This document shows, piece by piece, positions 1 to 64,000 of a stretch of DNA of 64,000 nt (positions within the stretch are counted from its first letter, which is position 1; every line of letters starts with the position of its first letter). The position numbers and the translations under genes are program-made. Origin of the DNA: an uncultured bacterium (GTDB lineage: Bacteria; Bacillota_I; Bacilli_A; RFN20; CAG-826). The stretch spans positions 8,042-72,041 of the forward strand of contig CASFSS010000007.1 in the NCBI GenBank assembly GCA_949297445.1, in the 5' to 3' direction. The notes beneath the pieces were generated by a model. The model worked only from the letters and a program-made list of their open reading frames with translations, ran no database searches and was not told the DNA's origin.

Positions 1-1590
1 GCCAATTTCCTTATTGTTAAATACTAGCTTTTGACTTTCAAAATATTTTTCAAAAATGTATTTATCAATATTGGAATCGAAGCCAACGATTGTATCATAA
101 ACAGTTTCAGCACGCTCACGATATGAAGAAGTACGCGCGTCAAAATAATTGACATACGTACGCAACGGTTCGCCTTCGTCGTTCGTTGGGTATTTAGCGT
201 GACCAGGATAATATGTTGTGTAGTAGTCCGACAAAGAGACGCTGGCAGTCTCGTCAAATGGTGAACGATTAATTACGATAAAGTGGATACCTTGATAGGA
301 ACTATCGCCATCAGTTCCGCCTCTAACGACGAGAATTGGTGATCCTTCATTGGTGCATAAAATCTCGTTATGCGAACCATCGCCAATCGTCAAACCAGGA
401 ACTTCTTGGAAGCCTGGTAACGCAGCATATTCTTCGTTATATGTACCATAATCATTTTCGCCAGTGATGGTGTTGGTTACGCTATCATATGTTCCGCTAC
501 TAACACTATTTGGAGTGATTACACAAATATTGTGTTTATTGAAATATTTATTAAATAAAATATTTCGTGGATAATATTCAGCATCGCCATTATTGACTTG
601 GGTGCCATTATAACCAGTTGTAACATTTGACATTTCTTCTAGTTCAAGGAATGCCTCATAAGGAATAGTACCAATTGTTTGACTATCTGTGGCATCTTTT
701 ACAGCTTGTTGTGTAGCTGAATCAACACCAATGGCACTTTCGCTAGCACTTGTGCTTGTTACACTATTATAAATTTGTTCGTATGCATATATGCCTAATT
801 TAAACTCATTGATATATGAAGTGCTCTTGTCCATAATGCCAAGTTCACCATAATTGGCAGCTGATGCGCTATCATCGCTCAACATTAATGCCAAATTACC
901 AAACGAAGTACCGGCAAGTGCTAAATTATAAGCAACGGTATAAAGCTGATGCGCGTCATCAGAAGAGATTGTTCCGTTATAATGCGCACCAGAACTAGCG
1001 TCAACATTAACTAACAAATGGGATACATGATAGGGGACCATTGCTTGAAGATATCCTTCAAAATGATCGGCTCCTTCTTCGGTATCATCAGTTCTAGAAT
1101 CGCGAAGATGCCCAATGTTATTTTCATAAAATTGATCTTCAAATTCTGTTTGCATGCGATTATAAAGAAGAGTCTCGTATAAATCATCTTCAGTAGCAGC
1201 TCCATATTGTGAGAGAATTTTTGAGAATTCGTCGTCATAAGTTGTCGCATTGCTGCTAGCATCATCTTCGCATTGTTCTTTAATGCTTTGAAGTTCAGCA
1301 TTCGTATCGCTTTTTAATGTGGCTAAGACTGTCTCTTGGCCAGGTTCAACATAGAAATAATTGCGAACAATTAATTCGTATGCCTTTTGATACATCGTTG
1401 ACACGCTTGAAGAATCATTTAGATATGTGCCGAACAAATCTTCGGCCGTATAGGATAATTGTTCTCCGGCAGCGTTAGTATATGTCAAGACGTAGCCATG
1501 GGTATTATAAGTTGGTGCATCACAAGCCGCTAAAGCCATGATTGATAGGGCACCAGTTAGAATTCCAAGGGTTACTTTATCTTTTTTCAT
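1..1590 (-). CDS. Large PrsA-like lipoprotein with a parvulin-type peptidyl-prolyl isomerase domain (partial; C-terminus runs off the window start)
   Basis: Minus-strand reading frame open from 1590 to position 1, so it is absent from the ORF track. N-terminus MKKDKVTLGILTGALSIMALAAC is a signal peptide plus lipobox. Internal ...QAMVPYHVSHLLVN... and ...FGNLALMLSDDSASAANYGELG... resemble parvulin PPIase motifs. Translated by hand; function is a similarity call. Confidence 0.5.
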   Translation of the reverse strand, partial: MKKDKVTLGILTGALSIMALAACDAPTYNTHGYVLTYTNAAGEQLSYTAEDLFGTYLNDSSSVSTMYQKAYELIVRNYFYVEPGQETVLATLKSDTNAELQSIKEQCEDDASSNATTYDDEFSKILSQYGAATEDDLYETLLYNRMQTEFEDQFYENNIGHLRDSRTDDTEEGADHFEGYLQAMVPYHVSHLLVNVDASSGAHYNGTISSDDAHQLYTVAYNLALAGTSFGNLALMLSDDSASAANYGELGIMDKSTSYINEFKLGIYAYEQIYNSVTSTSASESAIGVDSATQQAVKDATDSQTIGTIPYEAFLELEEMSNVTTGYNGTQVNNGDAEYYPRNILFNKYFNKHNICVITPNSVSSGTYDSVTNTITGENDYGTYNEEYAALPGFQEVPGLTIGDGSHNEILCTNEGSPILVVRGGTDGDSSYQGIHFIVINRSPFDETASVSLSDYYTTYYPGHAKYPTNDEGEPLRTYVNYFDARTSSYRERAETVYDTIVGFDSNIDKYIFEKYFESQKLVFNNKEIG

Positions 1591-1860
1591 AAGTAACTTG
1601 TTTGCCTCCTTTTGTAAACATAGCGGTATTATTTTATTACTTAATAAATAGTAATACAACAAAGAATTTATCTTTTTGATTAATCGGAATTAACATTTGC
1701 CGCAAGATAACGGAAATGTCCTAAATAAATTAAATTTATTTTGCGGATAAGTCAAGAAGTTATCGATTTTGTTATAATGTTTAACATTCATGTTTTTTAT
1801 CGTTATATTTGCTATGTGATTTTTTTTGGCATAAAATACATTCGATTTAAGAGGAAAAAT

Positions 1861-2703
1861 ATGAGCACCATAGTTATTAAAAATCTACATGTAAATGTTG
1901 GCGATAAAGAAATATTAAAAGGTCTAAATTTGGAAATTAAAGAAGGTGAGACATTGGCTCTTCTTGGTCCAAATGGCAATGGCAAATCAACTCTTCTTCA
2001 TACAATAATGGGAAACCCTCGTTATAAAGTGTTAGAGGGAGAGATTTTGCTCGATGGACAAGATATTTTGCACCTGGCAATTGACGAAAGATCTCGGCTC
2101 GGAATTTTTTTAGCAATGCAAAATCCTAGCGAGGTTACCGGCGTTAATAATGCAGATTTTTTAAAGGCTGCAATTAACGCTCATCGAACTAGTTCAATCC
2201 GCTTAGGCGAATTTTACAAAAAGTTGGATGAAGCATATAAAACGATGCATATTCCGTTTGAATTTTCATCGCGCAACTTGAATGAAGGTTTTTCTGGTGG
2301 GGAGAAGAAAAAGAATGAAATTCTTCAAATGCTTTTGCTCGATCCAAAATTTACTTTGCTCGACGAAATTGACTCGGGGCTTGATGTCGATGCAATAAAT
2401 ATTGTTGCTAATGTAATTAAAAGTAGACAAGATGCTGGCAAAGGTTTCTTGGTTATATCTCATTATGCTAGACTTTATGATTTGATTAATGTCGATCGAG
2501 TTGCGGTGATTATAGATGGGAAAATAGTTGCTCATGGTGGCCGTGAATTAATTAAGAAAATTGATCAAGAAGGTTATGAATGGCTAGAAAAAGAATCTGG
2601 CGTACGTATTTTTAAAGAGACTTCTGCCAATGATAATTTATCTATTGGTGTTTGTTTGACGAAAGAAATTATTAAAAACAATGAAAAAAATAATAATAAA
2701 TGA
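1861..2703 (+). CDS. sufC: Fe-S cluster assembly ATPase SufC
   Basis: Walker A LLGPNGNGKSTLL and ABC signature LSGGEKKKNEIL. Start moved to ATG 1861 (MSTIVIKNL...), preceded by AGAGGAAAA. The track's extension from 1741 is a hydrophobic non-coding artefact. Confidence 0.93.
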   Translation: MSTIVIKNLHVNVGDKEILKGLNLEIKEGETLALLGPNGNGKSTLLHTIMGNPRYKVLEGEILLDGQDILHLAIDERSRLGIFLAMQNPSEVTGVNNADFLKAAINAHRTSSIRLGEFYKKLDEAYKTMHIPFEFSSRNLNEGFSGGEKKKNEILQMLLLDPKFTLLDEIDSGLDVDAINIVANVIKSRQDAGKGFLVISHYARLYDLINVDRVAVIIDGKIVAHGGRELIKKIDQEGYEWLEKESGVRIFKETSANDNLSIGVCLTKEIIKNNEKNNNK

Positions 2704-3382
2704 AGGAGAAAATAAAACGCTGACAATTTGTTCATCACAAGATGTTTTTTTAGAGTTGAATCCTTCGGCCACTTTATTATTAAAATTGTTCGTAACTGAC
2801 CATAATTTTTTGATGAAATTTCGTGCAGATTTGAAAGAAAACGCTCATTTAGCAGTTATTTTTGCTGATTTTTCTAGCGGGAAAGTTGAAATAAATGGAT
2901 TGACAAAACTTGTCGGAAACGGCGCTAAAGTTGAATGGAAATTAGCGTCCTTATCAAAGGATGTAGATAGAAAAAATATTGATGTTTCCTTTATCCATGA
3001 GGCGCCTAATACATATGCAACAATGGAAAATTATGGCATCGCTAAAGACGAGTCAAAGCTGATTTTTACCGGTGTTAATCACGTTATGAATGGTATGTCT
3101 AAATCGTTTTCTAGCCAGCAAGCTAAAATAATTGTTTTTGACAAAAATAGTCATGGAGAAGCATCACCAATATTAAAAATCGACGAAAATGATATTGTCG
3201 CTAAACATTCGGCAATTGTCGGTCAATTAAATGATGACCATATTTATTATTTAATGACGCGCGGCCTGACTATCGATGATGCTAAGAAATTAATTACATT
3301 AGGTTATTTAATGCCAATTTGTAATTATTTTGACGACAACAATAAGACACAAATGGAAAAAATAGTTATGGAGAGAATGTAG
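2681..3382 (+). CDS. sufD: Fe-S assembly protein SufD, short form (about 233 aa, C-terminal domain only)
   Basis: Sits between sufC and sufS. C-terminal SufB/SufD-family motifs (...LMTRGLTIDDAKKLITLGYL). Overlaps sufC by 23 nt. Roughly half the usual SufD length. Confidence 0.7.
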   Translation: MKKIIINEGENKTLTICSSQDVFLELNPSATLLLKLFVTDHNFLMKFRADLKENAHLAVIFADFSSGKVEINGLTKLVGNGAKVEWKLASLSKDVDRKNIDVSFIHEAPNTYATMENYGIAKDESKLIFTGVNHVMNGMSKSFSSQQAKIIVFDKNSHGEASPILKIDENDIVAKHSAIVGQLNDDHIYYLMTRGLTIDDAKKLITLGYLMPICNYFDDNNKTQMEKIVMERM

Positions 3383-3383
3383 A

Positions 3384-4613
3384 ATGTACGATGTATACGA
3401 AATTAGAAAAGATTTCCCAATGTTAAATGGCGTAAAAATGCAAGGCAAGCCACTTGTATTTTTGGATAATGCATCAACTACATTTAAACCATATGAAGTC
3501 ATAGAAGCAATTGAACGCTATTATAAATTTGAGACTAGTAATTCTCATCGTGGTGACTATGATTTATGTTTTAATATTGATAGACAAATTGATGCTGCAC
3601 GTCATGAAATCGCAACATTTATTAATTCACACGACGATGAGATTGTTTTTACCAGTGGCTCTTCGATGTCATTAAATTTGGTTGCTTACGGTTATGCAGT
3701 TAAATACTTAAAAAGTGATGACGAGATACTTATTACACAAGCGGAACATGCTAGTAACGTTTTACCTTGGTTCAAGGTTGCTGAAATAACAGGTTGTAAA
3801 ATTTCATACATTCCTTTGACAGATGACGGACGTCTAACATTAGATAATGTTGAAAAAACCATCACACCAAAAACAAAAATTATTGCCGTTGCACATGTAA
3901 GCAATGTATTAGGTTATATTGTTGATATTAAAAATATTGCACGCATTGCGCATGCTCATAATGCTATTTTAATATGCGATGGTGCACAATCCGTCCCTCA
4001 TATGAAAATAGATGTCCAAGATCTTGACTGTGATTTTTTAGCTTTTTCAGGTCATAAAATGCTTGGACCAACCGGCATTGGCGTTCTTTATGGCAAATAT
4101 CACTTATTAGATATGATGGATCCCCTTATGAGCGGCGGCGGAATGAATGCAAAATTTGATATGTGTGGTGATGTCTCATACTTAAATCCACCAGTAAGAT
4201 TTGAAGCTGGAACTATCAATATTGAAGGCATCGTTGGTCTAGCAGCAGCAGTTAGATATTTAAAGAAAATTGGCATGGAAAATATTCAAATGCACGAAAA
4301 CGAAATTCGAAAATATTTGATTGCTAGACTTAGAGATGTTGCTAATATAAAAATATACAATGAAAATGCCGAAGGTGGAATCGTTACCTTCAATATTAAA
4401 GGCGTTTTTGCTCAAGATGAAGCAACCTATTTGAATTCGCGCGGAATCGCCATTCGTTCAGGCCAACATTGCGCTAAGATTTTAATTGATTTTCTTGGTG
4501 AAGTCGCAACTTGTCGCGCTTCAATTTATTTATACACAACAAAAGAAGATTGTGATGCTTTAGTAGATGCTTTAAAAAGCGGAGGAGATTTTTTAGATGC
4601 CTATTTCTCTTAG
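3384..4613 (+). CDS. sufS: Cysteine desulfurase SufS (class II aminotransferase V)
   Basis: PLP-lysine region FSGHKMLGPTGIGVLYGK and active-site loop RSGQHCA; operon position. Confidence 0.93.
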   Translation: MYDVYEIRKDFPMLNGVKMQGKPLVFLDNASTTFKPYEVIEAIERYYKFETSNSHRGDYDLCFNIDRQIDAARHEIATFINSHDDEIVFTSGSSMSLNLVAYGYAVKYLKSDDEILITQAEHASNVLPWFKVAEITGCKISYIPLTDDGRLTLDNVEKTITPKTKIIAVAHVSNVLGYIVDIKNIARIAHAHNAILICDGAQSVPHMKIDVQDLDCDFLAFSGHKMLGPTGIGVLYGKYHLLDMMDPLMSGGGMNAKFDMCGDVSYLNPPVRFEAGTINIEGIVGLAAAVRYLKKIGMENIQMHENEIRKYLIARLRDVANIKIYNENAEGGIVTFNIKGVFAQDEATYLNSRGIAIRSGQHCAKILIDFLGEVATCRASIYLYTTKEDCDALVDALKSGGDFLDAYFS

Positions 4614-5058
4614 TCCTTTACAAATGCGTGAAATTATAATGGATCATTATGATCATCCATTGCACAAAAAAAGACCTGATAATCTCGACGGATATTTGAC
4701 TGTTCATTCAAACTCAGTTAATTGTATCGATGATATCGATGTATTTTTGCTTGTAGATGATGGAGTTGTTACTGATTGTGCCTTTGACGGAATTGCCTGT
4801 GCTATCTCAACTGCGAGTACCGATATAATGTGCGATTTAGTTATTGACAAAAAAATCGATGAAGCAAAACGCATAATTGAGCAGTTTTTCAATATGATTT
4901 ATGAAAAACAATATGATGATACCCTTTTAGATGAGGCAATCGCTTTTCAAAATACATACAAACAAGCCGCACGTATAAAATGTGCAACAATCGGTTGGAA
5001 TGCTTTAAGCGATCTATTTAAGATGTTTGAAGAGGTAGACAATGATAAAGAAAGATGA
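4597..5058 (+). CDS. sufU: Fe-S scaffold / sulfur acceptor SufU (NifU-like N-terminal domain)
   Basis: N-terminal ...[14 protein letters not shown]... aligns with B. subtilis SufU VIMDHYKNPRN. Conserved Cys residues ([16 protein letters not shown]). Overlaps the sufS stop. Confidence 0.85.
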
Positions 5059-6439
5059 TTTCACCGAAAAATATAAATATGGTTTCAAAGACGAATATCG
5101 TGATGTTATAACAACTGGTATTGGTTTAAACGAAGATGTTGTGCGCGAGATTTCAGCTCTAAAAAAAGAACCAGATTGGATGTTACAATTTCGATTAAAA
5201 GCTTTAAAAGCTTTTTTAGAAATGGCAATGCCGAATTTTGGTCCTGATTTATCCTTTATAGATTTCCAAAGTTATACATATTTTACTAGACCATCGGAAA
5301 GAGTTGCCTCTAGCTGGGAAGATGTTCCAGAAACAATTAAAAAAACTTTTGAAAAAATCGGTATCCCAGAGGCCGAGCAAAAGTTTTTAAGTGGCGTAAC
5401 AACACAATATGAATCGGAAGCTGTTTATCATAATATGCTCAAAGAAGTAGAAGAAAAAGGTGTTATTTTTCTTTCAACCGATCAAGCTGTCCAAATGTGT
5501 CCAGATTTAGTAAAAAAATATTTTAATACCGTCGTTCCCTATCGAGATAATAAATTTGCGGCACTTAACGGGGCAGTTTGGTCAGGCGGATCTTTTATTT
5601 ATGTTCCTAAGGGTGTAAAACTTGAAAAACCACTCCAATCTTATTTTCGAATCAATAACGAAAAAACTGGTCAGTTTGAACGAACATTGATTATTGTCGA
5701 TGAAGGTGCTTCTGTTCATTATGTTGAAGGCTGTACTGCTCCAATTTATTCAAAGGAATCGCTTCATGCTGCCATCGTTGAAATAATTGTTCATAAAAAT
5801 GCAACCTGCAGGTATTCGACAGTTCAAAATTGGTCCAATAATATTTTAAATTTAGTCACCAAAAGAGCACTCGTTCATAAGAACGGACAAATGGATTGGA
5901 TTGATGGCAATATTGGCAGTCAATTAAATATGAAATATCCTGCTTGTATTCTTGCCGGCGAAGGCGCTAGAGGCAATTGCATCTCTATAGCAGTAGCTAG
6001 TAGCGGACAGTATCAAGACGCTGGTGCCAGAATGATTCATTTAGCAAAAAACACATCATCTACGATTATTTCTAAGTCGATATGTCATAGTGGCGGTTAT
6101 GTAAATTTTCGCGGAACTGTTCGCCACACTAAAAACGCTACTAATTCACGGTCACACATTGAATGTGATACTTTAATATTGGACAATATATCTAAGTCCG
6201 ATACTATGCCTCATAACATTGTGATGAACGATTCATCTTTCATTGAGCATGAAGCGACAGTTAGCAAAATTAATGAAGATGAATTGTTTTATCTAATGAG
6301 CAGAGGAATTTCAAAAGCCGATGCAACTCAAATGATTATTATGGGATTCATTGAACCTTTTTCAAAGGAGTTGCCGATGGAATATGCCGTCGAGTTAAAT
6401 CAATTAATTCGATTAGATATGGAAGGAAGTATCGGTTAA
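5042..6439 (+). CDS. sufB: Fe-S cluster assembly protein SufB
   Basis: 465 aa of the SufB/SufD family; last gene of the sufCDSUB order typical of Firmicutes. Confidence 0.93.
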
Positions 6440-8308
6440 GTGAACTCTTTTGATATTATTGTAGTTGGTGGGGGTTTTGCTGGTGTTGAAGCCGCCCACA
6501 TTGCATCGAAACTAGGCGCCAAAACCTTGTTAGTTACTTTAAATAAAAAAATGATTTCTAACATGCCTTGTAACCCCGCTATTGGTGGTAGTGCAAAAGG
6601 CATTGTAGTGCGCGAAGTCGATGCGCTTGGTGGAATTATCGGTTTACTAGCTGATCAAGAAAAACTTCAAATAAAGATGCTCAACACAGGCAAGGGACCA
6701 GGCGTACAATGTTTGAGGGCTCAAGAAGATAAACATGGTTATCCTTCTGCTGTACAAGAATATCTTAGCAATATGGCTAATCTATCAATCATTGAAGGGA
6801 TGGTTGTTGAGCTGCTTTACGATGAAAATAAAATTAAAGGTGTTGTGTTAGCTAACGGTGATAAATATTATTCACGAGCGATAATATTAGCTAACGGAAC
6901 TTATTTAGAAAGCGAAATACTGCGCGGAAAAGAGAAATTTTCTGGTGGCCCGGATGGCGAAATGCCTGCACATGGTTTATCTAGTTCACTAACTAAAATG
7001 GGCATTTCTTTATATCGCTTAAAAACTGGTACACCTCCACGGATTGATAAGAATACAATCGATTTTTCAAAAACCACTCCCCAAGAGGGTATGGCAGGGT
7101 ATTTAAACTTCTCTTATCGGCATGAAAATTATGTATCATTAGACAATCAAATGCCTTGCTATTTGCTATATACCAACAGTAAAACTCATGAAATAATTCG
7201 TGCTAATTTAGACAATAGCGCACAATTCAATGGCCTAGTTCGTGGCATTGGTCCGCGTTATTGCCCATCGATTGAGGGTAAAATTGTTAATTTCGCCGAT
7301 AAAGAACGCCATCAATTGTTCCTTGAACCAGAATTTAGGCATGGTGATTCATATTATTTACAAGGTTTAGCGACTTCAATGGCGAAGGAAGTACAAGAAA
7401 AAATTGTCCATTCCCTTGTCGGATTAGAAAACGCGAAAATCATTAAATATGGTTATGCCATCGAATATGATGCCATCAGTGCTTATGAATTTGATGCATC
7501 TCTAGCAATTAAAAAATATCATGGCTTATATGGTGCTGGTCAAATAATGGGTACTTCTGGTTATGAAGAGGCGGCTGGATTAGGCATTGTTGCTGGCATT
7601 AATGCCTTTCGTTATATTAATGAATTACCTCCATTAATTTTGAAACGTAATGAGGCGTATATCGGGGTAATGATTGATGATATTGTTACAAAAGGTGTCG
7701 ATGAACCATATCGGTTGTTATCTTCTCGTGCTGAATATCGATTATTGCTTCGACACGATAATGCAGATGTGCGTCTAATGCCAATCGCTCATGAGATCAA
7801 TACAATTTCTAAGAGTGAGTATGAAAACTTTTCGCATCGCCAAGAACAAAAACTAGTAGCAATTAAATTACTAAAAAATACTTTTATCGGCGATTCTAAG
7901 GACATCAATACATATTTGACTAGCCATAATCTTCCTTTGATTAATGGTTCAATATGCGCCTATGATTTTTTAAAACGTCCTGAAATAAATTTTTCGACTG
8001 TCGAAGATTTAATTAAAAATCTCAAAGAGTTGAATTTATCGTCTCTTGTCAAGCGACAATTGGAAATTGCTATCAAATACGAAGGATATATTAAAAAGCA
8101 AGAAGAAACGGCTGCTTCATACGCTAAATATGATAATTATCTTTTGCCAAGCGATCTTGATTATTTATCAATGAATGGATTAGCTTTAGAAGCAAGGCAA
8201 AAATTAGAAAGAATTAGACCATTGACAATTGGCCAAGCATCGCGCATTAGTGGCGTTAATCCTAGCGATATTTCGATTCTTATTTTAGAATTAAAAAGAA
8301 GACAATGA
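6440..8308 (+). CDS. mnmG: tRNA uridine-5-carboxymethylaminomethyl modification enzyme MnmG (GidA)
   Basis: N-terminal FAD-binding fingerprint FDIIVVGGGFAGVEAA. GTG start directly after the sufB stop, with GGAAGGAAG upstream. 622 aa. Confidence 0.93.
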   Translation: MNSFDIIVVGGGFAGVEAAHIASKLGAKTLLVTLNKKMISNMPCNPAIGGSAKGIVVREVDALGGIIGLLADQEKLQIKMLNTGKGPGVQCLRAQEDKHGYPSAVQEYLSNMANLSIIEGMVVELLYDENKIKGVVLANGDKYYSRAIILANGTYLESEILRGKEKFSGGPDGEMPAHGLSSSLTKMGISLYRLKTGTPPRIDKNTIDFSKTTPQEGMAGYLNFSYRHENYVSLDNQMPCYLLYTNSKTHEIIRANLDNSAQFNGLVRGIGPRYCPSIEGKIVNFADKERHQLFLEPEFRHGDSYYLQGLATSMAKEVQEKIVHSLVGLENAKIIKYGYAIEYDAISAYEFDASLAIKKYHGLYGAGQIMGTSGYEEAAGLGIVAGINAFRYINELPPLILKRNEAYIGVMIDDIVTKGVDEPYRLLSSRAEYRLLLRHDNADVRLMPIAHEINTISKSEYENFSHRQEQKLVAIKLLKNTFIGDSKDINTYLTSHNLPLINGSICAYDFLKRPEINFSTVEDLIKNLKELNLSSLVKRQLEIAIKYEGYIKKQEETAASYAKYDNYLLPSDLDYLSMNGLALEARQKLERIRPLTIGQASRISGVNPSDISILILELKRRQ

Positions 8309-9015
8309 GTGAAATTGAAAAAATAGTTGAATTTGCTAAAAATGAATTAAAAATTTCGTTAAATAATACGCAAATTGCGCAGTTTAATGGTTTTTTGCGA
8401 CTTTTTTTAGAAACTAATTCGCACATGAATTTATCTTCTTTTAATGATGAAAAGAGTATTATTAAAAAGCATTTTATTGATAGCATATATTCAGCGAAGT
8501 GGGTGGACTTCGCCAATAAAAAGATTGTTGATTTAGGCTCAGGAGGTGGTTTTCCAGCTATACCTTTAGCTATTCTATTTCCTAATGCCCAGTTTACTTT
8601 GATAGACTCTACTACTAAAAAATGTTTGTTTTTAGAAAAAGTCATTAATGAATTAGAGTTAAAAAATGTTCGTGTATTAAATAAGCGTATCGAAGAATTA
8701 GATGATCAGCTGCGCGACCAATTTGATTTAGTAACTGCGCGAGCTTTAAAAGAATTGCGCATTTTATTAGAATTATCGATTCCTTATTTGAAGGTTGGTG
8801 GTTTGTTTCTTTCTTATAAAGGAGCGCACGCTAAAGCTGAAATAAAAGATGCCAGCCAGGCTTTTGTTAAACTAAAATGCTCTTTAATCGATAGTTTTGA
8901 ATATTCTTTAAGTAATTACGATGATTTTCGCGCACTTCTTTTAATTAGAAAAGATTCTATGACGCCTACAAAATATCCAAGATCTTATCCAACAATTTTA
9001 AAAAAGCCCTTATAG
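8305..9015 (+). CDS. rsmG: 16S rRNA m7G527 methyltransferase RsmG (GidB)
   Basis: SAM-binding motif DLGSGGGFPAIPLAI. ATGA overlap with the mnmG stop; classical mnmG-rsmG pair. Confidence 0.9.
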   Translation: MSEIEKIVEFAKNELKISLNNTQIAQFNGFLRLFLETNSHMNLSSFNDEKSIIKKHFIDSIYSAKWVDFANKKIVDLGSGGGFPAIPLAILFPNAQFTLIDSTTKKCLFLEKVINELELKNVRVLNKRIEELDDQLRDQFDLVTARALKELRILLELSIPYLKVGGLFLSYKGAHAKAEIKDASQAFVKLKCSLIDSFEYSLSNYDDFRALLLIRKDSMTPTKYPRSYPTILKKPL

Positions 9016-9029
9016 TAAATTTTTCAAAT

Positions 9030-9062
9030 TCTCTTTATTAATAAAATAACGCGAGTATAATA
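9030..9062 (+). promoter_or_regulatory. Putative sigma-A promoter for the riboswitch-ribU transcript
   Basis: TATAAT around 9056-9061 with a weak TTTATT-like -35 about 17 nt upstream. Coordinates approximate. Confidence 0.3.
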
Positions 9063-9065
9063 AAT

Positions 9066-9213
9066 TTTGTTTCAGGGCAGGGCGCAATTCCCAATCGGTG
9101 GTAAACCCCACGAACCTTATATGGTAGATTTGGTGCAATTCCAAAGGCGACAGTTATAGTCTGGATGAAAGAAACATTTATTTGTTACATATGCCCTGAT
9201 GAGGGCTTTTTTT
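9066..9213 (+). promoter_or_regulatory. FMN riboswitch (RFN element) with a downstream hairpin that acts as terminator and/or SD-sequestor
   Basis: GGGCAGGGCGCAATTCCCAATCGGTGGTAAACCCCACGAACC...GGTGCAATTCCAAAGGCGACAGTTATAGTCTGGATGAAAGAAA matches the RFN consensus (GGGTGAAATTCCC...ACCGGCGGTA...GGTGCAATTCC...CGACAGT.AAAGTCTGGATG.GAGA). Hairpin gccct-gatg-agggc at 9193-9206 is followed by T7. The GAGGG in its 3' arm is the only SD-like sequence before ATG 9214. Confidence 0.85.
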
Positions 9214-9924
9214 ATGAATATCTTAAGTGCTGTGTGTTCAATTATCTTAATTATTCTTTGGATGATGGCTTTTGTGTATGTTCTTTTTAAAGAATTAGGG
9301 CGTAAACAATCGTATCGTCCATCGGTCAAATTTATTGTGCGAGTTGCTATTTTTGGTGCTTTATCAACCATTTTATATACCGTGCCCGGTTTAAAATTTT
9401 CTGTTCCTTTTCTCCCCTCATTTCTCGAGTTTCATTTTGATGAAATCCCAATTCTGATTGCAAGTTTTGCCTATGGACCATTGACTGGCGTTGCAATTAT
9501 TTTTATTAAAACACTTATAAAATTACCAATGACTTCAACGTTAGGAGTTGGTGAATGCGCTGACTTTCTTTATAGTCTCGTCTTTATTTTGCCAGCCGCA
9601 CTAATTTATAAAAAACATCGAAAGTTTTCTGGCACAATTATTGGGCTTTCTGTTGGCACTATCACTCAGTTATTAGTTTCAATGTTCTTTACCGTATATG
9701 TCATGGTTCCCTTTTACATGTACGTAATGGGTTTTTCTAGGGAAGCGTTGCTCTCTATGTGTTCAATGGCTAATCCGGCAATTACAAATCTTGAAATGGA
9801 ATTAGGCCTTTACGGCATATTACCCTTTAATGCCATAAAAGATGCAATCGTTATTTTTGTTACATTAATTGTTTATAAATCTCTGCGACGTTTTATTGAG
9901 AATCTTGATATTGCTAAAAACTAA
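9214..9924 (+). CDS. ribU: ECF-transporter S component, predicted riboflavin transporter RibU
   Basis: Multi-TM protein of the ECF S-component type, immediately downstream of the FMN riboswitch. Start moved to ATG 9214 (MNILSAV...) because the track start at 9199 lies inside the riboswitch hairpin. Confidence 0.75.
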   Translation: MNILSAVCSIILIILWMMAFVYVLFKELGRKQSYRPSVKFIVRVAIFGALSTILYTVPGLKFSVPFLPSFLEFHFDEIPILIASFAYGPLTGVAIIFIKTLIKLPMTSTLGVGECADFLYSLVFILPAALIYKKHRKFSGTIIGLSVGTITQLLVSMFFTVYVMVPFYMYVMGFSREALLSMCSMANPAITNLEMELGLYGILPFNAIKDAIVIFVTLIVYKSLRRFIENLDIAKN

Positions 9925-10007
9925 TTTTATATTATAAATAATATAATATTTCAGTAAATTTTTATTTATAATAAAAATATTTACTTTCATATAAAATAAT
10001 AAATTAG

Positions 10008-11303
10008 ATGATTGCCAAAGCTCGGAAACTTCAATTGCCTAAAATTTTCACCGAGGAGCTTCCAACTCTTCGTTTTGTTGACCCCGATTTTGTCTATATC
10101 GCAACGAATAATGCACGCTGTAAAACGGCAGATTTATGCATCAAAGAAGGTGACTATTTAAAGATTGGTCAAATAATTGGCATGCGACATGGTGGCTTTT
10201 TTGAGCAACCAATTCATTCGACTGTTAGCGGTACATTTGTTGGTCTAGAAAAACATTATCATCGTAATGGAAAGATGGTTGATTTTATAAAGATTCAAAA
10301 CGATAAAAAAGATGTTTTTGATGAATCGCTATTTACTCGTTCGGACGAAGAAATTTTTAAAATGACTAAAGATGAAATTACCAAGGTGGTAAAAGATACT
10401 GCGCTGGTTGGTTTAGGTGGTTCATCTTTCCCAACTTATATTAAGTTTCAAACTGATTTACCAATTCATACGATTTTAATTAATGGTATTGAATGTGAGC
10501 CTTTATTGACTTCCGATTATCGCATTATGATGGAATACCCAGACCGTATCATGAAAGGTATTTCATATGTCATGCACGCTTTTAATGCAAAAAAAGCCAT
10601 TATTTGTTTTAAGAAAAAGCACAAAGATTTAAAACTTTTATACAAAGAGATAATTCGACGATACCCAGATATTGATGTGTCAATTGGCTTAATGGATGAC
10701 TTTTATCCGCAAGGCTGGGAAATTGCCATGATTAAAAAGGCCTTGCATATCGATGTTAAATCTGGTGAATTACCGAGTAAATATGGTGTCATGAATTTCA
10801 ATGTTTCAACTATTGTTGGTCTATATAAAGCTTTGAAGTATAATATGCCAGTTGTTAAAAGGAATATCACCATCACCGGCAACGGAATCAAATATCCACA
10901 AAATTTGCGAGTGCGTGTTGGAACAAGTATTCGTGAGCTTATTAATCTATGTGGTGGATATGTCGATGATGGACCATTTGTGTTTATTGTTGGTGGGCCA
11001 ATGATGGGAGCCTCTTTAGATTGTGATGATGTCATTATTACAAAAACGGTGACATCGATCATCGTCTTGAAGAAAATTGACTTTCAAGAAAATCCATGTA
11101 TTCGATGCGGAAGCTGTGGCTATTCATGCCCCACTAAATTGATGCCTTGGGCAATAATGAATGCTGTTAAATCATTAAATAAAGAGCGATTGAAAGCGTT
11201 GCATCCGGAACGCTGTATTGAGTGCGGATTATGTGCATATGCATGTACGAGCAAAATAAATGTAACTGACTACATTAGAAGGGCAAAGTTGTTGGCTAAA
11301 TAA
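10008..11303 (+). CDS. rnfC: Rnf electron-transport complex subunit C
   Basis: NADH/FMN-binding segment GLGGSSFPTYIKF and two ferredoxin-type motifs CIRCGSCGYSCP and CIECGLCAYACTS. Confidence 0.92.
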   Translation: MIAKARKLQLPKIFTEELPTLRFVDPDFVYIATNNARCKTADLCIKEGDYLKIGQIIGMRHGGFFEQPIHSTVSGTFVGLEKHYHRNGKMVDFIKIQNDKKDVFDESLFTRSDEEIFKMTKDEITKVVKDTALVGLGGSSFPTYIKFQTDLPIHTILINGIECEPLLTSDYRIMMEYPDRIMKGISYVMHAFNAKKAIICFKKKHKDLKLLYKEIIRRYPDIDVSIGLMDDFYPQGWEIAMIKKALHIDVKSGELPSKYGVMNFNVSTIVGLYKALKYNMPVVKRNITITGNGIKYPQNLRVRVGTSIRELINLCGGYVDDGPFVFIVGGPMMGASLDCDDVIITKTVTSIIVLKKIDFQENPCIRCGSCGYSCPTKLMPWAIMNAVKSLNKERLKALHPERCIECGLCAYACTSKINVTDYIRRAKLLAK

Positions 11304-11305
11304 TT

Positions 11306-12430
11306 ATGGTAACTTTTGTTAAGAGTAAAGCGCCCCATATCCGAAGAAAAGATTCGGTCAACCGCATGATGCTTGATGTCATCATCGCTTTGTTGCCGGT
11401 TACTGTTTTTGCTTTTGTAATGAGCGGACTAGATGCCCTAAAAGTTGTTGGCATATCTTTAGTGACGATGGTTGCCGCTGAAGCAATTTATGTTTGGATT
11501 CGATATACGCCATATCGTGATATTAAATATAAGGCAAACAAAGAAGAATTACCGACGCTTAGAGAACGTACGCGTTTCCGCTTCAATGCCTTTAAGGAGA
11601 AAACCAAGATTGCTTTTTCCAATTATCGCCTATATAACTTATTGTCGCCAATCGTAAGCGCATTAATTTTTGCGATGTGTATGCCTGCCGCTGCGCCGTG
11701 GTGGACAGTGTTAGTTTCTTCCTTATTTGGCATTGTGGTTGCTAAACTTCTTTTTGGTGGTCTAGGTCAAAATATCTTTAACCCAGCTGCGGCCGGAAGA
11801 GTCTTTTTTGGTCTCTGCTTCGGAACGACTGTTGCAACCTATTCGAATAATTTTGTCGATGTGGTTGCTGGCGGAACTCCTTTAGGACAATTGACCGGCG
11901 ATTTGCTCAATATAAATCAATATTCCTTGTTGGATTTATTTGTTGGTTTAGTTCCTGGCGCATTAGGCGAGGTGAGTACCGTTTGTATTTTGGCCGGAGC
12001 AATCTATTTATTTGCTCGTCGAGCGGCCGATATTCGAACGACTTTATCGATGATAATAACATTTGTTATTTTAGTCTTTTTCGCCTCGATTGCTTTGGGT
12101 GCCGATAATTATTTTGAATATACAGTCTATCATCTTTTATCGGGCGGTTTATTATTTGGGGCGGTATTTATGGTTACCGATCCTGTTACAACTCCTGCGA
12201 ATAAATTTGGTAGGATTTTGTATGGCACATTGGTAGCTATTTCAACCTTTTTAATTCGCTTTTTTGGCGCTTACCCAGAAGGTGTGGCTTTCTCGATTTT
12301 AATTTGCAATATATTAGTTCCGCTATTGGATTCACCAAAGTTAGCAATGAATCGTTTTCGCTGGTATCAGCCACTTATTATTGCTGGACTTATTGGAATA
12401 TTTGTGGGGGTAGCCTTCTTGGCTTTATAA
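11306..12430 (+). CDS. rnfD: Rnf complex subunit D (NqrB family)
   Basis: Polytopic membrane protein with NPAAAGRVFF and a conserved Thr-containing flavinylation region; operon position. Confidence 0.92.
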   Translation: MVTFVKSKAPHIRRKDSVNRMMLDVIIALLPVTVFAFVMSGLDALKVVGISLVTMVAAEAIYVWIRYTPYRDIKYKANKEELPTLRERTRFRFNAFKEKTKIAFSNYRLYNLLSPIVSALIFAMCMPAAAPWWTVLVSSLFGIVVAKLLFGGLGQNIFNPAAAGRVFFGLCFGTTVATYSNNFVDVVAGGTPLGQLTGDLLNINQYSLLDLFVGLVPGALGEVSTVCILAGAIYLFARRAADIRTTLSMIITFVILVFFASIALGADNYFEYTVYHLLSGGLLFGAVFMVTDPVTTPANKFGRILYGTLVAISTFLIRFFGAYPEGVAFSILICNILVPLLDSPKLAMNRFRWYQPLIIAGLIGIFVGVAFLAL

Positions 12431-12434
12431 AGCG

Positions 12435-12956
12435 ATGAAAAACTACATAAAATTTCCCTTGGTGTTAGGCTTAATTAGTGCGTGTAGTGGTTTGCTTATT
12501 GGCGGAGTTTATATGCTAGTCAATCCAACGATTGTCAATAATCAAAATGCCACTGAATTAGCGGCTCGGCAAGAAGTTTTTGCCGAGGCGACCGCCTTTG
12601 ATAAAATTGAACGCGACTTTAGCGATTGTACTTATTTAAAAGAGGTTTATGCCGCGACAAATGAAGATGGTTTACTAGGATATTTATATCGTGGCGAGGG
12701 AGCAAATTCTTATGGAGCAATTTCTCTATATGCCGGCATTATATCAGACGAGGTTGGAACGCTTAAGACTGTGTCTTTGTTGGAAAACACCCAGTCTTAT
12801 GCTTCAATTGTGAACGATTGGGTTAATGTGACTTTTTTAGCCCCAATCGATGATACAAATTCTATCGATGTATCTTGTGGCGCGACAAGAGGTGCAACCA
12901 TCGTTAAAAATATTGTTTTAGAAGCGCAAGCAGATTATTTGAAAGGAGGTTTTTAA
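12435..12956 (+). CDS. rnfG: Rnf complex subunit G (FMN-binding, NqrC family)
   Basis: N-terminal TM anchor plus FMN-bind domain with the S-G-A-T-type flavinylation motif (SCGATRGATIV). Confidence 0.85.
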   Translation: MKNYIKFPLVLGLISACSGLLIGGVYMLVNPTIVNNQNATELAARQEVFAEATAFDKIERDFSDCTYLKEVYAATNEDGLLGYLYRGEGANSYGAISLYAGIISDEVGTLKTVSLLENTQSYASIVNDWVNVTFLAPIDDTNSIDVSCGATRGATIVKNIVLEAQADYLKGGF

Positions 12957-13676
12957 ATGGAAAAAATCAGCAAAAAAAAGTTAATTTTGAATGGTTTATT
13001 TGTTGAAAACCCCTTATTTGTTATGCTTTTAGGAACCTGTCCATCCCTAGCGACGACAACTTCTATTGAAAGTGCATTAGGAATGGGTATTCTCTTTTTG
13101 CTAGTGTTAATCTGCTCGAATGTATTAATTTCTTTATGCCGAAAAATTATTCCGGATGATATACGCATTCCATCATTTATTGTCATTATTGCCACTTTCG
13201 TCACAATTGTTAAATTATTGACGGAAGCTTTTTTGCCTGAACTATATTCGACACTTGGTGTCTTTATTTCATTGATTGTCGTCAATTGTATTGTTTTAGG
13301 AAGAGCAGAGGCGTTTGCGTCTAAAAACAATGTGGTCGACTCTCTTTTAGACGGAATCGGAATGGGATTAGGATTTACGATGGCTTTGCTAATCATTGCT
13401 TTCTTCCGCGAATTAATTGGAACAGGCGGTTTTACAATTGGCAAAGTTTTTACATTCATTCCTGAAATGGAGTGGTTGCCTTTAAAAGATTATGCAATTT
13501 CCTTTTTTGTTATGCCTGGTGGTGCCTTCTTAGTTTTAGGAATTATTTTAGCCATCATGGCCGCTTATAAAAATAGCAAAGAAGCATTCAAAAAGAGTGT
13601 TTTAAAAGCCGAAAAAGAAAAAGCAAAATTACAAGCTCAAGCGCAGAATTCACCCGATAATGGAGGTAACAAATAA
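12957..13676 (+). CDS. rnfE: Rnf complex subunit E
   Basis: NqrD/RnfE family, LLGTCPSLATTT motif, 239 aa. Confidence 0.9.
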   Translation: MEKISKKKLILNGLFVENPLFVMLLGTCPSLATTTSIESALGMGILFLLVLICSNVLISLCRKIIPDDIRIPSFIVIIATFVTIVKLLTEAFLPELYSTLGVFISLIVVNCIVLGRAEAFASKNNVVDSLLDGIGMGLGFTMALLIIAFFRELIGTGGFTIGKVFTFIPEMEWLPLKDYAISFFVMPGGAFLVLGIILAIMAAYKNSKEAFKKSVLKAEKEKAKLQAQAQNSPDNGGNK

Positions 13677-14263
13677 TGAACGAATTTGTTGTATTTGTCC
13701 TCGCTATTATTAATGGAATGTTGATTGATAATGTAATATTATCGCGCTTTTATGGCATTTGTCCTTTCCTAGGCGTTTCTAAGAAAACTTCTAGCGCCTT
13801 AGGGATGGGAGTTGCTGTTACCCTTGTCATTTTATTAGCCACTTGCATATGTTGGCCAATTTATACATATGTGTTGACTCCTGCGAGCATCACTTTTATG
13901 GACACGATTGTCTTTATTTTGGTCATTGCATCTTTGGTACAAGTTGCCGCTTTAATCATCAAAAAATATAGTCCTACTTTGTATAATGCTCTTGGTATTT
14001 ATTTACCTTTAATTACGACAAACTGTGCTGTTTTAGGTGTTGTACAAGGCAATGCCGATAGTGCATATTCATTCTTAGATTCGCTCGCAAATGCTCTAGG
14101 TACTGGAATCGGCTTTTTAATTGTCATCGTTCTATTTTCATACATTAGGACCCATCTCGATGCGATGGATATTCCTAAAGCGATGAAGGGAGTGCCTATT
14201 GCTTTAATTACCGCCTCATTGATGGCGCTTGCCTTTTTAGGCTTTTCGGGGTTAATCTCATGA
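13676..14263 (+). CDS. rnfA: Rnf complex subunit A
   Basis: NqrE/RnfA family, YGICPFLGVSKKTSSALGMG motif, 195 aa. Confidence 0.9.
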   Translation: MNEFVVFVLAIINGMLIDNVILSRFYGICPFLGVSKKTSSALGMGVAVTLVILLATCICWPIYTYVLTPASITFMDTIVFILVIASLVQVAALIIKKYSPTLYNALGIYLPLITTNCAVLGVVQGNADSAYSFLDSLANALGTGIGFLIVIVLFSYIRTHLDAMDIPKAMKGVPIALITASLMALAFLGFSGLIS

Positions 14264-14478
14264 TTATATTAATTTCTCAAGTTGATTATATTCTTATTAC
14301 GATTGCCATTGTTGTAGTCTTGATTTTTATTTTTGCCATCTCGCTATATCTTTATAAGAAAACTCCCGAACCAACTGGTGGCCGCGTCAAAAAAAGTGAA
14401 GCATGTAAAACTTGTAGCATGTCTTCTTGTTCGTTTCGTGTAGAAGAAAAAACGAAAGGAAATAATCCAGATGAATGA
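14260..14478 (+). CDS. Small membrane protein with a Cys-rich tail (CKTCSMSSC), translationally coupled between rnfA and rnfB
   Basis: 72-aa ORF with one TM helix. ATGA overlap with the rnfA stop and 8-nt overlap with the rnfB start. Could be a spurious frame; no family recognised. Confidence 0.3.
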   Translation: MIILISQVDYILITIAIVVVLIFIFAISLYLYKKTPEPTGGRVKKSEACKTCSMSSCSFRVEEKTKGNNPDE

Positions 14479-14830
14479 GGGGCAATTTATTTTATTAGAA
14501 TCAGCGGTTGACTTGACATTTCTTTGGTCATTCTTAATTTTGCTTGCTTTAGGTGCGGTGCTTGGCGTTTTAATTTTCGTGGCCGTCAAATTTTTTACCG
14601 TCAAAGAAGATCCGCGCATTGCGGATGTTGAAAAAATGCTACCGAACGCTAATTGCGGTGCGTGTGGCTATCCTGGCTGTCACGGCTTTGCCGAAGCCTT
14701 AGTAAAGGGCAAAGAAAAGAAAGTCTCGAAATGTCGCGTTGGTAAAGAAGCGACAACATATGATCCTATTATTGCTTATTTAAGAGCCCATCCAAATGAA
14801 GATGGCAGTTCAATTGAGGTAACGAAATGA
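14471..14830 (+). CDS. rnfB: RnfB-like subunit, N-terminal domain only (TM helix plus CGACGYPGC...C cluster motif; no 2x[4Fe-4S] ferredoxin domain)
   Basis: FTVKEDPRIADVEKMLPNANCGACGYPGCHGFAEALVKG...KC aligns with the E. coli RsxB N-terminus ([29 protein letters not shown]...). The protein ends at 119 aa, where canonical RnfB continues with ferredoxin domains. Confidence 0.75.
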   Translation: MNEGQFILLESAVDLTFLWSFLILLALGAVLGVLIFVAVKFFTVKEDPRIADVEKMLPNANCGACGYPGCHGFAEALVKGKEKKVSKCRVGKEATTYDPIIAYLRAHPNEDGSSIEVTK

Positions 14831-15789
14831 AAAAAGTTTTTTATGCTTTTTTATCGTTTATGTTTTTGCCAACTCTTTTTTCTTGTTCATCGGCACCACA
14901 AGGTGTCTCTAAAGAGATTTATGCCTTTTCAACTTTAATCAATATTACGGCGTACGATTGTGATGAAACATACGTCAATGCTGCCGCTCAAATATTGGAG
15001 ACATATAACAAGTTGGCGGATAATTTTTTGTCGTATAGTGGATGTATCAACGTTAACGATATAAATAATGCTCCGAAAGAAACTCCTGTTGCAATCTCCG
15101 ATGAACTATTAAATTTATTAATTTTTTCTGAAAAAATGATGGCGGCGACCGACGGTTATTTTGACCCCTATTTAGGAACTATCACCTCTTTATATAAAGA
15201 AGCAATCGAATCAGAAACTGCGCCTAATATGGAACAAATTGCCGAGCTATTAAAGAAACGTCAAAATGGCCAAGTTACAATAGATAGTGTCAATAAAACC
15301 GTTACTTTGAGCGGTGATATTTCAATTGATTTAGGGGCGATTGCCAAGGGCTACGCTTTAAATAAAGTGAAAGAATATTTTGCCGGTAATAATATAACGC
15401 ATTATATTGTTAACGGTGGACTTTCTTCTATTGTTTTAGGTGAGAAACCAAACGATGAAAATGGATATAGTGTCGGCGTTAAGGGCCTCGATGATTATGT
15501 TGTGTATTTAAAAAATGTTTCCTTAGCAACTTCCTCAATATCTGAGCAATCATTTTCTATTAACGGCGAATTATATACGCATATTATCAATCCGTTTACC
15601 GGTTCTTCAAAGCCTTTATATTCTTTAGTTTTATTAAAAGGCAACGACGCAGGAATGCTCGACGCTTTTTCGACCGCTTTTATGAATATGAGCGAAGAGA
15701 TGATTGTTACAAAAGCAGAAGAGTACGGCTTTTCATATTTAGTTAGTAAGGATGGATCAAACATATATATTCGGAGCACTGATTTATGA
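14827..15789 (+). CDS. apbE: FAD:protein FMN transferase ApbE, lipoprotein
   Basis: Signal peptide plus lipobox LFSC; conserved GAIAKGYA motif; directly after rnfB, as in many rnf operons. Confidence 0.88.
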   Translation: MKKVFYAFLSFMFLPTLFSCSSAPQGVSKEIYAFSTLINITAYDCDETYVNAAAQILETYNKLADNFLSYSGCINVNDINNAPKETPVAISDELLNLLIFSEKMMAATDGYFDPYLGTITSLYKEAIESETAPNMEQIAELLKKRQNGQVTIDSVNKTVTLSGDISIDLGAIAKGYALNKVKEYFAGNNITHYIVNGGLSSIVLGEKPNDENGYSVGVKGLDDYVVYLKNVSLATSSISEQSFSINGELYTHIINPFTGSSKPLYSLVLLKGNDAGMLDAFSTAFMNMSEEMIVTKAEEYGFSYLVSKDGSNIYIRSTDL

Positions 15790-16175
15790 AAGAGGTTTTA
15801 AAGCGAAGAAGGGTCGAAATAGCAATTATTGGCGTTTTGCTGGTTATTTTGATTGCTTTTGCCGCTTCTTTTGCTTTTTATCGGCCAACTACTAATTTGT
15901 CAGCAACGATTTATAAGCGCGATGAAATATTGCTTGAATTAGACTTAACAAAGGAAGAGGAAGAACGAACTTTTTATTTAGAAAACATTGATGGCGAGAT
16001 GCTTATTGGCGTTAAAAAGAATGCTATCGCCGTTTTAAAATGCGATTGTCCACATCAAGACTGCGTCTATCAAGGATATGTGACGACGGCTAATGTTCCA
16101 ATCATCTGTGCTCATTACGCGATAACAATAGTTTTGACCTCTAATGATAGTGAAACGGATGTGATGGTTGGATGA
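15786..16175 (+). CDS. NusG domain II (NusG_II)-containing membrane-anchored protein
   Basis: N-terminal TM, then a small beta-rich domain with CDCPHQDC and ICAHYAIT motifs. Same family as the small proteins usually paired with Gx transporters. Overlaps the apbE stop. Confidence 0.55.
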   Translation: MKEVLKRRRVEIAIIGVLLVILIAFAASFAFYRPTTNLSATIYKRDEILLELDLTKEEEERTFYLENIDGEMLIGVKKNAIAVLKCDCPHQDCVYQGYVTTANVPIICAHYAITIVLTSNDSETDVMVG

Positions 16176-16753
16176 AATATATTCGACGCATTACATTTTT
16201 ATCGACATTAATCGCCCTTTCGCTCGCCTTATCGATAATTGAATCTTTTTATTTTCCATCATTAATAATTCCTGGCATTAAATTAGGACTGGCTAACATC
16301 GTCATTTTGTTAGTACTATATTTATTTGGTTTTAAAGAGGCGATGTTCGTATCGCTTCTACGTGTTTTTATTACATCTTTATTAATTGGCAATATTTTTC
16401 AAATTGGATTTTGCATGTCGATGTTTGGAGCCATTTTCTCGCTTCTAGTTATGTTTATTTTAAAAGCTATTTTCAAAAAAATATCCGTGGTGACGGTTTC
16501 TATTTTTGGCTCGCTATTTCATATTATTGGGCAGATTGTAGTGGCAATTATTTTCCTTGAAAATTTTTATATTATTTATTACTTCCCATTAATTGCTATC
16601 ATCGCAATTGTAACCGGGCTTTGTATCGGGGTAGTTGCTAATAAAATTTTAAAGTGCAACGCTTCTATAATTTTGTCGAGTTCTTATAAGGAAGATAAAA
16701 AACCTTCCGCACAAAGGGAAGGTTTTCTAATAAATGAAACTGATAAAAATTAA
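16172..16753 (+). CDS. Gx transporter family protein (heptaprenyl diphosphate synthase component I-like, ECF-S-like membrane protein)
   Basis: About 190 aa, five or six TM helices, glycine-rich GxGxxGx-like segments; overlaps the NusG_II gene stop. Confidence 0.6.
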   Translation: MKYIRRITFLSTLIALSLALSIIESFYFPSLIIPGIKLGLANIVILLVLYLFGFKEAMFVSLLRVFITSLLIGNIFQIGFCMSMFGAIFSLLVMFILKAIFKKISVVTVSIFGSLFHIIGQIVVAIIFLENFYIIYYFPLIAIIAIVTGLCIGVVANKILKCNASIILSSSYKEDKKPSAQREGFLINETDKN

Positions 16754-16920
16754 TCTTCGACGCTGATGGCACCTACTGGGCATTCAACTTCGAGTTCATC
16801 AACTTCAGGATTGACTGCTTCGGCTTTACCATCATCATCAAATTCGAAGACATCAGGGCGGGTGCCTACGCACAAACCGCAGCCGATGCAAGTATCTTTA
16901 TCAACATGAGCTTTTGGCAT
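16750..16920 (-). CDS. Small ferredoxin (single CxxCxxC...CP iron-sulfur cluster domain, 56 aa)
   Basis: Not in the ORF track (under 60 aa). Reverse-strand translation MPKAHVDKDTCIGCGLCVGTRPDVFEFDDDGKAEAVNPEVDELEVECPVGAISVED, with GGAGG 7 nt upstream. Its stop overlaps the Gx-transporter stop convergently. Confidence 0.75.
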   Translation of the reverse strand: MPKAHVDKDTCIGCGLCVGTRPDVFEFDDDGKAEAVNPEVDELEVECPVGAISVED

Positions 16921-17095
16921 TTTATTTCCTCCGTATTTCTTTTCTTAAATTATAATTTTTAGATATTTTTTTTACAATAACTTTGTCACCGGTTAAGACA
17001 AAATAAAATGAGATGAAAATTTTTTCTCTAATTTTATGTCATTTGTGACTACCGAAAAGAATTATTTTTGACTAAAATTATAAAAGAGTAAAATT

Positions 17096-17443
17096 ATGGC
17101 AACGACGCGTGTAGAAAAATTTAAATCATATCGTGATGAAATCAAAAGAATGGACGAAAATGAAAAAACCGCCCGTTCTAAGGCTTCGCGAAAAGTGGAT
17201 TCTTTTTTCGACGAAAATGATTATAAGCGCCTACAAGAAATGGATAAATCGACTATGTCGATTTCCTACGACGAGATTATGGATGCCGCAAGCGCTTATG
17301 ATGAAGATGAAAAAAGTAATTCTTACTCTTTAAAAATGCCGACAAGTAAACGTAAAATCTTTTTCTATTTACTTTGTGGCATTTTGCTTTTAGCGCTCGC
17401 TGCTTTAATCATCTATTTCGGATTGGATATTTGGGTCTTTTAA
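17096..17443 (+). CDS. Hypothetical tail-anchored protein (charged N-terminal region, C-terminal TM helix)
   Basis: 115-aa ORF with a weak RBS and no recognisable domain. Confidence 0.4.
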   Translation: MATTRVEKFKSYRDEIKRMDENEKTARSKASRKVDSFFDENDYKRLQEMDKSTMSISYDEIMDAASAYDEDEKSNSYSLKMPTSKRKIFFYLLCGILLLALAALIIYFGLDIWVF

Positions 17444-17445
17444 AA

Positions 17446-18114
17446 ATGAAAAAATTAGTTTCGATTGCAATTGATGGACCAGCAGCAGCTGGCAAGTCTA
17501 CCATCGCTAAAGCGGTGGCTAAACGGCTTGGCTATACCTATATTGATACGGGTGCCATGTATCGCGCTTTTACTTATTACGTCCTTAAAAAAGGCGTTGA
17601 TCCTCGTAACGAAGAGGCTTCGGTGGCATTGATTCCTGAAGTGAAAATCACTCTTCATCCAGATGGCACCGTGATATGTAGTGGGGAAGATGTTACGCGG
17701 GCTATTCGCGAGATACGCGTTTCTTCCTGCGTCTCTTACATTGCCAGTTATCCTAAAATTCGGCTTGCCTTGGTCGACGAACAAAGGGCAATGGCTAAAT
17801 GTGACAATGTGGTGATGGATGGTCGAGATATCGGCACCTATGTTTTGCCAGACGCTTTAATAAAAATCTTTATGGTAGCATCCGTCGAAGAAAGGGCGAA
17901 ACGTCGCTATAAAGAAAATGTTGAAAAGCACATTGCTTGCTCTTATGAAGATATTGTAAATGATGTTCGCGAACGCGATAGAATTGACTCTTCTCGCGCT
18001 TTTGCGCCTTTAAAACCCGCCAGCGATGCCATTGAAATCGATACATCAAATATGACCATTGAAGAAGTTATTAAAACGGTCATGGATATAATTGAAAGCA
18101 AGGTTAAAAACTGA
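17446..18114 (+). CDS. cmk: Cytidylate kinase
   Basis: P-loop IAIDGPAAAGKST... Start moved to ATG 17446 (MKKLVSIAIDGP); the track extension from 17374 is non-coding. Confidence 0.92.
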   Translation: MKKLVSIAIDGPAAAGKSTIAKAVAKRLGYTYIDTGAMYRAFTYYVLKKGVDPRNEEASVALIPEVKITLHPDGTVICSGEDVTRAIREIRVSSCVSYIASYPKIRLALVDEQRAMAKCDNVVMDGRDIGTYVLPDALIKIFMVASVEERAKRRYKENVEKHIACSYEDIVNDVRERDRIDSSRAFAPLKPASDAIEIDTSNMTIEEVIKTVMDIIESKVKN

Positions 18115-18117
18115 TAA

Positions 18118-19425
18118 ATGGCCTTACCACTTGTAGCAATCGTCGGTGCACCTAATGTTGGCAAGTCAACGATTTTTAATCGTTTTGTCGGCCGACGACA
18201 TTCAATTGTGGACGATAATCCTGGTGTAACTCGTGATAGAATATATTGTAATGCCGAGTGGCTTGGCCGCGAGTTTAGACTGGTCGACACTGGCGGCATA
18301 GAGATTTCGAATCGCCCGTTTCAAGAACAAATAAGACAGCAGGCAGAAATAGCCATTTTAGAAGCCGATGTCATTTTATATATTGTCGATGGGAAAAACG
18401 GTGTTACTACCGATGATCGAATGGTAGCAAAAATGTTGCTTAAAGCTAATAAGCCAATCGTTTTTGCCGTCAATAAAATTGATAATAAGGAATCGCTCGT
18501 TAGCGTTTATGATTTTTATTCGCTCGGTTTAGGTGAGCCAATTGCTTTAAGCGGTGAGCACGGCATTGGCGTAGGAGATGTTTTAGATAAAATAGTTTCC
18601 TTGTTGCCAATAAAAGAAGAAGAAACCAATAATGACGCAATCACTTTTTCGGTTGTTGGGCGGCCTAATGTCGGCAAATCTTCTCTCGTCAATGCAATCT
18701 TACAAAAGGAGCGAACAATCGTGTCTTCAATTGAAGGTACCACTCGTGATAGCGTCGATACGTATTTTAATAAAGACGGTCAAGATTATATTGTTATTGA
18801 CACGGCCGGCTTAAAAAAACGCGGCAAAATTTATGAAAATATTGATAAATATGCAATGTTAAGAGCGCTCTCATCAATTGATAGAAGCGATATTGTCATT
18901 CTGGTTATTGATGCAACAACTTCCATTGTTGAACAAGATAAACATGTAGCCGGATTAATAAGTGAAGGCAAAAAAGGCGCAATTATTGTCGTCAATAAAT
19001 GGGACGAAGCTAAACATTTAAATCTTAATAAGAATGAATTTGAAAAAGAAATCAGGAAAAATTTTGTCTTTTTAAGTTACGCTCCAATCGTCTTTTTATC
19101 GGCGAAGAATCGCACTGGAATCGAAGAATTATTTTCGGCGATTGCCCAAGTCCATCAAGCCTATGATACGCACATTTCAACTAGTGTTTTAAATACTTTG
19201 GTAAACGAAGCTTCCTTGTTGAATCCGGCCCCTGATTTTAACGGCGGTCGTTTAAAGATTTATTATGCTAGTCAAGTTAAATCACGCCCACCGACAATCG
19301 TCTTTTTTGTCAATAATCCCCGTTATATGCATTTTTCTTACGAACGCTATTTAGAAAATAAATTGAGAGAAGCCTTTTCTTTTGACGGTACACCGATTGA
19401 TATTATTTTGCGTGAACGCACTTAA
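18118..19425 (+). CDS. der: Ribosome biogenesis GTPase Der (EngA), tandem GTPase domains
   Basis: Two G domains (GAPNVGKST and GRPNVGKSS) plus a KH-like C-terminus. Confidence 0.93.
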   Translation: MALPLVAIVGAPNVGKSTIFNRFVGRRHSIVDDNPGVTRDRIYCNAEWLGREFRLVDTGGIEISNRPFQEQIRQQAEIAILEADVILYIVDGKNGVTTDDRMVAKMLLKANKPIVFAVNKIDNKESLVSVYDFYSLGLGEPIALSGEHGIGVGDVLDKIVSLLPIKEEETNNDAITFSVVGRPNVGKSSLVNAILQKERTIVSSIEGTTRDSVDTYFNKDGQDYIVIDTAGLKKRGKIYENIDKYAMLRALSSIDRSDIVILVIDATTSIVEQDKHVAGLISEGKKGAIIVVNKWDEAKHLNLNKNEFEKEIRKNFVFLSYAPIVFLSAKNRTGIEELFSAIAQVHQAYDTHISTSVLNTLVNEASLLNPAPDFNGGRLKIYYASQVKSRPPTIVFFVNNPRYMHFSYERYLENKLREAFSFDGTPIDIILRERT

Positions 19426-19527
19426 ATAAAGCATAATACAAAGTATATTTGCAAAAATTTCTAGCAAAAAATATTTTTTCTTTTTCGTTTTTATATGGTA
19501 ATATGTTGTTAATTAGGAGGTCATAAA

Positions 19528-19797
19528 ATGAATAGAACAGATTTAGTTTTACACATTGCCGAACGCCTTGAACTCACTAAAGCAGAAGTTGAAGAAGTGG
19601 TCGATGCTATGCTAGATGGTGTAGCCCACGCTTTACAAAACGGCGAAGAAGTAAAATTAACCGGCTTTGGAAATTTCAAAGTCAAAGAAAGAGCGGCCCG
19701 TCAAGGAACCAATCCTTCCGATGGTAGCCACATCACGATTCCGGCGAGCAAAACTATCAGTTTTAAACCCGCTAAGCATTTAAAAGACTCGCTTTAA
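19528..19797 (+). CDS. hup: DNA-binding protein HU
   Basis: 89 aa with GFGNFKV...R..RNP-like arm; strong RBS AGGAGG. Confidence 0.93.
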   Translation: MNRTDLVLHIAERLELTKAEVEEVVDAMLDGVAHALQNGEEVKLTGFGNFKVKERAARQGTNPSDGSHITIPASKTISFKPAKHLKDSL

Positions 19798-19840
19798 TTT
19801 TCGAAAATAGAATACTCGTTATGAGTAGTTTTATTATTGA

Positions 19841-19864
19841 GGTGTGTTAATCACACCTTTTTTG
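19841..19864 (+). terminator. Rho-independent terminator after hup
   Basis: ggtgtgttaatcacacc hairpin followed by a T-run. Confidence 0.6.
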
Positions 19865-19913
19865 ATAGCCAACTATAATTTTTAACCAAAAATATAGTAA
19901 AATAATATCGAAT

Positions 19914-20525
19914 ATGGAAAATATATTATATTTTGACTTACTGAAAGAAATATTTAATAAAAATGGTTTTCGTCTTTATGTAATTGGTGGGACCTCGCGC
20001 GATTATCTTCTCGGCGTTAAGATAACCGATTATGATTTTGTTAGCGATGCAACGCCTCTTGAAATGGCTGCATTTTTAGAAAATGTCGATGACACGTTTG
20101 CTAAATATGGAACAATTCGTCTAAAAATTGATGGAACAAAAATTGATATTTCCACCCTTCGCGAGGAAGGCGAATATTTTGATAGTCGCCATCCATCTTA
20201 TATAAAATTTGTAAAAAATTTAATAGAGGATGTTTATCGACGCGATTTTACCATCAACGCAATCTACATTGATGAAAATTATTCGATACATGATTTTGTC
20301 GGTGGAGTGGACGATTTGCACAATCATATACTTCGATTTATTGGTGATCCAAAAAAAAGAGTAGAAGAAGATCCTTTAAGAATTTTACGAGGTGAGCGAT
20401 TCGCTAAAAAATACAATTTAACGATTGAAGAAAATACTTTGTTAGCTTTCAAAGAATGTCGTTACCTTTTAGATAAATTAAATCCCGAAAAGATTAAAGA
20501 AGAGTTAAGAAAGGCAAAAAAATAA
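19914..20525 (+). CDS. Poly(A) polymerase / CCA-adding enzyme family nucleotidyltransferase, head and neck domains only (203 aa)
   Basis: GGTSRDYLLG (GGxxRD), catalytic carboxylates (ITDYDF), RRDFTINAIY and neck PLRILRGERFAKKYNL. The ORF stops about 200 aa short of the body and tail domains of full-length CCA enzymes. Confidence 0.7.
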   Translation: MENILYFDLLKEIFNKNGFRLYVIGGTSRDYLLGVKITDYDFVSDATPLEMAAFLENVDDTFAKYGTIRLKIDGTKIDISTLREEGEYFDSRHPSYIKFVKNLIEDVYRRDFTINAIYIDENYSIHDFVGGVDDLHNHILRFIGDPKKRVEEDPLRILRGERFAKKYNLTIEENTLLAFKECRYLLDKLNPEKIKEELRKAKK

Positions 20526-20550
20526 TTTTTTGTGTTATCATAATTAGGCT

Positions 20551-21204
20551 ATGAAAGTTGTGCAAATGGAAGCTCTCGACTTCCGCTATCTCCTATTAGA
20601 ATATTACAAGAAACTTCATCTGAAGGAAGATGAGGTTATGGTCATTTTTATGATTGATCATCTTTTGGGTCAAAAAAATAAGCTTATTACCGCTGATTTA
20701 TTGTCAATAAAGATGAATTTAAAGATTGAAGATATCGATAAAATTTTAGTGCGCCTATTAGAAAAAAATATTATTGAATATAGTCAAACAAAGGTAATGA
20801 AAACTTCTTTAAAACCATTGAGAGAAAAAGTATATAGCTGTTTCGAAGAAGCCATGAAAAAAGAGCAAGAGACAACGAGCGATAAAAATAAAGCGGCCTT
20901 TTTGCAAAATATTTATCAAGTTTTTGAAAAAGAATTTCAACGGAGTTTATCCCCGGTAGAATTTTCTATGATTCAAGAATGGATTAATGATAATTTTACC
21001 GACGAGCAAATTCTTTCTGCCTTAAAAGAACTTAAGGCCAAAGGGCGAAAGCCGACTTTAAAGGCCATTGACAAAATTTTATTGTCTTACCGCGCAAGGG
21101 AAGATATCGATAAGACGGGTTATAGCGCAATCGGCGATGATTGGGACAAAGATATCGAACAGACTATTGCCATCGCAAAGGCAAAATGGGTTGATGATGA
21201 TTGA
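20551..21204 (+). CDS. dnaD: DnaD-domain replication initiation / membrane attachment protein
   Basis: C-terminal DnaD-like domain (EFSMIQEWINDNFTDEQILSALKE); immediately upstream of nth, as for dnaD-nth in B. subtilis. Confidence 0.65.
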   Translation: MKVVQMEALDFRYLLLEYYKKLHLKEDEVMVIFMIDHLLGQKNKLITADLLSIKMNLKIEDIDKILVRLLEKNIIEYSQTKVMKTSLKPLREKVYSCFEEAMKKEQETTSDKNKAAFLQNIYQVFEKEFQRSLSPVEFSMIQEWINDNFTDEQILSALKELKAKGRKPTLKAIDKILLSYRAREDIDKTGYSAIGDDWDKDIEQTIAIAKAKWVDDD

Positions 21205-21820
21205 TTTAAAGATTGCCTTAAATTATTTAAACGAACTTTTTCCTGCCGCTAAGTGTGCCCTTAATTATAAAAAAGACTACGAATTATTAATTGCGACCAT
21301 GTTAAGTGCGCAGGTGAGTGACAAAGCTGTCAATAAAGTGACGGCGGTTCTTTTTGATAAGTACCTAACATTGGAAGAACTATCAAAAGCAACCTACGAC
21401 GATATATATTCCATTATTCGTCCTTTGGGGCTAGCAAAAAATAAAACCCAGCATGTTATAAATATTTCGCGCGAATTATTGCTTCATAATGATGGCAGGG
21501 TACCAAATGATGCCGCCTTGTTAACAAAGTTAAGTGGCGTTGGTAATAAAACAAAAAATGTTGTTTTGGCCGAACTATATCACGAACCTTTATTGGCGGT
21601 TGATACGCACGTCTATCGAATTGCAAAACGCTGGGGTGTCATTCAAAAAAATGATAGCGTCAAACAAACCGAGAAAAAATTTGTGCGCCTATTGCCACAA
21701 GATAAGATAAATTTAATCAATCACCAATTAATTGAATTTGGCAGGAACATATGTGTTGCGCCAAAACCTAAATGTCAATCGTGTAAATTAAATGGTATTT
21801 GTCCTAAGAAATGCCTATAG
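21194..21820 (+). CDS. nth: Endonuclease III (DNA glycosylase / AP lyase)
   Basis: HhH-GPD fold and C-terminal 4Fe-4S loop CQSCKLNGICPKKC. Start set at MMIDLK, overlapping the dnaD stop; the track's N-terminal extension rejected. Confidence 0.88.
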   Translation: MMIDLKIALNYLNELFPAAKCALNYKKDYELLIATMLSAQVSDKAVNKVTAVLFDKYLTLEELSKATYDDIYSIIRPLGLAKNKTQHVINISRELLLHNDGRVPNDAALLTKLSGVGNKTKNVVLAELYHEPLLAVDTHVYRIAKRWGVIQKNDSVKQTEKKFVRLLPQDKINLINHQLIEFGRNICVAPKPKCQSCKLNGICPKKCL

Positions 21821-21822
21821 CT

Positions 21823-22404
21823 TTATTTAAAATAATATTCATCGACTGCTTTTAAATAGTCGAGTGGTGGTTGGTATTTTCTTTCAATCAAGAGGCCTTT
21901 TTCTTTTATTGTCGAATAAGGTATCGATTTTCTTTCGCCCTTATCCCAAAAATCTAATACAATAGCCGCATCAAGTAAATAGGCCTCTAAGCGGCCTTCA
22001 AATTCAATGATAAAAAAGGCGATACCACCATGACGAATGACCGCTTTTAAGTGTTCGATTTGGTGCGGAGTAATGTTGGCGAGTGGAAAAGAAGTTTTTA
22101 AATAGGTCGATTTCGCTTCAAAATCAAGATATTTGCCTCGATAAATTCCGTTATAGTCCGTTGTTGATTGTTTTTCAAAATAGGCTTGAGTAATTAGTGC
22201 GCCACGGCTATAGTCAACCTTGACTACATTAATTGGTGTCGGCCGTTTTGTTATTATAGCTTTGTCAATATCTTTATAGTATTCGCAGGCTTTATTTATG
22301 CTATCCTCTAGCGACATTCCCCGATTAGCGGCGCTTTTTCTTTTAACTACGATGCGCTTTTTTTCGGTATATGTTTTATTTATTCCATTTGGATATTTTA
22401 TCAT
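21823..22404 (-). CDS. recU: Holliday junction resolvase RecU
   Basis: 193 aa of the RecU family (...ANRGMSLEDSIN..., FFIIEFEGR...). Confidence 0.88.
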   Translation of the reverse strand: MIKYPNGINKTYTEKKRIVVKRKSAANRGMSLEDSINKACEYYKDIDKAIITKRPTPINVVKVDYSRGALITQAYFEKQSTTDYNGIYRGKYLDFEAKSTYLKTSFPLANITPHQIEHLKAVIRHGGIAFFIIEFEGRLEAYLLDAAIVLDFWDKGERKSIPYSTIKEKGLLIERKYQPPLDYLKAVDEYYFK

Positions 22405-23126
22405 TTTATACTTTCCATTATGTATTTTTCATACGTTTTCGAATCAACAGTTTTATCTTTAGATAAATCTTCAATAACTTTGGCGATAGGCATGGGCAAG
22501 TGACGCATTTTAGCGAGTGTCTTTTTATATTCTTTTGCAATCAATTCGTCATTCTTTAAAACGGCATCATATAGGCTGATTAGATTTTTCGTGTCGTCTA
22601 AGGCGTCATGAACGGTACCCGAGAATTCAATGTTAAATAATTTGAGCAAATTAGTTAATGAGTAGGTGTTGTTATTTTCACTACGAATATATTGATTGAT
22701 GAATTCCGCAAAGTCAAAGTGGTTATGAATAATATGTTTGCATAACGCCACATCGGCATCGAGATTATATTGCATTGATTGTTCGATTATTCTTATATCG
22801 TGTGAGCCAAAGGTCACGAACAGGACTTTTCCAAATGCTTTACCAAGATATTCGTTAAGGCCATTCATTGCCTTGCGAAAAGAGACCCCGTCTTTTTTTA
22901 GCATTGCATCGCTGATTTTCGTCATCTCTTCAACAACTTTGCCCACGCTATTTTTTGAACGAACCAACGTGTAATAACCTTTATGAATTTTTTTGATAGA
23001 ATTATCTCTTTTTAAATCGACTAAAATTGCTCCAATTGCAATCATTTCGTGAGAAAACTGAGTGCCTTCCAAATCTAGAAAGCATAAATGGCGACGATTG
23101 TTGATAATTTTTTGTAAGGCTTTCAT
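22401..23126 (-). CDS. DnaQ-like (DEDDh) 3'-5' exonuclease, KapD family
   Basis: Exo I FLDLEGTQ and Exo III HDALDDT motifs; co-oriented with and overlapping recU. Confidence 0.75.
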   Translation of the reverse strand: MKALQKIINNRRHLCFLDLEGTQFSHEMIAIGAILVDLKRDNSIKKIHKGYYTLVRSKNSVGKVVEEMTKISDAMLKKDGVSFRKAMNGLNEYLGKAFGKVLFVTFGSHDIRIIEQSMQYNLDADVALCKHIIHNHFDFAEFINQYIRSENNNTYSLTNLLKLFNIEFSGTVHDALDDTKNLISLYDAVLKNDELIAKEYKKTLAKMRHLPMPIAKVIEDLSKDKTVDSKTYEKYIMESIK

Positions 23127-23222
23127 AAAGCGCGTTAATTATAGCACATCAAGATATTTTTCCTAATATTATTCTTTCATTAGAATTCTCGTTTTAATAT
23201 AATTAAAGACAAGGAGCGAATC

Positions 23223-23585
23223 ATGTCAGATAAAATTAATTACACATCCGAAAGTTTGCTTGATCTTGTCTTTGCAAAAAATGTTAAAGGCTACGATAGC
23301 GATCAAGTTGATACCGTCTTGGATGAAGTGATTGAAGATTATGCTTATTATGAGAAGTTCCGACGGGAGGCGACACCCTATATTGTTAAACTCGAGAAGC
23401 GCGTGACTGAATTAAAAGAACAAGTGCGCAACCTAGAAGTCGAACTCGCTAGATACAAAAATCGTCTAGAAGGTATCAAAGAAAACGCGAATGTTTCTAG
23501 TGAAAATATTGACTTGCTTAAGAGGATTACTTCTTTAGAACAAGAACTATATAGACGCGGTGTCGATCCATCTAGAATTAAGTAA
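23223..23585 (+). CDS. gpsB: Cell-cycle protein GpsB (DivIVA N-terminal domain family)
   Basis: DivIVA/GpsB N-domain (FAKNVKGYDSDQVDTVLDEVIEDY) plus a coiled coil; lies just upstream of rnpB, as in B. subtilis. Confidence 0.8.
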   Translation: MSDKINYTSESLLDLVFAKNVKGYDSDQVDTVLDEVIEDYAYYEKFRREATPYIVKLEKRVTELKEQVRNLEVELARYKNRLEGIKENANVSSENIDLLKRITSLEQELYRRGVDPSRIK

Positions 23586-23928
23586 ACTCCGGCCCAGGCG
23601 GCTGCTGGCGAGAAATCGTTAGAGGAAAGTCCATGCTCGCACAAGCTGTGATGCTTGTAGTGATTGTGCTAACGGAAAAAATAACGTTAGGTATGCGGGA
23701 GCGCATAACGGCAGGGATAGTCTAAAACTCCGGTCATGATGAAAACCTTGAAAGTGCCACAGTGACGATTTTGCTAGAAATGGCAAAGTGGAACGTTGGT
23801 AAACCCCACAAGCGAGAAACCCAAATTTGGTAGGGGAAGTCACCTATAGAAAAGAATAGATGGTGGCATGCGAATGCATAGATAAATTGTCGCCCTTTGA
23901 CAGAACATGGCTTATCGGGTCGGAACTC
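23586..23928 (+). ncRNA. rnpB: RNase P RNA, bacterial type B
   Basis: GAGGAAAGTCCATGCTCGCAC near the 5' end. ...GAAAGTGCCACAGTGACG...GGAACG.GGTAAACCCCACAAGCGAGAAACCCAAATTTGGTAGGGGAA... is near-identical to the B. subtilis rnpB core. 3' ...ACAGAACATGGCTTA.... End coordinates approximate. Confidence 0.88.
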
Positions 23929-23938
23929 GAGGAAAAAT

Positions 23939-24583
23939 ATGAATCTACCAACAAAAATTACTGTATCGCGAATTGTAATGATTGTCTTAATGATAATCGC
24001 TATTTTTGTCGTTTCTTTGATTCCTGACCTTGTTATTCCTAATATTGGAAATAGCAATGTTAACTGGTTTTATTTTGCGGTGGCTATCGTCTTTATCGTC
24101 GGCTCTTTTAGCGATTTTTTGGATGGCTATTTAGCACGCAAAATGAATTTAGTTACCGATTTAGGCAAATTTTTAGATCCAATTGCCGATAAATTGCTCG
24201 TCAATTCTATCTTGATTTTTTTAGTCATTGAGCCGTCATTTGCTCCTGATCAACAAGTTTTACCACAATTATTCATTTTGGTAATTTTAATGATTGCTCG
24301 CGACTTAATCGTCGATGCGTTGCGTTTGATGGCCGTAAAGAAAAATGTCGTCATTGCCGCCAATATTTTTGGCAAAGCCAAAACGGTGGCCCAAATGATT
24401 GCAATACCTTTTTTGCTTTTAAACGACTGGCCGTTTTCATATTTTGATAGTAGTTGGCCAGAGGCTTTACACATTTCAAATATTTTGATGTATATCGCTA
24501 CAATTCTATCACTCATTAGTGGAATAATTTATGTGGTACAAAATGCCCATGTATTAAAAGAAGGAGAGAAAAACAATGGATAG
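23939..24583 (+). CDS. pgsA: CDP-diacylglycerol--glycerol-3-phosphate 3-phosphatidyltransferase
   Basis: CDP-alcohol phosphatidyltransferase motif DxxDGxxAR...G...D...DK (DFLDGYLARK...DPIADK). Start moved to ATG 23939 with GAGGAAAAA RBS; the track start lies inside rnpB. Confidence 0.9.
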   Translation: MNLPTKITVSRIVMIVLMIIAIFVVSLIPDLVIPNIGNSNVNWFYFAVAIVFIVGSFSDFLDGYLARKMNLVTDLGKFLDPIADKLLVNSILIFLVIEPSFAPDQQVLPQLFILVILMIARDLIVDALRLMAVKKNVVIAANIFGKAKTVAQMIAIPFLLLNDWPFSYFDSSWPEALHISNILMYIATILSLISGIIYVVQNAHVLKEGEKNNG

Positions 24584-25061
24584 TTTGAAGACAGCAGCTG
24601 ATTTAGTAGCCCTCTTAAAGGAGAAAAAGGCAACGGTTGGTTCAATTGAATCAATGACTGGTGGACTTATTGCCGCGACCATCACATCAGTTAGTGGCGC
24701 TAGTGAGGTATTTAAAGGATCCATTGTCTCTTATTCCCCTGATGTCAAAATTAATATCGTGGGAGTTAAAGAAGAAACGATTGCCAAATATGGTGTTGTA
24801 TCATATGAGGTCGCTAGTGAAATGGCCAATTATGGTCGCAAATTGCTTGATGTCGATTATTGTGTTTCAATCACCGGTAATGCTGGTCCCACTCAAGAGG
24901 AGGACAATAAAGGTGTTGGAACCGTTTTTGTTTCATTGGTTAGCAAAAATTATGTATGGGGATTACCATTAGCCCTTAAGGGGGACCGACAGACAATTCG
25001 CGAAGATGCTACGCGAGTAGTCATTGATTTTATTTATAAAGCGGTGGAATCAATTAAATAA
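24576..25061 (+). CDS. cinA: CinA C-terminal-domain protein (nicotinamide-nucleotide amidohydrolase PncC-like)
   Basis: ESMTGGLIAATITSVSGASEVFKGSIVSYS motif; pgsA-cinA-recA synteny. Confidence 0.8.
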   Translation: MDSLKTAADLVALLKEKKATVGSIESMTGGLIAATITSVSGASEVFKGSIVSYSPDVKINIVGVKEETIAKYGVVSYEVASEMANYGRKLLDVDYCVSITGNAGPTQEEDNKGVGTVFVSLVSKNYVWGLPLALKGDRQTIREDATRVVIDFIYKAVESIK

Positions 25062-25110
25062 TTGACACAAGCATTGAAATATTTATTACAAATATTATAG
25101 AGGCAAAAAG

Positions 25111-26100
25111 ATGAACAATAATAAAATGGATAAAGAACGAATTGACGCTTTGAATGAGGCGTTAAAAAATATTGAAAAAACTTTCGGTAAGGGTTCGGTA
25201 ATGAAACTAGGCGAACGCCCTTATGTCGATGTCGATGTCATACCTAGTGGCTCGTTATTAATCGATAAAATCCTCGGTGTGGGTGGATATCCTAAAGGTC
25301 GAATTATCGAAATATATGGTCCTGAAAGTAGCGGTAAAACAACCTTGGCTCTTCACGCGATAGCCGAATGTCAAAAAAAAGGTGGGCGAGCAGCGTTTGT
25401 CGATGCCGAACATTCGATTGACCCACTTTACGCTAAAAATTTAGGCGTCGATATCGATGAACTAATTTTGTCGCAACCTGATAGCGGCGAGCAAGCGCTA
25501 GAAATAGTTGAAATGTTAGCTAGCTCTGGCGCCATTGATATTATCGTTGTCGATAGCGTGGCGGCCCTAGTGCCGCAAGCTGAACTTGACGGAGTGATGG
25601 CCGACAATCAAGTTGGTTTACAAGCAAGATTAATGTCGAAAGCCATGCGCAAGTTAGCGGCCATTTTAAATAACAATGAGTGCTCAGTTATTTTCATCAA
25701 TCAATTGCGGGAAAAAGTCGGTGTCATTTATGGCAATCCGGAAACAACTTCCGGTGGCAGAGCGTTAAAATTCTACGCTTCTGTTCGCATTGATATTCGC
25801 CGTTCTGAAGCGATTAAAGAAGGTGCGAATATCGTTGGTAATACCGTGACAGTTAAAGTTGTCAAAAATAAAGTCGCCCCGCCTTTTCAATCGTGTCATG
25901 TCGATATAATTTACGGTAAAGGCATTTCTAAGTTGGCCGAAGTTTTAGATATTGCTACCGATATGGGTCTAATCAAAAAGAGTGGCTCTTGGTATGAATA
26001 TGAAGGTAATCGAATCGGCCAAGGTCGCGAAAAAGCGAAAGAATTTTTAGAAAGCCACCCTGAAATTGTCGACCTTTTAATAGCCAAAATTAAGGAATAA
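25111..26100 (+). CDS. recA: Recombinase RecA
   Basis: Walker [10 protein letters not shown] and the L1/L2 loops; 329 aa, unmistakable. Confidence 0.97.
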
Positions 26101-26117
26101 TTCATAATTAAAATAAT

Positions 26118-26143
26118 AAAGCGACTTTTTGTCGCTTTTTTTA
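26118..26143 (+). terminator. Rho-independent terminator after recA
   Basis: aaagcgac-ttttt-gtcgcttt hairpin followed by a T-run. Confidence 0.7.
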
Positions 26144-26440
26144 TGCATAGTTTTGGAAAGTGCTGAAAAAAATTAGAGTATGCAAACAAATTTCCATTTG
26201 TTACAATGAATATGTATCATTGTTGATACTTTATTACCGTATAGATTCATTCTAATCATTCGGATTGAGATATTAATCTCTTGTATAGAAATATTTTGTT
26301 CTTTTTGGTAATAAAACTCTTCTTTCATTATCTTTGAAAAACGAAGAAAGCGTCCGATTCAGTTGTCATCCATTTTCTAGTGCAATCGCTCGCTATTAGT
26401 AATGCGCATAAAAATGGATGTTTATATAGGAGGATAAAAA

Positions 26441-28027
26441 ATGTCATACATCAGTATGGTGAATACCTTTGAATGGTATCATTATGTCTTGCTGGTTGTC
26501 GCTTTATTAATTGGTTTTGCCATTGGTGTTTTGCTCCTTTTCATCGTTCCTTTTTTCAAGACAAAAAAGGCCAAAAAGGAAGCCGAGAAAATTATTAAAA
26601 ACGCTGAAGTAAAGGCAGAACAAATCAAAAAGAGTGCCCAAATAGACGCTAAACAAACAGTTTATGAATTAAAACAAGAAGCCGAAAAAGATATTCGTGA
26701 ACGCAAACAAGAATATCAACAATTAGAAAATAAGTTAGCGCAGCGAGAAGCAAATATTGATCGCCGCGATTCGGCTTTGTTACAAAAAGAAAATGTTTTA
26801 GAAGAAAAAAATGAAACATTGACAAGACGCTTAAAAGAGTGCGACCGCAAAGAGGCTAATTTACAACAAAAAATTGATTCTATTATCGTTGAATTAGAAA
26901 AGGTCGCCCAACTTTCTGTCAATGAAGCTCGCGATGTAATTTTTGAACGAGTAGAAAATAAGATGTCGCAAGAAATTGCCGCATATATTAAAAATAAAGA
27001 AGATGAGGCTAAGACGACGGCTGTCGACAAAGCAAACGAAATTATTTCCTTAGCTATCAATCGTTTTTCGCAAGATGCCGTTACGGAAAAAACCGTCTCT
27101 GTCGTCGCTTTGCCTAACGACGAAATGAAAGGTAGAATCATTGGTCGTGAAGGCCGAAACATTCGCTCATTGGAGCAACTTCTTGGCGTCGATTTAATTA
27201 TTGATGATACGCCGGAAGTTATCACGGTATCGTGCTTTAATCCAATAAGAAGAGAAATTGCTCGTCAATCTTTGGAAATTTTAATAAAAGATGGACGCAT
27301 TCAGCCGGGTAGAATCGAAGAAGTTGTTAGCAAAGTACAAAACGATATCGATGCAATTATTCGCAAAGCCGGCGAAGAAGCTGCTTTTAAACTAGGATTG
27401 ACTAAAATAAATAAAGATTTACTTTATTATGTCGGTCGTTTGAAATATCGAACGAGTTATGGACAAAATGCTTATGATCACTCGATGGAAGTCGCTTATT
27501 TAGCAGGTATTATGGCCGCCGAACTTGGTCTTGACCAAAATCTTGCCAAACGTGCTGGCTTATTCCACGATATCGGTAAAGCGGTTGATTTTGAACAAGA
27601 AGGTTCTCATGTGGAACTTGGAGCGCGCCTTGCCAAAAAATATGGCGAGCCAGAAGTGGTTGTTAATGCCATTGAATCGCACCACGGCGACACCGAGGCG
27701 AAATTTATTATTTCAAATTTAGTGATGGCTGCCGATACATTGAGTGCCGCTCGTCCTGGTGCCCGCAGTGAAATATTAGAAAATTACATTAAACGAATTG
27801 AGAAGCTTGAAGAGATTTGTAATTCTTACGAAGGCGTTTATCAATCTTATGCAATTCAATCTGGCCGCGAAGTTCGCGTTATGGTTTTGCCGGATAAAAT
27901 CGACGATTTAGCCGCCTTTAAACTCGCTAGAGACATTCGCGAACGAATTGAAGCTGAAATGACTTATCCAGGACAAATTAAAGTCTCAGTCATTCGCGAA
28001 TACCGCGCAATAGAAACAGCCAAGTAG
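26441..28027 (+). CDS. rny: Ribonuclease Y
   Basis: N-terminal TM, coiled coil, KH domain ([12 protein letters not shown]) and HD domain (HDIGK...H...D). Confidence 0.93.
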
Positions 28028-28816
28028 ATGATTAATATTCTATTTTTTGGTGATATCGTCGGCAAACTTGGCCGCGAAATGATAAAGAAATATTTGCCTG
28101 ATTTAAAAAAACAATATCAGGTTGATTTGGTTATTGTTAACGGGGAAAACGCCACGCACGGAAAAGGCTTAATCGAAAAGCATTATCACGAATTATTATC
28201 CTATGGCGTCGATGTGATTACTTTGGGCAATCACTATAATTCTAAAATTGATATTTATCATTTTATCGACGCGGCTGATCGACTAGTAAAGCCATTGAAT
28301 TTGTTGGATACAATCGGTGGAAAAATTGCGTTTTTTCAAGAAGTTAAAGGGATTAAAATCGGCGTCTTAAATGTTCTTGGAACAGTCTTCATGAAAAACG
28401 AAGTTAAAAATCCTTATTTAGCAACCAAAGAGATTGTTGATGCCAATTCAGACGCTCTTATCGTCGTCGATTTTCACGCCGAAGCCACGAGCGAAAAAAT
28501 TTGTTTTGGTTATGTTTTCGATGGTAAGGTAGCGGCCGTGATTGGTACTCATACGCATGTGCAAACTAATGACGCAAAAATATTAAAGGAAGGAACAGCA
28601 TTTATTAGTGATGTGGGGATGTGTGGTGCTGCCAATGGCGTGTTGGGTTTTGAAAGAAATTCGGTCGTCCAAAAGACCATTTTTGGCAATACAAGCCGTT
28701 TTCTATTAGATGAAAATGACAATGGCCAAATTAATGCCTGCATAATTCAAATTGATGAAATTAAGCGTCGCGCGGTAAATATTGTTCCTATTAAAATTAT
28801 CGATGAGAGAAAATAA
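28028..28816 (+). CDS. ymdB: 2',3'-cyclic-nucleotide 2'-phosphodiesterase YmdB (metallophosphoesterase, TIGR00282-like)
   Basis: MINILFFGDIVGKLGRE...VNGENATHGKG... calcineurin-like motifs; rny-ymdB synteny. Confidence 0.88.
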   Translation: MINILFFGDIVGKLGREMIKKYLPDLKKQYQVDLVIVNGENATHGKGLIEKHYHELLSYGVDVITLGNHYNSKIDIYHFIDAADRLVKPLNLLDTIGGKIAFFQEVKGIKIGVLNVLGTVFMKNEVKNPYLATKEIVDANSDALIVVDFHAEATSEKICFGYVFDGKVAAVIGTHTHVQTNDAKILKEGTAFISDVGMCGAANGVLGFERNSVVQKTIFGNTSRFLLDENDNGQINACIIQIDEIKRRAVNIVPIKIIDERK

Positions 28817-30239
28817 AAATATTTTGCCCAACATTAACGACGCTCGTTTACGAAACCGGCCGGTAAAAATAATTTATAAAGATGTGCAAGTTCCCTCTTC
28901 CTTGCTTAATTTTCCTTATCCAAAAACTTTTTATATTAAAACTTATGGATGTCAGGCAAATTATCGCGATGAAGAGACAATTGCTGGTTTACTATGTTAT
29001 GCTGGCTTTAAACGCGTCGATAATATTCAAACGGCCAGCATCATTTTTTTCAATACTTGTGCCGTCAGAGAGAACGCCGAGCAAAAACTATTTGGTCACT
29101 TGGGCGAATTAAAGGCCATTAAACAGAAGGATAAAAATAAGATTATTTGTGTTTCTGGATGTATGATGCAAGAAAGAGAAAGCCTTCAGTTTTTGGTGGA
29201 TACATATAAATATGTTTCTATTATTTTTGGCACGCATAATATCGCTTCCATTCTCGATTTATTAGATGAATATCTTTCGACGAAAAAAATGCTTATTCGC
29301 GTTCCTTCTAATAGCGATGAAGTGGTGGAAAATCTTCCTTCTTATCGTTCTTCTTTGTTCAAGGCATTTGTCAATATAACCTATGGTTGCAATAAGTTTT
29401 GTACTTATTGTGTCGTTCCTTATACTCGCGGCCAAGAAAGAAGTAGATTGATGGAAGATATTTTAAAAGAGTGCCGCTTTTTAAAAGAAAACGACTATCA
29501 AGAAATCACTTTGTTAGGACAAAATGTCAATGCTTATGGCAAAGATTTAAAGGATGGTTCTAATTTCGCTAAATTGTTAGAAGAAGTAGCAAAAATGAAT
29601 TTTCCCAGAATAAAATTTTTAACCTCTTATCCTTCTGAATTCGACGATGATTTAATTGACGTCATTGCTAAATATGACAATATTTCGAAATATATTCATT
29701 TGCCAGTTCAATCTGGCTCAAATGTAATTTTGCAGGCGATGGGGCGTCGCTATAGTAAGGAAGCATATTTGGATTTAGTGAAACGAATGCGCGCGAAAAT
29801 CCCTAATCTGCGTTTGTCCACCGATATAATTGTCGGTTTTCCTAACGAGAGCGAAGAAGATTTTTTAGAAACCTTGGATTTAGTTCAAAAGGCTGATTTT
29901 GCTTCGGCCTTTACTTTTATTTATTCTAAGCGCAAAGATACGCCGGCGGCAAAAATTGTCGATAAAGTTTCCTATGAGACAAAAGTTGAACGCTTTAAAA
30001 GATTGGTGAAACTATTAGAACAACACATTAGTGCTTACGATGCTAAAGCGATGAATCAGTTGCATCATGTTTTGGTTGAATCGGTGAGCGAAAAAGATCC
30101 GACCATGCTTTCCGGTTACGATGAAGATAATAAATTGATTCATTTTAAAGGCGATACTAATTTAATTGGTAAGATTGTTAAAGTTAAAATTAAAGAGTCA
30201 CATATGTATTCATTGATTGGAGAATTGATTGATGAATAG
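28782..30239 (+). CDS. miaB: tRNA-i6A37 methylthiotransferase MiaB (radical SAM)
   Basis: MTTase N-domain YIKTYGCQAN, radical-SAM CNKFCTYC, TRAM domain. The start could be ATG 28782 or ATG 28803; both overlap the ymdB 3' end. Confidence 0.88.
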   Translation: MFLLKLSMRENKNILPNINDARLRNRPVKIIYKDVQVPSSLLNFPYPKTFYIKTYGCQANYRDEETIAGLLCYAGFKRVDNIQTASIIFFNTCAVRENAEQKLFGHLGELKAIKQKDKNKIICVSGCMMQERESLQFLVDTYKYVSIIFGTHNIASILDLLDEYLSTKKMLIRVPSNSDEVVENLPSYRSSLFKAFVNITYGCNKFCTYCVVPYTRGQERSRLMEDILKECRFLKENDYQEITLLGQNVNAYGKDLKDGSNFAKLLEEVAKMNFPRIKFLTSYPSEFDDDLIDVIAKYDNISKYIHLPVQSGSNVILQAMGRRYSKEAYLDLVKRMRAKIPNLRLSTDIIVGFPNESEEDFLETLDLVQKADFASAFTFIYSKRKDTPAAKIVDKVSYETKVERFKRLVKLLEQHISAYDAKAMNQLHHVLVESVSEKDPTMLSGYDEDNKLIHFKGDTNLIGKIVKVKIKESHMYSLIGELIDE

Positions 30240-30552
30240 TAAAAAGATAATTGAAGCGGTGGAAACGACCAAAAATTATTTGCTCAATGAACCGGTAGTG
30301 AAGGAATATTTATCCATTAAAGATAAAATACAAAAAAACGAAGATTTAAATTCGTTAAAACGAGAAATTGATAGTTTGAAAGACGCTTTAAATGCCGCCA
30401 AAAAAGGAAGTAAAGAATATTTAGATTTGTACAAAAAGTATTATGATAAAAAAACTGTCTATGACGCGCACCCACTCGTGCAAAATTATCATTATTTAGA
30501 AAAAGAGGTTCAAGCCTTGCTTTTAGAAGTAAAGGATATACTCGAAAAATGA
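30229..30552 (+). CDS. ymcA: YmcA/RicA-like protein (YlbF/YmcA family)
   Basis: 107-aa helical protein directly after miaB, as in B. subtilis ymcB-ymcA; family call rests on position and size. Confidence 0.55.
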   Translation: MMNSKKIIEAVETTKNYLLNEPVVKEYLSIKDKIQKNEDLNSLKREIDSLKDALNAAKKGSKEYLDLYKKYYDKKTVYDAHPLVQNYHYLEKEVQALLLEVKDILEK

Positions 30553-31439
30553 TGATTGTTGTTATAACCGGTCCAACGGCGACACATAAAAGTGAAACGG
30601 CCGTGCGCATCGCTAAAAAAATTGACGCGGAGATTGTTAACGGTGATGCTTTTCAAGTTTATAAAGAATTAAATGTGGGGGTGGCTAAACCAAGCAAAGA
30701 ATTGCTAGAAACCTTACCACATCATCTTTATTCTTATGTTTCGATTAAAGAAGAGTATTCTATCTATCGCTATCAAAAGGATTTGCGGGCGAAGATTGAA
30801 ATGCTTCAACAAGCAAACAAAAATGTTGTTATTGTTGGTGGATCAATGTTATACATACGCGCCGGGTTATACGACTATCAATTAGATGAAAAACCTAGCT
30901 TTGATGGGCAATACCATCAGCAATTAGAAAATATGTCTAATATTGAGTTATATGAAACTTTAAAAAATGTTGATCCCCTAGAAGCGAGTAAAATTCACTT
31001 AAATAATCGACGTCGATTAATTCGTGCTTTAGAAATATATAATCAAAACGGCAAAACTAAGTCAGAAATTATTAATGCTCAAAAGCACGAGCCGATTTAT
31101 CCAAATGTCTATTTCTTCTCTCCCTCATTTATCAAAGAAGAACTGTACGCAAGAAGCGATGAACGCGTCGACAAAATGTTTGCCAATGGTCTATATGAGG
31201 AGGCGACCGATTTATTTAAAGAATATGGTTGTAATTTAAAGGCTCTTAAAGCAATTGGATATAAAGAATTGGTGGATGTTTATCATAATAAAATTAGTTT
31301 AGAAGAGGCTAAAAATGCCATTAAACTAAATACGCGCCATTATATTAAAAAACAAGTTACTTTTTTGAAATATCAGTTTAAAAATGTTAATTATTATAAA
31401 ACAGACATGGACATTTTAAATGTTTTAATGAAGGATTAG
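30549..31439 (+). CDS. miaA: tRNA dimethylallyltransferase MiaA
   Basis: P-loop ITGPTATHKSE and the IPT family. Confidence 0.9.
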   Translation: MMIVVITGPTATHKSETAVRIAKKIDAEIVNGDAFQVYKELNVGVAKPSKELLETLPHHLYSYVSIKEEYSIYRYQKDLRAKIEMLQQANKNVVIVGGSMLYIRAGLYDYQLDEKPSFDGQYHQQLENMSNIELYETLKNVDPLEASKIHLNNRRRLIRALEIYNQNGKTKSEIINAQKHEPIYPNVYFFSPSFIKEELYARSDERVDKMFANGLYEEATDLFKEYGCNLKALKAIGYKELVDVYHNKISLEEAKNAIKLNTRHYIKKQVTFLKYQFKNVNYYKTDMDILNVLMKD

Positions 31440-31443
31440 TGGC

Positions 31444-32133
31444 ATGTTAGAAAATTATTTGAGTCGCTTAATAAACTTGTATGGCGAAGAAAAGATTTCC
31501 TCGATTAGCGATAAAGTCATTTTACTTGCTGGACTAGGCGGGGTTGGTGGCGCGACTTTTGTCAGCTTAATTAGAAGTGGCTTTAAACATTTAATTATTG
31601 TAGATTATGACAAAGTAGAGCCATCAAATTTAAATCGACAGATTCTTTATACAAAGGATGATTGTGGCTTAGATAAAACTTTGGTTGCTAAAAGATATGC
31701 TAGTTTGATTGATGAAACGATTGAAGTGACCACTATTAATAAAAAAATCAGCGCCGGCGATGAAAAGATTTTTGCACAATATAAAATTGACTATATAGTC
31801 GATGCAATCGACGATATTAAAGGCAAAATTACTTTAATAAATTATGCGTTAGAAAATAATATTCCTTTAATCTCTTCGATGGGAATGGGCTTAAGAAAAA
31901 GTAGCGGTGACATTTGTATTACCAGTTTAGATAAAACTTATAATGATCCGCTTGCCCGTAAATTGCGTTCAGTTTTACGAAAACAAAATTTAAACTCTAA
32001 AGCAATTAATGTTGTATTTTCAATAGACAAACCGATTAAGCAAGATGGCGTAATTGCTTCATCTTTTTTTGCGCCAAATATTGCCGGTATTAAGATGGCT
32101 GAATTTGTTTTTAACCATTTTATTGAGAAATAA
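31444..32133 (+). CDS. tcdA: tRNA threonylcarbamoyladenosine dehydratase TcdA (ThiF/MoeB-like E1 fold)
   Basis: Rossmann GLGGVGG plus ...NLNRQ... motif of the E1-like family; 229 aa. Confidence 0.75.
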   Translation: MLENYLSRLINLYGEEKISSISDKVILLAGLGGVGGATFVSLIRSGFKHLIIVDYDKVEPSNLNRQILYTKDDCGLDKTLVAKRYASLIDETIEVTTINKKISAGDEKIFAQYKIDYIVDAIDDIKGKITLINYALENNIPLISSMGMGLRKSSGDICITSLDKTYNDPLARKLRSVLRKQNLNSKAINVVFSIDKPIKQDGVIASSFFAPNIAGIKMAEFVFNHFIEK

Positions 32134-32249
32134 TCCTTCAGCATTTTTTTCCTTATAAAAAAGAGTTATTTTCCTCTATCAATAAAGTGTTTATTATGCA
32201 ATAATAACAAATATTCATTGATAAATATTTTTAGACGGAGGTTTTTATT

Positions 32250-33863
32250 ATGATGGAAAGAATTGAAAAGATTGCCAAAAAAGCAGGTATTGATGAAAAA
32301 TATGTACTTCCATACGGCCATTATAAAGCCAAAATTGACATGGCTCTTTATGATGAATTAAAAGGAAAAAAAGACGGTAAATTATTATTAGTTACCGCGA
32401 TTACACCAACAAAAGCCGGCGAGGGAAAGACAACGACTAGCATCGCTTTGACAGAAGGTTTAGCAAAGATTGGTCAAAATGTTATGTTATGTTTGCGTGA
32501 ACCATCTTTAGGACCTGTTTTTGGAATTAAAGGTGGTGCTACTGGTGGCGGTTTAGCCTCAATTGAGCCTAAAGAAGATATCAATTTGCATTTTACTGGT
32601 GACATGCATGCTTTGACTACTAGCATAAACCTTATTTCCGCCATTATTGACAATCATATTTTTCGTGGAAACGAATTAAATATCGATCCAAATAAAGTTG
32701 TTTGGAAACGTGCTTTAGATATGAATGACCGAGCTTTACGGGATGTAGAAGTTGGTTTAGGAAAAGGCAACGGAACACCAAGGACTGATCATTTTTTAAT
32801 TACTGTTGCTAGCGAAATGATGGCGATTTTATGCCTAGCAAAAGACGAAGAAGACTTTTTGCGAAGAATTAATAATATTATTGTGGCCTATACTTATGAT
32901 GATCGTCCTATTCGTCTAGAAGAACTTCGCATTTCTCACGCAATAATGAAATTGATGCGAGAAGCACTAAAACCTAACCTAGTGCAAACAGTCGAAAATA
33001 ATCCGACTCTTGTCCATGGTGGACCGTTTGCCAACATAGCTCATGGCTGCAATTCAATCATTGCTTTGAAACTAGCTCTTAAACTTGGCGATATCGTTGT
33101 TACCGAAGCTGGTTTTGGTGCCGATCTTGGTGCCGAAAAATTCTTTGACATTTGTTGTCCAAGTGGCGATTTAAAACCTGATGGAGCCGTTGTTGTTGCA
33201 ACTATTAGAGCCTTAAAGATGCATGGTGGAGCCAGCTTAGAAGATAGCGATAAATGCAATGTCGACGCCTTGCTTGCTGGTGCCGAAAACTTGTCAACAC
33301 ATGTTGAAAATGTCAAAAAATTCGGCGTTCCAGTGGTGGTGGCTATTAACCATTTTGCCATCGACCACGATGAGGAAGTTGAAGCTTTGCGATTATATTG
33401 TATAAACAAAGGTTATGAAGTGGCGTTCCTAGATGGATTTTTAAAGGGAGGAGATGGCTCTACTGAACTAGCAAAAAAGGTCGTTGAAATGTTAAATACC
33501 ACCAAGAGTGCCTATCATCCTCTTTATGACAAAAATCAACCAATCAAAGATAAAATTGCAACAATTTGTCGTGAAATATATCGGGCCAAAGATGTGCAAT
33601 ATACCGATTTAGCGTTAGAGCAAATTGCTAAATATGAAAAAATGGGTTTTGATAAGACACCAATTTGCATGGCAAAAACTCCTCAATCGCTTACTGATGA
33701 TCCGTTAATTTTAGGCGCACCACGTGATTTTATAATAACAATTCGCGAAGTAAATTTGAGTGCTGGCGCTAATTTCTTAGTCGCTTTAACCGGTGCCATT
33801 TTGACAATGCCTGGTTTGCCAAAAGTTCCGGCGGCGGTTAAAATGGAAGACGAGCCATACTAA
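32250..33863 (+). CDS. fhs: Formate--tetrahydrofolate ligase
   Basis: 537 aa of the FTHFS family (PTKAGEGKTTTSIAL...); GGAGG RBS. Confidence 0.95.
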   Translation: MMERIEKIAKKAGIDEKYVLPYGHYKAKIDMALYDELKGKKDGKLLLVTAITPTKAGEGKTTTSIALTEGLAKIGQNVMLCLREPSLGPVFGIKGGATGGGLASIEPKEDINLHFTGDMHALTTSINLISAIIDNHIFRGNELNIDPNKVVWKRALDMNDRALRDVEVGLGKGNGTPRTDHFLITVASEMMAILCLAKDEEDFLRRINNIIVAYTYDDRPIRLEELRISHAIMKLMREALKPNLVQTVENNPTLVHGGPFANIAHGCNSIIALKLALKLGDIVVTEAGFGADLGAEKFFDICCPSGDLKPDGAVVVATIRALKMHGGASLEDSDKCNVDALLAGAENLSTHVENVKKFGVPVVVAINHFAIDHDEEVEALRLYCINKGYEVAFLDGFLKGGDGSTELAKKVVEMLNTTKSAYHPLYDKNQPIKDKIATICREIYRAKDVQYTDLALEQIAKYEKMGFDKTPICMAKTPQSLTDDPLILGAPRDFIITIREVNLSAGANFLVALTGAILTMPGLPKVPAAVKMEDEPY

Positions 33864-33866
33864 ATA

Positions 33867-34082
33867 ATGAAAGATTTAAACTATACCTTATTCGATGTCG
33901 TAGAATTAAAAAAAGAGCATCCTTGTGCGAAGCGTTCTAAACTTTTTCAGGTTGTTCGGCTTGGTGCTGATTTAAAAATTCGTTGTTTAGGTTGTGGCAA
34001 TTTAATTCTCATTTCACGCGATACATTTAATCATCGTTTGCGTAAAATTGTGTCGCATCATGATAAAGAGATTGTCGTTTAA
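33867..34082 (+). CDS. Small DUF951-like protein with paired Cys motifs (HPC...CLGCGN)
   Basis: 71 aa; resembles Bacillus YyzM-type small proteins. Confidence 0.45.
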   Translation: MKDLNYTLFDVVELKKEHPCAKRSKLFQVVRLGADLKIRCLGCGNLILISRDTFNHRLRKIVSHHDKEIVV

Positions 34083-34133
34083 ATTTTTTGACACATCACT
34101 GCTATATGAGTCTAGTAATTTATTAGATTCAAT

Positions 34134-36212
34134 ATGACGTTAATCGAAATAAAAAACTTAAATAAAACCTTTGTAAAGAATAATAATCAATGCGTTGTCT
34201 TTGACAAGGCTAATTATCGATTTCCTGACAAAGGTTTTTTTGCGCTTGGTGGGAAATCGGGTTCTGGCAAAACAACATTTTTAAATTTGCTACTAGGAAT
34301 AGAGAAGCCAACTAGCGGTGAAATTATTTATAAAAATAAAAATATTAAAAATTTTTATAGGGATGAAAAAATACTTTACTATCAAAATGAGATAGCGATT
34401 ATTTTTCAACGTTATAATCTTTTTGAAAACTTAAGTGCTATTGATAACGTACGGATAGCAACGAACTTCGCAAGAGAAAAAGAGGAAACGATAAACGCTC
34501 TTTTTGAAAAATTCGGCTTATCAAATCATAAATATAGCAAAGTTAGCACGTTAAGTGGTGGTGAAAAACAGCGGTTATCAATTATTAGAGCATTAGTAAA
34601 AAATCCTTCAATTTTATTAGCGGATGAACCTACGGGAGCTCTCGATGAAAAGAATTCTATCATCTTGCTTGAATATTTAAAGGAAATAGCAAAAACCCGC
34701 CTTGTTATCATGATAACTCATAATGTTAAATTGGCCGAGCAATATGTCGACGAAATGATTTACATAAAAGATAAGCAAATTGTCGGCAATTTGCATGAAA
34801 AAAGTGCAAATTACCATTTTTTTGAACAAAAAAATATTCCTTTTAAACTGAACATTCTTAGCCTTAAAAAAATAATTCAGGCGCATTTTTCGCAAGATAT
34901 TTTTAAAAATTGTGTTGTTTTTATATCGTCATTAGTTGCTTATTTATTCTTATTTTTTTCAGTTGGTTTCTATAACGGCATTGAAATATCAAGCGTTGAA
35001 GAATCAAGAAAAACGCTATTATATAATTTTGCAAGTATAAGCAAAGAAGAAATCGTCCATTTAGAATCTTCTCCTATTAGTCTTAGCAAACAAACACGTC
35101 CATCAATTGAAACGATGGAAGAATTAAAAAATGATTTAGCTGATTTTATTTATAAACCTAATTTATCTTATTTTTTGCCTAGTTATATCGAGGTGTCTAC
35201 GAGCGAGAATAATTTTTCGACATGCGCACTTTATCCATTTTTTATTGATGAAAGTGTGCTAGAAATAATCTCGCCATGTATTAATGGGAGACTACCTAAC
35301 ACCTATCAATTTAATGAAATTATTGTTAATAGAAGTTATGCAGAATTATTTTCTTCTAATGATGTTATCGGTCGTCAAATAATTTTTCGCCATGACGCTG
35401 TTTGTCCGTTTTTATATAACGATAGTTTAATACAAGAAAACTATTCGCTTGCTATCCCTATGACAATTGTTGGTGTTATCGATGAATTTAGTTTTTTATC
35501 AACGCCAAAAATTTTTTATTCTTATTCTGCATTTGAAAGTTACCTAGATAAATTAATAATGGTTGAAACATCAAATAAATTAGGTAAACAGTTTTCCTAT
35601 CTTGATTATATTTTATCAATTAGCGACGATAGTCCAATAAGCAGTTATTCTTATTATTTATTTTTTGGCAAAGAAGGGGCAAATCATTTAACTGAATATT
35701 TAGATAATTTTAACGATGATAACGAATTAACCATTACATCTTTGTACTATGAAAATATGACTTTATATAAGAACTTATTGATGTCTTTTGCAACGATATT
35801 TTTATTATTTTCATTAATTGTTCTAATTGTGGCAATCTTGATGCTTGTCTTAGTTAGTTCGGCATCATATTTTAAAAGAAAACGCGAGTCAGCAGTCTTA
35901 ACAATTTTAGGTATAAGAAGTTTTGATATATATAAAATATATTTTATTGAAAATTTTATCATTGTCTTTTTGTCATATTTAGCATCTTTAATATTCTCTT
36001 ATCCACTTGAAAAATTAGCCAATTTCATCATTTGGAAAGCAAACGGTTTATCTAACATAATTGCGATTCCTATTTTTAATTATTTGAACATCCCTTTGCT
36101 TCTACCATTTTCTTTATTTTTTATTATTTTAATATCCACATTCTCAGTGCTTTTTGTCATATTTTTTAAGCAAAAAAATTCATCAATAAGTTGGGAGCTT
36201 AAAGAAGAATGA
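34134..36212 (+). CDS. MacB-type ABC transporter, fused ATPase / FtsX-like permease (692 aa)
   Basis: N-terminal ABC ATPase (GKSGSGKTT; LSGGEKQRLSIIRAL; Walker B LLADEPTGALD), then TM1, a roughly 260-aa extracytoplasmic domain, then three C-terminal FtsX TMs. Confidence 0.8.
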   Translation: MTLIEIKNLNKTFVKNNNQCVVFDKANYRFPDKGFFALGGKSGSGKTTFLNLLLGIEKPTSGEIIYKNKNIKNFYRDEKILYYQNEIAIIFQRYNLFENLSAIDNVRIATNFAREKEETINALFEKFGLSNHKYSKVSTLSGGEKQRLSIIRALVKNPSILLADEPTGALDEKNSIILLEYLKEIAKTRLVIMITHNVKLAEQYVDEMIYIKDKQIVGNLHEKSANYHFFEQKNIPFKLNILSLKKIIQAHFSQDIFKNCVVFISSLVAYLFLFFSVGFYNGIEISSVEESRKTLLYNFASISKEEIVHLESSPISLSKQTRPSIETMEELKNDLADFIYKPNLSYFLPSYIEVSTSENNFSTCALYPFFIDESVLEIISPCINGRLPNTYQFNEIIVNRSYAELFSSNDVIGRQIIFRHDAVCPFLYNDSLIQENYSLAIPMTIVGVIDEFSFLSTPKIFYSYSAFESYLDKLIMVETSNKLGKQFSYLDYILSISDDSPISSYSYYLFFGKEGANHLTEYLDNFNDDNELTITSLYYENMTLYKNLLMSFATIFLLFSLIVLIVAILMLVLVSSASYFKRKRESAVLTILGIRSFDIYKIYFIENFIIVFLSYLASLIFSYPLEKLANFIIWKANGLSNIIAIPIFNYLNIPLLLPFSLFFIILISTFSVLFVIFFKQKNSSISWELKEE

Positions 36213-38989
36213 TAAAAATTAAAAATTTTACAAAGCGTTTTGACAAACACTCGCTATTTTTCGATGTAAATTATTCTTTTCCTCAAAAAGGCTTGTTCGC
36301 AATTGTTGGGCCATCTGGTTGTGGCAAAAGCACTTTATTAAAAGCAATGAGCGGACTCGACAATGATTACGACGGTTATATTATTGTTAATCAAATAAAT
36401 ATTAAAAAACTAAGCAACGATGAACGCGCAAAGTTTCGACAATCAACGATAGGAATGGTTTTTCAAAATTTTAATTTGTTTAATTTAGATAGTGCTTTGA
36501 ATAATATCATTATTGCTTATGAAAATTATAAAAATTGTATCGACGGACATTTAACGCGCATACTAGAGAAATTAGACATAATAAATTTGGTTAATAAGCC
36601 AATAAACACTTTATCCGGCGGAGAGATGCAGCGCGTCGCCATTGCTCGCGCCTTAATTAATAAGCCTACTATTTTGCTTTGCGATGAGCCAACCGGATCA
36701 CTTGATGGAGAAAATAGTAAGAATATCTATGGAATCTTAAAAGAAATTAGTAAAGATCAACTTGTAATTGTTGCAACACACGACTACGAAGGCATCGAAA
36801 AAGTTGCCGATGAAATAATTGGAATCGATAATAAGAAATTGTGTAATCATAAATTCAACAAAAAAATTTACATTGATGAAACCAATAAAATAAATAAGAA
36901 AGTTGATTTAAAAAATCGAAAATTAAGGTTTTCGTTTATTGTTAAAAATACAATTCAATATTTTAAAGAGAAAAAAATCCGCTTTGCCTTTTCGACAGCT
37001 ATTTTGGCACTCAGTATGCTCGGCGTAGGTCTATCTACTTTATTATCGCTTTCGTTGAGCGAAAAAATTGACGCGTCATTTTCTAATTTAGTAGATGGTA
37101 ATCCATTGGTGATTCGAAGAAAAGGAAATCAAAATATTATCGACAATGTATATAGTGCCTCAAAAGAACAAGTTGAAGAGCTAAAATCAACCTACAACTA
37201 TTTTATTAAAAATATTGGTGTAACATACATGGTAAATTTTGAAGACTTCTTTAAAGACGGAAATGATTTTTACGTAAGTTGCAATCATTATAATCATCTT
37301 TTAACAAATGTCTCGGTGCGCGATATAAATGATTTTATTGTCTATGATATCGATTCAGCTAATCGCTTTTATCCACGGCAAAAATTAAATTTGGCAAACG
37401 ATGAAATCGTTTTATCCTTGACATACGAGGAGATGTCCAACATATGCTATAAGTTGCAAATAAATCGTAGTTTTGTTTCCCTTGGTCAATACATTAATAA
37501 AAATAAATTACAATTATCGCTTCATGTAAAAAATAATGACTGGGTTTATGATGATGAACAAATTTTTAATATTGCTGCAGTTTATGAAAGTCGAACGAAT
37601 GCTTTAGCACACACGAATAGCCTTTGGAATGAATATGTTTTTGAAGAATTGATGCGAATGAAAAGCAATGATGGCAGTGAACGGATTTTTCCTTGGGAAA
37701 TGTATAAGTATTATTATTTTGAGACATGGGATGATCCATCTAGCATGATTGATGTCATAATGCTTAATGATAAATATTCTAATTTACTCTTAGAGAAAAC
37801 AAGCTATCTTTATCATCCAAAACTATGTAAAATAAACGAGATTTGCGATATAAACCGCGCAATTATCTTCTCAATTGACAAAAATTCAGTCGATTTTTCT
37901 TTAATTGAAAGCATCAATTCAATCGGTGAAAAATTTGAAAATTATTTCTATGCATCGGCGTTTGGCTATTCTGAGAACGTCGTCTCATATTTAAATGGTT
38001 TTTCTAAAAATTTTTTTATTGCATCTTCGCGTGAGAGTTTAGAAAAAACAATTGATGCGCATACAAGTTTATCTAGCCGTGATCTATTCGAAGTTAATCT
38101 TTCATTAGATGTAATTTCAGGCAACTATATGCACGCCTTATCAAATGGATTAGCTTTTTCGAGCCATATTAGTAATCTTATTTATGGACGAACGGCAAGT
38201 AGACTTGATGAAATAGTTGTTTCATCTAGCGTTGCCAAAACCTTATTTAATGACGAAAACGCGCTGGGTAAAAAAATATATGTTGGTGCTTCATGCGAAG
38301 AAAGTGAAAATGTGGATGGAACGATATACACTAGTTTTGCTACTACGGAATTAGTCATAGTTGGTGTCAATAATTCAAGCCATAATTTGCTTTATCATAG
38401 ACCAAATTGGTCGATAAATTTTTTTCGCGATCGCTTAGGCATTTCAATGTTTAAATTATTACCTTCCGCACTAATTATTGAACTTGCTAATAACGAGGAG
38501 GCTTATTGCTCGCATTTAGTAAAAAACTTGCAACATTTATACCCTGACTATGAAATTATTTCGCCATTATTATCAATTCATACCAGCCTAGAATCTGCTT
38601 CACAAATCATTACAATTTTTCTATTTGTCTTTTCATTTATTGCTTTAATCATTTCTTTTTCTTTACTATTTTTAGTAATTTATTTAGCCGTCGATGAATG
38701 TAAAGGCGAAATATTTATTTTATATTCCCTTGGTTTTTCATTTCGGGAAATTAAAAAAATATTTTATGCAAAAACTTTTTTGCTTGGTTTTGTTGCCATG
38801 ATTATATCTATGATAGAAATTTTTGTTTGTGATGTATTTATTAGCAGTTATATTAATAACTATTTTGGCATGTCTTCCATGTTTACTCTTTCAATCTATC
38901 CTTATATTTTATCTTTTCTTACTGCGCTTTTAGTGTGTATTGGCGTAGTTGAAATAATTTTTTCTATGAAAAAAAGTGCATTTCGATAG
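36209..38989 (+). CDS. MacB-type ABC transporter, fused ATPase / FtsX-like permease with a roughly 500-aa extracytoplasmic domain (926 aa)
   Basis: ATPase (GPSGCGKST; [15 protein letters not shown]; [11 protein letters not shown]), TM1, a large Cys-poor extracellular domain, then three C-terminal FtsX TMs. ATGA overlap with the upstream paralogue. Confidence 0.8.
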
Positions 38990-39045
38990 TTTTAATTTTC
39001 TTTATTTAGTAAAATAATACAGCACATTAAAAGGGGAATTAACTT

Positions 39046-40521
39046 ATGCGTTTTAAAGTTGTATTAGTTTTACTGCCAGTATTATTGAGTCTTACATCCT
39101 GCAAGATTAATAGTTGTTCGTCAACTGAAAGTACTGACAGCAGTTCTACTAGCGATACCACGACGTCCATTGAAAAACCGGATAACGATCAATCTGGCGT
39201 TGAAGTGATCAATAATTTCACATATACACTTAACGACATTAATCGTACTAATGGTTGGTGCAGCGTTAATCCAATTGGCAATGTCAGTTTATTAGTAGTT
39301 CCTGTTGATTGGAATGGTGACAATTATGAGTGGACCGACAAGAAATTAGAGGATATTAATAAAATTTATTTTGGTGAAGCAGCCGATACCGAATGGCATT
39401 CGGTAAAAAGCTTTTATTATGCCTCTAGTTATGGAAATTTAAATATAAATGGCGAAGTTTCTGATGTTTTGACAATTTCATCAGCGACTGCTTTTAACAA
39501 AGCACCTGATGAATTAGCGTATGCGGCATTAAATAAATCTAGTGATTTTTCTTCCTTAAGGAAGAAATATGATACCGATGGCGATGGTTATATCGATGCT
39601 GTATGTTTCGTATATAATCGTCCAATATCATATAACAATAGCGATGATTATTGGGCATTTGTGTATTATGATCCAAGTAGCACCGCTAATGTCAATGATC
39701 CTCAAGTTAACTTATATATGTGGGTTAGTTATGATTTTATTCATGAAGGGTATGGCAATTCAAAATTAGACGGCCACACCTTTATTCATGAAACTGGTCA
39801 TCTTCTTGGTCTAAATGACTATTATTCTGATAGTGGTGAATGGGATGCAAGCGGTGGCAAAGAAATGCATTCATATAATATTGGTGATGAAAATATTTAT
39901 GCCAAAATGTCTTTAGGATGGGTAAATCCTTATTATGTCAAAACCGATTCATCGGTAACTTTAACTTTAAGAACTTCGGCATTTTATGGTGACGCCATAA
40001 TTATTAACGATAGTTGGAATGGTTCGGCTCTTGATGAATATATCGCCATTGAATATTATTCGCCCGATAATTTAAATTATCGTGATTCATACGATTCAAT
40101 AAGAAAATCCGAAGGTATTTCAATGTTTACAACCAGCGGTTTCCGAATCTATCATATCGATGCAAGAATCGTCAAATATAGTGGTAATTTTTTCCGCGGA
40201 TACGCCGATTCAATCGATGGAAATTATGAATATTATATCGGAGCGAGCAACGCTACTAGTTATTCTTATTTAAATACTATGAGCGACCGTAAAAATTATA
40301 AGGAAGTGCATTTATTAGAACCCGATGGAGTCAACACATTAAAAACTGGTAAATTGGCAACTAATGACTCATTGTTTGTTGCCGGCGATACATTTACTGC
40401 AACTTCCGCCTTCTTCTCTAATGGTGATAATAAATTTAATGATGGTAGTGATGTTGGATATAGAATCGACATAATTGAAAGCAACGAAACAACTGGCACA
40501 TTGACAATTACCAAAATATAA
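39046..40521 (+). CDS. Secreted lipoprotein, M6 (immune inhibitor A)-like zinc metalloprotease
   Basis: Signal peptide plus lipobox LTSC. HExxH within HETGHLLGLNDYY resembles the M6 HEFGHDLGLPDEY motif. AAAGGGGA RBS. Confidence 0.6.
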   Translation: MRFKVVLVLLPVLLSLTSCKINSCSSTESTDSSSTSDTTTSIEKPDNDQSGVEVINNFTYTLNDINRTNGWCSVNPIGNVSLLVVPVDWNGDNYEWTDKKLEDINKIYFGEAADTEWHSVKSFYYASSYGNLNINGEVSDVLTISSATAFNKAPDELAYAALNKSSDFSSLRKKYDTDGDGYIDAVCFVYNRPISYNNSDDYWAFVYYDPSSTANVNDPQVNLYMWVSYDFIHEGYGNSKLDGHTFIHETGHLLGLNDYYSDSGEWDASGGKEMHSYNIGDENIYAKMSLGWVNPYYVKTDSSVTLTLRTSAFYGDAIIINDSWNGSALDEYIAIEYYSPDNLNYRDSYDSIRKSEGISMFTTSGFRIYHIDARIVKYSGNFFRGYADSIDGNYEYYIGASNATSYSYLNTMSDRKNYKEVHLLEPDGVNTLKTGKLATNDSLFVAGDTFTATSAFFSNGDNKFNDGSDVGYRIDIIESNETTGTLTITKI

Positions 40522-40539
40522 AATATATTTTATAAACGT

Positions 40540-40737
40540 ATGCGAGGCAAAGTAATTAGCTTTAACAAAAATAAAGGGTACGGTTTCATTACAACAGATA
40601 ATGGTGATGACTTATTTTTCCACTATTCCGAATTGGTTATGGACGGTTTTAAAAACATCGATGTTGACCAATTAGTGGAATTTGATGTTGAAGAAACTGA
40701 CCGCGGATTGCGCGCTATTAAGATTCACAAGATTTAA
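40540..40737 (+). CDS. Cold-shock protein (CspA family)
   Basis: RNP1/RNP2 motifs KGYGFI and DLFFHYS; 65 aa. Confidence 0.9.
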   Translation: MRGKVISFNKNKGYGFITTDNGDDLFFHYSELVMDGFKNIDVDQLVEFDVEETDRGLRAIKIHKI

Positions 40738-40806
40738 AAATCTTTTTCTTCAATAGCCCTTTCAATAATTTTAGGCTACCATTATAGATAGTAGAGAGAT
40801 AAAAAT

Positions 40807-41913
40807 ATGGCATTAAAAGCAGGTATTGTTGGTCTTCCAAATGTCGGCAAATCGACACTTTTTAACGCAATTACATTGTCACATGTTGAGGCGGCAAATT
40901 ATCCCTTTGCCACCATTTCTCCAAATGAAGGTGTTGTTTTTGTTCCAGATGAACGTTTGGATTATTTAACTTCTTTGTTTCAACCTAAAAAAACAATCCA
41001 AGCTACTATTGAATTTTTTGATATTGCTGGCCTCGTAAAAGGGGCTAGCCACGGCGAGGGATTAGGAAATCAATTTTTAGGACATATTCGTGAATGTGAT
41101 GCAATTGTTGAAGTGGTGCGCGCTTTCGACGATAAAAATATTATTCATGTTGAAAACAGCGTTGATCCGATTCGTGATGTTGAAACAATCAACTTGGAAC
41201 TATGTTTAGCTGATCTATCAACCGTCACAAAAAGGTTATTAAATATTGAAAATAAAGCTAGGATACAAAAGGATAAAGAGTCTATTTTTGAAGTAAATAT
41301 TTTAACTCGTTTAAAAGATTCATTAGAAAAAGGAAACCCTATTCGTAAACTTGATTTCAAAGCTGAGGAACGCTCGTTTATAGAGAAGAGTTATCATCTT
41401 TTAACTAATAAACCATTAATATATGTCGCAAATGTCAGCGCTGATGATTATATTAATTTAGAAAGTTCTAAACATTATCAGGCTATAAAAGCGCATGGTG
41501 ATAAAGAAGGTACCATGGTTTTGCCAATTTCTTGTCAAATCGAAGAAGAGCTCGCTGGTTTGCCAAAGAATGAGCGACTAGAATTTCTAGAATCGTTAGG
41601 GGCAAAAGAGAGTGGTCTCGATAAAATTATAAAAGCTACTTATCAGTTATTAAATTTATCAACATTTTTTACTGTCGGTCCCGACGAATGTCGTGCATGG
41701 ACTTTTATCAACGGAATGACTGCGCCTGAATGTGCAGGAATTATTCATACCGACTTTCAAAAAGGGTTTATTAAAGCCGAAATTTATTCTTACGATGATA
41801 TTGTTAAATATCAAAGCGAAGCACAAATTAAAGCAGCAGGAAAAATTCGTCAAGAAGGCAAAAATTACATTATGCAAGACGGTGATATTGCATTTTTCAA
41901 ATTTAATGTTTAA
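40807..41913 (+). CDS. ychF: Ribosome-binding ATPase YchF (Ola1)
   Basis: G1 GLPNVGKST, TGS domain, 368 aa. Confidence 0.93.
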   Translation: MALKAGIVGLPNVGKSTLFNAITLSHVEAANYPFATISPNEGVVFVPDERLDYLTSLFQPKKTIQATIEFFDIAGLVKGASHGEGLGNQFLGHIRECDAIVEVVRAFDDKNIIHVENSVDPIRDVETINLELCLADLSTVTKRLLNIENKARIQKDKESIFEVNILTRLKDSLEKGNPIRKLDFKAEERSFIEKSYHLLTNKPLIYVANVSADDYINLESSKHYQAIKAHGDKEGTMVLPISCQIEEELAGLPKNERLEFLESLGAKESGLDKIIKATYQLLNLSTFFTVGPDECRAWTFINGMTAPECAGIIHTDFQKGFIKAEIYSYDDIVKYQSEAQIKAAGKIRQEGKNYIMQDGDIAFFKFNV

Positions 41914-41924
41914 GGAGAATAAAT

Positions 41925-42404
41925 ATGAAATATCGAATTGGCTATAGCGAAGATATCCATCAGTTTAAAGAAGGAAGAAAATTATACCTCGGTGGAATAC
42001 TTATTCCAGATGAAGTGGGTCTAGACGGTCATAGCGACGCAGACGTTGTTATTCATGCGGTGGCCGAATCAATTCTTGGTGCCTTGGCTCTAGGCGATTT
42101 AGGAACCTTCTTTCCAGATAACGATGTCAAGTATGAAGGTATTTCAAGCGTCTTATTATTGCAACAAGTTGTAATGCATATGATAGAAGAAAAGTATGCC
42201 ATCAATAATATCGATATTCAAATAGCCGCCAAGCGACCTCATTTGGCAAAATGGATTCCATTTATGCGCGCTAAATTGGCCGCCATATTAAAAACTGACA
42301 TTGATAATGTTTCAATTAAAGCCATGACTTATAATTACGTAGATTCTATTGGTGTAGGTAAAGCCATTAAAGCTTCTTCGTGTGTTTTATTATGGAAAAA
42401 GTAA
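41925..42404 (+). CDS. ispF: 2-C-methyl-D-erythritol 2,4-cyclodiphosphate synthase
   Basis: IGYSEDIHQF...GHSDADVVIHA motifs; ispF-gltX synteny as in Bacillus. Confidence 0.92.
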   Translation: MKYRIGYSEDIHQFKEGRKLYLGGILIPDEVGLDGHSDADVVIHAVAESILGALALGDLGTFFPDNDVKYEGISSVLLLQQVVMHMIEEKYAINNIDIQIAAKRPHLAKWIPFMRAKLAAILKTDIDNVSIKAMTYNYVDSIGVGKAIKASSCVLLWKK

Positions 42405-43831
42405 ATAAAATTCGTGTTCGTTACGCGCCATCTCCAACTGGCTATTTGCATATTGGCGGTGCTCGAAGTGCTCTATTTAATTATCTTTACGCCAAACACA
42501 ATAATGGTGATTTTGTCGTTCGAATCGAGGATACGGATTTAGCTAGAAACATTCCAGGTGCTGAAGAAAGTCAAATTAATGATTTAGAATGGCTTGGTAT
42601 TGTTGATGACGAATCACCATATAGACCAAATCCTAAATATGCTCCGTATCGCCAGACAGAAAAACTGGAAATATATCGCCGATTTGCAGTGGAATTAGTG
42701 CAAAAAGGCTTTGCTTATGAGTGTTTTTGTACAGAAGAGGAATTGGAAAAATCTAAAGAAGAGCAGCTTGCTAATGGAATATCATCCCCACGTTATGATA
42801 GACGTTGTTTATATCTAAGTGAGGAAGATAAACAAAAATTAAAAGCTCAAGGGCTAACCCCTACAATTCGTTTAAAAATGCCCGATAACGAGTGCATTGA
42901 ATTTGATGATATGGTGCGTGGAAAAATGAAATTCAATAGTGGCGATATCGGTGATTTTGTCATTTTGAAAAGTAATGGGATTCCTACTTATAATTTTGCT
43001 GTCGTAATCGATGATCATTTAATGAATATTACGCATGTCTTACGTGGTGAAGAGCATTTATCTAACACGCCGAAACAAATTCAAATTTATCGTTACTTCG
43101 GTTGGGATGTTCCTCGTTTTGCTCACCTTAGTATAATCGTCAATGAACATGGTAAAAAATTATCGAAGCGCGACAATGATATTCGCCAATTTATATCTGA
43201 ATATAGAGACTTAGGCTATCCTGCCGATGCAATTTTTAATTTTTTATTTTTACTTGGCTTTTCACCTCTTGGCGAACAAGAAATATTTAGTAAAGATGAA
43301 GCAATTCAACTCTTCGATATTGCTCATTTATCTAACGCGCCGTCAATGTTTGATCAAAAGAAATTAGATTGGATGTCGGCTTCTTATATTAAAGCCATGA
43401 GCGACGATGAATATTTGCGTTTTGTAAAACAATTCTTGGATGACAAATATCTTTCTTTTGATTTGCAAACAATTAATTTTCTTTTACTACTTTTTAAGGA
43501 ACAAATTCACCGCGGCAGCGATATTAACTATTTAATGGAAGAAGTATTGTCGGTTGCCGATTTTGATCAAGAAGTTATAGATTATTTGCAAAAAGAGACA
43601 TCAGTTAATGTCATTAATTCTTTTGTTGAAGAAATCCGAAACCTGTCTTCACTTAATAAGGACATGATTAGTGAAGCGTTTAAGAAAGTAAGCGCTAAAT
43701 TGTCATTAAAAGGAAAAGATTTATATATGCCTATCCGCTTAAAACTAACTGGTCGTTATCACGGGTTAGAAATATATAATATCGTCATCGCGCTTGGGAA
43801 GGAAACTACGATAGAAAGACTAAAAAAATAA
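42392..43831 (+). CDS. gltX: Glutamyl-tRNA synthetase
   Basis: HIGG (PSPTGYLHIGGARSALFN) and KMSKS (KLSKR) class I motifs. Start moved to ATG 42392, overlapping the ispF stop. Confidence 0.93.
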   Translation: MEKVNKIRVRYAPSPTGYLHIGGARSALFNYLYAKHNNGDFVVRIEDTDLARNIPGAEESQINDLEWLGIVDDESPYRPNPKYAPYRQTEKLEIYRRFAVELVQKGFAYECFCTEEELEKSKEEQLANGISSPRYDRRCLYLSEEDKQKLKAQGLTPTIRLKMPDNECIEFDDMVRGKMKFNSGDIGDFVILKSNGIPTYNFAVVIDDHLMNITHVLRGEEHLSNTPKQIQIYRYFGWDVPRFAHLSIIVNEHGKKLSKRDNDIRQFISEYRDLGYPADAIFNFLFLLGFSPLGEQEIFSKDEAIQLFDIAHLSNAPSMFDQKKLDWMSASYIKAMSDDEYLRFVKQFLDDKYLSFDLQTINFLLLLFKEQIHRGSDINYLMEEVLSVADFDQEVIDYLQKETSVNVINSFVEEIRNLSSLNKDMISEAFKKVSAKLSLKGKDLYMPIRLKLTGRYHGLEIYNIVIALGKETTIERLKK

Positions 43832-43887
43832 TTTTTTCTCCCTTGTAAGCGCGTGCGTGTTTGTGTATATTATTTTAGAGACAAACT

Positions 43888-45513
43888 ATGGATATAAAAC
43901 AGCAAATTAAAAATCAAATCATTGAAGCATTGGAACGGTTAAATGTTCATTTAGATGTCAACGACATTATTGTTGAACAATGCAAAGACACCAAAAATGG
44001 CGATTATTCAACAAATGTTGCTTTAAAGTACGCAACTAAATTAGGATATAAACCACACGATTTTGCCTTGCTACTAAAAGAAAAAATTGTTGCTCCGTTT
44101 ATTAATAAAATTGAAATAGCCGGTCCGGGTTTTATTAATTTTTTCATCGCTGAAACAAGCATTTTCGCATCGTTAAAAAATATCATTGAGCAAGGCGACG
44201 ATTATGGACGCGGCGAAAAGAAAGATTATCGTATTAATGTTGAATTTGTTAGTGCCAATCCTACCGGGGATTTGCATCTTGGTCATGCGCGTATTGCTAG
44301 TTATGGTGATTCGATGTGCCGTTTATATGAATTTGCTGGATACGATGTAACGAGAGAATATTATGTAAATGATGGCGGACATCAAGTTGACAATTTAGCA
44401 CTATCTTTAAAAGCAAGATATCATCAATTATTTGATAAGAATTATCCGATGCCAGAAGACGGCTATTATGGTGAAGATATCGTTGATATCGCTAAAAAAA
44501 TTAAGGAAAAAGATGGCGATAAATTCTTGGCGGAAACTGAAGAAAATTTAGCTTTTTTTAAGCGCTACGGAATCGATGCTGAACTAAATAAAATTAAGAC
44601 AGATTTAGATTATTTCCGCGTTCATTTTGATGTCTTCACATATGAGAGCGATATTCGCGCTAATAATCGCGTTGCAGATGTTTTGAATAATTTATATAAA
44701 AATTATACATATGAACTTGATGGAGCGGTTTTCTTAAAAACGACCGATTTCTTAGATGATAAGGATCGACCAGTCGTTAAATCCGATGGTTCATATACTT
44801 ATTTGATGCCTGACATAGTTTATCACTTGGATAAAATGAGCCGTGGTTATGATTTATTAATCGATTTATTAGGCGCCGATCATCATGGTTACATCAATCG
44901 ATTAAAAAGCGCCATGATGATGCAAGGTTATAAGAAAGAATCCATCGAAGTTGAACTTGTGCAAATGGTCCGTTTAATTAAAGACGGTGCAGAAGTAAAG
45001 ATGTCTAAAAGAACTGGCAACGCCATTTCTTTGCGCGAATTGTGCGATGAAGTTGGCGTAGATGCCGTTAGATACTTCTTTGTCGCAAGAGACGCCATGT
45101 CACATTTAGATTTTAATCTAAATTTAGCGACCGAACATAGCGAAGCAAATCCAGTCTTTTATTGCCAATATGCGCACGCTCGTCTATGTCGCATGCTTGA
45201 ACTTAGTAAGGATATTGCGATAGACTTAAATGGGACATATTTAGGCGAAGCTTCGGAAGTCGCTTTGGCAAAAGCATTAATTTCGTTTCCTTCCGTCGTA
45301 CAGACTGTTGCGCTACAAAGAAAACCTAATAAGATAACAACGTACATCCAGTCGTTAGCAACTCTTATTCACGAGTTCTACACCGAATGCCGTGTTATAG
45401 ATCGTGAACATCTAGAACTATGCAAGTCGCGTTTGGCGCTTGTCTTAGCCGCTAAGATTGTCATGAGAAACGCACTAAATTTACTCGGATTAAGTGCTCC
45501 AAATAATATGTAA
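43888..45513 (+). CDS. argS: Arginyl-tRNA synthetase
   Basis: ANPTGDLHLGHAR (HIGH) and KMSKRTGN motifs; 541 aa. Confidence 0.93.
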   Translation: MDIKQQIKNQIIEALERLNVHLDVNDIIVEQCKDTKNGDYSTNVALKYATKLGYKPHDFALLLKEKIVAPFINKIEIAGPGFINFFIAETSIFASLKNIIEQGDDYGRGEKKDYRINVEFVSANPTGDLHLGHARIASYGDSMCRLYEFAGYDVTREYYVNDGGHQVDNLALSLKARYHQLFDKNYPMPEDGYYGEDIVDIAKKIKEKDGDKFLAETEENLAFFKRYGIDAELNKIKTDLDYFRVHFDVFTYESDIRANNRVADVLNNLYKNYTYELDGAVFLKTTDFLDDKDRPVVKSDGSYTYLMPDIVYHLDKMSRGYDLLIDLLGADHHGYINRLKSAMMMQGYKKESIEVELVQMVRLIKDGAEVKMSKRTGNAISLRELCDEVGVDAVRYFFVARDAMSHLDFNLNLATEHSEANPVFYCQYAHARLCRMLELSKDIAIDLNGTYLGEASEVALAKALISFPSVVQTVALQRKPNKITTYIQSLATLIHEFYTECRVIDREHLELCKSRLALVLAAKIVMRNALNLLGLSAPNNM

Positions 45514-45524
45514 GGAGGATTAAT

Positions 45525-45896
45525 ATGTTAGAAAAATCGTTGGTTGACTATGCTTACGATATTCTTGCTGGTCGTCAAGAACCAGTCGTCTTTAAAGAAT
45601 TGTGGAATCAAGTGGTGATCGATGCAGGTCTTGAGGAAGAGGAAGCTGCTCGCCGCGTCGCTCAATTTTATACAAATCTTTCACTTGATGGACGCTTTGT
45701 AACTTTAACTGATAACAATTGGGATCTCCGTTCTCGTCATCCTTTCTCACAAGTTCATATCGATATGAATGAAGTTTATACCGATGAAGATGAAGAAACC
45801 AGCGTTGATGCCGAAACAGAATTAGAAGGTGTTTCTGAAGACGGCGCAATGATTGGTGATGACTACGATGATTCCGATGAAGAAAGTGAATATTAA
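45525..45896 (+). CDS. rpoE: RNA polymerase delta subunit
   Basis: HARE-HTH N-domain followed by a long Asp/Glu-rich tail; 123 aa. Confidence 0.8.
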
Positions 45897-45919
45897 TTTT
45901 AGCGAAAGGAGATTTTATT

Positions 45920-46777
45920 ATGTGCTTAGTTAATATGAATGAAATGCTGAATAAGGCTCGTGAAGGTCATTATGCAGTAGGACAATTTAACATCAACAAT
46001 CTTGAATGGATTCAAGCTATTTTAAACGAAGTCCAAGAACTCAAGGCTCCAGTCATTTTAGGTGTATCGGAAGGCGCTGCCAAGTATATGGGTGGTTGGA
46101 ATGTTATTGTGGCGATGGTCACATCTTATATCAAATCGAAAAACATCACCGTGCCAGTCGCTTTGCACCTTGATCACGGCTCATCTTTTGATGTTTGTAA
46201 AGCAGCAATTGATGCTGGCTTTTCAAGCGTAATGATTGATGCATCGCATTTCCCGTTCGAAGAAAATATCAAAATCACCACCGAAGTCGTCGAGTATGCT
46301 CACGCACGTGGGGTATCGGTTGAATCTGAATTAGGTCGTGTCGGTGGTCAAGAAGATCATGTTGTGGCCGAATCGATGTATGCCATTCCAGAAGAATGTG
46401 TCGAACTTGTCAAAAGAACAAAAATCGATTGCCTTGCACCAGCTTTAGGAAGCGTGCATGGTCCATACCACGGTGAGCCAAAATTAGGCTTTAAAGAAAT
46501 GAAAGAAATTGCCGACTTAGTAAAGATCCCTTTAGTTTTACATGGTGGAAGTGGTATTCCAGATTTCCAAATCAAGAAAGCAATTGAATGCGGAACCTGC
46601 AAAATTAATGTCAACACTGAATGTCAACAAGAATGGACGAAAATTGTTCGTCAAGTACTTGAAACAAATAAATCCGTTTATGATCCTCGCAAGATCATCG
46701 GCCCCGGAATGGAAGGTATTCGCCAAGTTGTGCGAGCTAAATGTGAAATTTTTGGCTCCATCGGCAAGGCTGAATAG
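45920..46777 (+). CDS. fba: Fructose-bisphosphate aldolase, class II
   Basis: [10 protein letters not shown]...YAVGQFN N-terminus matches B. subtilis FbaA; LHLDHG zinc site. Confidence 0.93.
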
Positions 46778-46797
46778 TTCCACCTTCTTGGTGCCTA

Positions 46798-47775
46798 TTG
46801 ATGGATAAAAAAATTGCCAAAAAATTATTAAAAATAATTAAGCAGCACGATGTCATAACCATCTATGGTCATATTAATCCTGACTGTGACTGCTATGGTT
46901 CTAGTATTGGCTTGCGCGAAATATTGCGTGACAATTTTCCTCATAAAAGAATATATGCCCTCGGTTTTGGCCCGGCGTATGTTTTTGAACATTTTCCTAA
47001 TTATGATGTCGTCGATGATGAAACTATCGCCCGTTCATTAGCTATCATTGTCGACTGTTCGGAAATTTGTCGCGTGAGTGAGCAACGAATATCGTTAGCG
47101 AAAGAAATAATTAAAATTGATCACCACATAGAAACGAATAAATATGATGGTTTTTCCTGGGTGGATACTAGCTATATTGCTGCCGCGCAGATGATTGCCG
47201 ATTTTGCTTTCACCACGCGACTTCGTGTCAGCAAAAAAGCCGCAGAATGCCTATATTTAGGTATTTTAACGGATTCGGGCCGCTTTAGATATTCACCGAC
47301 TGATGGCAATACTCACCGTATTGTTGCTCGGCTTTATGATTTAGGTGTCGACCCTAAACCAATGTTTGATATGCTTTACCAAAGCGATGCTATTTATGTT
47401 AAATATCAAGCGCATTTAGTTTCTCAATTTTTAACAACCGAGCACGGCGTCATTTATCGTTTTATTGACGAGCCGGATTATGCACAATACGGCTTAACGT
47501 TTGATGAAGTATCTAAGAATGTCAATATGTTAGGAAATATTAAAGGTTGTCCGATTTGGGCGCTATTTACCCGTTCGTCTGAAGGCTTTATTCGTGTCGA
47601 ATTGCGTAGCAAGAATTTAAATATTCAGCAGATTGCGACGAAGTATGGTGGTGGTGGACATTTGCATGCTTCTGGCATTAGAATCCCCCAAGGTAATGAA
47701 TGGGATGTTGCGCGTGCGATTGTGGCCGATTTAGACGAATTAGCCGCTAAGGGAGATACAAATGAACAAAATTAA
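46798..47775 (+). CDS. nrnA: Bifunctional oligoribonuclease / pAp phosphatase NrnA (DHH-DHHA1)
   Basis: DHH motif (IDHH) and DHHA1 GGGGHLHASG. Confidence 0.85.
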   Translation: MMDKKIAKKLLKIIKQHDVITIYGHINPDCDCYGSSIGLREILRDNFPHKRIYALGFGPAYVFEHFPNYDVVDDETIARSLAIIVDCSEICRVSEQRISLAKEIIKIDHHIETNKYDGFSWVDTSYIAAAQMIADFAFTTRLRVSKKAAECLYLGILTDSGRFRYSPTDGNTHRIVARLYDLGVDPKPMFDMLYQSDAIYVKYQAHLVSQFLTTEHGVIYRFIDEPDYAQYGLTFDEVSKNVNMLGNIKGCPIWALFTRSSEGFIRVELRSKNLNIQQIATKYGGGGHLHASGIRIPQGNEWDVARAIVADLDELAAKGDTNEQN

Positions 47776-48544
47776 CGTTCTAAACAAGATGTTAGAAGCA
47801 GCTCGCTTGGCAGCTAAAAAAATTCTTGAAATTTATCATAGCGACAATCTTGGCGTCGAAATCAAAGATGATAATTCACCCGTCACACTGGCCGATAAGG
47901 CAAGTAATGACGTAATAATTGATGTATTGAGCAAAGCTTTCCCAACAGTCGCCATTTTAAGCGAAGAAAGAAGCGACGATATGAAACGGTTAGATAATCC
48001 TTTTGTCTTCGTGATAGATCCACTTGATGGAACCAAAGATTTTATTGCTAGAAATGATCAATTTACCATCAATATTGCTTTGGTAGAAAATCATGTTGCC
48101 GTCATTGGGGTTATTATGTTGCCGGTTCAAGATGAAATATTTTATGCAATTAAAGGTGAAGGAGCTTTTCTTATTCGCGCTGGTGCTCAAAAACAAATTT
48201 TTTGTTCGAAAAAGGAAAGAGATATAACAGTATATACCTCTAATTTTCATTTCAATGAAAAGGAAGCCGCCATGATTGAAAAGCATCGCGACAAAATCCA
48301 AAATGTCTTACCTCTAGGCTCTTCTATTAAAGGTTGTTACATTGCTGAAGGAAAGGCTGAACTTACCTATCGCTTTTCGCCTAACACCAAAGAGTGGGAT
48401 ACGGCTGCTATGCAAGTCATCGTTGAAGAAAGCGGCGCTTTTTTGCTAAAGCCGGATGGTCAACCAATTAAATACAATCGCCCTGATGTTTATAATCGCG
48501 AAGGTTATGTTATTTGTAATTCACGCCAAAATTTTTTATTATAA
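47762..48544 (+). CDS. Inositol monophosphatase family protein (CysQ-type 3'(2'),5'-bisphosphate nucleotidase candidate)
   Basis: IMPase fingerprint VIDPLDGTKDFI; overlaps the nrnA end. Confidence 0.75.
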   Translation: MNKINVLNKMLEAARLAAKKILEIYHSDNLGVEIKDDNSPVTLADKASNDVIIDVLSKAFPTVAILSEERSDDMKRLDNPFVFVIDPLDGTKDFIARNDQFTINIALVENHVAVIGVIMLPVQDEIFYAIKGEGAFLIRAGAQKQIFCSKKERDITVYTSNFHFNEKEAAMIEKHRDKIQNVLPLGSSIKGCYIAEGKAELTYRFSPNTKEWDTAAMQVIVEESGAFLLKPDGQPIKYNRPDVYNREGYVICNSRQNFLL

Positions 48545-48588
48545 AAAATGTTAAATATCAAAAACTATTTGTAGAAAGGAAGATAATT

Positions 48589-50154
48589 ATGAAAAAAACT
48601 AAACTTCTATCGTTAGCTTTAATTGCCCCTCTTTTATTTTCGTGTAACGCCGATAATACAATTAATGTCGAAGAGTTGAAAGCTTTTACTCCTACTTATG
48701 TTCAGCCAGAAAATAAAAATACTGGTGACCCTGTTATAAATGAAAATGGTCAAGTGGTTTTTGATTTTTATGGAATAAGTGATTTTCACGGGGCGGTTGT
48801 TGATGATATTGATAGCAATCAGCCAGGACTAGCGATGCTTGGCAATCATTTTGATCAAGTGCGAGCAAATAATACCGGCGGAACTATTTTATTAGCTGGC
48901 GGTGACATGTATCAAGGAAGCGCTGATAGCAATTTAACATATGGAAATTTAGTTACTTATGGTATGAATGTTATACAATTTGATGCAATGACTATTGGCA
49001 ACCACGAGTTTGATTGGGGGGTAGAATGGATTGAAGACAATGCAAATCGAGCCACTTTCCCATTTTTAGCCGCAAATGTTACCTTAAAAGGTACTACTAC
49101 TAACCCTGACTTTGTTTCTCCTTATACAATTGTAACGCGTGGAGATTATCGAATTGGTATCATTGGTACCATTGGCGAAAATATCAAAAATACGATTTTG
49201 GCCAGCGCTATTGCCGATTTTGATTTTTTAGATGAAGTTGAAATTGTTGATAATATTGCCGAAGAACTACGCACGGATGAAGATTGTGATATTGTCGTTT
49301 GGACAACGCACAATGACTATGGCAATATAACTCAAAAATTAACATCGACGGTGCCAAATGTCGATGCCATTTTTGCTGCTCATAGTCACACTAACTACTC
49401 CTCCTCGATTACCAGCAAAGATATTCCTATTGTTGAAACAACCAATTATGGAGAAGCAGTGGCTCATATCCGCTTGCTTTTAAATCCGACAACAGGTGAG
49501 GTAACTTATAAAACTTGTGAAACAACAAATGTGTTATCAAGCGCTTATATGTTAACCAAAGATGCTACTATCGATTCGATATATTCGCAATACGCTAGCA
49601 AATTTATTGATCCTTATAAAAACAAGGTTGTCGGTTCGCTAGCCGATGATTTTTCGATAACTGAATTGGCTAATTTCGCTTGCAAAACAATGATGGATAC
49701 CATTAATAACGACGCTCAATACGCCTACGATATTGTCGCCGGTTTTCATAATCGCAACGGTGGTGTACGTAAGGAATTAGCAGCCGGAACTTTAACGTTT
49801 GGTCAAGTTTATGAATGTTTCCCGTTCGATAATGAAATAGTTATTTTAAAAGTTTTAGGAAGCGATTTAGCAAGATATTTACAAGCCGGTGGCAATTATA
49901 GTTTCTATCGTCTCATCGAGCTTAGTCAAATTGACCGCTCCGCCAGTTACTATATTGTGACAACCGATTTTCTTTCTAGCGGTACAAACCCATATACTTC
50001 TTATCAAGAAATTATCTATACAAAAATGAACGTCCGCGACGTTGTGGTTGATGAAATGAAATCCCTTTCGGGTGTGACTTCTATTGGTTGCTCGACTTCA
50101 TCTATTTCTGACGATGATTATAGCGGAAGTGCTTTCTCGCTATCTTTATTTTAA
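48589..50154 (+). CDS. Surface lipoprotein 5'-nucleotidase / calcineurin-like metallophosphoesterase (UshA family)
   Basis: Lipobox LFSC; GISDFHG, GGDMYQG and GNHEFDWG metallophosphatase motifs; C-terminal 5'-nucleotidase substrate-binding-like domain. Confidence 0.75.
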   Translation: MKKTKLLSLALIAPLLFSCNADNTINVEELKAFTPTYVQPENKNTGDPVINENGQVVFDFYGISDFHGAVVDDIDSNQPGLAMLGNHFDQVRANNTGGTILLAGGDMYQGSADSNLTYGNLVTYGMNVIQFDAMTIGNHEFDWGVEWIEDNANRATFPFLAANVTLKGTTTNPDFVSPYTIVTRGDYRIGIIGTIGENIKNTILASAIADFDFLDEVEIVDNIAEELRTDEDCDIVVWTTHNDYGNITQKLTSTVPNVDAIFAAHSHTNYSSSITSKDIPIVETTNYGEAVAHIRLLLNPTTGEVTYKTCETTNVLSSAYMLTKDATIDSIYSQYASKFIDPYKNKVVGSLADDFSITELANFACKTMMDTINNDAQYAYDIVAGFHNRNGGVRKELAAGTLTFGQVYECFPFDNEIVILKVLGSDLARYLQAGGNYSFYRLIELSQIDRSASYYIVTTDFLSSGTNPYTSYQEIIYTKMNVRDVVVDEMKSLSGVTSIGCSTSSISDDDYSGSAFSLSLF

Positions 50155-50391
50155 TTATTCAACAACTTTGACGCCTAAAACGCCTTCAACTTCTTCTTGA
50201 AGAATTATTTCTACTCCCTCAGAAATTGTTACATCTATTAAGGAGCATCCAACGCATGCTCCTTTCATTCTTATATAGACAATTCCGTCTTTGAAATCGA
50301 CATATTCTAAATCGCCACCATCACGGCGAATGAAGGGGCGCATTTTTTCTAGTGTTGCTTTGATTTGTTCAATTTGTGTTTCTAAATCCAT
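50155..50391 (-). CDS. NifU C-terminal-domain (Nfu-type) Fe-S assembly protein
   Basis: GACVGCS CxxC motif. Start moved to the internal Met (MDLETQIEQ...) at 50391; TATAAT lies 7-12 nt upstream, so the transcript may be leaderless or short-leadered. Confidence 0.7.
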   Translation of the reverse strand: MDLETQIEQIKATLEKMRPFIRRDGGDLEYVDFKDGIVYIRMKGACVGCSLIDVTISEGVEIILQEEVEGVLGVKVVE

Positions 50392-50455
50392 TTTGCAAGT
50401 GTGTATTATATAAACCTTGCAAATCTTTTGCAAGAATTGTGATAAGATATTTTTA
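50392..50455. promoter_or_regulatory. Divergent promoter region with a TTGCAAA-N3-TTTGCAA inverted repeat (candidate operator)
   Basis: TTGCAA-17nt-TATAAT reads toward the nfu-like gene on the minus strand. A 17-bp palindrome at 50417-50433 overlaps its -35; a third TTGCAAG copy sits at 50393-50399. Confidence 0.45.
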
Positions 50456-50836
50456 ATGAAAATACTAAAATTAAATAAAACACATTTAAAGATTCTGTAC
50501 CCTATTTATGTCTTTAACGAACAGAAAGGTTATTTGACTAAAGATGGTTTAGAAGCCCTTTTAAAAGGGGACATTGCCGATGATACTTTAAAGAACATTC
50601 CTTCTTATGGCACTTTAATATCGATTAAAGGTCGTCAACTAGCTAGTTTATTAAATGCGTTATGCCGATATGGCTATCTAAGATTATTTTATTTTGAAAA
50701 TGACGATAATAAATATTACGCCATTACTGAAAAAGGCAAAGTAGAAGCTTTGAAATTTATTGACAAAGCATCAAAATTAACGGCAAAAACAAAGCGACCG
50801 AAGACACCGGTTTTATATCGATTTATAAATAAATAA
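50456..50836 (+). CDS. Hypothetical small protein with an RQC/HTH_40-like winged-helix signature
   Basis: ...NIPSYGTLISIKGRQLASLLNALCRYGYLRL...YYAITEKG resembles RecQ-C-terminal-type winged helices. The start is ambiguous (ATG 50456 or TTG 50417, which would add MQIFCKNCDKIFL). Confidence 0.4.
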   Translation: MKILKLNKTHLKILYPIYVFNEQKGYLTKDGLEALLKGDIADDTLKNIPSYGTLISIKGRQLASLLNALCRYGYLRLFYFENDDNKYYAITEKGKVEALKFIDKASKLTAKTKRPKTPVLYRFINK

Positions 50837-50880
50837 AAAGACCGAATCATCGGTCTTATTTTTGTTCTATACCAAGTAAA

Positions 50881-51399
50881 TTATTTTTTCTTATTTTTGT
50901 TTTGGCTAGCTTTTAAATATGAATATCCACTGGAAGTGTACATTCTTGTCTTCTCTTGGTTATATTCTAAATGTCCTAAAACAATCATAATTAACGCGGC
51001 AATGATTTGTAATACAGCAATCAAGTAGATTGGCCAGCCGATGACATTACCATCGCTCATAACGGTCGTATAAATCAAGATGACCCAGCCTTGCATGGTG
51101 ACAAATAAAATGCCTGAAATTAACAATAAATAGCCGCCGACCATCTTTAAGCCAGATGATTTACGAGCAAAAATGAAGCAAATAAGTGCGAGCAAGGTAA
51201 GAATCAAGGCGATTATTCCCGCTGCGCTTGGGCGACCTAAATTGTTGTTATATAAATAAGAACTGGCACGGAAAATCAAGACATAACCCATAGAATCCTG
51301 ATTACGAAATACCCATGTTGGAATAAATAACAATCCGAAAGTGAGGACGCAAACACCAACGGCTATCCAATTTCCGAATTTCTCCAAAAATCCTTTCAT
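50881..51399 (-). CDS. Hypothetical integral membrane protein (four or five TM helices)
   Basis: Start moved to ATG at 51397-51399 (MKGFLEKFGNW...) with AGAGAGGA RBS. The track's TTG start at 51507 runs into tRNA-Gln. Confidence 0.5.
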   Translation of the reverse strand: MKGFLEKFGNWIAVGVCVLTFGLLFIPTWVFRNQDSMGYVLIFRASSYLYNNNLGRPSAAGIIALILTLLALICFIFARKSSGLKMVGGYLLLISGILFVTMQGWVILIYTTVMSDGNVIGWPIYLIAVLQIIAALIMIVLGHLEYNQEKTRMYTSSGYSYLKASQNKNKKK

Positions 51400-51431
51400 A
51401 AGTCTATCCTCTCTTTGTTCGTTAATAGTAG

Positions 51432-51506
51432 TGGTTGGGGCGACTGGGATCGAACCAGTGAATGGTGAGTTCAGAGCCCACTGCCTTACCGCTTGGCTAC
51501 ACCCCA
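51432..51506 (-). tRNA. tRNA-Gln (anticodon CUG)
   Basis: Reverse-strand cloverleaf TGGGGTGTAGCCAAGCGGTAAGGCA-GTGGG-CTCTGAA-CTCAC-...GTCGCCCCAACCA, with anticodon loop CUCUGAA and encoded CCA. Confidence 0.75.
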
Positions 51507-51523
51507 ACGGGATAAAGCATTAG

Positions 51524-51611
51524 TGGTGCCCAAGACCGGACTTGAACCGGTATGGTATCATCTACCGCAGGATTTTAAGTCCTGTGCGTCTACCTATTTC
51601 GCCACTTGGGC
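51524..51611 (-). tRNA. tRNA-Leu (anticodon UAA), long variable arm
   Basis: GCCCAAGTGGCGAAATAGGTAGACGCACAGGACTTAAAATCCTG...GGTTCAAGTCCGGTCTTGGGCACCA. Confidence 0.85.
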
Positions 51612-51614
51612 ACC

Positions 51615-51690
51615 TGGTCTCCCGTAAACGGTTCGAACGTTCGACCCCTTGATTAAAAGTCAAGTGCTCTACCAGCTGAGCTAACGGGAG
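51615..51690 (-). tRNA. tRNA-Lys (anticodon UUU)
   Basis: CTCCCGTTAGCTCAGCTGGTAGAGCACTTGACTTTTAATCAAGGGGTCGAACGTTCGAACCGTTTACGGGAGACCA. Confidence 0.85.
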
Positions 51691-51699
51691 GTGATTGTT

Positions 51700-51775
51700 T
51701 GGTTGGGGTGACTGGGATCGAACCAGTGAGATGACAGAGTCAAAGTCTGTTGCCTTACCGCTTGGCTACACCCCA
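51700..51775 (-). tRNA. tRNA-Gln (anticodon UUG)
   Basis: TGGGGTGTAGCCAAGCGGTAAGGCAACAGACTTTGACTCTGTCATC...GTCACCCCAACCA; close to B. subtilis tRNA-Gln. Confidence 0.85.
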
Positions 51776-51778
51776 AGA

Positions 51779-51862
51779 TGGTGGAGGAAGGTGGATTTGA
51801 ACCACCGAACCCTAAGGAACTGATTTACAGTCAGCCGCGTTTGGCCGCTTCGCTATTCCTCC
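51779..51862 (-). tRNA. tRNA-Tyr (anticodon GUA), long variable arm
   Basis: GGAGGAATAGCGAAGCGGCCAAACGCGGCTGACTGTAAATCAGTTCCTTAGGGTTCGGTGGTTCAAATCCACCTTCCTCCACCA; near-identical architecture to B. subtilis tRNA-Tyr. Confidence 0.85.
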
Positions 51863-51876
51863 AGCGAACCGCGTGA

Positions 51877-51952
51877 TGGTGGATGTTGAGGGGTTTGAAC
51901 CCCCGACCTCCGCCGTGTAAAGGCGATGCTCTCCCAGCTGAGCTAAACATCC
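51877..51952 (-). tRNA. tRNA-Val (anticodon UAC)
   Basis: GGATGTTTAGCTCAGCTGGGAGAGCATCGCCTTTACACGGCGGAGGTCGGGGGTTCAAACCCCTCAACATCCACCA. Confidence 0.85.
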
Positions 51953-51985
51953 ATCTTTAACGCGGACATCTACGCACGCTCAATA

Positions 51986-52015
51986 AGTGTATCACCACTT
52001 AAATGCGTAAGTCAA
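51986..52015 (-). promoter_or_regulatory. Putative sigma-A promoter for the tRNA operon
   Basis: Minus-strand TTGACT-18nt-TACACT about 30 nt upstream of tRNA-Val; the adjacent TTGTCA-N10-TGACAA inverted repeat at about 52044-52066 is noted. Coordinates approximate. Confidence 0.3.
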
Positions 52016-52092
52016 TGTGAAATTGCAGTTATCTTTTGTCATTAAAATTTTGTGACAAAATGATTTAAAAATATAAATATTTTTCACATTGA

Positions 52093-53373
52093 TTAATAAC
52101 CTTTTTTGCCAAGGAGATGAAACATATTTTTCTTATAAATTTCTACTCCGGGTTGGTTGAAAGGATTTATATGTAGCAAATATGCCGACATGGCACATGC
52201 TCGCATAAAAAAGTAAAATAGGTGGCCAAGATTATACGCATTCATCTCGTCCATTTCGATGATGATGTTTGGCACTTTGCCATCGGCCGTATGGGCTTCT
52301 AACGTTCCTAAAAAAGCTTTCTCGTTGACGAAAGATAATTTTTTGCCAGCAATGTAGTTCAAACCGTCAAGATCTTCATCGTCTTTTGGTATTTCGACAT
52401 CATTATTTGGTATACGAGGATAAATGATGGTTTCAAAAAGAATTTTGCTACCTTCTTGAATAAATTGTCCTAAACTATGCAAATCGGTAGAAAAGACAGC
52501 GGAATCAGGCAATAAGCCAAGTTCTTCTTTTCCTTCACTTTCGCCAAAAAGCTGTTTTAGCCATTCGCCAAGTTCGCGAAATTGGGGCTCATAGGTAACA
52601 AACATTTCGACCTTTTTGCCTGTCCGATAAAAGTGGTCGCGAATGACGGCATATTGGTAGCATTGATTAGTCATAATGTCGCCGTTATCGTACTCTTTCA
52701 TGGCGTCATAGGCACCTTCCATCAATTTGCTTATGTCGATGTCGGCGCACGCTAAGGGGAATAAGCCGACCGCGGTTAAGACGCTAAAGCGACCGCCAAT
52801 GTTGGCCGGCAAATTAAATGTTACATATTTTTCTTTGTTCGCCAATTCGCGCAACAAACCATTTTTGGCATCGGTGGTGGCAAAAATAGCTTTGCTAGCT
52901 TCCTCTTTTCCGAGCTTTTCTTCAAGCATTTGCTTTAATAGGCGGAAAGAAATTGAAGTCTCGGTGGTGGTGCCACTTTTCGATATGACATTTACGGCAA
53001 ATTTTTTGTTTTTTAAATATTCAAGTGTTTGATAAATATAATTTGGCGAAAGCGTTTGTCCCATAAAGATGATTTCAATGGAATCATTATTACGGAGCCC
53101 GTTAATCGCCTCGATGGCAGCTCGCGCGCCAAGATAGGAACCGCCAATACCGGCGACGACTAGCACTTCAAAATTAGTTCTCACATAATTTGCCCAACGC
53201 TTTATTTTGGCAAATTCTTTTTTATCGTAAGTTTTAGGATAGTCGCGCCAGCCTAAAAAATCTCCCCCAGGTCCCGAGGCATCATTAATCATTGTATTGA
53301 TGGCTTTAACGTCGTTACGATATGATTGCCAGTTAATCTGGGTCAAAGTATGATTTGTGTTAACTAAAAACAT
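52093..53373 (-). CDS. pgi: Glucose-6-phosphate isomerase
   Basis: N-terminus MFLVNTNHTL...GDFLGWRDYP aligns with Bacillus Pgi. Start moved to 53373 with AAGGAAGGA RBS; the track extension from 53400 would overlap the upstream gene. Confidence 0.92.
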   Translation of the reverse strand: MFLVNTNHTLTQINWQSYRNDVKAINTMINDASGPGGDFLGWRDYPKTYDKKEFAKIKRWANYVRTNFEVLVVAGIGGSYLGARAAIEAINGLRNNDSIEIIFMGQTLSPNYIYQTLEYLKNKKFAVNVISKSGTTTETSISFRLLKQMLEEKLGKEEASKAIFATTDAKNGLLRELANKEKYVTFNLPANIGGRFSVLTAVGLFPLACADIDISKLMEGAYDAMKEYDNGDIMTNQCYQYAVIRDHFYRTGKKVEMFVTYEPQFRELGEWLKQLFGESEGKEELGLLPDSAVFSTDLHSLGQFIQEGSKILFETIIYPRIPNNDVEIPKDDEDLDGLNYIAGKKLSFVNEKAFLGTLEAHTADGKVPNIIIEMDEMNAYNLGHLFYFFMRACAMSAYLLHINPFNQPGVEIYKKNMFHLLGKKGY

Positions 53374-53377
53374 ATAT

Positions 53378-53737
53378 TTATCCTTCCTTTGCTTCTTCAA
53401 TCCAAGTTTTTAGATGCTCATTAAGAGCTGTAAAATCAATGGCTGAAGAATCAATTTCAACTCGTTTTTCTCTTTTATTGCGATATTGTTCTTTTTCCGC
53501 ATCTGAAATTTTGTTCATCGATACTTTTAAAAAACCATCATCGGCAATATCGATTATTTTAACTTGATAGGTTCGGCCAACATGCATAAATTTTTTGATA
53601 TTTTTAATGAACGAAAACGAAATTTCTGAAATGTGCAATAAGCCTAAACGATTGTCGTCGAAAAGAACAATTACCCCATATGGTCGTAGTTCAATGGCAG
53701 TGCCTTCGACAATATCACCTATTTTATATTCTGGCAT
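53378..53737 (-). CDS. S1 RNA-binding domain protein (YugI / general stress protein 13-like)
   Basis: S1 domain IGDIVEGTAIELRPYGVIVLFDDNRLGLLHISEIS; 119 aa. Confidence 0.75.
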   Translation of the reverse strand: MPEYKIGDIVEGTAIELRPYGVIVLFDDNRLGLLHISEISFSFIKNIKKFMHVGRTYQVKIIDIADDGFLKVSMNKISDAEKEQYRNKREKRVEIDSSAIDFTALNEHLKTWIEEAKEG

Positions 53738-53745
53738 GTAGATAA

Positions 53746-54429
53746 TTATTCTCCCTTTGTTAGTGCATCTAAAATTACAACATCTTCTTTTGTCGTCACT
53801 TTGAGCAACTTTTTATTGCCGAGCACAACGCCGACTTGATGGCCGATAGCGAGCACCAATTGACAATCGTCACTATACGATTTATTGACAGCGTTTTTGT
53901 GGGCGGCATAAATTAGACCAAAGCGGAATGTTTGAGGCGTTTGCACTTGATATAAGTGAGAGCGATCGGGAACGTTAGCAATGGTCATGCCATCTTCGCT
54001 ATAAGCGATTGTATCAGAAGGAGGAATGGCGGTGGTCAAAGCCTCGTATTGTTCCATCGCGGAAATATGCCCACTAATAATCGCTTCATCTACGAACGGT
54101 CGAGCGCCATCATGAATCATCACTATATCGTCATCTTTGAGACTCGATGATAAAAATTTGAGAGCATTAAAGGAGGATTCTTGTCGAGTATTTCCACCAT
54201 TAACGATAAATTTAACCTTTTTGAATTTACTTTTAGTCACTAATGTCGAGACTGCTTCTGCGTGCTCTTTTTTGGCTACTAAAACGATCGCATCGATGCA
54301 TTTTGCCTCTTCGAACGATTTGATTGTGTAATAAATTAAAGGATGAGAATTTAAAGTATAAAATTGTTTAGGAAACTCTTCGCCGAAGCGAACACCGCTC
54401 CCCGCTAATAGAATAATGGCAACGCGCAT
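53746..54429 (-). CDS. ispD: 2-C-methyl-D-erythritol 4-phosphate cytidylyltransferase (IspD/TarI family)
   Basis: N-terminal ILLAGSGVRFG nucleotidyltransferase motif; 227 aa. Not adjacent to ispF in this genome. Confidence 0.75.
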   Translation of the reverse strand: MRVAIILLAGSGVRFGEEFPKQFYTLNSHPLIYYTIKSFEEAKCIDAIVLVAKKEHAEAVSTLVTKSKFKKVKFIVNGGNTRQESSFNALKFLSSSLKDDDIVMIHDGARPFVDEAIISGHISAMEQYEALTTAIPPSDTIAYSEDGMTIANVPDRSHLYQVQTPQTFRFGLIYAAHKNAVNKSYSDDCQLVLAIGHQVGVVLGNKKLLKVTTKEDVVILDALTKGE

Positions 54430-54430
54430 T

Positions 54431-55291
54431 TTATTCTCCTTCCTTTTGTCTTCTTAATTCTTTACGTAACAAATTTTCTTCTTTTTTCTTTAACGTGTAA
54501 TTAATAGCAATGCTATCAATGATTAATTTCATCGTGTTTTCTAAGTCACTGCCTTCACTATAATCGGCGACGCAGGCGTAATTGACGCGTTCTCCGCGAA
54601 GAAGATTAGAGACGGTTTTGCGGTCTTTTTTGTTATAAACGGCAATTGATTTGCCACCATTTTGTTTTACTAACACCATGCATGGCACGTCAGTCATTCC
54701 ATCCCCTAAATAAACAATGTTTTCGTAGGGAATTCGTCTACCAATTGTTTTTTCATTTACTTTATTATCGTCTTCACGCTTTCCGACACCTTTTGAAATG
54801 CGGAAAAAATATTGGGTTTTTTGCGTATAATTGATGGCTAATTTAGGCCATACCGGTAAACCGGTTTCTGGATCATAATAGAACTCGCATCCATATATTT
54901 CTTTAAATTCTTTAGCGATTGTACATCCATCTATAATTTCTTGTGTACCAGAACTAACTAAATAGTGTTCAACTTTTATACCATATTTCGCACCATAATC
55001 GTTAATTCGTTTAAACCAAGTTTCCACGCCGTTAAAGTAAACGATATCTTTTCCTAGCGAGTTTAACCATTTACGAGTGAGGTTTATTCCTTTTTCTCTT
55101 GCTAGTTTAATCATCATATACATATATGATAAAATGCGTTCGCAGCCCGTTTTGGCAGAAAATTCTCCAGTTGCCCCCCAAAATTCATTAGGAGTCATTC
55201 CTAAAGCGGGGATGAAACCATAATTTTGCATATCGGAAGTGCATAGTGTTTTATCGAAATCATATATGATAGCCATTATGATTTTTTTCAT
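54431..55291 (-). CDS. HAD-superfamily hydrolase (DxD motif DFDKTL; GDGMTD)
   Basis: HAD motifs I and IV present with a large cap domain; substrate unknown. Confidence 0.7.
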   Translation of the reverse strand: MKKIIMAIIYDFDKTLCTSDMQNYGFIPALGMTPNEFWGATGEFSAKTGCERILSYMYMMIKLAREKGINLTRKWLNSLGKDIVYFNGVETWFKRINDYGAKYGIKVEHYLVSSGTQEIIDGCTIAKEFKEIYGCEFYYDPETGLPVWPKLAINYTQKTQYFFRISKGVGKREDDNKVNEKTIGRRIPYENIVYLGDGMTDVPCMVLVKQNGGKSIAVYNKKDRKTVSNLLRGERVNYACVADYSEGSDLENTMKLIIDSIAINYTLKKKEENLLRKELRRQKEGE

Positions 55292-55430
55292 TAATTGATA
55301 CTCCTCTTCATTTAATATAACGTGCTATAAGATTATCATAACTGATAATATTAAGTCAAATTATCCTCACAAACTAAATGTTATTTATTTTCGTTTGTTT
55401 TATAGTAAAATTGACATTTGGTAGTTAACG

Positions 55431-55985
55431 ATGAGCACATTAGTAATTTTGTTAGAAACATATCAAACGGTTATTATCTCAATAGTCGCTTCGCTTGTGG
55501 GACTATATATTTTAGCATTTATTGCGGCGCTTTTTTTTGCTCTCCATTTTCGAAAAAAAATTCAAAAAAGAAGTAACATCATTAATATGCTAATAAGTGA
55601 GAGAAAAGATGCAATTAATCAAATAATTAAATTTGCAGAAAAAAATGACTTAGAAATTAAACAAATTCATAAGAAAAATATTACTAGATTAGAGCGAATT
55701 AATGATTTTCAAAAGTTAGAAAAAAAGGACCGCGATGCGCGCATATTGGATTTTTTGTATTCTAGTTCGACAATCGTTTCTATTTGTTCGACTGTCGAGA
55801 ACATTAATAAAAGTGATACCTTTCAGGAATTATTATTGACATTTAACGATGTCGAAGGCATCTATCGAAAAAATTGTGGAATTTATAATTCTGATATTGT
55901 CGGATATAATTACTGGGTCAATTTGTTAGGATATCGTTATTTATTTAAACTTTTTCGGTTGAAGACAAAAGATTTAATTGTATAA
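55431..55985 (+). CDS. LemA family membrane protein
   Basis: N-terminal TM plus a LemA-like C-terminal region (...GIYNSDIVGYNYWVNLLGYRY...); 184 aa. Confidence 0.65.
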   Translation: MSTLVILLETYQTVIISIVASLVGLYILAFIAALFFALHFRKKIQKRSNIINMLISERKDAINQIIKFAEKNDLEIKQIHKKNITRLERINDFQKLEKKDRDARILDFLYSSSTIVSICSTVENINKSDTFQELLLTFNDVEGIYRKNCGIYNSDIVGYNYWVNLLGYRYLFKLFRLKTKDLIV

Positions 55986-56017
55986 AAAAACAGACACTAT
56001 GTGTCTGTTATTTTTTT
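55986..56017. terminator. Bidirectional rho-independent terminator shared by lemA (+) and tRNA-Leu (-)
   Basis: A7-cagacac-tat-gtgtctg-tta-T7 gives a perfect hairpin flanked by A-run and T-run. Confidence 0.7.
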
Positions 56018-56019
56018 GC

Positions 56020-56104
56020 TGGTGCGCTGAATGAGAATTGAACTCACACAGGTTGCCCTATACGCCCCTCAAACGTACGCGTCTACCAGTTCCGCCATCA
56101 GCGC
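56020..56104 (-). tRNA. tRNA-Leu (anticodon GAG), long variable arm
   Basis: GCGCTGATGGCGGAACTGGTAGACGCGTACGTTTGAGGGGCGTATAGGGCAACCTGTGTGAGTTCAATTCTCATTCAGCGCACCA; D-arm identical in type to B. subtilis tRNA-Leu. Confidence 0.8.
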
Positions 56105-56128
56105 AGCGGAAAAATTATAAAACAAATT

Positions 56129-57556
56129 TTAAATAGCGACAAGGTTAAAGATATAGACGCAAATGCCGAAGTAAATTAATAGCGAGCAAATATCGATGAT
56201 TGTGGTGACGAAAGGTGAAGAGATTAAAGCTGGATCTAAATGAATTAATTTGATGAATAAGGTAAAGCAGCAGCCAATTACGCGTGCTAAAATTACGGCT
56301 ACTAGCATCGTAATTGATACGATGCCAGCAATGGTGGCGCGCATGGTAAATATTTCTAATCCGGTGGCAGTGGCCAAAATTTCGGCATCCGGATAAGAGA
56401 CGATACCAATATACATTTCTATTAAGAACCAAGCAAAACCGATGACTGACACAAATAAGCCAGCCAAGAAACCAACGCGAATTTCCTTCCAAAGAATTTT
56501 GAGAAAATCTTTTGTCTTTAGTTCGCCGACGGCAAGGCCGCGAACTATCAAAGTGATAGATTGACCGCTCGCGTTGCCTCCGGTATCCATTAATGTTGGA
56601 ATAAAAACAGTTAAAACGGGTAAAGCGGCCAAGGCGTTTTGGGCGCTAGAAAGAATTAACGAAGTGAATACTCCTAATATCATCAAGCAGACGAGCCACG
56701 GAGCGCTCTTAATTGACATTTTAAAGACCGATGTTTTTAGATACGAATCTTCCATCGGACTAACTAATGCCATTTTTGAAATATCTTCGGTCGCTTCTTG
56801 TTCGATGACATCGACAGCGTCGTCGATTGTGATAATTCCTGTCAAACATTCATCGTCATTAGTGACGGCAATCGCGTGCAAATCATAACGTTTAAATAAT
56901 CCAGCCACTTCTTCTTGGTCGGTGTTGACGTTGACTGTCACAAAGTCTCTTTCCATGATATCTGATATTATTTCGTTGCCTTTGGCAAAAACTAGAATAT
57001 CTAAGCCTAATGTGCCGACAAGATGACGTCTTTCGTCGCGAACAAAAAGGGTGTAGACGGTCTCTTTTTCACGACCAATTTTTCTAATTCTTTCAATTGA
57101 TTCATTGACGGTCATGTTTTGTTTTAAATCAAGATATTCCGTGGTCATGATAGAACCGGCGGTGTTTTCTTTATAATTCAACAAACGGTTAATATCGTTG
57201 CGTTTGGTCTTGTCGACATTTCGCAATATTCGATTGACCATATTTGCCGGTAAGTCTTCGATAAAATCGACAATATCGTCAGTAAATTGATCATCTAATA
57301 GATTGACCAATTCAGCATCGGACATAGTTTTGATTAGCTCTTCCTTTTTTTCGGAACTCAAATCGGTAAATAGTTCAGCGGTATATTCACTTTTGACAGT
57401 TTTAAAAATGAAAACCAATTTCTTTATATCGTCGATTTGATCGCATACTTCCGCAATATCAATTGTCGGTATTGTTTCAAATATTTCGCGAATATCTTTT
57501 ACTTTCTTTTCTTCGATGAGATTTAATAGTTCATCGAGAGTGATGCTTTTTTCCAT
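56129..57556 (-). CDS. mgtE: Magnesium transporter MgtE
   Basis: MgtE N-domain, tandem CBS domains, and C-terminal five-TM MgtE pore. Start moved to the internal Met (MEKSITLDELL...) at 57556 with GGAGGAGG RBS; the track's 101-aa N-terminal extension is non-coding. Confidence 0.9.
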   Translation of the reverse strand: MEKSITLDELLNLIEEKKVKDIREIFETIPTIDIAEVCDQIDDIKKLVFIFKTVKSEYTAELFTDLSSEKKEELIKTMSDAELVNLLDDQFTDDIVDFIEDLPANMVNRILRNVDKTKRNDINRLLNYKENTAGSIMTTEYLDLKQNMTVNESIERIRKIGREKETVYTLFVRDERRHLVGTLGLDILVFAKGNEIISDIMERDFVTVNVNTDQEEVAGLFKRYDLHAIAVTNDDECLTGIITIDDAVDVIEQEATEDISKMALVSPMEDSYLKTSVFKMSIKSAPWLVCLMILGVFTSLILSSAQNALAALPVLTVFIPTLMDTGGNASGQSITLIVRGLAVGELKTKDFLKILWKEIRVGFLAGLFVSVIGFAWFLIEMYIGIVSYPDAEILATATGLEIFTMRATIAGIVSITMLVAVILARVIGCCFTLFIKLIHLDPALISSPFVTTIIDICSLLIYFGICVYIFNLVAI

Positions 57557-57692
57557 TGTTAATAACCTCCTCCAAAGAAAAGTATATTTACTTTGGAAGA
57601 AAAAAAGAAACGAAAAAATAAAAAAAGTGTTTTCTAACGACATTATTAGACAAATAAGTGTTACAATACTAGCGTTGAGAGGACGATAAAAG

Positions 57693-58271
57693 ATGAATAA
57701 ATTTATTGTAGAAACTAGCGCGCGCCACATACATGTCACTGATGAAACATTGCGAATTTTATGTGGCGAAGACGCTAAATTAGAAGTTAAGAAAATGCTA
57801 TCCCAGCCGGGACAATTTGCCTCGACAACTAGATTAAATCTCGTTGGTCCTAAAGGCACAATTTCCGGCGTTTCTATTCTCGGCCCAACTAGAAAAGTAA
57901 ACCAAGTTGAGGTTTCTTTTACAGATGCTAGAACGCTAGGAATTGTTCCGCCGATCAGAGAATCTGGCGACGTAAAAGGTTCTTCCCCGATTAAAATTGT
58001 TGGTCCGTGTGGTTCCGTCGAATTAAGTGAGGGATTAATTGTCGCTAAGCGTCATATTCATATGACAGAAGACGACGCGAAGAAATTTTGTGTTCATAAC
58101 GGAGAAATTGTCCAAGCGGTGCTTGAAACAAAAGATCGCAAATTGATTTTTGATGATGTGGTCGTTCGTGTCAGCAATAATTATGCTCTTGCCATGCATA
58201 TTGATACCGATGAATGCAATGCTGCTAATGCTGCTGGCTTGGTTTATGGTCACCTTTTAAAAGATGAATAA
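57693..58271 (+). CDS. pduL: Phosphate propanoyltransferase / acetyltransferase PduL-EutD-like (PF06130)
   Basis: Duplicated PduL half-domains with ARHIH and KRHIHM motifs; 192 aa. Confidence 0.85.
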   Translation: MNKFIVETSARHIHVTDETLRILCGEDAKLEVKKMLSQPGQFASTTRLNLVGPKGTISGVSILGPTRKVNQVEVSFTDARTLGIVPPIRESGDVKGSSPIKIVGPCGSVELSEGLIVAKRHIHMTEDDAKKFCVHNGEIVQAVLETKDRKLIFDDVVVRVSNNYALAMHIDTDECNAANAAGLVYGHLLKDE

Positions 58272-58312
58272 TTTTAATTGCAAAACGCCCCATTATATTG
58301 TTAAATCTTTAT

Positions 58313-58462
58313 AGACGAATTTCGTCTCATCAAGAACCACTTATTGGGAATGAAAAAAAGTGGTAGCAACTCTCTTAGTAGTAAGTGCTCTTCCTAGCGA
58401 ACATTTGTTCGAACGATGAGAAAGTTTGATTACCATAGCTTTCCATCGTGAAAGCTTTTTTT
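58313..58462 (+). promoter_or_regulatory. SAM-I riboswitch (S-box) with intrinsic terminator, leader of metK
   Basis: P1 halves TCTCATC (58325-58331) and GATGAGA (58425-58431); kink-turn/P2 region ...CCACTTATTGGGAATGAAAAAAAGTGGTAGCAAC; P3-like AAGTGCTCTTCCTAGCG; terminator agctttc-catcgt-gaaagct plus T7 at 58437-58462. Upstream promoter TTGCAA-17-TTAAAT at about 58277-58305. Confidence 0.75.
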
Positions 58463-58487
58463 GACTATATAAAGATAGGAGATTAAT

Positions 58488-59675
58488 ATGAAGTACCGAT
58501 CCAATTTATTTACTAGCGAGTCTGTTTCCGAGGGTCACCCCGACAAAATATGCGATCAAATCGCCGACGCCATTTTAGATTATGCGATTGCTCATGATCC
58601 GACCAGCCGTGTGGCTTGTGAATGTTTTGCCTCCACTAATCATTTAATAATTGGTGGTGAAATTACTTCTAATGCTCACATTCCTTATGAAGAAATAGCG
58701 CGCGAAGTAATTAAAAATATCGGTTATGACAAAGAAGAATATCAATTTTCTTATCAAAGTGTGGTCATTGATAATTTAGTAAAACAACAATCAAGCGACA
58801 TAAAGAATAGTGTCGATAGCGATAATTTATTGACAATTGGTGCTGGCGACCAAGGAATAATGTTTGGCTACGCTTCTAATGAGACAGAAGGCTATATGCC
58901 ACTAGCAATTTCCATCGCTCATAAACTTGTTCGCGTCGCTTCAAATCTTAGAAAAAAAGGTTGTTTCCCATATGCGCGTCCCGACATGAAATCGCAAGTT
59001 ACCATCGATTATAGTGATCCCCATCACATCATTGTCGATACCGTTATTATGTCCATTCAACACGATCCGGATTATGACGAAAAGAAATTTAAACAATTTA
59101 TTATTGATAAAATTGTCAAACCAACTCTCGATTCTTTTTCGGCCGATTATTCAAACACCAAGTATTTAATTAATTCGTCCGGTCGCTTTGTTATCGGCGG
59201 GCCAGCTGGCGATAGTGGCTTGACAGGTCGTAAGATTATTGTAGATACCTATGGAGGTGCATCTCGCCACGGTGGTGGTTCTTTTTCCGGCAAAGATCCT
59301 AGCAAGGTGGATCGAACAGCCACTTATATGTGTCGCTATATCGCTAAAAATTTAGTTGCTAGCCAGGTGGCGGATCGACTAGAAGTGCAACTTGCTTACG
59401 CGATTGGCCGTTATGAACCGGTTTCAATATCCATTTCTACTTTTGGCACCGGGCATTATTCAGATGAAACGATACTAAAAGTAATCGAAAGGTTTTTTGA
59501 TTTGCGACCGGGCGCCATCATTGAAAAATTTTCTTTGTTGAAACCGTCGTTTAAATACGCTGATTTATCAAATTATGGACACTTTGGTCGTCCGGATTTA
59601 GATTTGCCGTGGGAAAAATTAGATTTGGTGCCACAAATCAAAGAATTTTTGCAAACATTGCCAAAAAATGCGTAA
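58488..59675 (+). CDS. metK: S-adenosylmethionine synthetase
   Basis: GHPDKICDQI, GAGDQG and GGGSFSGKDPSKVDRTA motifs; 395 aa. Confidence 0.95.
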   Translation: MKYRSNLFTSESVSEGHPDKICDQIADAILDYAIAHDPTSRVACECFASTNHLIIGGEITSNAHIPYEEIAREVIKNIGYDKEEYQFSYQSVVIDNLVKQQSSDIKNSVDSDNLLTIGAGDQGIMFGYASNETEGYMPLAISIAHKLVRVASNLRKKGCFPYARPDMKSQVTIDYSDPHHIIVDTVIMSIQHDPDYDEKKFKQFIIDKIVKPTLDSFSADYSNTKYLINSSGRFVIGGPAGDSGLTGRKIIVDTYGGASRHGGGSFSGKDPSKVDRTATYMCRYIAKNLVASQVADRLEVQLAYAIGRYEPVSISISTFGTGHYSDETILKVIERFFDLRPGAIIEKFSLLKPSFKYADLSNYGHFGRPDLDLPWEKLDLVPQIKEFLQTLPKNA

Positions 59676-59797
59676 TTCCCCAATATTTTACTAAAAAATA
59701 ACTTTTTAATTTTTCATAAAAACTCTATTTTTTCTTTTTTAGTTAAGCGATAATATAATTAGCTAATTTCAATGAGAAATTTGGAAAGGAGCGAAAA

Positions 59798-60355
59798 ATG
59801 AAATACCAAATTATTGGTAAGAACATTGCCGTTACCGATGGAATTCGCCACGCGATTGAAAAGAAACTTTCTCGCATGGACAAATATTTCGTCATAAATG
59901 ATGATGTTACTTGCCGCGTAGTAGTCAGATCTTATAAGGTTGGTGCGAAAATTGAAGTAACTATTTTTACCCCTCAAATGGATTTTCGTGCCGAAGTAAC
60001 CAACAATGATCTTTATGCTGGCGTCGATTTAGCTATCGACAAATTAGAGGGGCAAATGCGCAAATTGAAGACACGCATGGATCGTTCAAAGAGCGCTAAA
60101 CAAGGCTTAGGCAAATCGATTGCCTTTGAAAATATTGAGGCCGAAAAGGAAGAAATGGCCAAAGAGGATATGGTTGTTCGTACTAAATCATATTATCTTG
60201 AAGCAATGAGTTTGGAAGAAGCTATTACAAGAATGGAAGCTCTTGATCACCCGTTCTTTATATATTTAGATCGTGATGACGATCGTATATCTGTTTGCTA
60301 TACGCGCGAAGAAGGCGGCTATGGCATAATTCAAGCAGAAAACCCTTTAAAATAA
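59798..60355 (+). CDS. hpf: Ribosome hibernation promoting factor (long form)
   Basis: N-terminal RaiA/HPF domain plus the C-terminal dimerisation domain; GGAAAGGAG RBS. Confidence 0.92.
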   Translation: MKYQIIGKNIAVTDGIRHAIEKKLSRMDKYFVINDDVTCRVVVRSYKVGAKIEVTIFTPQMDFRAEVTNNDLYAGVDLAIDKLEGQMRKLKTRMDRSKSAKQGLGKSIAFENIEAEKEEMAKEDMVVRTKSYYLEAMSLEEAITRMEALDHPFFIYLDRDDDRISVCYTREEGGYGIIQAENPLK

Positions 60356-60377
60356 AACTCGTCCCTCCTTTTTATGA

Positions 60378-60400
60378 AACCCGTCTTTGACGGGTTTTTT
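60378..60400 (+). terminator. Rho-independent terminator after hpf
   Basis: acccgtc-ttt-gacgggt hairpin followed by T6. Confidence 0.7.
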
Positions 60401-60477
60401 ATATAATTGAGCGCGCATAGCGACTTTTTTTATGTTACAACTTGAAATAATTTGTATGATTAAATACAATCTAAACG

Positions 60478-61338
60478 ATGGATAAGTTAATTGCGACTGA
60501 TTTAGACGGAACTCTCTTTTATCCTAAAGCTCGTTTGCGTTTAATTAAACCAAAGGCCTTGCGCTTTATTCGGCGCTTTATCGATAGTGGTGGTCGTTTT
60601 GCCATCGTTTCTGGCCGGAATGAATATTTTGGGAAAAAAGTGGCAAAAAAAATTGGTCGGCCAATCGGCATAATCGGTTGTAACTCTGCTTTTATTATTC
60701 AAAATAATGAACGCATTAAACAGGATTACTTTGATAATAGCCGTTTAGCTTTTTTGATAAATTATATTAATGAGAACTATAAGCCGATGATTTTATGCTT
60801 GATGAGTGAAAAATATAATATGATTTCTAAGAGCACTAAATTTTCTATTTGGTATGCGTTTTGTTACATGATGTATGCCTTTTTCCAAGGTGTATATCGC
60901 GAACCAAATAAGTTTGACCGTGAAGCTTACGACGAAGAAGTTCAATACGGAAAAGTCTTTAAGATAATGGCTTTATTCGGAGCGGGCAAAAAAGCGAAGT
61001 TAAAAGCGATGGAAGTCAATAAGAAGTTGCGTAAAAAATTTGGTGATGAGTTCGAATTCTCCTGGTCACAAGAGGCTATTGAAATAACTCCGAGCCTTTG
61101 TTCAAAAGCAGAAGGATTGAAATTTTATATCGATTATCTTAAGATAAATCGCGACGATGTTTATGTCGTCGGCGATTCTGGTAACGATATTTCAATGTTT
61201 AATGATTTTTACGAGAATAGTTTCTGTATGGAACACGCGTCATTATCGGTCTCGAAATACGCGAATCACATCATTAAACGTTTCGCAGATATTGAAAAAT
61301 ATACGATGAAAGAAGGACAAAAAGAAGAAAATGAATGA
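60478..61338 (+). CDS. Cof-type HAD-IIB phosphatase
   Basis: Motif I ATDLDGTL and motif IV GDSGND; 286 aa. Confidence 0.8.
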   Translation: MDKLIATDLDGTLFYPKARLRLIKPKALRFIRRFIDSGGRFAIVSGRNEYFGKKVAKKIGRPIGIIGCNSAFIIQNNERIKQDYFDNSRLAFLINYINENYKPMILCLMSEKYNMISKSTKFSIWYAFCYMMYAFFQGVYREPNKFDREAYDEEVQYGKVFKIMALFGAGKKAKLKAMEVNKKLRKKFGDEFEFSWSQEAIEITPSLCSKAEGLKFYIDYLKINRDDVYVVGDSGNDISMFNDFYENSFCMEHASLSVSKYANHIIKRFADIEKYTMKEGQKEENE

Positions 61339-62209
61339 ATTTAACAACTACACACGCGTTATCGCCGATTTTATTAGGGTGAACTGCATTTTTCGCGATA
61401 CGTTGGAATATGTGATGGTCAAGCCTAAATACGATGTTAAGATGTACGAAAATCGTCGCAAAGCGCTCGAAATGGCCATGACAAACAACACTCCTTTAAA
61501 AGTAACTTGTGATAATTCACAAGAAGCCGGACAAAAATTGATGGAAAAGATGCAGGAACTTTTTTCGCTCGTCTATGGCGAAGATTCCTCTGTTGTTAGA
61601 GTGCGCGGTGAAGAATTGACGGTCGATAGTGCCCGTCACTTGGCCATTTTCGAATTAGTTATTCCAATTCACGAAGAAATCCGCAAGATTATCAGCGCTC
61701 ATGTTGATGCCGCTAAGAAAAATAACAAATACGATATGCCTTTAATTGACGAAACCATTAAAACTGACGAGAGATATTATCGAGGTTTTGCCGATTTATT
61801 ACTTTTTAATGAATTAGAAAAATTATTTGTTGAATACAATAAAGCGCGTAGCGAGGCAAAAGGTGCCATCACTCCTCAATCTAACTTTATTCAAAACGAT
61901 ATCGCAAAAATTGTGCAACTGATTAATTTTGTTCGTCAAAATGGACAAGTTACCAGCGCCGATTATTATGCCTATATTGATCCATTGTTTGCCTTGATTG
62001 AAATGACCAGTGGTCGTCGCGATTTGCCGACCGGCCGAACATTTAAGGACTTGTTCCCAGAAGTGCGATCATTGATAACTAAATTCGTCCAAGATAACGA
62101 AGTAAGCTATCAAAAATGTTATAGTCAATTGGTTCAATTGGCCGTGGAAGATGGCAAGCGTTTAGCGGAAGAAGCAAAGAAAAAAAGTGACGAGAAGGTA
62201 GCGGCATAA
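61331..62209 (+). CDS. Hypothetical cytoplasmic protein (292 aa, no recognised domain)
   Basis: Overlaps the end of the Cof phosphatase gene by 8 nt (translational coupling); I recognise no motifs. Confidence 0.5.
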   Translation: MNEFNNYTRVIADFIRVNCIFRDTLEYVMVKPKYDVKMYENRRKALEMAMTNNTPLKVTCDNSQEAGQKLMEKMQELFSLVYGEDSSVVRVRGEELTVDSARHLAIFELVIPIHEEIRKIISAHVDAAKKNNKYDMPLIDETIKTDERYYRGFADLLLFNELEKLFVEYNKARSEAKGAITPQSNFIQNDIAKIVQLINFVRQNGQVTSADYYAYIDPLFALIEMTSGRRDLPTGRTFKDLFPEVRSLITKFVQDNEVSYQKCYSQLVQLAVEDGKRLAEEAKKKSDEKVAA

Positions 62210-62246
62210 TTTTATTGTTTTACATTAAAATCAGTGCTACACTAAT

Positions 62247-62702
62247 TTGGCTATGAAAAAAGAAAACGAGAAAAAAATAAATAAAAATAATGAATTGACT
62301 GATGCGTTGTCGGTTAAGGAAATAATTGGCTATGCCATCGCTGGTTTAATTGGCGCTTTCGGCTTAGTTTTAATCATTTTAAACATTGTCGGCAGCGCGG
62401 TAAATAATAATTCCGGAACTAATCCTATCAAAGTTGCCGAATCTAATTTAATCAGCGCATTAAATGTCAATATTAGCTTTTTAGGATACGGCTTAATCTT
62501 TTTCGCTCTTGGGATAATTATTTTATTGATTGTTTTAGCTATTAACGCCAAGAAGACTGATCGTTTGATTGAAAAACAAATTCGTCGTCAACAACGTTTA
62601 CAAAGTTCAGCGCTTTTAGACGATGAAAACAAAAATGAATTGGTGGATGCCGAAATTGTCAATGACGAACCGGTTCCTACCATATCCGCAAAAGAACAAT
62701 AA
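62247..62702 (+). CDS. Hypothetical membrane protein (two TM helices, charged C-terminal tail)
   Basis: 151-aa ORF followed by a terminator. Confidence 0.5.
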   Translation: MAMKKENEKKINKNNELTDALSVKEIIGYAIAGLIGAFGLVLIILNIVGSAVNNNSGTNPIKVAESNLISALNVNISFLGYGLIFFALGIIILLIVLAINAKKTDRLIEKQIRRQQRLQSSALLDDENKNELVDAEIVNDEPVPTISAKEQ

Positions 62703-62720
62703 ATTTCATAAAAAATATTA

Positions 62721-62743
62721 GGCGCCATAACGGCGCTTTTTTC
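62721..62743 (+). terminator. Rho-independent terminator
   Basis: ggcgcc-ataa-cggcgc hairpin followed by T6. Confidence 0.6.
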
Positions 62744-62855
62744 TTTTTTAGCTAAAGTGTAACATCTTCTAAACAAAGTTTATTTTTTTAAAAATCGCGC
62801 TTGACTAACTTTTTTATTTATATATAATTCTCAATAGTTGGAAGGCAAACCTTTT

Positions 62856-63356
62856 ATGTTAGAAGAACATACAAACACCATCTCATTCAACGTTAAAAAG
62901 CTCAACCATATCTTTGGCCGAGTATTTCGTAATTATGAATGCATTGCAACATTAGAAGACCAAATTGGCACCTCGGCATTACTACTCGGTTTTATATATA
63001 GGTATCCGGATGGAACAATTTCGCAAAAAGATTTGTTAGAACGTTTTTCTATCACAAAAAGTACTTTATCAAAATCGCTTGCCTTACTTGAACAGAAAGA
63101 ATATATTTCTCGCAAATTAGATAATAATGATCATCGCATTCGCTATATTTCAGTTACCGAAAAAGGTGCCCAAGTGGTCAAAGCAGTTGATGAAGTAATT
63201 AAAAAATTAAATGAGGTAATGCTCGATGGTTTTACCAAAGAAGAGGCGGAGCAGTTCCTATCATTTTTGCTAAGAGCAATGAGTAATTTAAAAGAAGAAA
63301 AAGGAGCTATTGTTTATGAAGAAAAAAGCAAAAAATCAGTCAGTAACGAAGAATAA
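62856..63356 (+). CDS. MarR family transcriptional regulator
   Basis: Winged HTH (...SQKDLLERFSITKSTLSKSLALLEQKEYISRKLDNNDHRIRYISVTEKG). Start moved to ATG 62856 with GGAAGG RBS. Confidence 0.8.
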   Translation: MLEEHTNTISFNVKKLNHIFGRVFRNYECIATLEDQIGTSALLLGFIYRYPDGTISQKDLLERFSITKSTLSKSLALLEQKEYISRKLDNNDHRIRYISVTEKGAQVVKAVDEVIKKLNEVMLDGFTKEEAEQFLSFLLRAMSNLKEEKGAIVYEEKSKKSVSNEE

Positions 63357-64000
63357 GACCGAAAAACAACACGGCATTATTCGTACACTCGCTAAAAGTG
63401 TTCGTCAGTATAAAGTTTACGCCATTGTAAATCCGTTATTTATGATTGGCGAGACTCTTTGTGAATGTTTAATACCTTATGTTATAGGTCGTTTGATTAA
63501 CGCAATCGGTGGGGAAAGTCCAACTGGCGTTTTAGCGACAATAATCAATTGGTTTTTGTCCTTTATTGAGCCGACAAGTAGCTTTTATCATTTTGCTCCT
63601 TTATTGATTTTAGCAATTATTTTAATTTTACTAGCTGGCTTGTCGCTAGTTTTCGGTTTCTTAGGTGGCAAGTTTGCCGCAATTGCTTCAACCGGCTTTG
63701 CCAGCAATTTGCGACAAGATATTTTCTATAAGATACAAGATTTTAGCTTTGCTAATATTGATAAATTTTCCACGTCATCACTCGTTACAAGAATGACGAC
63801 TGACGTGACGAACGTACAAAATTCCTTCCAAATGTTAATTCGCATCGTTGTTCGCGTACCTTTGATGATGATTTTCTCCATCGCGATGGCATTCTCGGTT
63901 AACGATACGCTCAGTTGGATTTTTGTTTGTTTGTTACCGCTATTAGCTGTCGCGTTAGGTATCATCGTTTTCCGAGCCTTTAAAATATTCAACGTTTTAT
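63316..64000 (+). CDS. ABC exporter, fused permease/ATPase (type I exporter TMD; partial, runs off window end)
   Basis: ATG 63316 after AAGGAG. TM helices and the ...LVTRMTTDVTNVQN... motif typical of ABC-exporter TMDs. Overlaps the marR end, so likely co-transcribed as a marR-ABC efflux pair. Confidence 0.75.
   Translation, partial: MKKKAKNQSVTKNKTEKQHGIIRTLAKSVRQYKVYAIVNPLFMIGETLCECLIPYVIGRLINAIGGESPTGVLATIINWFLSFIEPTSSFYHFAPLLILAIILILLAGLSLVFGFLGGKFAAIASTGFASNLRQDIFYKIQDFSFANIDKFSTSSLVTRMTTDVTNVQNSFQMLIRIVVRVPLMMIFSIAMAFSVNDTLSWIFVCLLPLLAVALGIIVFRAFKIFNVL

Follow-up and report, generated by a model that had tools for sequence, protein, structure and literature searches.

A probable rnf operon with flavin-attachment genes, a minimal RnfB and a small cysteine-containing membrane protein, adjoining an FMN riboswitch-ribU unit

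The window, that is, the whole 64-kb stretch of DNA that was analysed, carries an Rnf gene cluster bordered by genes for riboflavin import, flavin attachment and a convergent ferredoxin. Every element that an earlier note had read from the letters of this DNA was recovered at about the coordinates and on the strands given there, and all of its gene identities proved correct. The features are as follows:

9064-9180, + strand: FMN riboswitch aptamer (RF00050, 107.4 bits against a gathering score of 66.2, E 5e-24)
9193-9213, + strand: predicted expression platform, GC hairpin GCCCTGATGAGGGC followed by a T7 run (terminator scan and sequence inspection)
9214-9924, + strand: ribU, ECF-type riboflavin S-component, 236 aa from a conserved ATG (PF12822, 80.6 bits)
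10008-11303, + strand: rnfC, 431 aa, NAD/FMN module and two 4Fe-4S motifs (TIGR01945, 335 bits, cut-off 246)
11306-12430, + strand: rnfD, 374 aa (PF03116, 291 bits)
12435-12956, + strand: rnfG, 173 aa, divergent (clade profile against 7ZC6_G)
12957-13676, + strand: rnfE, 239 aa (TIGR01948, 232 bits, cut-off 213)
13676-14263, + strand: rnfA, 195 aa (TIGR01943, 238 bits, cut-off 229)
14260-14478, + strand: X, 72 aa, unannotated but conserved (conserved position rnfA-X-short rnfB)
14471-14830, + strand: rnfB, minimal form, 119 aa (PF04060 only)
14827-15789, + strand: apbE, lipoprotein FAD:protein FMN transferase, 320 aa (PF02424, 150.5 bits)
15786-16175, + strand: eetA-family gene, NusG_II (PF07009), 129 aa (58.9 bits, cut-off 29.6)
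16172-16753, + strand: eetB-family gene, 'Gx transporter' (PF07456), 193 aa, polytopic (134.3 bits, cut-off 30)
16696-16729, - strand: intrinsic terminator of the ferredoxin gene, 13-bp stem, then a T-run
16750-16920, - strand: stand-alone single-cluster ferredoxin, 56 aa, convergent (Fer4_15 and Fer4_13)

The products of rnfC, rnfD, rnfE and rnfA all score above the Pfam and TIGRFAM cut-offs. RnfC combines the Pfam domains RnfC_N, Complex1_51K, SLBB and Fer4, and its 4Fe-4S motifs are CIRCGSCGYSCP, from residue 364, and CIECGLCAYAC in the C-terminal sequence. Both [2Fe-2S]-ligand cysteine motifs are found in RnfE (GTC28P and NC111IVLG), as are the cysteine motifs of RnfA (GIC29P and NC117AVLG). 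RnfG, taken alone, does not match Pfam FMN_bind and reaches 31 bits with TIGR01947, under the cut-off; its clade profile matches the Clostridium tetanomorphum RnfG 7ZC6_G over the full length (E 4e-27), and 9ERI_G as well (E 2e-21). The putative flavinylation site of RnfG, DVSCGAT151, aligns CGAT to TGAT and is conserved throughout the clade, and that of RnfD, DVVAGGT191PL, aligns with DGVTTATPL of 7ZC6_D. Both motifs (CGAT and AGGT) are non-canonical with respect to [S/T]GA[S/T], and the target threonine is retained in each. A flavinylation-like site occurs in just two of the window's ORFs with 80 aa or more, RnfD and RnfG, and the [S/T]GA[S/T] motif is found in no other, in agreement with the previous designation of these two subunits as ApbE substrates.

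When this Rnf is compared with those of C. tetanomorphum (7ZC6), A. woodii (9ERI) and A. vinelandii (8AHX), all six subunits are present. The cysteine ligands of RnfA and RnfE, the FMN/NAD module of RnfC with its two clusters, the flavinylation threonines of RnfD and RnfG, and the transmembrane (TM) helix and first FeS domain of RnfB are retained. In contrast to these solved complexes, the acceptor domain of RnfB is missing and an additional small subunit-like gene, X, is present. The gene order rnfCDGEA-(small ORF)-rnfB proposed beforehand stands with respect to its content, with the qualifications that RnfB is a minimal form and that a conserved gene, not a mere small ORF, separates rnfA from rnfB.

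Known RnfB proteins possess a C-terminal acceptor domain with two to seven [4Fe-4S] clusters, which docks ferredoxin (review PMC12174285). The protein encoded here consists of one TM helix, one [4Fe-4S] FeS domain (C62, C65, C70, C88) and a short conserved tail; no Fer4 domain was matched with Pfam, and it aligns solely to residues 5-80 of RnfB in 7ZC6, 9ERI and 8AHX. It does not stand alone, as a search for short RnfB homologs gave 254 matches, with lengths of 92-124 aa among the 120 matches listed. Protein X combines one TM helix with a cytoplasmic C49-x2-C52-x4-C57 motif (CxxCxxxxC) and matches no Pfam or NCBIfam family. Its gene lies between rnfA and the short rnfB in 29/32 independently sampled short-RnfB loci (32/35 of the short-RnfB loci overall), and was found with a long RnfB in none of 53 loci. 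A profile search with X returned 119 clusters, each 48-104 aa long and each named 'hypothetical'; for the three homologs picked from this search, the position was identical in every case. X and the short RnfB also align with each other in hhalign (probability 88%). Taken from sequence and gene order, X is a predicted conserved partner of the short RnfB.

A comparable arrangement is offered by the Vibrio nqrABCDEF-apbE-nqrM operon, in which a homologous ion pump is encoded together with its own maturation genes, ApbE and NqrM. NqrM is a small membrane-bound Fe-S maturation protein, and Kostyrko et al. reportedly described it in 2016 as having one TM helix and four cysteines; X likewise has one TM helix, three or four conserved cysteines and a gene near apbE. 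No similarity between X and Pfam NqrM (PF04400) was detected, however, at E values up to 10. Furthermore, X is located between rnfA and rnfB whereas nqrM follows apbE in Vibrio, and NQR has NqrF in the place of RnfB.

From rnfC to eetB the successive junctions are gaps of 2, 4 and 0 nt, then overlaps of 1, 4, 8, 4, 4 and 4 nt. The terminator scan gave only weak terminator-like matches in this interval; every one falls inside coding sequence, and the gene junctions are free of them. In view of these short gaps and overlaps, 10008-16753 constitutes one probable operon, rnfC-D-G-E-A-X-B-apbE-eetA-eetB. The order rnfCDGEA-X-B-apbE-NusG_II-PF07456 recurs in Bacilli of the RFN20 type, Acholeplasmataceae, Erysipelotrichaceae and further relatives. 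Where the sequence of a short-RnfB locus extends 3 kb or more downstream, ApbE is found in 21/27 cases and EetB in 19/27, so that the linkage of apbE and the NusG_II/PF07456 pair to rnf in related genomes, as formerly proposed, is borne out. The convergent ferredoxin gene has a promoter-like site of its own (TTGTAA-17-TATAAT, 16977-16949) and a terminator that lies within the eetB ORF, at its 3' end. It is found beside the rnf unit only in close relatives (L087-L090), together with general synteny.

The ApbE protein carries a lipobox (LFSC, residues 17-20) and matches the structures of T. maritima ApbE (1VRM, E 2e-22) and Listeria FmnB (7ESA, E 8e-16). The EetA-family protein shows an N-terminal TM anchor, an extracytosolic Cys-containing domain and a weak match to PDB 4ESN. 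The scores of the two downstream ORFs, well above the cut-offs for NusG_II and Gx-transporter, confirm the families expected for them, and the link drawn in the earlier note between this pair and Listeria EetA and EetB is correct, since EetA is PF07009 and EetB is PF07456 by the definition of Rivera-Lugo et al. 2023, mBio (PMC9973259, text and Data Set S1). According to the same source, eetB colocalises with eetA in 3,328 genomes, with apbE in 2,169, as the earlier note had stated for the pair, and with Rnf in 572 Clostridia genomes. The system definitions originate from Meheust et al. 2021, eLife (PMC8238504). Listeria EetB is a FAD-binding ECF-S-like export subunit required for FmnB-dependent flavinylation, and deletion of Listeria eetA has no phenotype (PMC9973259). 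By analogy, the PF07456 protein would be an ECF-S-like FAD-export subunit.

Upstream, the riboswitch and the ECF S-component gene are both present as anticipated, with the start of ribU placed at the conserved ATG 9214 and not at 9199. Among solved structures, RibU is best matched by its S. aureus counterpart (3P5N, E 2.5e-20), with Listeria RibU (5KBW) at E 4e-8. The Shine-Dalgarno (SD) sequence GAGGG lies within the 3' arm of the platform hairpin, 8 nt ahead of the ATG, and the hairpin with its T-run abutting ribU is kept in three species although the stem sequence varies; in L087, L089 and L090, too, the riboswitch stands upstream of ribU. The hairpin would act as a terminator and SD sequestor, and because of it the riboswitch is predicted to be an FMN OFF switch. 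This is essentially the FMN riboswitch-ribU (ypaA) unit of Firmicutes, in which RF00050 and a terminator/SD-sequestering platform stand directly before the ECF riboflavin S-component; the position beside rnf alone is lineage-specific.

Could the whole region from 9.0 to 16.8 kb be a single FMN-riboswitch-controlled transcript, with flavin import, flavinylation and Rnf co-regulated by FMN? Its genes all have one orientation, no more than 83 nt separate ribU from rnfC, and the adjacency of ribU and rnfC is retained in three related species. As the terminator scan found no terminator-like hairpin between the two genes, transcription from the riboswitch promoter may in part run on into rnf. This reading is nonetheless unlikely. 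An OFF switch would silence a flavin-dependent energy complex just when flavin is plentiful, which makes FMN control of rnf by the riboswitch improbable, and a promoter-like TTGATA-17-TATATT (9905-9933) was assigned to the spacer. Among 92 sources, the riboswitch-ribU unit is directly beside rnfC in one closely related lineage only, with general synteny. The three species share the flanking genes as well, gidA-gidB on one side and cmk-der on the other, and their adjacency is therefore not independent evidence. All of the more distant relatives have the rnf-apbE-eetAB operon without an adjoining riboswitch or ribU, and in L019, the sole other case of a riboswitch near rnf, two unrelated genes intervene before rnfC. 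The proposal that flavin import and Rnf are co-regulated is consequently not upheld, and rnf would be independent of the riboswitch.

The earlier suggestion that the module might move flavin or electrons beyond Rnf fares no better. EetA, EetB and FmnB were originally defined in the flavin-based extracellular electron-transfer (EET) locus of Listeria monocytogenes (dmkA, eetB, fmnA, dmkB, ndh2, eetA, pplA, fmnB), which resembles the present one in its EetA/EetB pair and its ApbE-type transferase FmnB, and several substrates are possible for ApbE enzymes. Listeria RibU, to which ribU can be likened, is a separate flavin importer sharing the ECF energising module. It is however very unlikely that ApbE-EetA-EetB serves a Listeria-like flavin-based EET or another extracytosolic flavoprotein, instead of or besides Rnf: the 64-kb window contains no PplA-like FMN_bind lipoprotein, Ndh2, DmkA/B or dedicated ECF-T (FmnA), nor any further flavinylation motif or ECF-T/A gene, and apbE-eetA-eetB overlaps rnfB and accompanies rnf across relatives. 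The predicted flavinylation targets are here Rnf subunits, in contrast to the extracellular electron shuttle protein of Listeria. More improbable still is a heptaprenyl diphosphate synthase component I involved in quinone biosynthesis, a function suggested by the labels of PF07456 homologs (Pfam 'Hpre_diP_synt_I', KEGG K00805). The protein is polytopic in the membrane with an ECF-S-like fold, the homolog in Listeria binds FAD and is needed for flavinylation, neither prenyl-transferase nor menaquinone genes were found nearby, and NCBI's own family name is that of a transporter.

The locus is thus likely to encode a ferredoxin:NAD+ ion-pumping Rnf complex and the maturation machinery for its two outward-facing covalent FMN sites. 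With roles taken from the literature on Listeria and Vibrio, the ECF-S-like, FAD-binding EetB, probably with the membrane-anchored EetA and an EcfAA'T module encoded elsewhere, would bring FAD to the outward side of the cell membrane; the use of such a shared energising module is assumed because ECF-T/A genes are absent from the window. The lipoprotein ApbE would then transfer FMN from the exported FAD onto RnfG Thr151 and RnfD Thr191. The upstream promoter, OFF riboswitch (working through a terminator and SD sequestration) and ribU would form a separate unit for riboflavin import at low cellular FMN, and the convergent ferredoxin, an independent gene, is a plausible electron donor.

This is an ordinary kind of gene cluster, already catalogued: an Rnf operon with FAD-export and flavin-attachment genes, adjoined by a riboswitch-ribU unit. 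The core of its architecture is known from Rivera-Lugo et al. 2023 (PMC9973259), because Data Set S1 contains the identical architecture in GCA_002395065.1 (Bacilli, RFN20, CAG-826), assigned to the 'Rnf' system. The order there, rnfD, rnfG (no Pfam hit), rnfE, rnfA, a 74-aa single-TM ORF, a 106-aa rnfB, ApbE, EetA and EetB, is a gene-for-gene match to the window, and the Rnf-associated clusters of that study similarly have a PF02424 lipoprotein ApbE, PF07009 EetA and PF07456 EetB directly after rnfB. The published account stresses Clostridia, whereas the host here belongs to a Mollicutes-like Bacilli lineage in which the riboswitch-ribU unit and the ferredoxin flank the operon in addition; neither the small ORF nor the short RnfB is discussed in that account. 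Less usual is the pairing of this stripped-down RnfB with the small, unannotated Cys-rich membrane protein X. As judged from its sequence, the Rnf encoded here is a putative clade-specific variant, in which RnfB would keep only the flexible single-cluster shuttle domain, with X encoded just ahead of it.

All elements named in the earlier note were recovered by Rfam, Pfam, TIGRFAM or clade-profile matches, and the gene identities that it proposed were borne out. The six Rnf subunit genes lie in one cluster and are matched by family models or by a clade profile. RnfC, RnfD, RnfE and RnfA score above the curated TIGRFAM cut-offs, RnfC contains both of its cluster motifs, and the cysteines of the intramembrane cluster are present in RnfE (GTC28P, NC111) and RnfA (GIC29P, NC117). 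The four cysteines in the half-helices of these two subunits are the ligands of the intramembrane [2Fe-2S] cluster (review PMC12174285). RnfB matches PF04060 and reaches 65.6 bits with TIGR01944, just under the cut-off of 68.7. Taken on its own, rnfG gives no Pfam FMN_bind match; that its product could be a protein other than RnfG is ruled out by the clade profile, which matches the solved RnfG structures at full length (7ZC6_G from C. tetanomorphum, E 4e-27; A. woodii, E 2e-21). From rnfC to the PF07456 gene, successive genes are separated by gaps of 2, 4 and 0 nt or overlap by 1, 4, 8, 4, 4 and 4 nt, and this tight arrangement suggests that they would form a single translationally coupled operon.

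The genes found downstream of rnfB are the following.

apbE; encodes an ApbE lipoprotein (PF02424, 150.5 bits; LFSC lipobox after a hydrophobic N-terminus)
eetA; encodes a NusG_II protein (PF07009, 58.9 bits against a cut-off of 29.6; transmembrane helix at about residues 11-36)
eetB; encodes a PF07456 protein (134.3 bits against a cut-off of 30), mostly hydrophobic along its length
ferredoxin gene; minus strand, opposite to rnf; encodes a 56-aa single-cluster protein and has its own promoter-like site and a strong terminator

The first product combines an ApbE domain with the features of a predicted extracytosolic lipoprotein and has solved ApbE/FmnB structures among its relatives. EetA consists of a NusG_II domain with one N-terminal transmembrane helix and its gene adjoins eetB, which it overlaps by 4 nt; EetB is polytopic and its gene adjoins eetA and apbE. 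The earlier note had suggested that this NusG_II/Gx-transporter pair belongs to the EetA and EetB families, correctly so according to the use of PF07009 and PF07456 in PMC9973259. In that study, PF07009 proteins are listed as EetA (Data Set S1, its supplementary table), and the Listeria EetB protein (PF07456) is described as an FAD-binding, ECF-S-like protein, FAD binding having been demonstrated for the Listeria EetB only. In Listeria, both the export of FAD and flavinylation by FmnB(ApbE) depend on EetB together with the ECF-T protein FmnA (PMC9973259). Among 31,910 genomes, eetB was found beside eetA in 3,328 and beside apbE in 2,169; its most frequent associates are Rnf and EET systems, among them Rnf in 572 Clostridia genomes (PMC9973259). 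The same Data Set S1 contains an RFN20 (CAG-826) Bacilli genome in which rnfD, rnfG (without Pfam match), rnfE and rnfA come first, followed by a 74-aa single-TM ORF, a 106-aa rnfB (FeS only), a lipoprotein ApbE assigned to the 'Rnf' system, EetA and EetB (PMC9973259). This gene order is exactly that of the window, and the core of the finding, the association of rnf with apbE-eetA-eetB, is already in the literature.

Two observations concern the distal end of this region. At 16696-16753, the eetB ORF (193 aa) crosses the terminator hairpin of the ferredoxin gene and overlaps the ferredoxin stop codon by 4 nt; since EetB stops before the hairpin in two of the closest relatives, L087 and L089 (174-178 aa), the last 20 residues or so in the window may be a read-through tail. 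In the interval from the ferredoxin gene to cmk lies the ORF of a 115-aa protein (17096-17443) that carries a TM helix at its C-terminus and matches no Pfam or NCBIfam family; L087, L088 and L090 have an equally long counterpart at this position.

The target threonines of flavinylation are retained, at putative sites that align with the known ones (RnfG Thr151 and RnfD Thr191), in a context that is non-canonical with respect to [S/T]GA[S/T]: CGAT in RnfG and AGGT in RnfD. The RnfG motif D-V-S-C-G-A-T (gene at 12435-12956), aligned to the TGAT flavinylation site of C. tetanomorphum and A. woodii RnfG, has a cysteine at the usual Ser/Thr position, a substitution conserved within the clade. The RnfD site, D-V-V-A-G-G-T-P-L (gene at 11306-12430), is more variable in the other relatives with a short RnfB, examples being SGTFL, SATAL and SPTYL. 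According to the roles described in the literature, EetB would export FAD and ApbE would move FMN from FAD onto the RnfG and RnfD threonines outside the cytoplasm. No ECF-T or ECF-A gene was found within the 64-kb window, so EetB would presumably work with an EcfAA'T module encoded elsewhere. An action of the module beyond Rnf, as envisaged in the earlier note, was not supported: no further flavinylation-type motif occurs in the other window ORFs of at least 80 aa, and PplA-like lipoprotein, Ndh2, DmkA/DmkB and FmnA, the Listeria-type EET components, are absent among the window ORFs. Since the FMN sites of RnfG and RnfD are on the outer side, Rnf operons of Gram-positive-type cells frequently include genes for an FAD exporter (EetA/EetB) and an ApbE of their own. 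The flavin module confirms this published picture and does not extend it.

In a group of Acholeplasmataceae-type loci (L004, L009-L011, L013, L016, L091 and L093), the RnfG-like ORF is enlarged to about 320-346 aa and a further ORF, of 191-328 aa, comes after it, both lying between rnfD and rnfE. This region is found at about 6.4-8.5 kb in the loci with 10-kb flanks and at 4.2-5.7 kb in L091 and L093. The arrangement may relate to the multi-flavinylated RnfG of Meheust et al. 2021.

The conservation of this linkage was evaluated on 93 Rnf loci gathered via RnfB and X homologs, X being the small ORF located between rnfA and rnfB, with ORFs labelled using HMMs built from the window proteins. In the non-redundant loci with a short RnfB like that of the window and at least 3 kb of downstream sequence, ApbE was found in 21/27, EetA in 18/27 and EetB in 19/27, so that the proposed linkage of apbE and the EetA/EetB pair to rnf in relatives holds. 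The corresponding values for the long-RnfB loci, which belong mostly to other phyla, are 2/44, 3/44 and 3/44. The best match of the window RnfB among GTDB species representatives has 61% identity ('MAG: Bacilli bacterium'), and other relatives are labelled Acholeplasmataceae, Izemoplasma, Anaeroplasmataceae, Erysipelotrichaceae and Onthovivens. Together with the base composition and the class B RNase P RNA of the window, these matches point to an uncultured bacterium of the Mollicutes-like Bacilli as the source. The closest ones are metagenomic contigs (L087-L090), with RnfB identities of 86% for L087/L088, 73% for L089 and 99% for L090. One locus binned as 'Candidatus Methanomethylophilaceae archaeon' (L037, CAVBAX010000026.1) contains a bacterial-type eetB-apbE-rnfCDGEA-X-short rnfB cluster, which points probably to mis-binning or possibly to a horizontal transfer.

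Upstream of the operon, the following regulatory features precede ribU.

9064-9180, plus strand; FMN riboswitch aptamer (Rfam RF00050, 107.4 bits against a gathering threshold of 66.2)
9193-9213, plus strand; hairpin GCCCTGATGAGGGC with a run of seven T, directly 3' of the aptamer (terminator scan and sequence)

A GAGGG motif lies within the 3' arm of the hairpin, 8 nt upstream of ATG 9214, which is taken as the ribU start instead of 9199 on account of its conservation in three related species. The hairpin and T-run before ribU are kept in all three relatives while the stem sequence varies. The product is identified as RibU by its ECF S-component family (PF12822, 80.6 bits), by its similarity to solved RibU structures, the nearest being S. 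aureus RibU 3P5N (E 2.5e-20) and Listeria RibU, and by the RF00050 element upstream. Its N-terminus (9214-9340) has about 40 extra hydrophobic residues relative to S. aureus RibU, the alignment beginning at residue 43.

The 83-nt AT-rich spacer between ribU and rnfC contains a promoter-like TTGATA-17-TATATT and no terminator-like hairpin. A phmmer search with the window RibU gave no match in the first 86 loci, and a covariance model built from three aptamers and searched over 92 sources (1.5 Mb) detected riboswitches only in the window, in the close relatives L087-L090 and in L019, a 'Bacillales bacterium' MAG. This MAG has an FMN riboswitch of its own, a second and independent case, with a gene for a RibU-like S-component (787-1597) that lies 2.6 kb upstream of rnfC, peroxiredoxin and phosphoglucomutase genes intervening. 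In L087/L088, L089 and L090, the full order gidA-gidB-riboswitch-ribU-rnf...eetB-ferredoxin-x-cmk-der is kept; this general synteny means that these relatives provide no independent support for a ribU-rnf link. The riboswitch would control ribU only, some read-through into rnf being possible: placed over rnf, an FMN OFF switch would shut down an energy complex that depends on flavin just when flavin is abundant, and the same rnf operon exists without riboswitch in other lineages. The idea that flavin import is co-regulated with Rnf is not supported, given the OFF-type riboswitch, the promoter-like site in the spacer and an adjacency limited to syntenic relatives. No report tying an FMN riboswitch to Rnf was found among the best-ranked matches of a non-exhaustive literature search. 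A riboswitch-controlled RibU beside the operon fits a small-genome organism that is probably auxotrophic for flavin, and no new regulatory principle is established by this neighborhood.

Other features of the window, the G+C content of which is 35.9%, were recorded as follows.

1741-6439; suf-type Fe-S assembly cluster, immediately upstream of mnmG-rsmG and the rnf region
23590-23919, plus strand; class B RNase P RNA (270 bits)
51435-51952, minus strand; cluster of six tRNA genes

Judged from the Pfam labels that the identically arranged genes carry in L089 and L090, the suf-type cluster encodes an ABC ATPase, a SufS-like aminotransferase, a NifU_N protein and a SufB/D protein; its order is kept in close relatives.

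The less expected part of the operon is its electron-input side. In solved RnfB proteins, a membrane helix is combined with a flexible domain holding a single [4Fe-4S] cluster, and electrons from ferredoxin enter through a C-terminal acceptor domain of 2-7 clusters (review PMC12174285). The window RnfB (14471-14830) has 119 aa and PF04060 only; it aligns only to residues 5-80 of the solved proteins, and no poly-[4Fe-4S] acceptor domain was found in it. An assembly or frameshift artefact is ruled out by 254 homologs, by the short length of the 120 listed (92-124 aa) and by a conserved C-terminal tail specific to this family, in which all four cysteines are invariant. No description of such a short RnfB appeared among the best-ranked literature matches (the search was not exhaustive).

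Between rnfA and this short rnfB lies the ORF named X.

14260-14478, plus strand; X, 72 aa

In this protein a basic stretch comes after the single TM helix, which places the C-terminus in the cytoplasm. Four residues are invariant in 29 homologs (P38, C49, C52 and C57), and a fourth cysteine, in a PKGCE motif, is present in 25/29 and was lost in the lineage of the window. A profile search detected 119 clusters, annotated as hypothetical or mis-annotated as FliL, and three homologs picked from it are all located between rnfA and an rnfB of 102-105 aa. The invariant proline and cysteines across families, the 119 clusters and this constant position rule out a spurious ORF. X is found in 32/35 short-RnfB loci (29/32 when the loci fetched through X are left out) and in 0/53 long-RnfB loci, counts that are not phylogenetically independent. 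The three exceptions (L006, L029 and L034) indicate that not every short RnfB strictly depends on X. No description of X was found in the literature searched, and an ORF of this type is left unannotated in a published supplementary table. X and the minimal RnfB (about 105-119 aa) co-occur across Mollicutes-like Bacilli.

The nature of X was approached by comparison with known families. No Pfam or NCBIfam family matched the window protein, and its homologs gave weak matches to PF12669 (FeoB-associated Cys-rich membrane protein) in 9/29 cases, with a best E of 0.0019. Membership of the NqrM family is ruled out, 0/29 homologs matching PF04400 at E up to 10, and only an analogy is kept. NqrM is said, from the work of Kostyrko et al. 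in 2016, to have a helix and four cysteines. Reviews describe the Vibrio protein as a small membrane-bound Fe-S maturation protein with its gene beside apbE in the nqr operon. X shares with it a single TM helix, a Cys cluster, a location in a pump operon and the proximity of apbE, from which X lies two genes upstream, as a resemblance only. An origin within the complex itself is suggested by hhalign, in which the helix and CxxCxxxxC of X align with the helix and NCGACGYPGC of short RnfB (probability 88%, E 2.8e-6): X would be a truncated RnfB paralogue, with the reservation that shared TM and Cys composition may inflate this score. X might be an additional subunit, carrying an Fe-S cluster or serving for docking, or else a maturation factor comparable to NqrM.

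Taken over the Mollicutes-like Bacilli (RFN20-type, Acholeplasmataceae, Izemoplasma, Anaeroplasmataceae and Erysipelotrichaceae genomes), we give about even chances to a 'minimal-input' Rnf, in which RnfB would be a membrane helix with a flexible single-cluster shuttle and X an integral component, either an Fe-S/ferredoxin-docking subunit or an NqrM-like loader of the RnfA/E [2Fe-2S] cluster. Current Rnf mechanisms take it that ferredoxin docks on an acceptor domain with several clusters, and a natural complex without this domain would define the minimal electron-input module. Such a complex might also reveal a new Rnf subunit or else a factor for Fe-S maturation that would be the first one specific to Rnf.

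Follow-up and report, generated by a model that had tools for sequence, protein, structure and literature searches.

Rnf complexes are the main ferredoxin-linked ion pumps of anaerobes, and both the entry of electrons into Rnf and the building of its membrane-buried iron-sulfur centre have been under study only since structures have existed. The operon described here lies in a window of 64 kb (the whole stretch of DNA that was analysed) from a low-GC bacterium that is kin to Mollicutes and Erysipelotrichia, and it raises the question of how an Rnf whose RnfB has only 119 aa takes up electrons, and of what is encoded by the 72-aa ORF that precedes the rnfB gene. The initial annotation had suggested either that the electron-input module of this Rnf has been split into stand-alone parts, or that the complex uses a different donor or acceptor.

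By gene content, the locus encodes a complete Rnf complex (Table 1). The genes run in the order rnfC-D-G-E-A, 72-aa ORF, rnfB, apbE, with rnfB as the last structural gene of an rnfCDGEAB operon, i.e. in the position of RnfB/RsxB, and, the short RnfB aside, the other Rnf subunits and the four cysteine ligands of RnfA/E are intact. RnfC gives Pfam matches to RnfC_N, Complex1_51K, SLBB and a Fer4 dicluster; the divergent RnfG, for which a Pfam scan returned no FMN_bind match, retains a flavinylation-type D-x-x-x-G-A-T motif, read from the sequence as DVSCGAT. Neighbouring genes overlap on both sides of the ORF and at the end of rnfB: the TGA of rnfA overlaps the ATG of the 72-aa ORF as ATGA, the TGA of the ORF overlaps the rnfB ATG by 8 nt (ATGAATGA), and the rnfB TGA overlaps the start of apbE (14827), again as ATGA. 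Downstream, a NusG_II gene also follows apbE in the related loci L001, L002, L008, L012, L018, L019 and L087, and the PF07456 gene is kept in most related loci.

Table 1. Genes of the rnf locus, with positions numbered from the first letter of the window.
Feature	Position	Strand	Assignment and evidence
rnfC (431 aa)	10008..11303	+	NAD(H)/FMN subunit, two [4Fe-4S] clusters; TIGR01945 E=4e-100, above cutoff
rnfD (374 aa)	11306..12430	+	PF03116 NQR2_RnfD_RnfE on identical contigs; RnfD in all related loci (tblastn)
rnfG (173 aa), divergent	12435..12956	+	TIGR01947 weak, E=2.5e-7, below cutoff
rnfE (239 aa)	12957..13676	+	PF02508 Rnf-Nqr on identical contigs; conserved Cys pair LGTCPSLA, VVNCIVLG
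rnfA (195 aa)	13676..14263	+	TIGR01943 E=1e-70, above cutoff; conserved Cys YGICPFLG, TTNCAVLG
72-aa mini-protein ORF	14260..14478	+	ORF with overlaps; family HMM E=1.7e-20
Minimal rnfB (119 aa)	14471..14830	+	Pfam: PF04060 only (FeS, E=5e-14)
apbE flavin transferase (320 aa, lipoprotein-like N-terminus)	14827..15789	+	PF02424 ApbE E=9e-44
NusG_II-domain membrane protein (129 aa), co-operonic	15786..16175	+	PF07009 E=6.5e-16
PF07456 membrane protein (Hpre_diP_synt_I / Gx-transporter-like, 193 aa), last cluster gene	16172..16753	+	PF07456 E=4e-39
56-aa mono-cluster [4Fe-4S] ferredoxin	16750..16920	-	PF13459/PF13370 single-cluster ferredoxin

That RnfB is here cut down to its TM helix and first cluster domain, as the initial annotation had it, agrees with the profile searches, in which the 119-aa protein spans positions 1-82 of the RnfB/RsxB NCBIfam models (model lengths 190-293) and nothing beyond. 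Its TIGR01944 score of 65.6 bits falls short of the cutoff of 68.7, and all equivalog models score far below cutoff. A Fer4 family scan of the 119-aa protein returned no match, i.e. the C-terminal ferredoxin-type domain was not found in it, and the motif C-x2-C-x2-C-x3-C occurs nowhere outside rnfC in the whole window. Alignment with RnfB/RsxB homologues places the protein on the N-terminal ~90 residues of solved RnfB chains, the short-RnfB family profile covering residues 2-91 of Acetobacterium woodii RnfB (9ERI_B, 333 aa) and residues 4-90 of Clostridium tetanomorphum RnfB (7ZC6_B, 274 aa). Over these ~90 residues it is homologous to canonical RnfB, that of Azotobacter vinelandii (8AHX_B, 174 aa) included, with the shared motif C-x2-C-x4-C-x16/17-C. 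The window's protein, however, has nothing of the C-terminal domain of canonical RnfB, which is held in place on RnfC, contains another 2-7 [4Fe-4S] clusters and has been described as the ferredoxin acceptor (PMC12174285, PMC9588780).

What is left consists of a TM helix, an FdI [4Fe-4S] domain with the motif C62-x2-C65-x4-C70-x17-C88, and a lineage-specific tail HPNEDGSSIEVTK; the four cysteines C62, C65, C70 and C88 are invariant in the short-RnfB family alignment. The N-terminal anchor is hydrophobic, is modelled by AF2 as a helix (3-41) at high confidence, and aligns with the TM helix of the solved RnfB chains. In the AF2 model of the whole protein (pLDDT 90.9) the tail is predicted to pair back onto the FdI domain, and the top Foldseek matches of this model are 9ERI_B and the N-terminal cluster domain of CoFeSP. 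The latter (4DJD_C, 2YCL_A) shares the PF04060 fold and Cys motif of RnfB FdI, although this domain of a methyl-transfer protein is soluble, has no membrane anchor and does not belong to an ion pump. FdI domains of short RnfBs are on average more basic than those of long ones (+0.2 compared with -3.3, p=5e-5), the value for the window copy being +4. As to the start of the gene, ATG 14471 (119 aa) has a better Shine-Dalgarno sequence (AGGA, 11 nt upstream) than the alternative TTG 14513, which would give 105 aa, the usual length in the family. Database searches returned 254 relatives of the short RnfB, from Acholeplasmataceae, Izemoplasma, Erysipelotrichaceae and Anaeroplasmataceae MAGs; among the 120 matches listed, all are 92-124 aa long and FeS-only, and none is a full-length RnfB. 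Judged from these sequences, the short RnfB is a genuine natural minimal form, in which the TM anchor and the one-cluster FdI domain are kept and all ferredoxin-type domains are gone.

Such an RnfB is not new in kind, the precedent being Thermotoga maritima, whose RnfB of 10.56 kDa has one cluster (PMC7414866, Kuhns et al. 2020; also PMC9588780) and whose purified six-subunit Rnf oxidised clostridial ferredoxin with NAD+ in a strictly Na+-dependent activity (PMC7414866). As this one-cluster RnfB works, neither a split input module nor a different donor is required; furthermore, the mini-protein lacks a ferredoxin motif and the neighbouring ferredoxin gene keeps its place only within the genus, so that this proposal of the initial annotation is not sustained. 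The window shares with T. maritima the gene order rnfCDGEAB, an RnfB composed of a TM helix and a single FdI domain, and a small ferredoxin of the same mono-cluster type; in size and architecture its RnfB is of the Thermotoga type (119 or 105 aa, one Cys motif, the other subunits all present), even though its lineage, low-GC Bacilli related to Mollicutes, is unlike T. maritima. FdI is described as a flexible shuttle to RnfA/E (PMC12174285). In solved Rnf structures it passes electrons straight to the intramembrane RnfA/RnfE iron-sulfur centre; it is kept here, and the enzyme would most likely still be an ion-translocating ferredoxin:NAD+ oxidoreductase, as in T. maritima. A small acidic ferredoxin, plausibly the neighbouring 56-aa one of Thermotoga type, would then reduce or oxidise the FdI cluster directly. 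By analogy with T. maritima, we consider a minimal RnfB with direct ferredoxin docking likely.

The 56-aa single-cluster ferredoxin that the initial annotation placed on the opposite strand is indeed encoded there, convergent with the operon and with promoter-like and terminator-like sites of its own. The protein is very acidic, and among solved structures it is closest to the 60-aa ferredoxin chain 1ROF/1VJW (E=1e-12), which we take to be the mono-cluster ferredoxin of T. maritima; on account of this relationship, it is a plausible physiological partner of Rnf. Its adjacency to the operon was rejected as a conserved feature, being confined, within the genus, to the window's species and a sister species, and the ferredoxin is missing from 25 of the 26 other short-RnfB loci.

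The complete loss of the acceptor domain might also be taken to mean that this Rnf no longer uses ferredoxin at all, its partner being a flavodoxin, a docking enzyme or an extracytoplasmic flavoprotein system that involves the downstream NusG_II and PF07456 genes. In keeping with such a partner, apbE and the NusG_II and PF07456 genes are conserved as operon companions, and an FMN riboswitch and an ECF transporter lie directly upstream of the operon. We nevertheless regard this as highly improbable: the one-cluster RnfB of T. maritima accepts ferredoxin, low-potential donors reduce the homologous cluster domain of CoFeSP directly, a ferredoxin gene of Thermotoga type adjoins the operon, and RnfC retains its NADH, FMN and Fe-S sites.

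The mini-protein encoded by the 72-aa ORF has an N-out TM helix (about residues 7-34), a juxtamembrane YKKTPEP and then C49-x2-C52-x4-C57. A single-sequence homologue search found it in its own species only, and it took a profile made from copies at the related loci to recover its family, which comprises 98 clusters in one search and 402 cluster representatives in another. About 90% of members have the cytoplasmic pattern C-x9-C-x2-C-x4-9-C, of which the window copy is a three-Cys variant: the first, juxtamembrane Cys has been lost in the window's genus, the distal C-x2-C...C triad being invariant. One Cys is dispensable in several lineages, this genus included, with no consistent substitute, and the spacing of the last Cys varies across the family. 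When the mini-protein is modelled alone, AF2 predicts helix 7-34 confidently, the Cys tail having a pLDDT below 50 and no predicted autonomous fold. Scans of the family against Pfam (26 members) and NCBIfam gave no credible model, and chance-level matches, such as those to Bunya_G2 and sulfocyanin, were discarded. No Fer4 match was obtained for any of the 26 mini-proteins, whose motif is C-x2-C-x4-9-C and not the C-x2-C-x2-C...C-P of ferredoxins.

Conservation over hundreds of loci and a dN/dS of ~0.27 against the sister species, which indicates purifying selection, bear out the proposal of the initial annotation that this ORF, with its overlaps on both sides, is a real gene. Between the window and the sister species it diverges at the rate of apbE (43% identity), unlike rnfA/E/B (83-85%), and its dN is ~5x that of RnfA/E/B. 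These data also dispose of an artefactual origin, by which the short rnfB would be a frameshifted or mis-assembled full gene and the ORF a chance frame, and to which we accord practically no probability. Four same-species and two sister-species metagenome contigs, i.e. six independent assemblies, have an identical architecture, and the earlier view that no frameshift restores a long RnfB is correct; apbE begins inside the rnfB stop codon, and a ferredoxin motif looked for in every frame near rnfB was not found. Both genes have hundreds of homologues, and the chance of an open frame of 72 codons at the local base composition is low (P ~0.004). Nothing was found in favour of an artefact, and assemblies, homologues and dN/dS refute it, the exact start of rnfB being the sole uncertainty.

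The mini-protein gene lies between rnfA and rnfB in 24 of the 26 genome loci with a short RnfB and in none of the 54 with a long one (Fisher p=2e-18). Metagenomes were scanned with a degenerate DNA motif for KTPxPKGCE, which samples only the four-Cys subfamily with that motif; 111 of the 120 matches were members of the mini-protein family, and all 95 members with enough downstream sequence were followed by an FeS-only rnfB, with rnfA upstream in most. The tail of RnfB goes with the gene as well, its (H/T)P..DG motif being present at 22 of the 24 loci with the mini-protein and at none of the loci without it; neither association is separable from shared ancestry. Three short-RnfB lineages (L023, L028 and the Thermotoga-like L084) are without the mini-protein, which thus need not stand in for the lost domains; in L084, rnfA and rnfB are separated by 10 nt and no ORF, and the (H/T)P..DG tail is missing from RnfB. 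The mini-protein gene is therefore a conserved, selected gene tied to the slot between rnfA and a short rnfB. As far as comparative sequence data go, the 72-aa ORF encodes a real protein, one of an unnamed family specific to short-RnfB rnf operons; it is a single-pass membrane protein with three or four Cys in its short cytoplasmic tail as a putative metal-binding motif, and it is very probably a functional partner of Rnf. In Saprospiraceae, operons with a full-length RnfB likewise have a small ORF with a TM helix and four Cys behind rnfA; hhalign relates it to the mini-protein family at a probability of 84%, and the Saprospiraceae proteins are probably relatives.

For the role of the mini-protein, a model is offered by NqrM (DUF539, PF04400), a protein with a single TM helix and four conserved cytoplasmic Cys that is encoded in the Na+-NQR operon with apbE and is thought to be needed for installing the intramembrane [2Fe-2S] centre of NqrD/E (PMC12174285). 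The RnfA/E centre is the homologue of this NqrD/E centre, and the mini-protein family likewise combines a single TM helix with four cytoplasmic Cys (three in the window copy). By analogy, the mini-protein would act as an accessory factor that delivers iron, or else an Fe-S unit, to the RnfA/E centre in the membrane during assembly; it might also serve the FdI cluster at that stage, and would be no permanent electron-carrying subunit. Assembly rather than electron transfer is our tentative assignment. Counted in its favour are the NqrM-like architecture (one TM helix, four Cys, ~60-80 aa, co-transcription with apbE); the dispensable Cys, variable last-Cys spacing, Cys tail with no predicted fold of its own and apbE-like rate of evolution; the working of short RnfB without the mini-protein in L023, L028 and L084; and the four-Cys ORF beside full-length RnfB in Saprospiraceae, together with weak matches to FeoB-associated Cys-rich membrane proteins (PF12669). 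These last were seen in 10 of the 26 members (best E=0.0019, all below threshold), with no match for the window copy, and are probably composition-driven; PF12669 proteins likewise pair a tiny TM helix and a Cys-rich tail beside an iron-handling membrane system, but their genomic context is feoB and not rnf.

Several observations count against assembly. The Cys lost in the window's genus is the juxtamembrane one, and it is the juxtamembrane Cys of NqrM that Kostyrko and colleagues reportedly found essential in 2016. The mini-protein gene is flanked by two structural genes and precedes apbE, from which a single gene separates it, whereas that of NqrM comes after apbE at the operon end, and the Cys spacing of the two proteins differs. 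Most bacteria with Rnf lack a mini-protein gene, which means that Rnf has no general need of a dedicated factor, and the two-way association with short RnfB and the co-occurrence of the (H/T)P..DG tail would fit a stable RnfB partner equally well. To our knowledge, NqrM is reported only from NQR-containing bacteria. As PF04400 was not among the recurrent families matched by the 26 mini-proteins at E<=10, and no NCBIfam model matched either, the link to NqrM is one of analogy, not homology.

A stable partner of this kind, the main rival to the assembly factor, would be a permanent seventh Rnf subunit with a redox-active Fe-S cluster, a membrane-anchored 'mini-ferredoxin' that sits beside the RnfB anchor, replaces the lost acceptor domain and relays electrons between soluble ferredoxin and FdI, which is also the strongest form of the split-module proposal. 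The strict two-way linkage with short RnfB argues for such a subunit, as do three invariant Cys and a fourth that is nearly so, which would suffice for a cluster, and the co-occurring RnfB tail that is predicted to fold back onto the FdI domain. The mini-protein may also have arisen from the N-terminus of RnfB, since hhalign places TM on TM and C-x2-C-x4-C on the RnfB motif with 59% probability. The position of the gene between structural rnfA and rnfB, with stop/start overlaps, points the same way, but the overlap was rejected as a mark of a structural subunit because apbE, a maturation enzyme, overlaps alike. Both the relay and the subunit itself appear less likely than a role in assembly, given that the one-cluster RnfB of T. 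maritima and of other lineages does its work with no mini-protein and that one presumed ligand has been lost, with no consistent substitute, in the window's genus and others. The variable Cys spacing, the ~5x higher dN, the low-confidence, unstructured prediction for the Cys tail and the probably related small protein that accompanies full-length RnfB in Saprospiraceae likewise speak against it. Taken as a whole, a minimal RnfB with the mini-protein as an NqrM-like accessory factor is the best explanation of the locus, to which we would give a probability of roughly 60%.

A literature search yielded no description of a truncated RnfB in Acholeplasma or of an extra ORF in rnf operons, and no Rnf counterpart of such a mini-protein has been described. 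Current annotation calls these operons six-gene Rnf and skips the conserved mini-protein gene, and gaps in the accession list of PMC11122141 fall where extra genes are found in relatives of that organism. The one-cluster RnfB is found not only in Thermotoga but in a whole Mollicutes-related radiation of gut and sediment bacteria, a breadth that supports the mobile FdI domain alone as a sufficient ferredoxin interface. The mini-protein family, being small, easily mutated and endowed with metal-handling hallmarks, is a useful lead as a candidate for Rnf assembly or electron entry. It may possibly prove to be an unrecognised dedicated Rnf component, either as the first RNF-specific counterpart of NqrM, concerned with installation of the RnfA/E [2Fe-2S] centre, or as a small iron-sulfur subunit, anchored in the membrane, that assumed the task of electron entry once the ferredoxin-type domains of RnfB had been lost. 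If so, and together with the Saprospiraceae ORFs, small Cys-rich single-pass proteins would be a recurrent and overlooked element of RNF/NQR pumps.

The rnf cluster of the window (table below) has almost no intergenic space: the rnfA stop and the start of the 72-aa ORF overlap as ATGA, the stop of this ORF reaches 8 nt into the rnfB start, and the apbE start overlaps the rnfB stop, with no plus-strand terminator-like sites found from rnfA to rnfB (13676-14830). Gene calls, overlaps and domain scans agree in every particular with the locus as described in the initial annotation, i.e. an rnfB-position gene encoding only the N-terminal part of RnfB, preceded by a small Cys-rich ORF. RnfB excepted, every Rnf subunit here is ordinary. 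Upstream, the FMN riboswitch and the ECF S component abut rnfC, so that flavin uptake adjoins a pump that depends on flavin, together with the flavin transferase of that pump. GC content of the window is 36% and TGA serves as a standard stop; the RNase P RNA and tRNA cluster fit a low-GC host, Bacillota or Mollicutes-related, and the nearest named relatives are 'Bacilli bacterium', Acholeplasmataceae, Erysipelotrichaceae, Izemoplasma and Anaeroplasmataceae MAGs. Separately, RnfG (12435-12956, +) is unusually divergent, with no Pfam FMN_bind match and a TIGR01947 score below cutoff; its DVSCGAT flavinylation-type motif is retained, also in the sister species (of the same genus). The genes after apbE (15786-16753, +), encoding a NusG_II-domain protein and then a PF07456 (Hpre_diP_synt_I-like) membrane protein, form a tail conserved in many related operons from other genomes (L001, L002, L008, L012, L018, L019, L087).

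Features of the window and, with L-handles, of related rnf loci in other genomes
Feature	Position	Strand	Remarks
FMN riboswitch	9064-9180	+	107 bits, above gathering
Terminator-like hairpin of FMN riboswitch	9193-9206		
ECF-transporter S component	9199-9924	+	presumably riboflavin; FMN-riboswitch-controlled; directly upstream of rnfC
rnfC, rnfD, rnfG, rnfE, rnfA, 72-aa ORF, 119-aa rnfB-like gene, apbE, NusG_II-domain gene, PF07456 membrane-protein gene	10008-16753	+	gene order as given
72-aa ORF	14260-14478	+	
Single-cluster ferredoxin, 56 aa	16750-16920	-	converges on cluster end
Class-B RNase P RNA	23590-23919	+	270 bits
Cluster of six tRNA genes	51435-51952	-	
Small 4-Cys ORF	L027:4798-5010; L054:4143-4337; L075:4758-4973		
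Small 4-Cys ORF	L035:4885-5082; L051:4679-4861; L053:4800-4997		
FNR-like gene	L027:5129-5986		

The sole Pfam match of the 119-aa protein is PF04060 (the 'FeS' domain). Against each RnfB/RsxB model the protein aligns over positions 1 to ~82, and it falls below the curated RnfB cutoffs solely because it is short. Comparison of its family profile with solved RnfB chains identifies it as RnfB cut to the N-terminal part, the aligned residues being 2-91 in A. woodii (333 aa), 4-90 in C. tetanomorphum (274 aa) and 3-75 in A. vinelandii (174 aa). The AF2 model is confident (pLDDT 90.9): besides the long TM helix it has a small cluster domain made of helices, onto which the last ~13 residues fold back. 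Foldseek matches it to RnfB of A. woodii and, in the corrinoid iron-sulfur protein, to the N-terminal [4Fe-4S] domain. A database search returned 254 relatives, of which the 120 listed are all FeS-only and 92-124 aa long; the tail DPIIAYL..HP..DG is conserved across the family. The pair of 72-aa ORF and short rnfB recurs in four independent assemblies of the same species and two of the sister species. A frameshift or assembly error hiding a full-length RnfB is excluded, since apbE starts within the rnfB stop and no ferredoxin motif occurs in any frame nearby. The rnfB start is ambiguous: ATG 14471 gives 119 aa, including a non-conserved 14-residue N-terminal extension, and TTG 14513 gives 105 aa, the family-typical length; two close relatives (P0002, P0003) likewise have upstream ATGs, with dissimilar extensions. 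At another related locus (L151:2009-2491) a 160-aa rnfB carries an unrelated, non-ferredoxin C-terminal extension.

The window RnfB belongs with the minimal RnfBs of Thermotoga type, a known form, and is not new in kind. T. maritima RnfB is a 10.56 kDa protein with one predicted cluster, and the purified complex contains all six subunits and has ferredoxin:NAD+ oxidoreductase activity with clostridial ferredoxin that is strictly Na+-dependent (PMC7414866). In solved Rnf complexes the one-cluster FdI domain is a flexible shuttle passing electrons to the RnfA/E centre (PMC12174285), and the RnfC-fixed C-terminal FdII+III is the presumed ferredoxin acceptor (PMC12174285, PMC9588780). The window RnfB therefore retains exactly the part that contacts the membrane core. 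On the simplest reading ferredoxin would react with FdI directly, as it must in Thermotoga; the corrinoid-protein domain homologous to FdI reacts directly with low-potential donors. Net charge in the FdI region averages +0.2 in short RnfBs versus -3.3 in long ones (p=5e-5, for sequences that are not phylogenetically independent) and is +4 in the window, and judging from sequence the more basic FdI of short RnfBs and the strongly acidic 56-aa ferredoxin would fit direct docking. The closest solved relative of this ferredoxin is the 60-aa chain 1ROF/1VJW (E=1e-12), the mono-cluster ferredoxin of T. maritima, with the 66-aa 2Z8Q/1SIZ, that of Pyrococcus, also among the best; one-cluster RnfB may be paired with one-cluster ferredoxins in such organisms. 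The adjoining ferredoxin is conserved within the genus only (window and sister species), none being seen beside the operon at other related loci.

A single-sequence search with the 72-aa ORF returned its own species only. That it is nevertheless a real gene, as initially claimed, is borne out by its recurrence, family size and dN/dS. An ORF of 53-91 aa fills the rnfA-rnfB gap in 24 of 26 short-RnfB genome loci, and these ORFs align mutually, with a TM helix, a juxtamembrane K-T-P-x-P-K-G-C-E motif and then C-x2-C-x4-9-C. A profile search with this mini-protein family gave 98 clusters, all 'hypothetical protein' without a Pfam domain, and an exhaustive one gave 402 cluster representatives (E<=0.001; 51-101 aa among the 150 listed); neither Pfam nor NCBIfam holds a model for it. 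The usual pattern has four Cys, C-x9-C-x2-C-x4-9-C, the first of which the window lacks, as do its sister species and a small number of further lineages. Between window and sister species, identity of the ORF is 43% and dN/dS ~0.27 (a rough value, dS being saturated). Values for apbE are close to this (44%, 0.31); those for rnfA, rnfE and rnfB (83-85%, 0.07-0.09) and for rnfG (59% identity) differ. AF2 predicts a confident TM helix and a Cys tail without a fold; its charged residues put the tail on the cytoplasmic side, the topology that RnfB also has.

The family HMM (E<0.001) finds the mini gene at 24/26 short-RnfB loci and 0/54 long-RnfB loci (Fisher p=2e-18), and the linkage is two-way. 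Scanning metagenomes with a degenerate DNA pattern for KTPxPKGCE, an approach that samples only the four-Cys subfamily with that motif, returned 120 loci, 111 with a family member. Wherever 330 nt or more of downstream sequence is available (95 of 95 loci), a complete FeS-only rnfB comes directly after the mini gene; the median length of these rnfB products, counted from the TM start, is 104 aa, and all lack a ferredoxin motif. In most loci rnfA was found immediately upstream. Short RnfB occurs without the mini gene in L023 (a Bacilli MAG), L028 (Brevinematales) and the Thermotoga-like operon L084, where rnfB begins 10 nt past rnfA and the only solved relative of RnfG is T. maritima RnfG (3DCZ). 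The RnfB tail (H/T)P..DG occurs at 22 of the 24 loci where the mini gene is present, and at no locus where it is absent. One locus labelled Methanomethylophilaceae archaeon (L031) is probably on a mis-binned contig, since its rnfA, mini gene and short rnfB are of bacterial type with 30% GC.

NqrM, the maturation factor of the homologous pump Na+-NQR, is small, with one TM helix and four Cys. Its gene is co-transcribed with apbE in nqr operons, and the protein is believed to be required for installing the [2Fe-2S] centre that NqrD/E hold within the membrane; RnfA/E carry the homologous centre, and an RNF counterpart of NqrM is undescribed in the same review (PMC12174285). The mini-protein shares this architecture and, by analogy, may be an NqrM-like accessory or assembly factor (probability about 0.45). 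This tentative reading draws on the losable Cys, the variable spacing and the tail without an autonomous fold, on an evolutionary rate like that of apbE, on other short-RnfB lineages doing without the gene, and on a similar small ORF beside full-length RnfB in Bacteroidota. Against it, a Pfam scan of family members gave no sequence relationship to NqrM, and the juxtamembrane Cys, reportedly the essential one in NqrM, is dispensable here. A permanent seventh Rnf subunit with its own metal centre, a second and somewhat less likely reading, would account for the strict linkage to short RnfB, the placement between structural genes, the co-occurring RnfB tail and a weak profile likeness to the RnfB N-terminus (59%), in which the TM helices coincide and C-x2-C-x4-C aligns with the RnfB motif; some other role takes what likelihood remains. 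Shared ancestry confounds all of the associations used here.

The Bacteroidota ORFs (60-71 aa, TM helix plus C-x2-C-x-C-x3-C) lie directly after rnfA in Saprospiraceae and other operons that have full-length RnfB, and match the mini-protein family with an hhalign probability of 84%. In L027, L054 and L075, the three loci checked, the next gene is FNR-like and NAD-binding (~285 aa), and full-length rnfB comes after it; the L027 rnfC is a true RnfC. By analogy, this layout recalls the proposed RNF-to-NQR transition, with an NqrF-like reductase and an NqrM-like small protein alongside RnfB.

The operon of cultured relatives is treated in papers as a standard rnfCDGEAB, and the Rnf accession numbers listed in the Peloplasma paper skip one gene after the third entry and one after the fifth (PMC11122141). 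In related Acholeplasmataceae loci rnfG and rnfE flank extra sequence, and rnfA and rnfB flank the mini gene. In Acholeplasmataceae and Izemoplasma-type operons (L003, L004, L005, L007, L010; ~2900-4500 in each) ~1.6 kb separates the rnfG match from rnfE, meaning either that RnfG is greatly enlarged or that an additional gene is present, and a Peloplasma accession gap sits at the matching position. Our literature search found no description of the mini-protein family, nor of short RnfB in these lineages. The short RnfB is already explained by the known minimal form; the mini-ORF is the new, testable part.

Follow-up and report, generated by a model that had tools for sequence, protein, structure and literature searches.

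The window, that is, the whole 64,000-nucleotide stretch of DNA analyzed here, carries three genes in a row on the + strand, which we call A, B, and C (Table 1). A and B are built alike, each consisting of an N-terminal ATPase domain (NBD), a first TM helix, an ectodomain, and three further TM helices of the FtsX type, and the stop of A overlaps the start of B by 4 nt, an overlap that measures 4 to 8 nt across the window and two related loci (L003, L086). Pfam ABC_tran and FtsX are both matched in either protein, with FtsX spanning residues 558–674 of A and 806–913 of B. The Walker A, Q-loop, LSGGE, Walker B, and H-loop motifs are canonical in both, their residues being at least 90% conserved in the A and B families alike, and the one plus three TM segments of each protein are assigned by Kyte–Doolittle hydropathy rather than a dedicated topology predictor. 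Since more than 100 full-length homologues are found for A (~696 aa) and likewise for B (~930 aa), both are real genes and not chance open reading frames. These lines of evidence agree with an earlier, sequence-only reading of this DNA, which had described two consecutive, translationally coupled genes of the order ATPase, TM1, ectodomain, and three FtsX TMs, and had placed them in the MacB, or type VII, class of ABC architecture.

Table 1. Genes and features of the A–B–C locus, in window coordinates.
Feature	Position	Strand	Layout (residues)	Evidence
Gene A, fused half-transporter, 692 aa	34134..36212	+	NBD ~1–225, TM1 261–279, ectodomain ~282–550, FtsX TM2–4 555–677	ORF; Pfam ABC_tran 2.1e-30, FtsX 4.6e-10; canonical ATPase motifs; hydropathy; >100 full-length homologues
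A ectodomain, ~270 aa, ordinary MacB-type Porter+Sabre	34977..35783	+		
Gene B, fused half-transporter, 926 aa	36209..38989	+	NBD ~1–220, TM1 260–283, ectodomain ~284–802, FtsX TM2–4 806–918	ORF; Pfam ABC_tran 9.9e-32, FtsX 1.6e-9; motifs; hydropathy
B ectodomain, ~520 aa, Porter+Sabre core broken by large insert	37058..38614	+		
Family-specific insert in B ectodomain, boundaries approximate	37232..38140	+	B ~342–644	
Gene C, lipoprotein, predicted zinc metalloprotease, 491 aa, distantly M6-like, accessory, outside conserved core	39046..40521	+		Lipobox, HExxH motif, TIGR03296, snapalysin profile match, synteny
C active-site motif HETGHLLGLNDYY (HExxHxxGxxD)	39787..39825	+	C 248–260	

All related loci open to checking, with B identities as low as 25%, carry the A–B pair at the same housekeeping site, fhs-DUF951-[A][B]-csp-ychF-ispF, and wherever upstream DNA is available A immediately precedes B. 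A genome-collection scan with a full-length B alignment was dominated by the generic ABC motif LCDEPTG and had at least six true orthologue loci among the matches listed; a metagenome scan with an alignment of the B ectodomain alone gave 28 specific loci. The carriers are uncultured low-GC Bacilli of gut, rumen, and digester, whose source names go no deeper than "Bacilli bacterium" or "uncultured Erysipelotrichaceae," and the pair probably passes vertically within the core genome that a clade of these organisms shares. No HlyD- or MFP-type adaptor gene is present within ~6 kb on either side of the pair by the Pfam annotation of genes on the identical contig, as the sequence-only reading had noted, or in the related loci, and the Pfam gene annotation places neither a regulator gene nor a two-component system next to A–B. 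Consensus scans for transcription signals were uninformative: promoter-like counts barely exceed the shuffled expectation, and the one + strand terminator-like match in the A–C span (38400–38412, within B) has a weak consensus, the match count being that expected from shuffling. The GC content of the gene region is 0.29–0.31 as against ~0.36 in the flanks; recent horizontal transfer was considered as an explanation for this low value over A and B and rejected, because synteny is conserved throughout the clade.

The two ectodomains share a common base and differ greatly in elaboration. Predicted models of the isolated domains are confident and match the ectodomains of MacB, LolC/E, YknZ, YtrF, and YbbP, with MacB the best structural match of both and LolC and LolE among the top matches, such that a Porter subdomain with a Sabre, as in the MacB and Lol types, underlies each. 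The MacB ectodomain measures ~200 aa (PMC5985334). The description "giant extracytoplasmic domains" in the sequence-only reading consequently holds for B, at ~520 aa, and not for A, whose ~270 aa amount to ~1.3 times the MacB length. On the B ectodomain Pfam yields nothing significant, MacB_PCD reaching only E 0.047 at residues 386–442, and a Foldseek search of the B ectodomain model against the PDB returned only type VII ectodomains. What sets B apart is its insert, the boundaries of which derive from alignment and secondary structure only. It is the most conserved stretch of the B ectodomain, is confined to the B family, and holds most of the invariant residues, including NFEDFFKD, W-x-Y-D-D-E-Q, and the Cys540/Cys546 pair. 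It is diagnostic of the family, which comprises 241 clusters and has a fixed synteny. As judged from the predicted model, the insert (~300 aa) is a conserved module for which the PDB holds no structural analogue. An origin by internal duplication of the Porter or the Sabre was also considered and rejected, as hhalign comparison of seven sub-segments with one another produced no significant pair; the single match obtained reflects an overlap built into the design of the segments.

Gene C encodes a protein with a lipobox (LTSC, Cys19) and the active-site stretch HETGHLLGLND (residues 248–258), in which H248, E249, H252, G255, and D258 are invariant among 33 C homologues. The HExxHxxGxxD zinc-binding motif is common to C and to the M6 (immune inhibitor A) and M7 (snapalysin) peptidases, from which C differs in being a lipoprotein and in having a C-terminal region without a family match. 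Its score against the NCBIfam M6 domain model TIGR03296 (E 1.9e-18, 67.4 bits) lies under the curated cut-off of 110.8, although all 33 homologues match this model; Pfam PF05547 (Peptidase_M6) is matched by 1 of the 33 (E 0.007) and not by the C protein of the window. A PDB search with the single C sequence found nothing, and the C-family profile matched only the active-site stretch of snapalysin (E 0.017). The sequence-only reading had likewise described C as an M6-like lipoprotein with an HExxH motif; by its sequence, C is a distant relative of M6 and not a demonstrated member.

Whether C belongs to the A–B unit is a question that the related loci address directly. C follows B in 9 of ~31 informative loci, directly in seven and 1.7 kb away in two; of the remainder, 21 have ychF after B in its place, and one has other genes there. 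In a tree of B proteins, all loci with C group into a single clade, inside which a C-negative subclade is nested, and all deeper lineages are without C, which is a later addition, lost again in that subclade. In this one clade, C would have entered downstream of B at a position that varies, one that holds other genes in L105 and L109. One could still suppose that, in the C-carrying clade, A–B–C form a hydrolase-coupled type VII module in which the pair positions, activates, or feeds C, much as FtsEX does with EnvC, PcsB, and RipC, or YbbAP with TesA, for there is precedent for type VII ABCs with co-located hydrolase partners (PMC12646458). The same-strand gap between B and C is a mere 56 nt, and neither this junction nor the A–B junction bears a terminator-like site in the consensus scan, itself weak evidence; the adjacency is kept among C-positive loci whose B proteins are only 37–45% identical; and B identity tracks C identity across pairs of loci (r = 0.92, with one tight cluster of loci dominating), consistent with co-inheritance. 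Yet beyond the patchy distribution itself, an opposite-strand DegV-like gene and another gene part B from C in L105, C-family genes live away from any A–B pair (L087) and form a tandem array of four paralogues in L088, and lineages without C conserve the B insert just as well. We therefore regard such a module as unlikely, and C as at most a clade-specific partner or client of A–B. That the adjoining protease is part of the A–B machine is a tempting inference, corrected here: across relatives A–B is constant and C is not, and the functional link proposed in the sequence-only reading is weak. Of the outcome that the same reading had said would count against it, namely, ectodomains matching ordinary MacB domains together with a protease not conserved next to the pair, half came true.

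Two further explanations concern the pair itself. A–B might confer resistance to antimicrobial peptides or toxic compounds as a pump like YknYZ, Spr0693-0695, or BceAB, clearing them from the outer leaflet. The best NCBIfam match of the NBD is the putative bacteriocin export ABC model TIGR03608, in view of which a peptide-resistance role is possible, but its ~167 bits fall below the cut-off of 254.85; some family members bear the JGI label "ABC-type antimicrobial peptide transport system permease," but these source names are generic automatic labels; and while the ectodomains resemble those of YknZ and Spr0695, no YknX/Spr0693-type adaptor and no two-component system adjoin the pair, which sits at its fixed housekeeping site clade-wide rather than in accessory regions. 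We assign a resistance pump a low probability. It is more doubtful still that A and B are independent homodimeric transporters, paralogues adjacent by chance. Each is indeed a complete half-transporter, with an entire NBD, four TM helices, and canonical motifs, and could homodimerize, as MacB and FtsX do (PMC5985334). Such independence accords poorly with the presence of both genes, A always before B, in all informative loci, with the overlap of the genes, and with the variation of fusion state under constant pairing, seen in L005, where A is split into separate ATPase and permease and the pairing with B is still kept. LolC/LolE, moreover, provide a heterodimer precedent.

The explanation that we favor, and hold to be reasonably probable, is that A and B each supply one half of a type VII (MacB/FtsX) ABC complex, inherited vertically and probably heterodimeric, that performs extracytoplasmic work and with which C is associated at most in a clade-specific manner. 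Because the two genes are inherited together without exception and are translationally coupled, a heterodimer would be the most economical arrangement, as the sequence-only reading had proposed; their constant co-occurrence and their overlap support it indirectly. By analogy with MacB, LolCDE, FtsEX, and YbbAP (PMC5985334, PMC12646458), we infer the heterodimer, a mechanotransmission mechanism, and a constitutive role in the envelope. ATP, bound and hydrolyzed at two canonical nucleotide sites, would drive the TM1/TM2 stalk helices, and their motion would open and close two unlike ectodomains on the membrane's outer face. To this asymmetric pair A would contribute an ordinary Porter+Sabre domain, and B the same core plus the ~300 aa insert, a putative platform for binding a substrate or partner. 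The work done may be to expel or extract a molecule from the outer leaflet, or to actuate a surface partner, rather than classical transmembrane transport, and no membrane-fusion adaptor would take part. A constitutive envelope function is favored over an inducible resistance pump because the housekeeping location is constant and no regulator adjoins.

The mechanical work of type VII ABC systems takes place outside the membrane, and MacAB, LolCDE, FtsEX, and YbbAP each revealed a distinct envelope process. As two fused, non-identical half-transporters with a conserved ectodomain module that lacks a structural analogue in the PDB, the A–B pair, a constant of the core genome in a large set of uncultured Bacilli from gut, rumen, and digester, probably marks an envelope function not yet described. 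The 241-cluster family, with its insert and fixed synteny, is a well-defined target for multimer modeling and biochemistry. More speculatively, and with little likelihood in our estimate, the insert would constitute a novel domain outside the cell, an effector or a binding module powered by ATP mechanotransmission, and A–B a core envelope-maintenance machine specific to a reduced-genome branch of the Bacilli, for example extracting or presenting a surface lipid or protein, with C as hydrolytic partner in one clade; A–B–C would then be a protease-coupled analogue of YbbAP-TesA or FtsEX-PcsB.

Among known systems, A and B have the architectural traits of type VII ABCs, with a canonical ATPase N-terminal to the permease and a TM1-ectodomain-TM2 arrangement in which FtsX covers TM2–4. 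MacB of MacAB-TolC (PDB 3ftj, 5lil, 5nik) likewise possesses an N-terminal fused NBD, four TM helices, and Porter+Sabre between TM1 and TM2, and among PDB sequences the B-family profile matches 5lil best (E 7.6e-67, NBD to TM1). In contrast to the MacB homodimer, A–B comprise two different paralogues and come without a MacA-type adaptor gene, and B has the extra insert. The MacA/HlyD-family partner of MacB proper is lacking within ~6 kb on either side and in the related loci, A scores 137 bits in the NBD region only against the NCBIfam MacB equivalog NF007826 (cut-off 966), and neither TolC nor an outer membrane would be expected in a Bacilli host. LolCDE offers two paralogous FtsX-type permeases with non-identical ectodomains that work as a pair, like A–B, but LolD is a separate ATPase where those of A–B are fused, its sorting of outer-membrane lipoproteins via LolA is not expected in Bacilli, and scores of 147–149 bits against the LolD equivalog TIGR02211 (cut-off 307.75) place A–B outside LolCDE. 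The Gram-positive type VII systems YknYZ, Spr0694-0695, and YtrEF (PDB 5f9q, 5xu1, 9o9x) pair a separate ATPase with a homodimeric permease, have ectodomains of ~190–250 aa that all lack the B insert, and in two cases employ an adaptor, YknX or Spr0693. FtsEX is distinguished by separate FtsE and FtsX, a small ectodomain without Sabre, and 264.85 bits or more against the FtsE equivalog, a combination from which A–B depart. YbbAP-TesA and FtsEX-EnvC/PcsB/RipC are type VII ABCs coupled to an extracytoplasmic hydrolase from a nearby gene, on which or together with which the ectodomains act (PMC12646458); for A–B the candidate partner, C, is instead a lipoprotein metalloprotease, present in one clade only. 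YbbP, whose ten TM helices form one chain and whose ATPase is separate, nevertheless brings together two different ectodomains, as do A and B.

Genes A and B, the adjacent MacB/FtsX-type ABC half-transporters, and gene C, the lipoprotein metalloprotease downstream of them, lie exactly where the sequence-only reading had placed their ORFs. The A stop and B start overlap by 4 nt, a 56-nt gap with a purine-rich stretch ahead of the C start codon separates B from C, and a consensus scan, itself weak evidence, finds no terminator-like site at the A/B or B/C junction. Both A and B match the Pfam families ABC_tran and FtsX, carry canonical Walker A, Q-loop, LSGGE, Walker B, and H-loop motifs, and by Kyte-Doolittle hydropathy exhibit one transmembrane (TM) segment following the ATPase and three C-terminal ones, which bears out the proposed architecture of ATPase, TM1, ectodomain, and three FtsX TMs. 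The ectodomains, the extracytoplasmic parts between TM1 and TM2, had also been described as giant; by hydropathy the inter-TM loop spans ~520 aa in B, for which the description holds, versus ~270 aa in A, for which it does not, given ~200 aa in MacB (PMC5985334). GC content is 0.29-0.31 across A and B (window 34001-38000) versus ~0.36 in the flanks; since synteny at the locus holds throughout the clade, protein composition, rather than recent transfer, is the probable cause.

Features of the window and of related loci (L numbers) from other genomes and metagenomes
Feature	Position	Strand	Description
FMN riboswitch	window 9064-9180	+	Rfam RF00050, 107 bits; directly upstream of the 241-aa ORF
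241-aa ORF	window 9199-9924		
Rnf-type electron-transport genes	within window 10008-15789	+	
RnfC-like ORF	window 10008-11303	+	
RnfD-like ORF	window 11306-12430	+	
ApbE flavin-transferase gene	window 14827-15789	+	
RNase P RNA, class B bacterial	window 23590-23919	+	RF00011, 270 bits
DUF951 gene	window 33867-34082	+	71 aa, upstream of A; position kept in relatives
Gene A	window 34134-36212	+	692 aa
Gene B	window 36209-38989	+	926 aa
B insert	B residues 342-644		ectodomain residues ~63-365; boundaries approximate
Gene C	window 39046-40521	+	491 aa
Cold-shock-domain gene (csp)	window 40540-40737	+	65 aa, after C; position kept in relatives
Six clustered tRNA genes	window 51435-51952	-	
292-aa ORF	window 61331-62209	+	no Pfam match at E <= 1e-5
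Split A	L005 4921-6998		232-aa ATPase and 460-aa permease
Four tandem C-type paralogues	L088 3927-11191		31-40% identical to C; beside rpsL-rpsG-fusA-tuf operon
Two large ORFs	L109 3916-8107	-	419 and 986 aa
DegV-like gene and helix-turn-helix membrane protein	L105 8922-10522		DegV-like gene on reverse strand; both ahead of C

The window is ordinary chromosomal DNA, with Suf, MnmG, Rnf, Der, RecA, RNase Y, MiaA, a ThiF-family protein, formate-THF ligase (fhs), YchF, IspF, GltX, and aldolase among its genes. The class B RNase P RNA is consistent with a Bacillota host, and the tRNA cluster sits where the cumulative GC skew flattens, turning slightly negative, at ~50-56 kb.

AlphaFold2 models of the two ectodomains, built from alignments of 42-55 homologues, are confident for both A (pLDDT 89.8, pTM 0.88) and B (pLDDT 86.2, pTM 0.84). 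Residues 376-516 of the B ectodomain align with residues 104-270 of the A ectodomain in profile-profile comparison, and the sole trace of Pfam MacB_PCD in B falls at ectodomain residues 386-442 (E 0.047). The B ectodomain is ordered as Porter-N (~19-62), an insert of ~300 aa, Sabre, and Porter-C, all boundaries being approximate. Specific to this family, the insert domain has no analogue among solved structures. Most invariant positions of the B ectodomain fall within it, including NFEDFFKD and W-x-Y-D-D-E-Q, as well as two invariant cysteines six residues apart; no internal repeats were found in it. When 1.84 billion cluster representatives were searched exhaustively with phmmer, the insert was recovered in only 241 clusters, nearly all of them proteins of ~900-945 aa that match at residues ~340-645. 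The remainder are fragments or permeases of ~620-670 aa, and the position of the match near the N-terminus of the latter (start at ~residue 35 to 86) suggests that these are probably B-type versions without a fused ATPase.

A total of 36 related loci came from exact-protein look-up and from scans of genomes and, by ectodomain-only alignment, of metagenomes; A, B, C, and flanking genes were placed in them by tblastn. Pairing is constant: A lies directly upstream of B in every locus with upstream DNA, and the A/B gene overlap recurs (4 nt in L003, 8 nt in L086). The order fhs-DUF951-A-B-(csp)-ychF-ispF is kept down to 25% B identity, so the pair is old and vertically inherited in this clade. A is split in L005, where B is still fused; L101, L103, and L104 appear to have a split A as well.

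Gene C, with an LTSC lipobox (Cys19) and the motif HETGHLLGLNDYY, encodes a distant relative of the M6 peptidases. All 33 family members scanned, the window protein among them, match TIGR03296 (best E 3.5e-26), with the window protein at 67 bits versus a cut-off of 110.8; Pfam returns only weak metzincin-type matches for the family, and the family profile aligns to the active-site stretch of snapalysin. C directly follows B in the window and six related loci (L006, L086, L092, L093, L095, L112) and lies 1.7 kb from B in L097 and L105; the intervening genes in L105 encode a DegV-like protein, on the opposite strand, and a helix-turn-helix membrane protein. It is absent from 21 loci, where ychF follows B at ~450 bp, and from L109, whose gap is occupied by two unrelated reverse-strand genes. 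As L109 and L105 show, the stretch between B and csp/ychF is variable in content. C-positive loci group as a single clade, with a C-negative subclade nested inside it, in a neighbor-joining tree built on B proteins, and all deeper lineages are without C. Divergence of B and of C correlates across the C-positive clade (r = 0.92, one tight cluster dominating), which suggests that C, once inserted, was inherited in place. C-family genes also occur apart from A-B, in L087 and as the tandem array of L088, a 17.5-kb locus in which no A-B pair was found.

How the pair operates can be framed by its two canonical ATPase sites, type VII topology, and asymmetric MacB-type ectodomains. ATP-driven movement of the stalk helices would open and close the ectodomain pair on the outer side of the membrane, and the B insert would bind a substrate or partner. 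Each protein is also a complete half-transporter, as the rival reading of two independent homodimers would require; strict pairing, fixed order, and overlapping genes make a heterodimer, for which LolC/LolE is a precedent, the most economical reading. The role of the pair would be constitutive envelope maintenance and not inducible resistance. A rival proposal, that A-B is an antimicrobial-peptide or toxin resistance pump, is to be set beside a constant core-genome location and a neighborhood in which neither an adjacent regulator nor, as the sequence-only reading had noted, an adaptor gene was found.

The functional link to the protease proposed in that reading finds largely no support, with C next to A-B in only one clade and C-family genes also present away from A-B. 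Conservation of the B insert is equal in lineages with and without C, which argues that the A-B machine is independent of it. A clade-specific A-B-C partnership, akin to the type VII precedents YbbAP-TesA and FtsEX with hydrolases (PMC12646458), would accord with the joint divergence of B and C but appears unlikely.

Source annotations of the homologues are generic, for example 'ABC transporter ATP-binding protein/permease [Bacilli bacterium]'. The best PDB sequence match of the B-family profile is MacB (5lil, E 7.6e-67), in an alignment covering the ATPase, linker, and TM1. Equivalog models for MacB, FtsE, and LolD all score far below their curated cut-offs, no adaptor gene is present, and A-B is neither MacB proper nor FtsEX nor LolCDE. 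Of the features that define the type VII, or MacB-FtsX, superfamily (PMC5985334), the pair displays all four that could be tested. These findings, from uncultured hosts, overturn nothing in current understanding; for transporter specialists, the insert's structure and partner are the draw. A-B falls within a known kind of system, the type VII ABC class, of which it is a real, well-defined, and previously unseen variant, doubly fused, paired, probably heterodimeric, and equipped with a novel ectodomain insert.
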